Assembly (NCBI GenBank): GCA_964016885.1
Contig: OZ024741.1
Coordinates: forward strand, 15,066,001-15,130,000
Direction of reading: 5' to 3'
DNA length: 64,000 nt
DNA from: Eledone cirrhosa
Taxonomy: Eukaryota
Below the pieces are notes generated by a model, which worked only from the letters and a program-made list of their open reading frames with translations, made no database searches and had not been told where the DNA came from. Below, in pieces: positions 1-64,000 of the stretch (positions are counted from its first letter, which is position 1; every line of letters begins with the position of its first letter). The translations under genes and the position numbers were made by a program.

Positions 1-15500: not shown

Positions 15501-18500
15501 CAACAACAACACCACCAACAACAGCAGCAACAGAAAGACACCAACAACAACACCACCAACAACAACAACAGCAACAGAAAGACACCAACAACAACACCAC
15601 CAACAACAGCAGCAACAGAAAGACACCAACAACAACACCACCAACAACAACAGCAACAGAGAGACACCAACAACAACACCACCAACAACAGCAGCAACAG
15701 AAAGACACCAACAACACCACCACCACCAACAACAACAGCAACAGAAAGACACCAACAACAACACCACCAACAACAACAGCAACAGAAAGACACCAACAAC
15801 AACACCACCACCAACAACAGCAGCAACAGAAAGACACCAACAACAACACCACCAACAACAGCAGCAACAGAAAGCCACCAACAACACCACCACCACCAAC
15901 AACAACAGCAACAGAAAGACACCAACAACACCACCACCACCAACAACAACAGCAACAGAAAGACACCAACAACACCACCACCAACAACAGCAGCAACAGA
16001 AAGACACCAACAACAACACTACCACCAACAACAGCAGCAACAGAAAGACACCAACAACAACACCACCAACAACAACAGCAACAGAAAGACACCAACAACA
16101 ACACCACCAACAACAACAGCAACAGAAAGACACCAACAACAACACCACCAACAACAACAGCAACAGAAAGACACCAACAACAACACCACCAACAACAACA
16201 GCAACAGAAAGACACCAACAACAACACCACCAACAACAACAGCAACAGAAAGACACAAACAACAACACCACCAACAACAACAGCAACAGAAAGACACCAA
16301 CAACAACACCACCAACAACAGCAGCAACAGAAAGACACCAACAACACCACCACCACCAACAACAACAGCAACAGAAAGACACCAACAACACCACCACCAC
16401 CAACAACAACAGCAAGAGAAAGACACCAACAACACCACCACCACCAACAACAACAGCAACAGAAAGACACCAACAACACCACCACCACCAACAACAACAG
16501 CAACAGAAAGACACCAACAACAACACCACCACCAACAACAGCAGCAACAGAAAGACACCAACAACAACACCACCACCAACAACAGCAGCAAGAGAAAGAC
16601 ACCAACAACAACACCCCCAACAACAGCAGCAACAGAAAGACACCAACAACAACAACACCAACAACAACAACTGCAACAGAAAGACACCAACAACAACACC
16701 ACCACCAACAACAGCAACAGAAAGACACCAACAACACCACCACCACCAACAACAGCAGCAACAGAAAGACACCAACAACACCACCACCAACAACAGCAGC
16801 AACAGAAAGACACCAACAACAACACCACCACCAACAACAGCAGCAACAGAAAGACACCAACAACACCACCACCAACAACAGCAGCAACAGAAAGACACCA
16901 ACAACACCACCACCAACAACAGCAGCAAGAGAAAGACACCAACAACACCACCACCAACAACAGCAGCAAGAGAAAGACACCAACAACACCACCACCAACA
17001 ACAGCAGCAAGAGAAAGACACCAACAACACCACCAACAACAACAGCAGCAACAGAAAGACACCAACAACACCACCACCAACAACAGCAGCAACAGAAAGA
17101 CACCAACAACAACACCACCAACAACAACAGCAACAGAAAGACACCAACAACAACACCACCAACAACAACAGCAACAGAAAGACACCAACAACAACACCAC
17201 CACCAACAACAGCAGCAAGAGAAAGATACCAACAACACCACCACCAACAACAGCAGCAACAGAAAGACACCAACAACAACACCACCAACAACAACAGCGA
17301 CAGAAAGACACCAACAACAACACCACCACCAACAACAGTAGCAACAGAAAGACACCAACAACACCACCACCAACAACAGTAGCAACAGAAAGACACCAAC
17401 AACACCACCACCAACAACAGCAGCAAGAGAAAGACAGCAACAACCCCACCACCAACAACAGCAGCAAGAGAAAGACACCAACAACACCACCACCAACAAC
17501 AGCAGCAACAGAAAGACACCAACAACACCACCACCAACAACAGCAGCAAGAGAAAGACACCAACAACCCCACCACCAACAACAGCAGCAAGAGAAAGACA
17601 CCAACAACACCACCACCAACAACAGCAGCAACAGAAAGACACCAACAACACCACCACCAACAACAGCAGCAAGAGAAAGACACCAACAACACCAACACCA
17701 ACAACAGCAGCAACAGAAAAACACCAACAACACCACCACCAACAACAGCAGCAAGAGAAAGACACCAACAACACCACCACCAACAACAGCAGCTAGAGAA
17801 AGACACCAACATCACCACCACCAACAACAGCAGCAACAGAAAGACACCAACAACACCACCACCACCAACAACAACAGCAACAGAAAGACACCAACAACAC
17901 CACCACCACCAACAACAACAGCAACAGAAAGACACCAACAACAACACCACCACCAACAACAGCAGCAACAGAAAGACACCACCACCAACAACAGCAGCAA
18001 CAGAAAGACACCAACAAAACCACCACCAACAACAGCAGCAACAGAAAGACACCAACAACAACACCACCAACAACAGCAGCAACAGAAAGACACCAACAAC
18101 AACACCACCAACAACAACAGCAAGAGAAAGACACCAACAACACCACCACCAACAACAGCAGCAACAGAAAGACACCAACAACACCACCACCACCAACAAC
18201 AACAGCAACAGAAAGACACCAACAACAACACCACCAACAACAACAGCAACAGAAAGACACCAACAACACCACCAGCAACAACATCAGCAACAGAAAGACA
18301 CCAACACCACCACCACCAACAACAACAGCAACAGAAAGACACCAACAACACCACCACCACCAACAACAACAGCAACAGAAAGACACCAACAACACCACCG
18401 CCACCAACAACAACAGCAACAGAAAGACACCAACACCACCACCACCAACAACAACAGCAACAGAAAGACACCAACAACAACACCACCAACAACAACAGCA

Positions 18501-21500
18501 ACAGAAAGACACCAACAACACCACCACCAACAACAACAGCAACAGAAAGACACCAATACCACCACCAACAACAACAACAGCAACAGAAAGACACCAACAA
18601 CAACACCACCAACAACAGCAGCAACAGAAAGAGACCAACAACACCACCACCACCAACAACAACAGCAACAGAAAGACACCAACAACAACCCCACCAACAA
18701 CAACAGCAACAAAAAGACACCAACAACAACACCACCAACAACAACAGCAACAGAAAGACACCAACAACAACACCACCACCAACAACAGCAGCAACAGAAA
18801 GACACCAACAACACCACCACCAACAACAACAGCAACAGAAAGACACCAACAACACCACCACCACAAACAACAACAGCAACAGAAAGACACCAACAACAAC
18901 ACCACCACCAACAGCAGCAACAGAAAGACACAAACAACAACACCACCACCAACAACAGCAACAGAAAGACACCAACAACAACACCACCACCAACAACAAC
19001 AGCAACAGAAAGACACCAACAACAACCCCACCAACAACAACAGCAACAGAAAGACACCAACAACAACACCACCAACAACAACAGCAACAGAAAGACACCA
19101 AAAACAACACCACCAACAACAACAGCAACAGAATGACACCAACAACAACACCACCACCAACAACAGCAGCAACAGAAAGACACCAACAACACCACCACCA
19201 CCAACAACAGCAACAGAAAGACACCAACAACACCACCACCACAAACAACAACAGCAACAGAAAGACACCAATAACAACACCACCACCAACAGCAGCAACA
19301 GAAAGACACCAACAACAACACCACCACCAACAACAGCAACAGAAAGACACCAACAACAACACCACCACCAACAGCAGCAACAGAAAGACACCAACAACAA
19401 CACCACCACCAACAACAGCAGCAACAGAAAGACACCAACAACAACACCACCAACAACAACAGCAACAGAAAGACACCAACAACAACACCACCACCAACAA
19501 CAGCAGCAACAGAAAGACACCAACAACACCACCACCAACAACAACAGCAACAGAGACACCAACAACAACACCACCACCAACAACAACAGCAACAGAAGAC
19601 ACCAACAACAACACCACCAACAACAACAGCAGCAACAGAAAGACACCAACAACACCACCACCAACAACAGCAGCAACAGAAAGACACCAACAACAACACC
19701 ACCAACAACAACAGCAACAGAAAGACACCAACAACAACACCACCACCAACAACAGCAGCAAGAGAAAGACACCAACAACAACACCACCAACAACAATAGC
19801 AACAGAAAGACACCAACAACACCACCACCACCAACAGCAGCAACAGAAAGACACCAACAACACCACCACCAACAACAACAGCAACAGAAAGACACCAACA
19901 ACACCACCACCACCAACAACAACAGCAACAGAAAGACACCAACAACAACACCACCAACAACAACAGCAACAGAAAGACACCAACAACACCACCACCACCA
20001 ACAGCACCAACAGAAAGACACCAACAACACCACCACCAACAACAACAGCAACAGAAAGACACCAACAACACCACCACCACCAACAACAACAGCAACAGAA
20101 AGACACCAACAACAACACCACCACCAACAACAGCAGCAACAGAAAGACACCAACAACACCACCACCACCAACAACAACAGCAACAGAAAGACACCAACAA
20201 CAACACCACCAACAACAACAGCAACAGAAAGACACCAACAACAACACCACCACCAACAACAGCAACAGAAAGACACCAACAACACCACCACCAACAACAA
20301 CAGCAACAGAAAGACACCAACAACAACACCACCAACAACAACAGCAACAGAAAGACACCAACAACAACACCACCAACAACAACAGCAACAGAAAGACACC
20401 AACAACACCACCACCACCAACAACAACAGCAACAGAAAGACACCAACAACAACACCACCAACAACAACAGCAACAGAAAGACACCAACAACAACAGCACC
20501 AACAACAACAGCAACAGAAAGACACCAACAACACCACCACAAACAACAACAGCAACAGAAAGACACCAACAACACCACCACCAACAACAGCAGCAACAGA
20601 AAGACACCAACAACAACACCACCAACAACAACAACAGCAACAGAAAGACACCAACAACAACACCACCAACAACAGCAGCAACAGAAAGACACCAACAACA
20701 ACACCACCAACAACAACAACAGCAACAGAAAGACACCAACAACAACACCACCAACAACAGCAGCAACAGAAAGACACCAACAACAACACCACCAACAACA
20801 ACAGCAACAGAAAGACACCAACAACAACACCACCAACAACAGCAGCAACAGAAAGACACCAACAACACCACCACCACCAACAACAACAGCAACAGAAAGA
20901 CACCAACAACAACACCACTAACAACAACAGCAACAGAAAGACACCAACAACAACACCACCACCAACAACAGCAGCAACAGAAAGACACCAACAACAACAC
21001 CACCAACAACAGCAGCAACAGAAAGCCACCAACAACACCACCACCACCAACAACAACAGCAACAGAAAGACACCAACAACACCACCACCACCAACAACAA
21101 CAGCAACAGAAAGACACCAACAACACCACCACCAACAACAGCAGCAACAGAAAGACACCAACAACAACACCACCACCAACAACAGCAGCAACAGAAAGAC
21201 ACCAACAACAACACCACCAACAACAACAGCAACAGAAAGACACCAACAACAACACCACCAACAACAACAGCAACAGAAAGACACCAACAACAACACCACC
21301 AACAACAACAGCAACAGAAAGACACCAACAACAACACCACCAACAACAACAGCAACAGAAAGACACCAACAACAACACCACCAACAACAACAGCAACAGA
21401 AAGACACAAACAACAACACCACCAACAACAACAGCAACAGAAAGACACCAACAACAACACCACCAACAACAGCAGCAACAGAAAGACACCAACAACACCA

Positions 21501-24500
21501 CCACCACCAACAACAACAGCAACAGAAAGACACCAACAACACCACCACCACCAACAACAACAGCAAGAGAAAGACACCAACAACACCACCACCACCAACA
21601 ACAACAGCAACAGAAAGACACCAACAACACCACCACCACCAACAACAACAGCAACAGAAAGACACCAACAACAACACCACCAACAACAGCAGCAACAGAA
21701 AGACACCACCACCAACAAGAACAGCAACAGAAAGACACCAACAACACCACCAACAACAACAACAGCAACAGAAAGACACCAACAACAACACCACCAACAA
21801 CAGCAGCAACAGAAAGACACCACCACCAACAACAGCAGCAACAGAAAGACACCAACAACACCACCACCAACAACAGCAGCAACAGAAAGACACCAACAAC
21901 ACCACCACCACCAACAACAGCAGCAACAGAAAGACACCAACAACAACACCACCAACACAGCAGCAACAGAAAGACACCACCACCAACAACAGCAACAGAA
22001 AGACACCAACACCACCACCAACAACAACAACAGGAACAGAAAGACACCAACAACACCACCACCAACAACAACAGCAACAGAAAGACACCAACACCACCAC
22101 CACCAACAACAACAGCAACAGAAAGACACCAACAACAACACCACCAACAACAACAGCAACAGAAAGACACCAACAACACCACCACCACAAACAACAACAG
22201 CAACAGAAAGACACTAACAACAACACCACCAACAACAACAGCAACAGAAAGACACCAACAACACCACCACCAACAACAACAGCAACAGAAAGACACCAAC
22301 AACACCACCACCAACAACAACAGTAACAGAAAGACACCAACACCACCACGAGCAACAACAACAGCAACAGAAAGACACCAACAACAACACCACCAACAAC
22401 AACAGCAACAGAAAGACACCAACAACACCACCACCACCAACAACAGCAGCAACGTAAAGACACCAACAACACCACCACCACCAACAACAACAGCAACAGA
22501 AAGACACCAACAACAACACCACCACCAACAACAGCAGCAACAGAAAGACACCAACAACACCACCACCAACAACAGCAGCAACAGAAAGACACCAACAACA
22601 CCACCACCAACAACAACAGCAACAGAAAGACACCAACAACAACACCACCACCAACAACAACAGCAACAGAAAGACACCAACAACAACACCACCACCAACA
22701 ACAGCAGCAACAGAAAGACACCAACAACACCACCACCAACAACAGCAGCAACAGAAAGACACCAACAACAACACCACCAACAACAACAGCAACAGAAAGA
22801 CACCAACAACAACACCACCACCAACAACAGCAGCAAGAGAAAGACACCAACAACAACACCACCAACAACAATAGCAACAGAAAGACACCAACAACACCAC
22901 CACCACCAACAGCAGCAACAGAAAAACACCAACAACACCACCACCAACAACAACAGCAACAGAAAGACACCAACAACACCACCACCACCAACAACAACAG
23001 CAACAGAAAGACACCAACAACAACACCACCAACAACAACAGCAACAGAAAGACACCAACAACAACAGCACCAACAACAACAGCAACAGAAAGACACCAAC
23101 AACACCACCACCAACAACAACAGCAACAGAAAGACACCAACAACACCACCACCACCAACAGCACCAACAGAAAGACACCAACAACACCACCACCAACAAC
23201 AACAGCAACAGAAAGACACCAACAACACCACCACCACCAACAACAACAGCAACAGAAAGACACCAACAACAACACCACCAACAACAACAGCAACAGAAAG
23301 ACACCAACAACAACACCACCACCAACAACAGCAGCAACAGAAAGACACCAACAACACCACCACCACCAACAACAACAGCAACAGAAAGACACCAACAACA
23401 ACACCACCAACAACAACAGCAACAGAAAGACACCAACAACAACACCACCAACAACAACAGCAACAGAAAGACACCAACAACAACACCACCAACAACAGCA
23501 GCAACAGAAAGACACCAACAACAACACCACCAACAACAACAACAGCAACAGAAAGACACCAACAACAACACCACCAACAACAGCAGCAACAGAAAGACAC
23601 CAACAACAACACCACCAACAACAACAGCAACAGAAAGACACCAACAACAACACCACCAACAACAGCAGCAACAGAAAGACACCAACAACACCACCACCAC
23701 CAACAACAACAGCAACAGAAAGACACCAACAACAACACCACCAACAACAACAGCAACAGAAAGACACCAACAACAACACCACCACCAACAACAGCAGCAA
23801 CAGAAAGACACCAACAACAACACCACCAACAACAGCAGCAACAGAAAGCCACCAACAACACCACCACCACCAACAACAACAGCAACAGAAAGACACCAAC
23901 AACACCACCACCACCAACAACAACAGCAACAGAAAGACACCAACAACACCACCACCAACAACAGCAGCAACAGAAAGACACCAACAACAACACCACCACC
24001 AACAACAGCAGCAACAGAAAGACACCAACAACAACACCACCAACAACAACAGCAACAGAAAGACACCAACAACAACACCACCAACAACAACAGCAACAGA
24101 AAGACACCAACAACAACACCACCAACAACAACAGCAACAGAAAGACACCAACAACAACACCACCAACAACAACAGCAACAGAAAGACACCAACAACAACA
24201 CCACCAACAACAACAGCAACAGAAAGACACAAACAACAACACCACCAACAACAACAGCAACAGAAAGACACCAACAACAACACCACCAACAACAGCAGCA
24301 ACAGAAAGACACCAACAACACCACCACCACCAACAACAACAGCAACAGAAAGACACCAACAACACCACCACCACCAACAACAACAGCAAGAGAAAGACAC
24401 CAACAACACCACCACCACCAACAACAACAGCAACAGAAAGACACCAACAACACCACCACCACCAACAACAACAGCAACAGAAAGACACCAACAACAACAC

Positions 24501-27500
24501 CACCAACAACAGCAGCAACAGAAAGACACCACCACCAACAAGAACAGCAACAGAAAGACACCAACAACACCACCAACAACAACAACAGCAACAGAAAGAC
24601 ACCAACAACAACACCACCAACAACAGCAGCAACAGAAAGACACCACCACCAACAACAGCAGCAACAGAAAGACACCAACAACACCACCACCAACAACAGC
24701 AGCAACAGAAAGACACCAACAACACCACCACCACCAACAACAGCAGCAACAGAAAGACACCAACAACAACACCACCAACACAGCAGCAACAGAAAGACAC
24801 CACCACCAACAACAGCAACAGAAAGACACCAACACCACCACCACCAACAACAACAGGAACAGAAAGACACCAACAACACCACCACCAACAACAACAGCAA
24901 CAGAAAGACACCAACACCACCACCACCAACAACAACAGCAACAGAAAGACACCAACAACAACACCACCAACAACAACAGCAACAGAAAGACACCAACAAC
25001 ACCACCACCACAAACAACAACAGCAACAGAAAGACACTAACAACAACACCACCAACAACAACAGCAACAGAAAGACACCAACAACACCACCACCACCAAC
25101 AACAGCAGCAACAGAAAGACACCAACAACACCACCACCAACAACAGCAGCAACAGAAAGACACCAACAACACCACCACCAACAACAACAGCAACAGAAAG
25201 ACACCAACAACAACACCACCACCAACAACAACAGCAACAGAAAGACACCAACAACAACACCACCACCAACAACAGCAGCAACAGAAAGACACCAACAACA
25301 CCACCACCAACAACAGCAGCAACAGAAAGACACCAACAACAACACCACCAACAACAACAGCAACAGAAAGACACCAACAACAACACCACCACCAACAACA
25401 GCAGCAAGAGAAAGACACCAACAACAACACCACCAACAACAATAGCAACAGAAAGACACCAACAACACCACCACCACCAACAGCAGCAACAGAAAAACAC
25501 CAACAACACCACCACCAACAACAGCAGCAACGTAAAGACACCAACAACACCACCACCACCAACAACAACAGCAACAGAAAGACACCAACAACAACACCAC
25601 CACCAACAACAGCAGCAACAGAAAGACACCAACAACACCACCACCAACAACAACAGCAACAGAAAGACACCAACAACAACACCACCACCAACAACAACAG
25701 CAACAGAAAGACACCAACAACAACACCACCACCAACAACAGCAGCAACAGAAAGACACCAACAACACCACCACCAACAACAGCAGCAACAGAAAGACACC
25801 AACAACAACACCACCAACAACAACAGCAACAGAAAGACACCAACAACAACACTACCAACAACAACAGCAACAGAAAGACACCAACAACAACACCACCAAC
25901 AACAGCAGCAACAGAAAGACACCAACAACAACACCACCACCAACAACAACAGCAACAGAAAGACACCAACAACAACACCACCAACAACAGCAGCAACAGA
26001 AAGACACCAACAACAACACCACCAACAACAACAGCAACAGAAAGACACCAACAACAACACCACCAACAACAGCAGCAACAGAAAGACACCAACAGAAAGA
26101 CACCAACAACAACACCACCAACAACAACAGCAACAGAAAGACACCAACAACAACACCACCAACAACAACAGCAACAGAAAGACACCAACAAAACACCACC
26201 ACCAACAACAACAGCAACAGAAAGACACCAACAACAACACCACCAACAACAACAGCAACAGAAAGACACCAACAACAACACCACCACCAACAACAGCAGC
26301 AACAGAAAGAAACCAACAACACCACCACCAACAACAACAGCAACAGAAAGACACCAACAACACCACCACCACCAACAACAACAGCAACAGAAAGACACCA
26401 ACAAAACCACCACCAACAACAACAGCAACAGAAAGACACCAACAACAACACCACCACCAACAACAACAGCAACAGAAAGACACCAACAACACCACCACCA
26501 ACAACAACAGCAACAGAAAGACACCAACAACAACACCACCACCAACAACAGCAGCAACGTAAAGACACCAACAACACCACCACCACCAACAACAACAGCA
26601 ACAGAAAGACACCAACAACAACACCACCAACAACAACAGCAACAGAAAGACACCAACACCACCACCACCAACAACAACAGCAACAGAAAGACACCAACAA
26701 CACCACCACCAACAACAACAGCAACAGAAAGACACCAACAACAACACCACCAACAACAGCAGCAACAGAAAGACACCAACAACAACACCACCACCAACAA
26801 CAGCAACAGAAAGACACCAACAACAACACCACCAACAACAACAGCAACAGAAAGACACCAACAACAACACCACCAACAACAACAGCAACAGAAAGACACC
26901 AACAACACCACCACCACCAACAACAGCAACAGAAAGACACCAACAACAACACCACCAACAACAACAGCAACAGAAAGACACCAACACCACCACCAACAAC
27001 AACAACAGCAACAGAAAGACACCAACAACACCACCACCACCAACAACAGCAACAGAAAGACACCAACAACAACACCACCACCAACAACAGCAACAGAAAG
27101 ACACCAACAACAACACCACCAACAACAACAGCAACAGAAAGACACCAACAACAACACCACCAACAACAACAGCAACAGAAAGACACCAACAACACCACCA
27201 CCACCAACAACAGCAACAGAAAGACACCAACAACAACACCACCAACAACAACAGCAACAGAAAGACACCAACACCACCACCACCAACAACAACAGCAACA
27301 GAAAGACACCAACAACACCACCACCAACAACAACAGCAACAGAAAGACACCAACAACAACACCACCAACAACAACAGCAACAGAAAGACACCAACAACAA
27401 CACCACCAACAACAACAGCAACAGAAAGACACCAACAACAACACCACCAACAACAACAGCAACAGAAAGACACCAACAACAACACCACCAACAACAACAG

Positions 27501-30500
27501 CAACAGAAAGACACCAACAAAACACCACCACCAACAACAACAGCAACAGAAAGACACCAACAACAACACCACCAACAACAACAGCAACAGAAAGACACCA
27601 ACACCACCACCACCAACAACAACAGCAACAGAAAGACACCAACACCACCACGACCAACAACAACAGCAACAGAAAGACACCAACAACAACACCACCAACA
27701 ACAACAGCAACAGAAAGACACCAACAACACCACCACCACCAACAACAGCAGCAACGTAAAGACACCAACAACACCACCACCACCAACAACAACAGCAACA
27801 GAAAGACACCAACAAAAACACCACCACCAACAACAGCAGCAACAGAAAGACACCAACAACACCACCACCAACAACAGCAGCAACAGAAAGACACCAACAA
27901 CACCACCACCAACAAGAGCAGCAACAGAAAGACACCAACAACAACACCACCAACAACAACAGCAACAGAAGGACACCAACAACAACACCACCACCAACAA
28001 CAGCAGCAACAGAAAGACACCAACAACACCACCACCAACAACAACAGCAACAGAAAGACACCAACAACAACACCACCACCAACAACAACAGCAACAGAAA
28101 GACACCAACAACAACACCACCACCAACAACAGCAGCAACAGAAAGACACCAACAACACCACCACCAACAACAGCAGCAACAGAAAGACACCAACAACAAC
28201 ACCACCAACAACAACAGCAACAGAAAGACACCAACAACAACACCACCACCAACAACAGCAGCAAGAGAAAGGCACCAACAACAACACCACCAACAACAAT
28301 AGCAACAGAAAGACACCAACAACACCACCACCACCAACAGCAGCAACAGAAAGACACCAACAACACCACCACCAACAACAACAGCAACAGAAAGACACCA
28401 ACAACACCACCACCACCAACAACAACAGCAACAGAAAGACACCAACAACAACACCACCAACAACAACAGCAACAGCAAGACACCAACAACACCACCACCA
28501 CCAACAGCACCAACAGAAAGACACCAACAACACCACCACCAACAACAACAGCAACAGAAAGACACCAACAACACCACCACCACCAACAACAACAGCAACA
28601 GAAAGACACCAACAACAACACCACCAACAACAACAGCAACAGGAAGACACCAACAACAACACCACCACCAACAACAGCAGCAACAGAAAGACACCAACAA
28701 CACCACCACCACCAACAACAACAGCAACAGAAAGACACCAACAACAACACCACCAACAACAACAGCAACAGAAAGACACCAACAACAACACCACCAACAA
28801 CAACAGCAACAGAAAGACACCAACAACACCACCACTAACAACAACAGCAACAGAAAGACACCAACAACACCACCACCACCAACAACAGCAGCAACAGAAA
28901 GACACCAACAACAACACCACCAACAACAGCAGCAACAGAAAGACACCAACAACAACACTACCAACAACAACAGCAACAGAAAGACACCAACAACAACACC
29001 ACCAACAACAGCAGCAACAGAAAGACACCAACAACAACACCACCACCAACAACAACAGCAACAGAAAGACACCAACAACAACACCACCAACAACAGCAGC
29101 AACAGAAAGACACCAACAACAACACCACCAACAACAACAGCAACAGAAAGACACCAACAACAACACCACCAACAACAGCAGCAACAGAAAGACACCAACA
29201 ACAACACCACCACCAACAACAGCAACAGAAAGACACCAACAACAACACCACCAACAACAACAGCAACAGAAAGACACCAACAACAACACCACCAACAACA
29301 ACAGCAACAGAAAGACACCAACAACAACACCACCAACAACAACAGCAACAGAAAGACACCAACAACAACACCACCAACAACAACAGCAACAGAAAGACAC
29401 CAACAAAACACCACCACCAACAACAACAGCAACAGAAAGACACCAACAACAACACCACCAACAACAACAGCAACAGAAAGACACCAACAACAACACCACC
29501 ACCAACAACAGCAGCAACAGAAAGACACCAACAACACCACCACCAACAACAACAGCAACAGAAAGCCTCCAACAACACCACCACCACCAACAACAACAGC
29601 AACAGAAAGACACCAACAAAACCACCACCAACAACAACAGCAACAGAAAGACACCAACAACAACACCACCACCAACAACAACAGCAACAGAAAGACACCA
29701 ACAACACCACCACCAACAACAACAGCAACAGAAAGACACCAACAACAACACCACCACCAACAACAGCAGCAACGTAAAGACACCAACAACACCACCACCA
29801 CCAACAACAACAGCAACAGAAAGACACCAACAACAACACCACCAACAACAACAGCAACAGAAAGACACCAACACCACCACCACCAACAACAACAGCAACA
29901 GAAAGACACCAACAACACCACCACCAACAACAACAGCAACAGAAAGACACCAACACCACCACCACCAACAACAACAGCAACAGAAAGACACCAACAACAA
30001 CACCACCAACAACAACAGCAACAGAAAGACACCAACAACACCACCACCACAAACAACAACAGCAACAGAAAGACACTAACAACAACACCACCAACAACAA
30101 CAGCAACAGAAAGACACCAACAACACCACCACCAACAACAACAGCAACAGAAAGACACCAACAACACCACCACCAACAACAACAGCAACAGAAAGACACC
30201 AACACCACCACCACCAACAACAACAGCAACAGAAAGACACCAACAACAACACCACCAACAACAACAGCAACAGAAAGACACCAACAACACCACCACCACA
30301 AACAACAACAGCAACAGAAAGACACCAACAACAACACCACCAACAACAACAGCAACAGAAAGACACCAACAACACCACCAACAACAACAGCAGCAACGTA
30401 AAGACACCAACAACACCACCACCACCAACAACAACAGCAACAGAAAGACACCAACAACAACACCACCAACAACAACAGCAACAGAAAGACACCAACACCA

Positions 30501-32137
30501 CCACCACCAACAACAACAGCAACAGAAAGACACCAACAACACCACCACCACCAACAACAACAGCAACAGAAAGACACCAACAACAACACCACCACCAACA
30601 ACAGCAGCAACAGAAAGACACCAACAACAACACCACCAACAACAGCAGCAACAGAAAGACACCACCACCAACAACAGCAGCAACAGAAAGACACCAACAA
30701 CAACACCACCAACAACAGCAGCAACAGAAAGACACCACCACCAACAACAACAGCAACAGAAAGACACCAACAACACCACCACCACCAACAACAACAGCAA
30801 CAGAAAGACACCAACAACAACACCACCACCAACAACAGCAGCAAGAGAAAGACACCAACAACACCACCACCAACAACAACAGCAACAGAAAGACACCAAC
30901 AACAACACCACCAACAACAGCAGCAACAGAAAGACACCACCACCAACAACAGCAGCAACAGAAAGACACCAACAACACCACCACCAACAACAACAGCAAC
31001 AGAAAGACACCAACAACACCACCACCAACAACAACAGCAACAGAAAGACACCAACAACACCACCACCAACAACAGCAGCAACAGAAAGACACCAACAACA
31101 ACACCACCAACAACAACAACAACAGAAAGACACCAACAACAACACCACCACCAACAACAGCAGCAAGAGAAAGACACCAACAACACCACCACCAACAACA
31201 GCAGCAACAGAAAGAGACCAACAACAACACCACCAACAACAACAGCAACAGAAAGACACCAACAACAACACCACCAACAACAACAGCAGCAACAGAAAGA
31301 CACCAACAACCATACCACCACCAACAACAGCAGCAAGAGAAAGACACCAACAACACCACCACCAACAACAGCAGCAACAGAAAGACACCAACAACAACAC
31401 CACCAACAACAACAGCAACAGAAAGACACCAACAACAACACCACCAACAACAACAACAGCAACAGAAAGACACCAACAACACCACCACCACCAACAACAG
31501 CAGCAACAGAAAGACACCAACAACAACACCACCAACAACAACAACAACAGAAAGACACCAACAACAACACCACCAACAACAACAGCAGCAACAGAAATAC
31601 ACCAACAACACCACCACCAACAACAGCAGCAACAGAAAGACACCAACAACAACACCACCAACAACACCACCAACAACAACAGCAACAGAAAGACACCAAC
31701 AACAACACCACCAACAACAACAGCAACAGAAAGACACCAACAACAACACCACCAGCAACAACAACAGCAACAGAAAGACACCAACAACACCACCACCAAC
31801 AACAGCAGCAACAGAAAGACACCAACAGCACCACCACCACCCACAGCAGCAACATAAAGACACCAACGACACCACCACCACCAACAACAGCAGCAACATA
31901 AAGACACCAACACCAACAACAACAGCAGCAATAGAAAGACACCACCACCACCAACAACAACAACAACACCAACAACAACACCAACAACAACAGCAACAGA
32001 AAGACACCACCAACAACACCACCACCAACAACAGCAGCAACATAAAGACACCAACGACACCACCACCACCAACAACAGCAGCAACATAAAGACACCAACA
32101 ACAACACCAACAACAACAGCAGCAATATAAAGACACC

Positions 32138-32169
<32 letters not shown>

Positions 32170-32215
32170 CACCAACAACAACAACAGCATCAGCTGAAAG
32201 ACACCACCGACCACA
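6502..32215. repeat. ~25.7-kb satellite, ~41-44-bp unit CAGCAACAGAAAGACAC(CAA)2-3(CAC)2-4(CAA)2-3, with higher-order duplications
   Basis: Roughly 600 units with a near-invariant AGAAAGAC core. Rare variants repeat at ~7977 bp (GCTAGAG ~9814/17792; GAATGAC in the ORFs starting 11156/19133) and ~2823 bp (ACAAGAACAG 21715/24538). Units degenerate at both ends. Confidence 0.98.
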
Positions 32216-32465
32216 CCAACATCAACTTTACCTTATATCCATTCCTGATTGGCTGAACTGTCTTTACCATATTTTGCCAGTTGCAGCTCTTTCTGAACTG
32301 AGTTCAAATCTCAGCTTTGACACTGGCAAAGGTGGCTGTTTCTCTAGGACTTGTCACAGAGACACAGTATAAGCAATGGAAAGTTTAGTGGAAACATGGG
32401 TGCCTTGCATTGATATAACTGAAAATAAGTTCCATATTCTGACAGGTGATACGACTGGCAGAACG

Positions 32466-33075
32466 GATCAGACCAGCAAGGGAAAGACCAATGGAATCAG
32501 AGTTGATCCACTCTAACAATTATCTCCTGCCTTCTACTACGTGTTGAGACCTGTAGATAATATCAGCAATAGAAAGACAAATGGGAACATTGTTTCCTTG
32601 GTCCGACCTTGCAATTGGCTATTCTCTTCTGCAAACGGTTTAGATTGGCAGATAGTATCAACAATAGTAAGACCATTGGAAACATTGTTTCCCTGGTCCA
32701 ATCTGGCAATTGGCCGCTTTTTCTGCGATGGGTTTCGACATCCAGATAGTATCAGCGATGGTAAGACCAATGGAAACATAGTTTCTTTGGTCCACTCTAA
32801 AAATCAGCTCTTTTCTTAAGCTACGTGTTGAGACCGTTACATAATATCAGCAATAGTAAGACCAATAGGTACATTGTTTCCCTGGTCCGATCTGGCCATT
32901 CACCGCTTTCTTCTGCGAAGGCTTTCAACAGGTAGATTGTATCAGCAACAGAAATTCCAATAGAAGCATTGTTCCTTTGGTCGGATTTGACGATCCGGTG
33001 TTGCAGCTGACAGATAATATCAATAATGTAAAAACCAATGGAATCATTGTTTCCTTGGTTCGATCTGACAATCGG
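32466..33075. repeat. Diverged ~95-bp tandem array (about 7 units), each carrying the palindrome GACCAATGGAAACATTGTTTCCYTGGTC
   Basis: Conserved block GATARTATCAGCAATAGTAAGACCAATGGAAACATTGTTTCC-TGGTCCGA starts at ~32556, 32651, 32745, 32840, 32935 and 33013, with a partial unit at ~32466. Confidence 0.85.
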
Positions 33076-34019
33076 CTTCTTTCCGTTTCTTTTTCTCTAT
33101 CACTTCTTGATCCATTCATAAACGAAAACCCAAACTGATTGGATGATACCTAAACTGAACCTGTTTAACTGATACGAGAACCGTAATTAATGGTATTACT
33201 GTTAACACCCACAAATTATAATTATTTATCTTCATAATATTTCACCTATTTTGACATCTAAATATCATTTTTCATATATAATAACTATACATATGTGTGT
33301 ATGTGTATGTGTGTATGTGTATGGGTGTGTGTGTGAATGTAAATATGTATTTTATAAACACACTCTCTCACTCACATACACACGAACACACACGCATATC
33401 TATACATATATATACATATATGTGCATGTGTGTGTATTAGTTAGGTGTGTAACTACAGTTACAGGCGGCGATTCTACTTGATACATATATATATAATTAT
33501 ATATATGACTTAATCTTGTAATTCATGTAGTAACAACAAAATATAATATACAGATGTTTTAGATTTAATATATCTGACGTTAAAATCTAAAATAAAAATA
33601 ATCAGTTACTTGAAACCAATACAGTATATCATTTATCTGTTTCTCAAACAGCTAAATACTATGAGTCTCGCTATATTCTCTCTTTTATCAAATAGTGTTG
33701 ATATGCTATGATTGTATATGGAAACACTAGATTTATTCAGTATATTGTTTAAAGCCTCTTACCGAAATTAATCTGATATATTCTAATCTTTGCTCTCTAC
33801 TAACTTCAATAATTTCCGCTCTTACTTACGATTATTGGTGTGATACTGTAAACCATCTTAAGATTTTAATAAACACAGGTCGTAGTAACATTATTAACCA
33901 TTTCGTAACCGTTATTAACCATTTTATAACCATATTTCTAAGGAATTACAATACTTGTGATTTTCAAATAATTTTGACAATAAACAAGAATTTAGAAGGA
34001 TGTATTCATGCAACTAGCC

Positions 34020-34021
<2 letters not shown>

Positions 34022-34095
<74 letters not shown>
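34022..34095. repeat. (TC)n(TA)n microsatellite
   Basis: Seen directly. Confidence 0.95.
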
Positions 34096-34098
<3 letters not shown>

Positions 34099-34228
34099 AA
34101 GTTATATTTAAAATTGTTGGGTTACAACTAGTAAATATTTATAACTGATATAAAAGCACTCGACAAATATTTGGAGTATATTTACAATATTAAATAAATG
34201 GAAAACTATATTTATAAAACCATATTTA

Positions 34229-34291
34229 TTTCATTATATATATTTCGGGGATATCATATTAACAATATGCTATGCCTTCATCAGACAAAAT
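34229..34291 (-). ncRNA. Minimal hammerhead-ribozyme-like motif, type B (left arm of the inverted repeat)
   Basis: Reverse complement reads CUGAUGA-AGGCAUAGCAUAUU-GUU-AAUAUGAUAUCCCC-GAAA-UAUA-UA. Confidence 0.65.
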
Positions 34292-34648
34292 ACAATATAA
34301 ACAGTTTTATAGATAAATATATTCGACATACCGTAATAAACATCGACTTCATTTGAAGAGGTTTACGCTAGCAGTGAGAATACAGAGAGAAAGAAAGAGA
34401 GAAAAAAAAAGGGAGAAAAAAGAAAGAAAGACAAAACGAAGAAAAGGAAGAAAAAGAAGAAAAAGAAAAAGAAGAAATGCATGGAACAAAATAGAGAGAT
34501 GGAAAAATAGATAAAGCGAAGAGCTTCATGTAAAGAAACAGAAAGAGATATATATATTTGAGAGAGAGGAAATAGAGATAGATACATATATATATATAGA
34601 AAATTAGGTAGTGGGAGGTCATTTTGAGTAAGTGTATCAATGATACAT

Positions 34649-34679
<31 letters not shown>

Positions 34680-36833
34680 TTAGCTCAAGTATTAATGTAA
34701 GGGAGATATATAGAGAGATATAGAGAGATATAGAGAGAGAAAAAATTTAAAAATAGCCAGACATATTCGAGGCGTAGAAAACCCTATGTTTTAATGTATT
34801 AGTATTTATAAAACTTACACTATATTGTAAATATCAGTATTCCTGAATGAAACAAGTATCCATAATGTGTGAAAATTCATTATCTTATGTTTAGTTTTAA
34901 AAAATTCATATGTTTATGTGACAGCTACAAACATCAATGTGAATCCAACTGATTCACTCTGCAAACTCTAAGTTACCGGAAAACATTCTCAATGTGGTAT
35001 AAAAATTTGAGCGTATTATTATTCTTGCGATTACTCTACAAGATTATCTATCAAGCAGAAATAGAGAGCAGATTTCAATATACCAATCAAAAATATATAT
35101 TATATTATAAACAAAACTAAAAATAAAAATAAAAAGATAACAATAATGATAATAATAAGTAAAAATATAGAATAGAAAACTAAAAAAATATATTACGAAA
35201 GAATATTACATAATAAAAATATTGCATATTAAAAATACTACGTATTAAAAAATATTACGTATTAAAAATTTACATATTAAAGATATTAAAAATATTAAAA
35301 ATAAAAATAAAATAAAAATAAAAAATAAAAAATATTATAGAATACTACAATACTAAAAGAATAAAAATAAAAATAAAAATAAAAATAAAAATAAAAATAA
35401 AAATAAAAATAAACCACAAAGAACAACCCTTCAAAGTTAATTGACAATATATTGCCAAGTTCATTACAAGACAAAGCCAAAAATTATCTATCGAATCACA
35501 TCTAGCAAAGAACATCTCAAAAAGATTATGATGTCCAATTATGTCTACATATGTTCCCATATTTAATATAGAAGTTTATCTAGTGTAAGGTTAATTCAAA
35601 AAATTTGGAGCATCGGCTTTTAGGGTAGCTTAATTTTTCATGAGGAATGTTTAGATAAAAATAAATTCCCTTAACCTACGGACAAATTTATTCAGTTGTT
35701 GCAAACATAGATTAAACTCAACGTTTAAATATGAATTTAAATTTAAAATGTAGTATATTTAGTTTGATTTATATTTATATGAGAACTAGCCGATAAATTT
35801 TTTGATTCCTAAATCTTTGATTCCCCCTTTTTACTCTTTTTTTATTGTTTATTTTATTTTATTTATTTTTATTTTTATCTAAACATTCCTCATGAAAAAT
35901 TAAGCTACCCTAAAAGCCGATGCTCCAAATTTTTTGAATTAACCTTACACTAGATAAACTTCTATATTAAATATGGGAACATATGTAGACATAATTGGAC
36001 ATCATAATCTTTTTGAGATGTTCTTTGCTAGATGTGATTCGATAGATAATTTTTGGCTTTGTCTTGTAATGAACTTGGCAATATATTGTCAATTAACTTT
36101 GAAGGGTTGTTCTTTGTGGTTTATTTTTATTTTTATTTTTATTTTTATTTTTATTCTTTTAGTATTGTAGTATTCTATAATATTTTTTATTTTTTATTTT
36201 TATTTTATTTTTATTTTTAATATTTTTAATATCTTTAATATGTAAATTTTTAATACGTAATATTTTTTAATACGTAGTATTTTTAATATGCAATATTTTT
36301 ATTATGTAATATTCTTTCGTAATATATTTTTTTTAGTTTTCTATTCTATATTTTTACTTATTATTATCATTATTGTTATCTTTTTATTTTTATTTTTAGT
36401 TTTGTTTATAATATAATATATATTTTTGATTGGTATATTGAAATCTGCTCTCTATTTCTGCTTGATAGATAATCTTGTAGAGTAATCGCAAGAATAATAA
36501 TACGCTCAAATTTTGATACCACATTGAGAATGTTTTCCGGTAACCTAGAGTTTGCAGAGTGAATCAGTTGGATTCACATTGATGTTTGTAGCTGTCACAT
36601 AAACATATGAATTTTTTAAAACTAAACATAAGATAATGAATTTTCACACATTATGGATACTTGTTTCATTCAGGAATACTGATATTTACAATATAGTGTA
36701 AGTTTTATAAATACTAATACATTAAAACATAGGGTTTTCTACGCCTCGAATATGTCTGGCTATTTTTAAATTTTTTCTCTCTCTATATCTCTCTATATCT
36801 CTCTATATATCTCCCTTACATTAATACTTGAGC

Positions 36834-36864
<31 letters not shown>

Positions 36865-37224
36865 ATGTATCATTGATACACTTACTCAAAATAACCTCCC
36901 ACTACCTAATTTTCTATATATATATATATGTATCTATCTCTATTTCCTCTCTCTCTATATATATATATATCTCTTTCTGTTTCTTTACATGAAGCTCTTC
37001 GCTTTATCTATTTTTCCATCTCTCTATTTTGTTCCATGCATTTCTTCTTTTTCTTTTTCTTCTTTTTCTTCCTTTTCTTCGTTTTGTCTTTCTTTCTTTT
37101 TTCTCCCTTTTTTTCTCTCTTTCTTTCTCTCTGTATTCTCACTGCTAGCGTAAACCTCTTCAAATGAAGTCGATGTTTATTACGGTATGTCGAATATATT
37201 TATCTATAAAACTGTTTATATTGT

Positions 37225-37288
37225 ATTTTGTCTGATGAAGGCATAGCATATTGTTAATATGATATCCCCGAAATATATATAATGAAAT
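37225..37288 (+). ncRNA. Minimal hammerhead-ribozyme-like motif, type B (right arm)
   Basis: CTGATGA at 37232, long helix II (CATATT/AATATG core, two mismatches further out), GAAA at 37270, palindromic AUAUAU in the helix III position. Helix I is imperfect. Confidence 0.65.
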
Positions 37289-37327
37289 AAATATGGTTTT
37301 ATAAATATAGTTTTCCATTTATTTAAT

Positions 37328-37331
<4 letters not shown>

Positions 37332-37406
<75 letters not shown>
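37332..37406. repeat. (TA)n microsatellite abutting the 3' end of the type-B element
   Basis: Seen directly. Confidence 0.95.
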
Positions 37407-37409
<3 letters not shown>

Positions 37410-37589
37410 TATACATTAAGAAAGATGCTGATGTTACATATATATATATAATTATTTGAAGAACAGGCAGATAAAATTTACGTAAGTTTTCTTCTTAGTC
37501 CAGAGAAATTAACTAAATAAAAATCAATTAAACGGAGCTAAGTTTAAAATGTAAGTGTGAGGAAATAATACCAATATCCATCTTGCCCC

Positions 37590-37672
37590 GACTCTCGACA
37601 GTTTCGCTTGTGTTATGCGAAAATGTGTAATCGTTGCATTATCACCGAGGCCTCAAGCTTATCAAGGGACTC
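37590..37672 (-). ncRNA. Degenerate hammerhead-like motif, type D (U3-A8 core, long helix II)
   Basis: Minus strand reads GAGUCCC-UUGAUAA-GCUUG...CAAGC-GAAAC-U-GUC-GAGAGUC. Helix II closes with 5 bp and helix I pairs at 5/7 positions. Confidence 0.45.
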
Positions 37673-38254
37673 CCTCAGTTAGGACCGATTTTTTCCCAAA
37701 ATGATCGCTGCCAGTAACAAATTCTAAAGGGGTGAAAATTACCACGTGGCTAGCGGTCAAGATAGAAATGTTGTGAAGGGTAGACTGGTGCTAGAAGAAA
37801 TAGTTCGTTACAGCCTAATTTTACTCAACCGTATATAAGAGTGTAAAAGTCTGAGAAAGGTTCGTGTCGACTTCTCTGACTTGTCACCTGCACTTCCTTC
37901 TTGACGAAGTTCCACTGCTTCATCCTGGAGACGAATGCTTAAAACACAATTTACCCTTTATTCAGGGTGCGAAAATCCAGTATCAATAAATCTCTTTAAT
38001 CCACTTTTTAACAATTTTATACTTTATTGCATTTTTATAATGTTCGTTAGGTATTACTCTTTATTTTATAATTTTAATTTAACCTGAAACATATATAAAA
38101 AAAATCATTTAACATAAGCAAATTAAACTTACATACAACGTAAAATCCAGCATACAAATAATTCTAGCGAATAGCTTAGAATTTTTACAAACCCAAACTT
38201 TTAACTGTTTAATAACACTTTTTATTTATTTATTTGGGCCCTAAGCAACACAAA

Positions 38255-38307
38255 AAAGTGATTACAAGCCAGGAACAGAGAAAAACATTTTTTGGGGTTA
38301 CACGGTG
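38255..38307 (+). mobile_element. Orphan DNA-transposon terminus ...GTTACACGGTG followed by TAA
   Basis: Shares the terminal 11-mer GTTACACGGTG and a nearby GGAACA motif with the terminus at 39681. Confidence 0.6.
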
Positions 38308-38332
38308 TAATCAAATGTTTGTGTATAAAATG

Positions 38333-38368
<36 letters not shown>

Positions 38369-38395
38369 CATTTTATACACAAACATTTGATTACA
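38306..38395. repeat. Perfect 90-bp palindrome centred on (TA)15
   Basis: TGTAATCAAATGTTTGTGTATAAAATGTAA-(TA)15-TTACATTTTATACACAAACATTTGATTACA. Confidence 0.95.
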
Positions 38396-38435
38396 GAGAA
38401 GTCGACACGAACCTTTCTCAGGCTTTTACACTCTT

Positions 38436-39398
38436 GGGGATGGCCTCTGCTTCTGCTATGACGTGCCTGGACTGTTTGACGTTATTGGGGTGCCGTTTGT
38501 GCCCAAGGAGTGGCGGCTATTTATAGACAGCCCCACCACAAGTTTGAAGACTGTCCTCCTCCACAATGGAAACAAGTTCCCGACACTGCTCCTAGCTCAT
38601 TCAGTCTGCCTGAAGGAAGATTACTACAGTGTGAAAGTCCTCTTGGAAGCTCTGCAATACAGCCAGTACAATTGGGAAATCATTGGACTCCAAGGTGGCT
38701 TTAGCAAATTCCAATGCTTCCTCTGCCTTTGGGACAGCAGAGCCACCTCTGACCACTACAAAAGAAAGAACTGGAAGCAGCGAACAGAATTTGTAGTTGG
38801 GACCCAGAACGTCATGTGGGAGCCACTGGTTGATCCCAGGATTGTGCTCATGCCGCCACTGCACATTAAGTTGGGGTTGATGAAGCAGTTTGTGAAGGCT
38901 CTCAACCAAGAATCAGCCGCTTTTAAGTACCTTCTTGAGTTCTTCCCCAAGTTATCTGAGGCCAAAATCAAAGGTGGAATTTTTGTTGGACCTCAGATAA
39001 AGAAGGTGTTTGAGTCTACCGAGTTCTCCAATAAGCTCAATAGGATTGAGAGAACAGCATGGAACTGTTTCAAGGCAGTTGTTAAGGGCTTCCTGGTCAA
39101 CTACAGAGCTGAAAACTACCAGCAATTGGTGCAGGATCTGATAAAGGCTTTTGGCGCCATGGGATGCAGGATGTCGCTTAAACTCCATATGCTGGACGCT
39201 CACCTGGAAAAATTCAAGGACAATATGGGCCCCTACTCGGAAGAACAAGGCGAACGATTCCACCAAGATGTGAAAGAGATAGAGTGGAGGTACCAGGGCC
39301 ACTACAATGAAAAAATGATGGGGGACTATATCTGGGGGCTAGTGCGGGAATGTGACCTGGACTACAACCGCAAATCCAAGAAATCCAGTCATTTCTGA
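38436..39398 (+). pseudogene. 5'-truncated DDE transposase, Chapaev/Chapaev3-like (CMC group)
   Basis: Motifs EWRLFIDS, LLHNGN, CFLCLWDSR, PPLHIKLGLMKQFVKA, SEAKIKGGIFVGPQI, MGCRMSLKLH and EEQGERFHQD. The frame extends upstream of the GTG start (DGLCFCYDV) to an abrupt junction at 38436. The GD-x-K segment expected after WEIIG appears deleted. Family assignment is from motif recall and the GTG/TWA terminus. Confidence 0.82.
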
Positions 39399-39681
39399 CG
39401 TGTATAAGTTGCTTTATAAGTGCTATTTGTTTTTACTTGTTTGCTTTTGATAAGCTTGTGTAATAAAATAAATATATACTCTGTTGATTTAATTATATGA
39501 ACTGATACATTTTTTTAAAATGTGTTTTTTCTTGAAAAATATGAAAATTTTGAAATATCAAACTCCTGACCACAAACCCAAACTTCTGATTAAATAATAG
39601 TGTTTTTTTAAAATAATAATGGGATATAACAAACCATGAAATGACACTTAGAACCGGGGAACAAAAATATGTTACACGGTG
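38436..39681 (+). mobile_element. Right half of a Chapaev-like DNA transposon
   Basis: Transposase remnant, AT-rich 3' region with AATAAA, and terminus ...TGTTACACGGTG followed by TTA. No matching left terminus was seen. Confidence 0.75.
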
Positions 39682-39780
39682 TTATTAATGACTTCTCTAT
39701 CCCTATGTTGTGGTTCTTGTGTGACTCTCTAATCTCTCTAATTATGCGTATGGGAAAGATTCTATCAAGTTGATGTTTAA

Positions 39781-39995
39781 AGGTGGTGGGTTTGCAGAAT
39801 TGGTAAAACCTCGAAATATTACTTCATGGTCTTTGTTCCGTCTCTTTGTTTATTTCATTTAAGGGTCAAAGTTTTCTTTCATCTTTTTGTAGGATCGATA
39901 CAATAAAGTACCAGTCATTTACTGAGGTTTACATAATCGACTTTCCCCTTCTCCTAAATTTAATAGCCTTATGCTTATATTAGAAACCATTATTA
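39781..39995 (+). mobile_element. Degenerate tRNA-derived SINE
   Basis: GGTGGTGGGTTTGCAGAAT head, TTTCATC...TCGATA...AAAGTACCAG body, GCCTTATGC...TTAGAAACCATTATT tail. Homologous to the copies at 40001 and 50474. Confidence 0.7.
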
Positions 39996-40000
39996 ATGTT

Positions 40001-40212
40001 GACAGCAACGGTAGAGCGTCAGACAACATGCTTTATGGCATAGAGTTATGGCCCTTTACGTTCTAATTTCAAACCTTGCCGAGGTTAGCTCTGCCTTTCA
40101 TCCTTACGGAGTCGATAAAATATAGTACCAGTAACGTACTGGGGTCGATTTAATCGATGTTGCCCTCCCTCAAAATTGCTGGCCTTGTGCCTGAATTAGA
40201 AATCATTATTAT
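40001..40212 (+). mobile_element. tRNA-derived SINE (second of a tandem pair)
   Basis: GCCTTTCATCCTTACGGAGTCGATAAAATATAGTACCAG...ACTGGGGTCGATTTAATCGA...GGCCTTGTGCCT...AGAAATCATTATTAT. Confidence 0.85.
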
Positions 40213-40329
40213 GTTGGTCTCTGGAACATAACTTAACAAAGTTTCTGTCATAAAACTATGATGAAAGGATTTTTAGGTAAATTTAGACATTTTAAATTAA
40301 ATAGTTCTGTGTCGTAAAAGCAGGGTTGG

Positions 40330-40362
40330 GTTGGTTCAGGCGGTTTGGTATAAATGGGTTAA
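40330..40362. mobile_element. Possible piggyBac-like terminus (...AAATGGG-TTAA)
   Basis: GGG followed by TTAA matches the piggyBac end rule. No partner terminus was found. Confidence 0.25.
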
Positions 40363-40702
40363 TAAGACATATGTTTATAATCCAGTATTTAATGTCTGAT
40401 AATTCTAGAAGAAAAAACATTAATTCTTAGAGATTTATCTGTCTAAATCAAAATCTGCAAGGAATTTTGTCATCAAGTAAATTATTTTAAATCCACAGCA
40501 GAATCATCGGAGTCATGATATCATATCATTTACAATTCTACTTCGAAAACATTTTGTCTTGAAATATAAGTAAATTTAACATTTAACCAGAAATCAAGTT
40601 CCACGTGTTTTAAATTAGACGGAATTAATTAAAAATAAGTAGAACTTAAATTATATACTTTAAGATCATTAAAACATATATACCTGATATATATACCTGA
40701 TG

Positions 40703-40743
<41 letters not shown>

Positions 40744-40781
40744 GATATAAATATATATGTATATATATATATATGTATATA

Positions 40782-40845
<64 letters not shown>

Positions 40846-41045
40846 TATACATGATATATATATATTGAAAAAAGAAAGTAAAGAAAAAAAGAAAGTAAGG
40901 GAACCTTTAGAAACATTATATGAATACAAATTAGTGAGCGTAAGACTAGCGAACAACGTGGAATATTCTTATAAATTCATTATATCACCTTTGAAGAGGT
41001 GGGAGGGACACATTGTACAACGTAGACCTCGCTAAACTGTGTGTG

Positions 41046-41115
41046 TACGAGGGTCGGCTGAAATGTTCATAAGCTGAAATGTCCATAGGTTGACCAAGAT
41101 ACTCTCATGGAATGA
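41046..41115 (+). mobile_element. Possible mariner-type TIR fragment
   Basis: TA-CGAGGGTCGGCTGAAATGTTC resembles mariner TIR starts (TA-CGAGGG...GAAAAGT). No partner was seen. Confidence 0.4.
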
Positions 41116-41129
41116 GCAGATTCCTCAAA

Positions 41130-41687
41130 TATTCTTTCTAGCGGGTGCTGTCCGAGGGTACTGATCCGACTGGATCCTCAAGCGAGATGAACCGAATTCA
41201 AGGATCTTATCCAACCATCTTGCTCGGAATCTACCCCTGGGTCTCCTGCCGGGTGGTTTTGCCCGTAAAATCTGTCTAGAGATTATTTCCTAAGACACTG
41301 GAGCACGTAATATCAGAGCTGTGGTCTCTCAATTAGGAGAAGTTATTAATCTACTCCGGATGACTCTCTGATCTCCGAGCTAGGCACTCTATCGAGTAAC
41401 GTTACTCCAAACACCTTTCTGAGGGACGCCATTTCAGGTACTTGTTTCGTGAGGGTATTTCGGTCATTACCCAACATTCATGACTGTAGGTAAGGGCACG
41501 AATAACGAATTGGAGATAGTAAGTTTCGCTTTTACACCTACCTGTCTTCTTCTGATTATCAAATGCTGAACCTGGTGCGTTACTGCACTAGCTCTTAATT
41601 CCTGCTCTTAATTCAGCCTCCTGCCTTTCAGTACTCGCCAACAAGGCCTCCAGATACTTGAACTTCTCCACCTGCTTCAATGCTTCA
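41130..41687 (-). mobile_element. Decayed 3' part of an RTE-like LINE ORF
   Basis: Minus-strand frames give LKQVEKFKYL, KAKL, YSHECWVMTE, EMASLRKVFGVTLLDRV and RRPRGR..ARWLDKI, with frameshifts and stops. Confidence 0.8.
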
Positions 41688-41712
41688 ATAAACATATATG
41701 ACACAGTTATGC

Positions 41713-41787
<75 letters not shown>

Positions 41788-41816
41788 AAATCTGTGAGAT
41801 CTTTCGTACAGTTAGG

Positions 41817-41954
41817 TATATTTAAAAAAAGGAAAAGAATGACTTCAATTGTAGTTCTAAACAATTTGATTTAATTTTATAATATTATAATATTATAAAA
41901 TTAAATCAAATTATTTAAAACTACAAGTGAAGTCATTCTTTTCCTTTTTTTCAA

Positions 41955-41959
<5 letters not shown>
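41817..41959. repeat. ~140-bp AT-rich fold-back hairpin between microsatellites
   Basis: AAAAAAAGGAAAAGAATGACTTCA...AATTTGATTTAATTTTATAATATT is mirrored by AATATTATAAAATTAAATCAAATT...TGAAGTCATTCTTTTCCTTTTTTT with a few mismatches. Confidence 0.9.
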
Positions 41960-41988
<29 letters not shown>

Positions 41989-42198
41989 TGTGTGTGTGTG
42001 TGTGTGTGTTGTGTGTGTGTGTGTGTTGTGTGTGTATATGTATATAAACATGTGTGTATAAGTGTGTTGAGTGTGGGGTGGAGTTTGTGTATGTGTGCGG
42101 AAGAAACTGGAAAAGACTCCGCAAAACTATAATTTGATGGTTGGGAATATAGAAAACAAAATAAATGAATATATGTATATATATACACATATAGATAC

Positions 42199-42233
<35 letters not shown>

Positions 42234-42377
42234 TATAGATATACACAATATATACATATATACACGCACACACACACATATATATATATACATACATATA
42301 TACACACATAGAGATACATATGTATATATATATGTGTGCGTGTGTGTATATATATATGTATGTATATATATATATAT

Positions 42378-42637
42378 TTCTAAAAAACAAATCATACACA
42401 AAACGCCAGCACCAATAGTTTTGGAAGAGATGTCAACATGAATGGACCTGTTATTTTTATCTAAAGACATTTTTTCAAATTCCAACCCACCCGTCCCCTC
42501 AATCTATCTTATTTTTCATTTTTTCTTTTGATGAAGGACTAGCGTCTGAAACGTTAAGACCTCCTTGGTGCTATATCAATCGTTAACCTACTATATCCCT
42601 CCCATATACGATTGTGTTGTTATTTCTGTTTACCTTT

Positions 42638-42641
<4 letters not shown>
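42378..42641 (+). mobile_element. ~265-bp non-coding dispersed element (type A) carrying a hammerhead-like motif, flanked by (TA)n
   Basis: Homologous to 44030-44308(+), 47477-47626(+) and 47644-47912(-). Ends ...GTTTACCTTTTACA then (TA)n. Confidence 0.85.
42524..42559 (+). ncRNA. Minimal hammerhead-like motif, type A (U3 variant)
   Basis: UCUU-UUGAUGA-A-GGAC-UAGC-GUCU-GAAAC-GUU-AAGA. Confidence 0.6.
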
Positions 42642-42684
<43 letters not shown>

Positions 42685-42711
42685 TCCCTTATTATATATA
42701 TCTAAATCGTC

Positions 42712-42747
<36 letters not shown>

Positions 42748-42846
42748 AAGAAAGAAAGAAAGAAAGAGAAAGAGAGAAAGAGAAAGAGAGAAAGAGAAAG
42801 AGAGAGAAAGGGAGATAGAAAGAGAGAGAGAGAGGGAGAGAGAGAA
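42712..42846. repeat. GA-rich microsatellite
   Basis: Seen directly. Confidence 0.9.
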
Positions 42847-43192
42847 AACATAGGTGAAAGTGAAGGAGAAAAAGTTAAGAAGAGGCAAGAATTAGAGAGT
42901 GTAGACAATAAAGAGCAACGAACGTAGAGGAGATTTGGATTAAGTGGGAGTTCTGTCGTAAGCTGTGGCTTGAAATAAAAGAAAATGAGATTTCTACGTC
43001 ACCACTGCCATCACCATCACACTTCTACCATTCTTCCTCTATCTCTCCCTCCATAGTTATAATATACCCCCCCCCCCCCCCTGCAGTTCATGATTCCATG
43101 TATTGCCCTCCATTTGCCATCCAAGATGTCCGTCATAACAATGGTGAATCACAAGCAACAATGGACGCCAATTACTCAAGACGATCGTTTTC

Positions 43193-43660
43193 TGGTGATG
43201 GTGGGGGGTGTAATGTTGTGGTAGGTGATGGTAGTGATGGTGGTGGTTGTGGTGGTGGTGGTGGTGGTGGTGGTGGTGGTGGTGGTGGTGGTGATGGTAT
43301 TGGTTGTGGTGGTGGTGCTGGTGGTGCTGGTGGTGGTATTGTTGTGCTTGTGGTGGTGATGGTGGTGATGGTGGTGGTGGTGATGGTATTGGTTGTGGTG
43401 GTGGTGCTGGTGGTGCTGGTGGTGGTATTGTTGTGCTTGTGGTGGTGATGGTGGTGGTGGTAATGATGGTATTGTTGTGCTTGTGGTGGTAGTCGTGGTA
43501 ATGTTTGTGGTGGTGGTGGTAGTGATGGTATTGGTTGTGGTGGTGGTGGTGGTGGTAATGGTGGTGGTGGTAGTGATGGTAGTGGTGGTGGCAGTGGCGG
43601 TGGTATGTGTTGTCGTGGTGGTAATGGTGGTAGTGATGGTAGAGGTGGTGGTAGCGGAGG
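43193..43660. repeat. (GGT)n-derived low-complexity tract with an internal ~87-bp duplication
   Basis: GATGGTATTGGTTGTGGTGGTGGTGCTGGTGGTGCTGG occurs at ~43293 and ~43382. Confidence 0.85.
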
Positions 43661-43790
43661 TGAATCTGAGATTCGGAATGGGAGTTTACTGGGTTTAATA
43701 GTAAAATTTTATTAAAAGCCGGAGAGAGAGTGTACGTGAATGTACATGCACACGTGTGTGTCTGTGTGCGTGTGTATGTTTGTTTCTATG

Positions 43791-43830
<40 letters not shown>

Positions 43831-44029
43831 GGTGTGTGTGTGTGTGTGTGTGTGTGTTAGTTGTAATATCTTAATCAGAAAGTCATTCGAAAACTGTTGA
43901 GAGATAATGACGCCAAAAGTAAATGCAAAAACGGGCTGTTGCACTCTTACAAGTATTTTTCTGGGTTGAAGTGTGGTATACACACACACACACACACACG
44001 CGCGCGCACACACATACACACAGAGGCTC

Positions 44030-44615
<586 letters not shown>

Positions 44616-44621
44616 ACCAAC

Positions 44622-44692
44622 GGCTGAGATGTTGCTGTTTCAACAGTTAATTTCAGACAGGAACCAGCTGTTGAAACGGCAAGAGCTCAGCC
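44622..44692 (+). other. 71-nt hairpin (27-bp stem, 17-nt loop), pre-miRNA-like or MITE remnant
   Basis: GGCTGAGATGTTGCTGTTTCAACAGTT pairs with AGCTGTTGAAACGGCAAGAGCTCAGCC, with two mismatches and two G-U pairs. Confidence 0.55.
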
Positions 44693-44789
44693 ATCGGGGC
44701 CCCGACTCATTCTAATGTATTCACACTGCACTATTGAAAGTGTTGAGTACTCTGTTGAATAATGGTCTATTTTAAAACTGGTTCAATCC

Positions 44790-44990
44790 TGATTTGATAG
44801 ATGACAGCTCCGATACTATGGACATGTTGTTAGAATGTCTCTGGATAGAATCGCTGGACATAGCGTAGGGTGAAGCACAACCGCCAGGAGACCCAGGGGT
44901 AGATCTCCAGAGCCAGATGGTTGGATAACATCCATGAGGTCAGCTGGTCTCGTTTGGAATCCAGCCGGATCAGTTGAACCGTTGGTCAGT
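44790..44990 (+). mobile_element. RTE-like LINE 3' fragment, same family as 41130-41687
   Basis: QLRYYGHVVRM and RRPRGR..RWLDNI motifs. CAGGAGACCCAGGGGTAGAT...AGATGGTTGGATAA is shared with the reverse complement of ~41205-41250. Confidence 0.8.
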
Positions 44991-45097
44991 CAATAATAAA
45001 CATTGAGGACCAAATGAATTAACTGTGGAGATATAAAAGATACAGAAGTGAAAAGCAACCAAACAGTGTGTTGTGTTATTTCTGGCAATATTATTAC

Positions 45098-45297
45098 AAC
45101 AATATGACCCTCCCCAAGTATAGCAATATGACCCTCCCCAAGTATAACAATATAACCCTCCCCAAGTATAGCAATATGACCCTCCCCAAGTATAGCAATA
45201 TGACCCTCCCCAAGTATAACAATATAATCCTCCCCAAGTATAGCAATATAACCCTCCCCAAGTATAGCAATATGACCCTCCCCAAGTATAACAATAT
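45098..45297. repeat. 24-bp minisatellite AATATRACCCTCCCCAAGTATARC, 8 copies
   Basis: Seen directly. Confidence 0.96.
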
Positions 45298-45339
45298 TTG
45301 TTTCGACACACGATTTCATATCAAAAACATCGCAAAACA

Positions 45340-45710
<371 letters not shown>

Positions 45711-45993
45711 CCATGTACACACATAACAGCAAAGACAATAAATTCCCTAGTAATCTTAGTGACCGTACTTAGTAATATGTGTTGAGCCAGCTCCAGCCAC
45801 CCTCACATCAACACCACATCTAATATTAACAAACAGAAATTTAACTATATAACTGAAACTGATATATTTTATAGCAGCAGTCACGTCTGTCAGTGGATAT
45901 TGTTTAACCGTTTATATACGGCTCCACCCCCTTCACATTTTACCTACAATTTCTACTCTGCTAAGATGGAAACGAAAGTGAAACTAAACATCG

Positions 45994-46044
<51 letters not shown>

Positions 46045-46096
46045 TGTGTGTGTCTGCGTGTGTGTGAGTATGTGTGTATGTGTATACATACACTCT

Positions 46097-46136
<40 letters not shown>

Positions 46137-47553
46137 CAAACAAACACATACACACACATATATATGTATATTTATATATATGTATGTATATATATACATA
46201 TACATGTATATATATATATATGTATATATTACCATAAACGTCACATGACATATTGATGTCTCTTCTTCTTCATCCTCTCAACCTCTTCCTTCCTCCTTTC
46301 CCCACCTATATCGCGCTACACCTATCTTTAACCACCTCCACTTTCTCTATCTCTTTCGTCTTTACCTCTCACTCCCCCCTCATTGCTTCCGCCCCCTTCT
46401 CTCCCCACCTCTCACCACCTCTTCTCTTCTCTCCCCACCTTTCTCCACCTCTCTCCCCACCTCTCCCCACTCCCGTTCTTCCGCTCTTTTTCTCAAGGGA
46501 ACCAGAAAATAGCGGGAAATAAAATGACAGATAATATATATGAATCGAGAAAATGAAAGTAGAACAGTAATTTAAAAATTACAGCCATTTTGTGGTGGGA
46601 AGCGACGGGGAGGACAGCATTGTATTGGTGCTGGTGTCAGTAGTAGATAGTACTGATGGTGATAGTGATGGTGATGGTGATGGTGAGGTGGTGTATTAAG
46701 GGAGGGATGAGAGGAATTATTGGTGAGCTACTTGTGTAGTTGTTACTGGAACAAAAATAAAAGCCACTTTCTATTTCTCAATGTTACCCTAAAGTGTGAT
46801 AAAACACCATTCGATACCATGTTATAATTACTTGCTATGATATCAGTGGCCGCAAAACAAAGTTTATGGTCGGAGGATATATATAAAAACAAATTACTTG
46901 ACGCATTCCTCTTATCTCTTTCATTCCTCAAAAGGAATGAGTTTGTTGTACATAAAAACATTTATTTATTTATTTATTTCTCGATTTATCTCTTTCTTTT
47001 ATTTAATTTATTCATTTATTAACGAGTCGGTGTTACGCATGCGTGAACCAGCGTCACAAAACATTTTTTTTTCACTCCGTGCATTTAATTGGTCGGCGTC
47101 GTAGAAACATAATATAAATATCGGTGGATTACCACCAGTACTGCCACTACCATCATCATCAATACGACAACTACCGCCCCACAATCATCATCACCACCAC
47201 TACATCACCACATTCAGCTCCACTACCACCACTACCACCACTACTACCACAACCACCACCACCATCACCACCAGTATAGAGAAAGAGAAGAAATGGGTGA
47301 GAAATATACAACCGAGGGGGTTGAAGAGGGAAATTAATTAGTTGATTACACATTAACTCACTTTATCCTCGCAGTATATTCAATATTATTATGTTCCTCC
47401 ATTAGATTCAGCATGTAATTATCCATGTTTATATCTGTGTCGGCCGTATATCAAGATATATATATATATATGTCAACTGTTATTTTTATCTAAAGACATT
47501 TTTTTCCAATTCCAACCCATCCGTCCCCTTAATCTATTTTATTTCTCATTCTT

Positions 47554-47589
47554 TCTTCTGATGAAGGGCTACTGTCCGAAACGTTAAGA
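47554..47589 (+). ncRNA. Minimal type I hammerhead ribozyme motif, type A, intact core
   Basis: UCUU-CUGAUGA-A-GGGC-UACU-GUCC-GAAAC-GUU-AAGA: helix I UCUU/AAGA, helix II 4 bp with tetraloop, palindromic AACGUU in place of helix III. Confidence 0.8.
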
Positions 47590-47731
47590 CCCTCTTCCTA
47601 CTATATAAAGCGTTAATCTAATATATATATATATATATATATGTGTAAAAGGTAAACAGAAATAACAACACAATCGGTACAGTATATGGAAGGAATATAT
47701 TAAATTAACGCTTTATATAGTAGGAAGAGGG

Positions 47732-47767
47732 TCTTAACGTTTCGGACAGTAGCCCTTCATCAGAAGA
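47732..47767 (-). ncRNA. Minimal type I hammerhead ribozyme motif, type A, intact core
   Basis: Exact reverse complement of 47554-47589. Confidence 0.8.
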
Positions 47768-48001
47768 AAGAATGAGAAATAAAATAGATTAAGGGGACGG
47801 ATGGGTTGGAATTGGAAAAAAATGTCTTTAGATAAAAATAACAGGTCCATTCATGTTGACATCTCTTGCAAAACTGTTGGTGCTGGTGTTTTGTGTATGA
47901 TTTGTTTTTTTAGAAAAGTGGATGATGGCGCGCGTCTACCTGAAATGGAAAAAAAAAACGTTTTGTAAAAAGAACTATACTTGTGCACGTGCGTAAGCAT
48001 G

Positions 48002-48086
<85 letters not shown>

Positions 48087-48235
48087 ATAGGTCCGAACGA
48101 AGCTAAGAAGAAATGTGTGTGCATATGTGAGAAAAAGAGTGTGTGTGCATGTAAGTACGAACCTATGAGCAAAAGTATTGTATATGTATGTATGTATATA
48201 CGCATATGTATATATGTATATACATATGTATATAC

Positions 48236-48269
<34 letters not shown>

Positions 48270-48574
48270 GTGTGTGTGTAAGAGAGCAAGAGAGAGAGTG
48301 AAAATATGGCCAGTTACGTGTTCAATATGGAGTATAACAGAAACTGATACCTTTTACCAAAGAAATGTGTGATGTCTTCCTGAATCTACATATAAACATG
48401 CATGTAGGGCCCTGTAACTCCTGGGGAAGCGGTAGGGTTGCCGTATTAACATACAGCGTCTCTATTGCATCTTTACATCTGGTGGAGCCCATCTCCTCTC
48501 CAAGTCTGGATACAGCAGATTTCTTCCAGAGAATGAGAGGAGAGAATGGAAGTGAGAAAGAGATATATAGGAAG

Positions 48575-48705
48575 AATCGACCCCAGAACTTTCTTTATCG
48601 ACCTCAAATGGATGAAAGGTAGTTGAACACAAAGAACAGAATGTTGAAACGAATGCAATAAAGCCTTCTATCCAACATTCTAACGACCCTGCCAATTGTC
48701 CACCC
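48575..48705 (-). mobile_element. Degenerate tRNA-derived SINE
   Basis: Minus strand reads GGTGGACAATTGGCAGGGTCGTTAGA...CCTTTCATCCATTTGAGGTCGATAAAG...CTGGGGTCGATT. Confidence 0.7.
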
Positions 48706-48861
48706 TCTATATATGAGGACTAGAAGTATATCTACCCAGGGGTCCCACTCAAACTGCTGCACCAACAGGGACGAGACATTTTATATATTTGTAAAAGACC
48801 TGGTGAAAGTCTAGTCTGGACCAACTTTGAAACATATGTAGCGGTTTTTAAAACATTGTAC

Positions 48862-49559
48862 TATATAAAGATAGATTATAACTCTTCACACGATATAGAC
48901 TAGATGATAACTCTTCACACAATATAGAGTAGATTATACTCTTCACACGATATAGAGTAGATTATAACTCTTCACACGATATAGAGTAGATTATAACTGT
49001 TCACATGATATAGAGTAGATTATAACTGTTGACACTATATAGAGTAGATTATACTCTTCACACGATATAGAGTAGATGATAACTCTTTACATGATATAGA
49101 GGAGATTATAACTGTTCACACGATATAGAGTAAATTGTACTCTTCACACGATATAGAGTAGATTATAACTGTTCACATGATATAGAGTAGATTATAACTG
49201 TTCACACTATATAGAGTAGATTATACTCTTCACGCGATATAGAGTAGATTATAACTGATCATACGATATAGAGTAGATTCTGTTCACACCATATAAAGTA
49301 TATTATAACTGTTCACACGATATAGAGTAGATTATAACTCTTCACACGATATAGAGTAGATTATAACTGTTCACACCATATAGAGTAGATTATAACTGTT
49401 CATACGATATAGAGTAGATTATAACTGTTCACACGATATAGAGTAGATGATACTCTTCACGTGATATAGAGTAGATGATGCTCTTCACACGATATAGAGT
49501 AGATTATAACTCTTCACACGATATAGAGTAGATTATACTTTTCACACGATATAGAGTAG
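48862..49559. repeat. 28-29-bp minisatellite GATATAGAGTAGATTATAACTSTTCACAC, ~24 copies
   Basis: Seen directly. Confidence 0.96.
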
Positions 49560-49689
49560 TCCTGTCAGCAACGAGGAATATTCACGCTGCAACAGTATAT
49601 ACATACATAAACACACACAGAGAATTACACGCATATATATGTAGACATATATAAGCGTAGTTGTTTATGCGTACATGTACGTATCTGCG

Positions 49690-49749
<60 letters not shown>

Positions 49750-49770
49750 TCTGTGTATGTATGTGTGTAT

Positions 49771-49812
<42 letters not shown>

Positions 49813-49875
49813 TGACGAGGTTAAAGTATCAACTATAATCTCGCTTGCACACATTACTCAATGAATTATGGAATG

Positions 49876-49937
<62 letters not shown>

Positions 49938-50473
49938 TATATATATATATATATATACACACACCCGTATGGTGTAGTTTTATTGACTCATTCCGCTATA
50001 AATACGTGAACAAACATACACACACATACACTCACACACATACACTCACACACACACATACACTCACTATATGAACTAAATAAAGTGCTGTTGATACAAA
50101 CAGATTGTGGGTATCTTTAAAAGTTTATAGTAACTTATCTAGAACTAGCTAAAGGAACTCCCGGGAGTACCACAGAATCCTATGAAATACTTCTCTTCAA
50201 TCCACTCAGAGAATGAAAGACTGTATGAGGGAAATTCGTATTAGTTTCTCGTGATATATGTGAATTAAAGCCCCTTTCTCAATGTTTGTATTCTCTTCGC
50301 AAGAGATAATGTGCTGTTAAATAAACATGGTTTCTTATAAATGTTAGCAGAACATAGAGAATACAAAAGTCCAAGACTGAACCAACTTTCCCTACCATAA
50401 TTCTAATGAAGATTTTCAATTTTGAAAATAATCAAGAATTTACATAATTAACATTCTCATTATTAAACTGATG

Positions 50474-50681
50474 AGGGCGGTGCATTGGCAGTATCGGTCG
50501 AGCGTCACACACCATGCTTTGCTGCATAGAGCTTCGGCCCTTTAGTTTCTGAGTTCAAATCCCGCCGTGGTTAACTTTGCTTTCATCCTTACCTGGTCGA
50601 TAAAATAAAGTCCCACTAACGCACTGGTGTCGATTTAATCGACTTTCCTCACCCCCCAAAATGGAGGCCTTGTGCCTAAAT
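50474..50681 (+). mobile_element. tRNA-derived SINE
   Basis: GGCGGTGCATTGGCAGTATCGG (A-box-like), GAGTTCAAATCCC (B-box), CTTTCATCCTT...GTCGATAAAATAAAGT body and GGCCTTGTGCCT tail. Confidence 0.88.
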
Positions 50682-50691
50682 GACAACCACA

Positions 50692-50872
50692 ATATCGGTA
50701 GAGGGTCGGACGCCATGCTTTGCAGCACAGAGTTACGTCCCTTTGCGGACTGAGTTCAAATCCCGCCGAGGTTAACTTTGCCTTTCATTCTTACGGGGTC
50801 GATAAAATAAAGTACCAGTAATACACTGGGGTAATTGCTGGCCTTGTGCCAAAAGTAGAAAGCATTATTAAT
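50692..50872 (+). mobile_element. tRNA-derived SINE, 5'-truncated with an internal deletion (second of a tandem pair)
   Basis: GAGTTCAAATCCCGCCGAGGTTAACTTTGCCTTTCATTCTTACGGGGTCGATAAAATAAAGTACCAG...GGCCTTGTGCCAAAAGTAGAAAGCATTATT. Confidence 0.88.
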
Positions 50873-50952
50873 GTTGCTGTAACAGCTGTCAGAATTGTTG
50901 TTTTTGTTGCTGCTGAATCTGCCGTTGTTGTTGTCACATGTGTTGTTATTAT

Positions 50953-51520
50953 TGTTGTTGTTGTAACTATCAACTGCTGTTGTTGCAGTTGTCACTGTAG
51001 ATAGTGCTGTTGTTGTTGTTGTTGTAACTATCAACTGCTGTTGTTGCAGTTGTCACTGTAGGGGGTGCTGTTGTTGTTGTTGTTGTAACTATCAACTGGT
51101 GTTGTTGCAGTTGTCACTGTAGATAGTGCTGTTGTTGTTGTTGTTGTAACTATCAACTGCTGTTGTTGCAGTTGTCACTGTAGGGGGTGCTGTTGTTGTT
51201 GTTGTTGTAACTATCAACTGGTGTTGTTGCAGTTGTCACTGTAGATAGTGCTGTTGTTGTTGTTGTTGTAACTATCAACTGCTGTTGTTGCAGTTGTCAC
51301 TGTAGGGGGTGCTGTTGTTGTTGTTGTTGTAACTATCAACTGGTGTTGTTGCAGTTGTCACTGTAGATAGTGCTGTTGTTGTTGTTGTTGTAACTATCAA
51401 CTGGTGTTGTTGCAGTTGTCACTGTAGATAGTGCTGTTGTTGTTGTTGTTGTTGTAACTATCAACTGGTGTTGTTGCAGTTGTCACTGTAGGGGGTGCTG
51501 TTGTTGTAACTACCAACTGG
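50953..51520. repeat. 61-bp GTT-derived minisatellite with alternating A/B variants
   Basis: Unit (GTT)5-GTAACTATCAACTGSTGTTGTTGCAGTTGTCACTGTAG[ATA|GGG]GTGCT, in the order A B A B A B A A B. Confidence 0.93.
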
Positions 51521-51888
51521 TGTTGTTGTTTTTGTTGTTGTTGTTGTTGCTTTTGGTGTTGTTGTTGCTGTTGTTGTTGTTGTTGCTGTTGTTGTTGTTG
51601 TTGCTGTTGTCTATTCAACATTCATGTCCAGTTAAATTCTCTTAACAACGTCGTCATTTTGACCAACAGATCGATATTCTATTGATAAGATCAATAACGA
51701 TCATCGATAACTAGTGAAACCTGTTCCATTAGCATGAAGTAAACACTGTCGAATTGTTAGCTATCACTTGTGAAACGTGGCTGGCTAATCATTATTAGAT
51801 TAGACAGCAGAGGTTTAGAAACATGGCACAGCTGACAGAAACACTCGTATACAGTCACATACGGAAATACACGCGGTTCCAACATAGG

Positions 51889-51903
51889 CACACACACACA
51901 CAC

Positions 51904-51941
<38 letters not shown>

Positions 51942-52014
51942 ACACACACACACGCACGCACACACACACACTCACACACACACACACTCACACACACACG
52001 CACACACACACACT

Positions 52015-52048
<34 letters not shown>

Positions 52049-52054
52049 CACACA

Positions 52055-52099
<45 letters not shown>

Positions 52100-52163
52100 G
52101 CACGCACACACACACACTCACACACACACACACTCACACACACACACACACATACTCCCCCCA

Positions 52164-52206
<43 letters not shown>

Positions 52207-52385
52207 TCCCCCCACGCACATACACACACACACACACACATAAACACACACACACGCACACATACACACACACACACACACACGTACACATACGCCCCCC
52301 ACACACACAAACACACACACACGCACACATACACACACACACACACATAAACACACACACACATACACACACACACATACACACG

Positions 52386-52422
<37 letters not shown>

Positions 52423-52501
52423 TCACAGATATTGACAGAGCCGCAACAATACATAGACTCACACAACAACACACGTAAATACACACGGTTGCAACATAGG
52501 C

Positions 52502-52562
<61 letters not shown>
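51889..52562. repeat. Compound (CA)n/(TA)n/(TG)n microsatellite
   Basis: Seen directly. Confidence 0.93.
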
Positions 52563-52566
<4 letters not shown>

Positions 52567-52722
52567 AGCCGATTGCCTAATATAGGTCTGTTATTTTTCT
52601 TAATTTAATATTTAAAATTAAGTCTGACAAACCATATTGCTGTAGTTAGTATTTTTTCACCCTACCAAACTTGGTCCTTACGATTCGAACACATGCATCT
52701 TTATATTAGTGTTCATCTCTCT

Positions 52723-52779
<57 letters not shown>

Positions 52780-52909
52780 GTGAGGTTTTTTTTACAAAAT
52801 GAAAAAAAAACGAGGTGTCCTACACGAGTGAAAGTATACGGAAAAAAGATGAAGCCGAAAATGCAACTGGAGTCTTTTTTTTTTTTAAATATATATATTT
52901 ATTTGGTTC

Positions 52910-52945
52910 CTTTACCGGTTTCGCAGTTCTTCTGCTTTTCAAAAG
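52910..52945 (-). ncRNA. Minimal hammerhead-like motif, type C (U3-A8 core)
   Basis: Minus strand reads CUU-UUGAAAA-GCAG-AAGAA-CUGC-GAAA-CCGG-UA-AAG: perfect helix II, palindromic ACCGGU, helix I CUU/AAG. Confidence 0.65.
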
Positions 52946-52999
52946 TAGAATTGAGATGGAGGGTTTGTGGTTTTTCTCACATCTCATATATATATATAT

Positions 53000-54400
53000 A
53001 ACTTTGATAACTTTGATAGGTTTCGGCCAGTATTGGCCCAGGCCACGTCTAACTTAATAGCACCACCTGGCGAAGTCTTATAAATCAGGGTTTGGGCGCC
53101 GTCGCCCACTCGAGTAGAGAGTTATTGTTTACGGAGGCATATCCGGGTGTAGGGGGCTTATCCGGGATTTCTCGAAGGAATTTGTCCAAAGACTTCTTGA
53201 ACTTGATGGGGTCTGTTTCTGTTTTGATATGTTTTGGTGTAACGTTAAAGAGAGCAGGGCCAATTGAGCTGAAATAATTGTGCCGGATTGTTGTTATGAG
53301 ATGCGAGTGAGATTTTTGTCGTAGGCGGATAAGCACGGGGCCCAAGCCTTGGGTGTACATTAAAGGTGATGCCAACATCATTTGGGCAAAGCTGATGGAA
53401 TATTTTCCACATCATACAGATAATGTAGCGCCCACGGCGACGTTGAAGAGAATAAAGGTTGAGCTTTTCTAATCAACTCCAATAGTCAAGGCCTGTCATG
53501 CCATCTATCTTTTTTGTAATCGATCTTTGGGGTGCTTCAACTTTATGATACTTTGTTTCGTGTGGGGAGATCACAGTGGACAACAGTATTCAAGGTGGGG
53601 TCGGGCGAAAGTGGAGAAGAGAAGGATACCTGTGGATATCTCTCGACTGGAAAGTTCTAAGAATCCAGAAACACATTCTGTGAGCCATGTCAACTTTGCT
53701 GTTTATATGAGTGGCCCAGCTTATGTTGTTGTCCACAATTACTCCCAGGTCTCTGATCTTGTTGGATGCCACTAGAGTTTCACCCGAAGGAAGAGAGTAT
53801 GGTAGTTTCAGGGCATCCTTATCTTCATTCAACAACATATTATTCATCTCTGCCCATTGGATAACAGCCAGTAGGTCTGACTGAAGTCAAGTCTGGTCAC
53901 CCACCTCATTGATGACCCTTTGGAGCTTGGAATCATCTGTGAAGATTCTTATGTTACTGTGCTTGATGATGTCAGTAATGTCATTAATGTAGATGATGAA
54001 AATAAGTGGGCCCAACACAGTGCCTTGTGGGACGCCACTGCTGACTTTGGCAGGGTTTGATATTACTCCTTCGACTACAACATGTTCGGTTCTGTTTGTC
54101 AGGAAACATTTGATCCACTGTAGTAATTTTCCAGAGACACCAATATTGGATAGTTTCTTCAGTAGAATCTTATGATCAACCCTGTCGAAGGCCTTGCTGA
54201 AATCAAGGTAGATAACATCAGTGTTGGAGCCCTCTCCCAAGGCTCTCAAAACATCGTCAAAGTGATGGAGGAGCTGCGATAGGCAGTCCCTTCCATTACG
54301 GAATCCATGTTGGTTGAGTTCAGCAGGCCGTTGCTTTCAAGAAAGTGGGTTATTCATGATCTCACCACCCTCTCAAATACCTTGATAATATGACAGGTGA
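53000..54400 (-). mobile_element. 5'-truncated CR1-like LINE: reverse transcriptase pseudogene plus 3' tail
   Basis: DVIYLDFSKAFDRVDH, SGVPQGTVLGPLIFIIYIND, FTDDSK (YADD motif altered), IRDLGVIVD and FKKSLDKFL..IPDKP, with stops and frameshifts. 3' stem-loop GGCCAATACTGGCC and TATCAAAGT tail repeats. Confidence 0.92.
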
Positions 54401-54521
54401 GTTATATATATATATGAGAACGGATTTTTAAAAATCCGTTTTTAAATTCACTATCCAAGGAAAATTCAACTGATAAGGTATGTTCCTTGGCTATGTCAAA
54501 ATTTATAAAACACACTTTGTA

Positions 54522-54578
54522 TATTATCTGATGAAAGCGTACCAAAGGCTTTTTGGTACCCTTGAAATATATATAATA
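54522..54578 (+). ncRNA. Minimal hammerhead ribozyme motif, type B
   Basis: UAUUA-U-CUGAUGA-AAGCGUACCAAAG-GCU-UUUUGGUACCCUU-GAAA-UAUA-UA-UAAUA: helix I 5 bp, helix II ~12 bp with one C-C mismatch. Confidence 0.78.
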
Positions 54579-54616
54579 GAATAAATATGGTTTTATAAAT
54601 ATAGTTTATTTAATAT

Positions 54617-54710
<94 letters not shown>

Positions 54711-54790
54711 CTGACTATCCAGGAAGCTCCAACCGTTAAGGTTGTCTTTTTTTCCGGGTATGGCAATATTTATTTATAAAACAAATCTGT

Positions 54791-54854
54791 ATTTTATCTG
54801 ATGAAAGCGCACCATAATTTGCCTTGGTTGCCCTTGAAATATGTATAATAAAAT
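54791..54854 (+). ncRNA. Minimal hammerhead ribozyme motif, type B
   Basis: UUA-U-CUGAUGA-AAGCGCACCA-loop-UGGUUGCCCUU-GAAA-UAUG-UA-UAA. Confidence 0.7.
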
Positions 54855-55384
54855 AAATATGGTTTTATAAATATAGTTTCCATTTATTAATATATTGTAT
54901 ATATAAATATACGCATGCATGCAGATACACTTAAACTGCAGAGATGAGTGCACCGATGGAATATTGCGAATGATGTGTGTGTAGGAATGTGTATCTGTGT
55001 ATGTGTGAGTGTGTGTGTATATGTGTGTGTGTATCTATAGTGTCTGTGTTTATGTGTGCGTGTGTATGTATAAGTGTGTGCATGTGTGCGTGTGTATATA
55101 TAAGTGTGTATGTGTGTATGTGTGTGTATTTAATGTGTATGTTATCTAGACCTTTGTAGAGAGCACACCATCCAAAGTAATTCGGTCAAGATATTATTGG
55201 AAGGAAATGTTTGATTGTTCCAGTGAAAGCTTCCCTGATATTCTGGCAGGAATCAAATTTGCTAAATCATTATAAGACACAACTGATAAAAATATTTATC
55301 TATGTTCATCAAAAACCTACGTCTTCCCCAGCAATATGGCGACATTTTATATCGCTACTTAAGGGATTACTGACTCTATTGCTA

Positions 55385-58300
55385 TTGTTGGCGTTGTTGT
55401 TGCAGTGGTGGTTGTGGTGGTTGTGGTGGTTGTGGTGGTTGTGGTGGTTGTGGTGGTTGTGGTGGTTGTGGTTGTTGTGGTGGTTGTGGTGGTTGTGGTG
55501 GTTGTGGTTGTGGTGGTGGTTGTGGTGGTTGTGGTGGTTGTGGTGGTTGTGGTGGTTGTGGTTGTTGTGGTGGTTGTGGTTGTGGTGGTTGTGGTTGTGG
55601 TGGTGGTTGTGGTTGTGGTGGTTGTGGTTGTGGTGGTGGTTGTGGTGGTTGTGGTGGTTGTGCTGGTTGTGGTTGTGGTTGTGGTTGTGGTGGTGGTTGT
55701 GGTGGTTGTGGTGGTTGTGGTTTTGGTGGTGGTTGTGGTGGTTGTTGTTGTTGTGGTGGTTGTGGATGTTGTGGTTTTGGTGGTTGTTGTGGTGGTTGTG
55801 GTGGTTGTGGTGGTTGTGGTTGTGGTGGTGGTTGTGGTTGTTATGGTGGTTGTGGTGGTTGTGGTGGTTGTGGTTGTTGTGGTGGTTGTGGTGGTTGTGG
55901 TGGTTGTGGTTGTGGTGGTGGTTGCGGTGGTTGTGGTGGTTGTGGTGGTTGTGGTGGTTGTGGTTGTTGTGGTGGTTGTGGTGGTTGTGGTTGTGGTGGT
56001 TGTGGTTGTGGTGGTGGTTGTGGTGGTTGTGGTTGTGGTGGTTGTGGTTGTGGTGGTGGTTGTGGTGGTTGTAGTGGTTGTGGTGATTGTGGTGGTTGTG
56101 CTGGTTGTGGTGGTGGTTGTGGTGGTTGTGGTGGTTGTGGTTTTGGTGGTGGTTGTGGTGGTTGTTGTTGTTGTGGTGGTTGTGGATGTTGTGGTTTTGG
56201 TGGTTGTTGTGGTGGTTGTGGTGGTAGTTGTGGTGGTTGTGGTTGTTGTGGTTTTGGTGGTGGTTGTGGTGGTTGTGGTGATGGTTGTGGTGGTTGTGGT
56301 TGTGGTGGTTGTTGTGGTGGTTGTGGTGGTTGTTGTGGTGGTTGTGGTGGTTGTGGTTGTTGTGGTTTTGGTGGTTGTGGTTGTTGTGGTTTTGGAGGTG
56401 GTTGTGGTGGTTGTTGTGGTTTTGGTGGTGGTTGTGGTGGTTGTGGTGGTGGTTGTGGTAGTGGTGCTGGTCGTGGTTGCGGTGGTGGTTGCGGTGGTTG
56501 TGGTGGTGGTTGTGGTGGATGTGGTGGTAGTTGTAGTGGTTGTGGTTGTTGTAGTTTTGGTGATGGTTGGGGTGGTTGTTGTGGTGGTTGTGGTGGTTGT
56601 GGTTGTTGTGGTTTTAGTGGTGGTTGTGGTTGTTGTGGTGGAGGTTGTGGTGGTTGTGGTTATTGTGGTTTTGGTGGTCGTTGTGGTGGTTGTGGTGGTG
56701 GTTGTGATTGTTGTGGTCGTTGTGTTTGTGGTTGTTGTGGTTTTGGAGGTGGTTGCGGTGGTTGTCGTTGTTGAGGTTTTGTTAGTGGTTGTTGTGGTTG
56801 TTGTGGTGGTTGTTGTGGTTGTGGTTGTGGTTGTTGTGGTTGTGGTGGTGGTTGTGGCTGTTGTGGTGGTTGTGGTGGTTGTGGTTGTTGTGCTTTCGGT
56901 GGTTGTTGTGGTTGTTGTGGCTTTGGTGGTGGTTGTGGTTATTGTTGTGGTGGTTGTTGTGGTGGTTGTGGTGGTTGTGGTTGTTTTTGTGGTTGTGGTG
57001 GTTGTGGTGGTTGTGGTTGTTGTGGTTGTTGTGGTTTTGGTGGTGGTTGTGGTGGTTGTGGTGGTGGTTGTGGTGGTTGTGGTTGTTGTGGTTGTTGTGG
57101 TTGTTGTGGTTTTGGTGGTGGTTGTAGTGGTTGTGGTGGTGGTTGTGGTGGTTGTGGTTGTTGTGGTTGTTGTGGTTTTGGTGGTGGTTGTGGTGGTTGT
57201 GGTGGTTGTTGTTTTGGTGGTGGTTGTTTGTGGTTGTGGTGGTGGTTGTGGTGGTTGTGGTTGTTGTGGTGGTTGGGGTCGTGGTTGTGGTGGTTGTGGT
57301 TGTTGTGGTTGTTGTGGTTTTGGTGGTGGTTGTGGTGGTGGTGGTGGTTGTGGTGGTTGTGGTGGTTGTGGTTGTTGTGGTGGTTGTGGTTGTTGTGGTG
57401 GTTGTTGTGGTTGTTGTGGTGGTTGTGGTGGTTGTGGCGGATGTGCTTGTTGTGGTGGTTGTAGTGGTTGTGGTGGTGGTTGTGGTTGTTGTGGTGTTTG
57501 TGGTGGTTGTGGTTGTTGTGGTGGTTGTGGTGGTGGTTGTGGTTGTTGTTGTGGTTTTGGAGGTTGTGGTTGTTGTGGTGGTGGTTGTGGTAGTTGTGGT
57601 GGTTGTGGTGATTGTGGTTGTTATGGTTGTTGTAGTGGTTGTGGTGGTGGTTGTGATTGTTGTGGTGGTTGTGGTGGTTGTGGTTGTTCTTGTGGTTGTG
57701 GGGTTGTGGTTGTTGTGGTTGTTGTGGTTGTTGTGGTTTTGGTGGTGGTTGTGGTGGTTGTGGTGGTTGTGGTGGTGGTTGTGGTGGTTGTGGTTGTTGT
57801 GATTTTGGTGGTGGTTGTGGTGGTTTTGGTGGTGGTGGTGGTGGTTGTGGTGGTTGTGGTTGTTGTGGTTTTGGTAGTGGTTGTGGTAGTTGCGGTGGTG
57901 GTTGTGGTGGTTGTGGTTGTTGTGGTTTTGGTGGTGGTTGTGTTGGTTGTGGTTGTTGTGGTGGTTGTGGTGGTTGTGGTTGTTGTGGTTGTTGTGGTTG
58001 TGGTGGTGGTTGTGGTGGTGCTGGTTTTTGTGGTTTTGGCGGTGGTTGTGGTTGTTGTGGTTGTTGTGGTTGTTGTGGTTTTGGTGGTGGTTGTGGTGGT
58101 TGTGGTGGTTGTCGTTTTGGTGGTGGTTGTGGTGGTTGTGGTGGTGGTTGTGGTGGTTGTGGTTGTGGATTTGGTGGTGGTTGTGGTGGTTTTGGTGGTT
58201 GTGGTGGTGGTTGTGGTGGTTGTGGTTGTTGTGGTTTTGGTAGTGGTTGTGGTAGTTGTGGTGGTGGTTGTGGTGGTTGTGGTTGTTGTGGTTTTGGTGG

Positions 58301-61300
58301 TGGTGGTTGTGTTGGTTGTGGTTGTTGTGGTGGTTGTGGATGTTGTGGTTTTGGTGGTGGTTGTGGTGGTTGTGCTGGTAGTTGTGGTGGTTGTGGTTGT
58401 TGTGGTTTTGGTGGTGGTTGTGGTTGTTTTGGTTCTGCTGGTGGTTGTGGTGGTTGTTGTGGTGGCTGTGGTGGTTGTGGTTGTTGTGGATTTGGTGGTT
58501 GTCGTTGTTGTGGTTTTGGAGGTGGTTGTGGTGGTTGTTGTGGTTTTGGTGGTGGTTGTGGTGGTTGTTGTGGTTTTGGTGGTGGTTGTGTTTGTTGTGG
58601 TGGTGGTTGTGGTGGTGGAGCTGGTTGTGGTTGTGGTGGTGGTTGCGGTTGTTGTGGTGGTGGTTGTAGTGGTTGTGGCGGTAGTTGTGGTGATCGTGGC
58701 TGTAGTTTTGGTGGTGGTTGTGGTGGTTGTGGTGGTGGTTGTGGTGGTTGTGGTTGTTGTGGTTTTGGTGGTGGCTGTCGTTGTTGTGGTGGAGGTTGTG
58801 GTGGTTGTGGTTATTGTGGTTTTGGTGGTGGTTGTGGTGGTGGAGCTGGTTGTGGTTGTGGTGGTGGTTGCGGTGGTTGTGGTGGTGGTTGTAGTGGTTG
58901 TGGTGGTAGTTGTGGTGGTTGTGGTTGCTGTAGTTTTGGTGGTGGTTGTGGTGGTGGTTGTGGTGGTGGTGGTTATTGTGGTTTTGGAGGTGGTTGTGGT
59001 GGTTGTTGTGGTTTTGGTGGTGGTTGTGGTTGTTGTGGTGGTGGTTGTGGTGGTGGAGCTGGTTGTGGTTGTGGTGGTGGTTGCGGTTGTTGTGGTAGTG
59101 GTTGTAGTGGTTGTGGCGGTAGTTGTGGTGGTTGTGGTTGCTGTAGTTTTGGTGGTGGTTGTGGTGGTGGTTGTGGTGGTGGTGGTTATTGTGGTTTTGG
59201 AGGTGGTTGTGGTGGTTGTTGTGGTGGTTGTGGTGGTGGTTGTGGTTGTTGTGGTTTTGGTGGTGGCTGTCGTTGTTGTGGTGGAGGTTGTGGTGGTTGT
59301 GGTTATTGTGGTTTTGGTGGTGGTTGTGGTGGTGGAGCTGGTTGTGGTTGTGGTGGTGGTTGCGGTGGTTGTGGTGGTGGTTGTAGTGGTTGTGGTGGTA
59401 GTTGTGGTGGTTGTGGTTGCTGTAGTTTTGGTGGTGGTTGTGGTGGTGGTTGTGGTGGTGGTGGTTATTGTGGTTTTGGAGGTGGTTGTGGTGGTTGTTG
59501 TGGTTTTGGTGGTGGTTGTGGTTGTTGTGGTGGTGGTTGTGGTGGTGGAGCTGGTTGTGGTTGTGGTGGTGGTTGCGGTTGTTGTGGTGGTGGTTGTAGT
59601 GGTTGTGGCGGTAGTTGTGGTGATCGTGGCTGTAGTTTTGGTGGTGGTTGTGGTGGTTGTGGTGGTGGTTGTGGTGGTTGTGGTTGTTGTGGTTTTGGTG
59701 GTGGCTGTCGTTGTTGTGGTGGAGGTTGTGGTGGTTGTGGTTATTGTGGTTTTGGTGGTGGTTGTGGTGGTTGTGGTGGTGGTTGTGATTGTTGTGGTCG
59801 TTGTGGTTGTGGTTTTGGAGGTGGTTGCGGTGGTTGTCGTTGTTGAGGTTTTGTTAGTGGTTCTTCTGGCTGTTGTGGTGGTTCTGGTGGGTGTGTTTGT
59901 AGTGGTTGTGGTTGTTGTGGTTGGTGTGGTCGTGGTGGTGGTTGTGGTGGTTGTGGTGGTGGTTGTGGTGGTTGTGGTTGTTGTGGTTTTGGTGGTGGCT
60001 GTCGTTGTTGTGGTGGAGGTTGTGGTGGTTGTGGTTATTGTGGTTTTGGTGGTGGTTGTGGTGGTTGTGGTGGTGGTTGTGATTGTTGTGGTCGTTGTGG
60101 TTGTGGTTTTGGAGGTGGTTGCGGTGGTTGTCGTTGTTGAGGTTTTGTTAGTGGTTCTTCTGGCTGTTGTGGTGGTTCTGGTGGGTGTGTTTGTAGTGGT
60201 TGTGGTTGTTGTGGTTGGTGTGGTCGTGGTGGTGGTTGTGGCTGTTGTGGTGGTTGTGGTGGTTGTGGTTGTTGTACTTTCGGTGGTTGTTGTGGTTGTT
60301 GTGGCTTTGGTTGTGGTTGTGGTTATTGTTGTGGTGGTTGTTGTGGTGGTTGTGGTGGTTGTTGTGGTGGTTGTGGTGGTTGTGGTTGTTGTGGTGGTTG
60401 TGGTGGTTGTGGTTGTTGTGGTTGGTGTGGTTTTGGTGGTGGTTGTGGTGGTTGTGGTGGTAGTTGTATGGTTGTGATTGTTGTGGTTGTTGTGGTTGTT
60501 GTGATTTTGGTGGTGGTTGTGGTGGATTTGGTGGATTTGGTGGTTTTGGTGGTTGTGGTGGTTGTGGTGGTGGGTGTGGTGGTTGTGGTTGTTGTGGTTG
60601 TTGTGGTGGTTGTGGTGGTTGTGGTGGTGGTTGTGGTGGTTGTGGTTGTTGTGGTTGTTGTGGTCGTGGTGGTGGTTGTGGTGGTGCTGGTTGTTTTGGT
60701 TTTGGCGGTGGTTGTGGTTGTTGTGGTGGTTTTGGTGGTTGTGGTGGTGGTTGTGGTGGTTGTGGTCGTTGTGGTTTTGGTAGTGGTTGTGGTAGTTGTG
60801 GTGGTGGTTGTGGTGGTTGTGGTTGTTGTGGTTTTGGTGGTGGTTGTGTTGGTTGTGGTTGTTGTGGTGGTTGTGGATGTTGTGGTTTTGGTGGTGGTTG
60901 TGGTGGTTGTGATGGTAGTTGTGGTGGTTGTGGGTGTTGTGGTTTTGGTGGTGGTTGTGGTGGTTGTGGTGATGGTTGTGGTGGTTGTGGTTGTTTTGGT
61001 TCTTGTGGTGGTTGTGGTGGTTGTTGTGGTGGTTGTGGTGGTTGTGGTTGTTGTGGATTTGGTGGTTGTGGTTGTTGTGGTGGTGGTTGTGGTGGTGGAG
61101 CTGGTTGTGGTTGTGGTGGTGGTTGCGGTGGTTGTGGTGGTGGTTGTAGTGGTTGTGGTGGTAGTTGTGGTGGTTGTGTTTGTAGTTTTGGTGGAGGTTG
61201 TGGTGGTTGTGGTGGTGGTTGTGGTGGTTGTGGTGGTTGTGGTTGTTGTGGTTTTGGTGGTCGTTGTGGTTCGTTGTGGTGGTGGTTGTGATTGTTGTGG

Positions 61301-63985
61301 TCGTTGTGGTTGTGGTTTTGGAGGTGGTTGCGGTGGTTGTCGTTGTTGAGGTTTTGTTAGTGGTTGTTGTGGCTGTTGTGGTGGTTGTGGTGGTTGTGTT
61401 TGTAGTGGTTGTGGTTGTTGTGGTTGGTGTGGTCGTGGTGGTGGTTGTGGCTGTTGTGGTGGTTGTGGTGGTTGTGCTTGTTGTACTTTCGGTGGTTGTT
61501 GTGGATGTTGTGGCTTTGGTGGTGGTTGTGGTTATTGTTGTGGTGGTTGTTGTGGTGGTTGTGGTGGTTGTTGTGGTGGTTGTGGTGGTTGTGGTTGTTG
61601 TGGTGGTTGTGGTGGTTGTGGTTGTTGTGGTTGGTGTGGTTTTGGTGGTGGTTGTGGTGGTTGTGGTGGTGGTTGTATGGTTGTGATTGTTGTGGTTGTT
61701 GTGGTTGTTGTGGTTTTGGTGGTGGTTGTGGTGGTGGTGGTGGTTGTGGTGGTTGTGGTGGTTGTGGTTGTTGTGGTGGTTGTGGTGGTTGTGGTGGTTG
61801 TTGTGGTTGTTGTGGTGGTTGTGGAGGTTGTGGTAGTTGTGGTGGTGCTTGTGGTTGTTGTGGTGATTGTGGTGGTTGTGGTTGTTGTGGTGGTTGTGGT
61901 GATTGTGGTGGTGGTTGTGATTGTTGTGGTGGTTGTGGTGGTTGTGGTTGTTCTTGTGGTTGTGGTGGTTGTGGTTGTTGTGGTTTTGGTGGTGGTTGTG
62001 GTGGTTGTTGTTGTTGTGGTGGTGGTTGTGGTTGTTGTGGTTTTGGTAGTGGTTGTGGTAGTTGTGGTGGTGGTGGTGGGGGTTGTGGCTGTTGTGGTTT
62101 TGGTGGTGGTTGTGGTGGTTGTGGTTGTTGTGGTGGTTGTGGTTGTTGTGGTTTTGGTGGTGGTTGTGGTGGTTGTGGTGGTAGTTGCTGTGGTTGTTGT
62201 GGTTTTGGTGCTGGTTGTGGTCGTTGTGGTGATGGTTGTGGTGGTTGTGGTTTTGGTGGTGGTTGTGGTGGTTGTGGTGGTTGTGGTTGAGGTGGTTGTT
62301 GTTGTTTTGGTGGTGGTTGTGGTGGTTGTGGTGGTGGTGCTGGTTGTGGTTGCGGTGGTGGTTACGGTGGTTGTGGTGGTGGTTGTGTTGGTTGTGGTGG
62401 TAGTTGTGGTTGTGGTTATTGTGGTTTTCGTGGTGGTTGTGGTGGTTGTGGTGGAGGTTGTGGTGGTTGTGATTATTGTGGTTTTGGTGGTGGTTGTGGT
62501 GGTTGTGGTGGTGGTTGTGATTGTTGTGGTCGTTGTGGTTGTGGTTGTTGTGGTTGTTGTGGTTGTTGTGGTTGTGGTGGTGGTTGTGGTTGTTGTGGTG
62601 GTTGTGGTGATTGTGGTTGTTGTGCTTTCGGTGGTTGTTGTGGTGGTTGTGGTTGTTGTGGTTTGGTGGTGGTTGTGGTGGTTGTGGTGGTGGTTGTTGT
62701 GGTTGTGGTTGTTGTGGTTTTGGTGGTGGTTGTGGTGGTTGTTGTGGTTGTTGTTGTGGTTGTGGTTGTTGTGGTTTTGGTGGTTGTGGTTACTGTGGTT
62801 TTGGAGGTGGTTGTGGTGGTTGTAGTTGTTGTGGCTTTGGTGGTGCTTGTGGTTGTTGTTGTGGTGGTTGTTGTGTGGTTGCGGTGGTTGTGGTTGTTGT
62901 GGTTGTGGTTGTTATGGTTGCTGTGGTTGTGGTGGTGGTTGTGGTGGTTGTTGTGGTGGTTTTGTTGTTGTGGTTGTTGTAGTTTTGGTGGTTGTGTTTG
63001 CTGTGGTTTTGGAGGTGGTTGTGGTGGTGGTGGTTGTTATGGCTTTGTTGGTGGTTGTGGTTGTTGTTGTGGTTGTTGTTGTGGTTGTTGTGGTGGTTGT
63101 GGTGGTGGTTGTGGTGGTTGTGGTTGTTGTGGTGGTTGTGGTGGTTGTGGTTGTTGTGGTTGTTGTGGTTTTGGTGGTGGTTGTGGTCGTTGTGGTGGTG
63201 GTTGTGGTTGCGGTGTTCGTGGTTGTTGTGGTTTTGGTGGTGGTTGTGGTCGTTGTGGTTGTTGTAGTTTTGGTGGTGGTTGTGGTGGTTGTGGTGGTGG
63301 TTGTGGTGGTTGTGGTTGTTGTTGTTTTGGTGGTGGTTGTTTGTGGTTGTGGTGGTGGTTGTGGTGGTTGTGTTTGTTGTAGTTGTTGTGGTGGTTGTGG
63401 TGGTTGTGGTAGTGGTTGTGGTTGTTGTGGTTGTTGTGGTTTTGGTGGTGGTTGTGGTGGTTGTGGTGGTGGTACTATTGGTTGTGGTTTTGGTGGTGGT
63501 TGTCGTGGTGGTTGTCCTGGTTGTGGTTGCTGTGGTTTTGGTGGTGGTTGTGGTTTTTGTGGATTTGGTGGTGGTTGTGGTGGTTGTGTTGGTGGTTGTG
63601 GTGGTTGTGGTGGTGGTTGTGGTTGTTGTGGTTGTTGTGGTTTTGGTGGTGGTTGTGGTGGTTGTTGTTGTTGTGGTTTTGGTGTGTTTGTGGTGGTTGT
63701 GCTGGTTGTGGTTGTTGTGGTGGTTGTGGTTGTTGTGGTTTTGGTGGTGGTTGCGGTGGTTGTGGTGGTGGTTGTGGTGGTTGTGGTTGTTGTGGTTTTG
63801 CTGGTGGTTGTGGTGGTTGCGGTGGTGGTTGTGGTGGTTGTGTTGGTTGTGGTTTTGGTGGTGGTTGTGGTGGTTGTGTTGGTTATTGTGGTTCTACTGG
63901 TGGTTGTTGCAGTTATTGTGGTTTTGGTGGTGCTTGTGGTGGTTGTGGTTGTTGTGGTGGTTGTGGTTTTGGTGGTGGTTGCTAA
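55385..63985. repeat. ~8.6-kb GGT/GTT/TGT-derived complex satellite
   Basis: Triplet-based low-complexity array with local block duplications (TGAGGTTTTGTTAGTGGTTCTTCTGGCTG at ~59844 and ~60138, 294 bp apart). Confidence 0.96.
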
Positions 63986-64000
63986 CGTGGTAATATTTGC

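What the first reader, a model, noticed from the sequence alone, without database searches (positions are those of the whole stretch)
54449..54899. Tandem type-B dimer that could release a 270-nt RNA containing an (UA)n tract
Seen: two same-strand hammerhead motifs lie exactly 270 nt apart (CTGATGA at 54528 and 54798). Their helix II sequences differ (GUACCAAA/UUUGGUAC versus GCACCA/UGGUUGC) but both pair, and a third version exists at 37232. An upstream hairpin CCAAGGAA...TTCCTTGG precedes the first motif. Established: tandem minimal hammerheads cleave as dimers, and retrozyme monomers of a few hundred nt circularise. Inference: read-through transcription could yield a ~270-nt linear or circular RNA carrying ~85 nt of (UA)n.
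Basis: partly seen in the sequence, partly recalled or inferred. Interest (0 to 1): 0.75.

Follow-up and report, generated by a model that had tools for sequence, protein, structure and literature searches.

The report
Nested Penelope retrotransposon ends with hammerheads
The two hammerhead (predicted self-cutting RNA) motifs are real, but they are the tail ends of two subfamilies of a very common jumping gene, the younger of which likely landed in the TA repeat behind the older, so this is an ordinary one-off nesting and not a shown circular-RNA element.

Summary
The two CTGATGA cores, both helix IIs, the upstream hairpin and an 87-nt TA tract are as described; predicted cut-to-cut length is 272 nt, not 270. 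Each motif is the 3' end (pLTR) of a 5'-truncated Penelope-like element. The 54798 type sits 1.3-1.9 kb behind a Hydra-clade RT/GIY-YIG ORF in 6 of 6 ORF-bearing loci examined. The genome has 12,061 exact cores. The two copies are only 73% alike, differ in apparent age (1 versus 10 differences from nearest sampled relative), and each has its own 5' inversion. The TA-to-second-copy junction occurs once in 3.0 Gb. The 41 same-strand pairs in the genome have flat spacing, 193-465 nt, so there is no retrozyme unit. A cross-subfamily double hammerhead can be drawn and is the cheapest fold that cuts both sites, but its modelled share is at most 0.001, and a rare substitution shifts the first motif into a fold that pairs its cut site. 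No RNA data were available. Verdict: new family of a known kind; the tandem is likely a chance nested insertion; release of a (UA)n RNA is possible but unsupported.

The parts
53085..54400 (-). Left flank: broken LINE-type reverse transcriptase fragment, cut off at its 5' side next to the TA run; not part of the elements
   Evidence: ORF pieces; Pfam RVT_1 E=3.3e-18 for 53890-54336; the name CR1/L2-like is from recall
54403..54415 (.). Short (TA)n run, left remnant of the likely target site
   Evidence: sequence; target role inferred
54419..54440 (+). 22-bp palindrome: short 5' inversion at the truncation point of the older copy
   Evidence: relatives carry different sequence here
54430..54621 (+). 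Older copy (m1): 3' end/pLTR of a 5'-truncated Penelope-like element, ending at the short 3' end
   Evidence: (91-95% to best relatives), (10 differences from nearest sampled relative)
54455..54490 (+). Upstream hairpin CCAAGGAA/TTCCTTGG in the 3' UTR
   Evidence: present in the m1 subfamily
54520..54583 (+). Hammerhead m1: helix I 54520-27/54576-83, core 54528-34, helix II 54535-63, GAAA 54564-67, helix III AUAUAUAU 54567-74, predicted cut after A54575; carries a T>A change at 54523 relative to the family helix I strand
54622..54708 (.). (TA)43.5 tract: tail of m1 and likely target of m2
   Evidence: family copies end in (TA)n
54708..54713 (+). 6-bp 5' inversion (TTCCTG, complement of 54720-54725) at the truncation point of the younger copy
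   Evidence: junction unique in the genome
54714..54897 (+). Younger copy (m2): 3' end/pLTR of a 5'-truncated Hydra-clade Penelope-like element
   Evidence: 98-99% to relatives; 1 difference; same motif behind RT-EN ORFs
54790..54855 (+). Hammerhead m2: helix I 54790-97/54848-55 (8 Watson-Crick pairs), core 54798-804, helix II 54805-35, GAAA 54836-39, helix III AUAUGUAU, predicted cut after A54847
54576..54847 (+). Hypothetical 272-nt product of double cleavage (not shown to exist)
   Evidence: inference
54898..54905 (.). Short (TA)n after m2, right remnant of the likely target
37224..37289 (+). Third subfamily hammerhead (m3), right arm of an inverted pair whose partner core is at 34284 on the minus strand

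Best explanation
The region holds the hammerhead-bearing 3' ends of two subfamilies of a Penelope-like retrotransposon, and it likely arose when a younger, 5'-truncated copy inserted into the TA tail of an older one. Shown: both ends belong to dispersed high-copy families that end in (TA)n; the m2 type flanks an RT plus GIY-YIG ORF with Hydra-clade motifs; the two copies differ by 27% and each has its own 5' inversion; the unit between them is unique. Inferred: the element's endonuclease nicks (TA)n, reverse transcription starts at one of two fixed sites about 100 or 190 nt behind the core, stops early and folds back, giving a short end with a small inversion; because every insertion leaves or enlarges a TA tract, later copies land beside earlier ones. 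The hammerhead's likely job is in the full element (cut 194 nt before the ATG), probably weak and helped by protein; at this locus it is a passenger. The (UA)n would lie in any read-through RNA only because it was the target.
For:: 12,061 exact cores; m2 relatives 98-99%, m1 relatives 91-95%; 6 of 8 fetched loci gave an ORF of 400 aa or more with the linker motif, and all 6 have a same-strand family hammerhead 1.3-1.9 kb downstream; L083 has pLTR-tail-741-aa ORF-pLTR-(TA)n. RWR/RWK-type motif in 20 of 21, DKT 20 of 21, CxxC..E 21 of 21, CxH 21 of 21 aligned proteins; best folds are RTs, TERT at rank 2; m1 vs m2 49 differences; nearest relatives 10 vs 1; junction 1 match; m1's downstream deletion has 5 matches, none of the 4 others followed by an m2 copy; 41 pairs, spacing 193-465, not different from flat (KS p=0.43 on the 40 spacings of 220 or more), about 7 expected from uniform placement; of 30 pairs fetched, 27 have 10 or more TA letters between, 25 differ at 6 or more places, 4 at 2 or fewer; the window's unit is at most 69% like any other. 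PMC8557442 section 11: Hydra elements insert into (TA)n and carry hammerheads.
Against: The m1 subfamily was not itself traced to an ORF; its link rests on the shared hammerhead, downstream box, tail and upstream motif. Age estimates come from only 40 scored candidates of 1024 (m2) and 2623 (m1), so a closer m1 relative may exist. Target-site duplications cannot be read inside TA, so two events are inferred, not shown. The helices are compatible across subfamilies and the dimer is the cheapest fold that cuts both sites (8.6 vs 14.6 kcal/mol), so occasional double cleavage is not excluded. Same-strand pairs are about 5.6-fold over uniform expectation, which fits targeting but would also fit weak selection for pairs.
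Confidence: 0.85

Rival explanations
1. One reading: read-through transcription lets the two motifs fold as a cross-subfamily double hammerhead, which releases a 272-nt RNA with an 87-nt (UA)n hairpin that is circularised in vivo (a proto-retrozyme). Compatible with the nested origin; the question is whether it happens at a detectable level.
For: Swapped helices pair: m2 5' strand with m1 3' strand gives 8 pairs with one G-U; the two helix III strands give 8 pairs. Cost 8.6 kcal/mol for two junctions at 37 C against about 5.3-5.9 for one family-typical junction. The TA tract folds on itself and the 272-nt piece folds as a rod. Axolotl hammerheads with weak helix III cleave much better as dimers and give circles (PMC7229834, passages).
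Against: Unconstrained ensemble: swapped helix I pairs at most 0.001; m1 sits 0.87-1.00 in a slipped register that pairs its cut site; cost rises to 11-16 kcal/mol at 25-15 C. Each motif is closed locally by a further 11-12-bp helix. m1 ranks 74th of 78 motifs for ease of folding. No re-inserted copy of the unit. No promoter evidence; both copies are 5'-truncated. Penelope minimal hammerheads cleave poorly even as dimers (PMC4209133); the anole one needs protein and no RNA-seq ends were seen at its cut site (PMC11167929). ViennaRNA ignores core tertiary contacts, so these shares are underestimates.
Confidence: 0.08
2. One insertion event: the reverse transcriptase jumped between two RNAs (or the partial tandem typical of Penelope elements formed) so that both ends arrived together.
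For: Partial tandems are standard for these elements (PMC8557442); 4 of 30 fetched pairs are near-identical twins.
Against: The two copies are from different subfamilies with different apparent ages, each has its own inversion, and pure TA rather than element tail lies between them; a normal partial tandem joins pLTR to tail and ORF, as in L083.
Confidence: 0.05
3. Member of a true non-LTR retrozyme family with a unit of about 270 nt whose copies have diverged.
For: Size and low GC fall in the published range (150-450 bp; PMC7229834); retrozymes derive from pLTRs (10.64898/2026.07.22.740005).
Against: Flat spacing, heterogeneous units, no array: 41 pairs at 193-465, 14 closer, 8 at 468-517 among 12,061 cores; at most two loci with three copies in the list.
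Confidence: 0.02

Closest known systems
Hydra clade of C-terminal EN+ Penelope-like elements (Craig et al. 2021, PMC8557442; section 11, passages, supplementary Files S1, S2 and parts of S4/S7 seen)
   Same: Single ORF with RT then GIY-YIG-type endonuclease, DKT, CxCX5C linker, CxxC and CxH around E and N, (TA)n insertion, 5' truncation with inversion, optional tail, type I hammerhead at the 3' end.
   Different: RWR for RWK; about 3.9 kb with a 1.4-kb 3' UTR (published members mostly under 3 kb); tail about 93 nt against 30-40 bp; helix III all A-U (AUAUAUAU) where the listed Hydra hammerheads have a C-G second pair; helix II long with a C-C mismatch at pair 4. The hammerhead differs from the one listed for Hydra-1_oBim, so this is another family.
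[quoted passage not shown]
   Same: Type I, long helix II, short palindromic helix III suited to dimers, mostly single dispersed copies, close pairs often on opposite strands, many subfamilies with covariation.
   Different: m1/m2 have A10.1-U11.1 with no extra base before helix II (published consensus G-C with an extra base); helix I is 8 pairs plus an 11-12-pair extension rather than 4-5.
Animal non-LTR retrozymes (Cervera and de la Pena 2020, PMC7229834, passages; Li et al. 2026, 10.64898/2026.07.22.740005, part 1 and passages)
   Same: Two same-strand type I hammerheads a few hundred nt apart, low GC, pLTR origin.
   Different: Retrozymes are repeats of one unit forming families and arrays with shown circular RNA; here two 73%-identical ends joined by a microsatellite, once in the genome, no RNA evidence.
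Anole Poseidon element PAc (Frangieh et al. 2024, PMC11167929; parts 1-2 of 4 read)
   Same: Two internal RT start sites define the tail; AT-rich target; hammerhead in the pLTR region.
   Different: Other clade; its cut lies inside the ORF start, here 194 nt before the ATG; here both 3' ends fall at short UA-like stretches that match the target.

Membership tests
Hydra-clade PLE | Single ORF, RT followed by C-terminal GIY-YIG endonuclease | tested here: met
   741-aa ORF in L083; IVY..YVG with R, H, E, N read by eye; RT folds top the PDB search. Pfam gave no significant hit; the endonuclease domain was not searched alone.
Hydra-clade PLE | RWK motif and DKT motif | tested here: met
   DKT at residue 122 of the frame; RWR in this copy, RWK in most homologues
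Hydra-clade PLE | CxCX5C linker; CxxC and CxH around E and N; no CCHH | tested here: met
   CNCRNKSNC, CSLCVEE, CKH; only one Cys inside the GIY-YIG core, by eye
Hydra-clade PLE | Insertion into (TA)n | tested here: met
   55 of 58 relatives show a run of 4 or more TA units in the stretch scanned behind the 3' end
Hydra-clade PLE | Hammerhead in the pLTR | tested here: met
   6 of 6 ORF-bearing loci; m2 type. m1 subfamily not traced to its own ORF.
Hydra-clade PLE | Generally short (<3 kb) | tested here: not met
   about 3.9 kb in L083 owing to a 1.4-kb 3' UTR; described as a tendency, not a rule, in PMC8557442
Hydra-clade PLE | Placement in the Hydra clade by RT phylogeny | not tested
   Published Hydra proteins were only compared by eye; no tree with them was built
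Type I hammerhead (dimer-type) | Core CUGANGA, GAAA, UH and three helices | tested here: met
   the tally regex itself required a near-core
Type I hammerhead (dimer-type) | Short self-complementary helix III | tested here: met
   AUAUAUAU (m1), AUAUGUAU (m2); 78 of 87 distinct motifs have one of the two
Type I hammerhead (dimer-type) | G10.1-C11.1 with an extra base after A9 | tested here: not met
   A-U in 14 of 17 rows; published Hydra motifs also vary here
Type I hammerhead (dimer-type) | Self-cleavage | not testable with these tools
   needs in vitro assay
Non-LTR retrozyme | Tandem copies of one unit | tested here: not met
   73% identity, different subfamilies
Non-LTR retrozyme | Family of units of fixed length, dispersed or in arrays | tested here: not met
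   (exact 17-nt core only)
Non-LTR retrozyme | Hammerhead in each unit | tested here: met
   the first is predicted misfolded
Non-LTR retrozyme | Expressed as linear and circular monomer RNA | not testable with these tools
   needs RNA data for this organism

The most novel reading that the evidence does not exclude
Because this element targets its own TA tails and its subfamilies keep interchangeable helix I and palindromic helix III strands, nested insertions keep creating cross-subfamily double hammerheads of random length (41 exact-core pairs here). This locus would be one such newborn retrozyme, releasing a 272-nt circle with a 40-bp (UA) hairpin that still carries the first RT start site: a direct view of how retrozymes are born from Penelope ends.
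Probability: 0.08. Interest if true: 0.55.

Novelty: new member of a known kind. Interest (0 to 1): 0.17.

Why it matters
As found, it matters little: it is one of dozens of likely chance nestings of a common retrotransposon end. Of modest use: an abundant, young Hydra-clade family with an all-A-U helix III, a long extended helix I and two fixed 3' ends, and a set of natural pairs that could test whether hammerheads of different subfamilies cleave as heterodimers. If such pairs did yield circles, they would show the step from Penelope end to retrozyme, which is so far argued from phylogeny only.

Tried and rejected
Rfam: no hammerhead hit; only microsatellite-driven miRNA noise. CTGATGA count in the window (15 vs 5.6 expected) is inflated by 8 hits in the 24-bp satellite and was not used. 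Registers with 4 or 5 nt between GAAA and helix I were considered and rejected: they give no UH site or mismatched helix I; the 8-nt register pairs in all subfamilies. RNA evidence: no RNA holder listed; three contig runs of unrecorded kind, one sample, were laid on the full element and on 54200-54621; they cannot show RNA ends and do not cover the junction at 54410-54439, so nothing is drawn from them about expression or presence. Shortening the TA tract in silico did not favour the dimer (9.0 vs 8.6 kcal/mol). Dimer energies for the 30 fetched pairs: 15 not parsed and several implausibly high, so not used beyond noting the window pair (8.5) is among the lowest of the 15 computed (lowest 7.5). 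Pfam on the element's ORF gave nothing significant. A possible splice donor upstream of the motif was considered; no intron-like joint appeared, left open. Lunse et al. (PMC5785218) could not be read; known only through the review PMC6765202 (passages). Literature searches; none listed a paper on this family, which does not cover Repbase, Dfam or subscription journals. No earlier scan notes near the locus or by sequence.

Full report
Observation. The sequence matches the description. Read in the register that pairs in all subfamilies, each motif is a type I hammerhead: helix I of 8 pairs, core CUGAUGA, a long helix II that begins AAG/CUU and has a C-C mismatch at pair 4, GAAA, helix III from a palindromic 8-mer, and a UA cut site. 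Predicted cuts fall after 54575 and 54847, 272 nt apart. On 17 representatives that I chose from the clusters, 96.5% of cells pair, three helix II pairs change on both sides, helix I varies by G-U wobbles, and slid controls give 37-55%. Rfam does not detect the motif.

What the motifs belong to. The window lies in a 3.0-Gb animal genome; the host is not established here. The second motif has relatives at 98-99% (40 scored of 1024 candidates), the first at 91-95% (40 of 2623). The exact 17-nt core occurs 12,061 times, reversed control 0. Relatives are 5'-truncated at varied points, often with inverted copies at the 5' side, and end in (TA)n at one of two fixed places about 100 or 190 nt behind the core. 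Walking upstream led to a reverse transcriptase-endonuclease ORF. Of 8 loci chosen for long open frames, 6 printed an ORF of 400 aa or more with the linker motif and all 6 have the motif 1.3-1.9 kb downstream on the same strand. L083 is complete in layout: hammerhead, tail, 741-aa ORF, 1.4-kb 3' UTR, a damaged second hammerhead, (TA)n. Its protein has RWR, DKT, CxCX5C, CxxC..E and CxH, the marks given for the Hydra clade in PMC8557442 section 11, shared with 20 aligned homologues of the 31 found. The model (pLDDT 83.9) matches reverse transcriptases, with telomerase RT at rank 2. The published Hydra proteins look alike by eye, but the listed hammerheads differ from this one. The m1 subfamily was not traced to its own ORF.

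Why the two are adjacent. They differ at 49 places (73%); m2 is 1 change from its nearest sampled relative and m1 10. Each begins with its own short inversion. The junction of the TA tract with m2 occurs once in the genome. The deletion that marks m1's 3' side has 5 matches, and none of the other 4 is followed by an m2 copy. Genome-wide there are 41 same-strand pairs of exact cores within 167-467 nt, against about 7 for uniform placement, with spacings spread flat from 193 to 465; 14 more lie closer and 8 at 468-517. Of the 30 pairs fetched (30 of 41), 27 have TA between, 25 differ at 6 or more places, and no unit resembles the window's above 69%. This is what an element that targets (TA)n and leaves (TA)n behind would produce; the review PMC6765202 (passages) also notes that these elements tend to insert into or beside earlier copies. 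I infer two insertions, m1 first.

Could it still release an RNA? For: the swapped helices pair across subfamilies, the TA tract folds on itself, and the double hammerhead costs 8.6 kcal/mol at 37 C for two junctions, less than two monomers (14.6) and not far above one typical junction (median 5.3-5.9). Against: in the free ensemble the swapped pairs reach at most 0.001, each motif is closed by a further local 11-12-bp helix, the cost rises to 11-16 kcal/mol at 25-15 C, and a T>A change seen in 1 of 87 distinct motifs tallied (and in one more row) puts m1 at 0.87-1.00 into a slipped register that pairs its cut site; m1 ranks 74 of 78. The model lacks tertiary terms, so only the comparisons carry weight. 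Published minimal Penelope hammerheads cleave weakly even as dimers (PMC4209133); the anole one cleaves only with protein, is dispensable for insertion in vitro, and showed no RNA-seq ends at its site (PMC11167929). Axolotl retrozyme dimers do cleave well and circularise (PMC7229834). No expression data could be brought to bear.

Comparison and verdict. It works like the pLTR hammerheads of Penelope-like elements and is, for m2, a member of the Hydra clade on every motif tested except length, with no tree built. It is not a retrozyme: two defining features failed. Notes of other agents on similar pairs reach similar readings; they are leads, not support. One reports a 469-bp retrozyme in this genome; no array of that period has this core. 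Supplements of the bioRxiv paper were not seen and might list related families. Score 0.17; the heterodimer circle is kept at 0.08.

Noticed in passing
L083:2340-2445; 58 loci: Two fixed 3' ends about 93 nt apart (36 short, 22 tailed by script; one short call, L049, looks tailed), in all three subfamilies seen. The tail is about three times the 30-40 bp in PMC8557442. Both ends fall at short UA-like stretches, and each is followed by a similar CTC...GAG(T/C)(G/A)CT motif that resembles the 3' ends of Hydra-2_Amil and Hydra-2_Ajap: a candidate RT recognition signal.
   Followed up: partly
window 54497-54600, 54767-54875, 37207-37310 (approx.): Helix I continues past an internal loop into an 11-12-pair A-U helix (TTTATAAAAC with GTTTTATAAA) in all three subfamilies; it explains the conserved AT-rich box and would favour local folding.
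   Followed up: partly
window 34100-37340: A 3.2-kb near-perfect inverted pair of m3-subfamily 3' UTRs; the minus-strand arm (core at 34284) ends with the tail, the plus-strand arm (37232) without it.
   Followed up: partly
window 47477-47844: Inverted pair (150-nt arms, 99%) of an unrelated minimal hammerhead: extra A, G-C first pair, ACGU palindrome, cores at 47558 (+) and 47763 (-).
   Followed up: no
window 53085-54400 (-): Broken LINE-type RT whose 5' truncation abuts the TA run that the Penelope ends occupy.
   Followed up: partly
window 50468-50561: The CTGATGA here has no hammerhead; it abuts a tRNA-like, SINE-like repeat also seen inside and beside family copies in L003, L005, L006, L023. 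SINE label from recall.
   Followed up: no
window 3-5106, 6502-32186, 55393-63981: Large satellites: 24-bp unit (208 copies), 41-bp unit (615 copies, 25.7 kb) and a GTG/GTT-rich array with strong strand skew and long open frames.
   Followed up: no
G000:C1063:14058-14563; G000:C26:20151167-20151828; L098: Two three-copy runs and one exact 340-bp twin of the family's hammerhead end: the best local candidates for incipient retrozymes.
   Followed up: no
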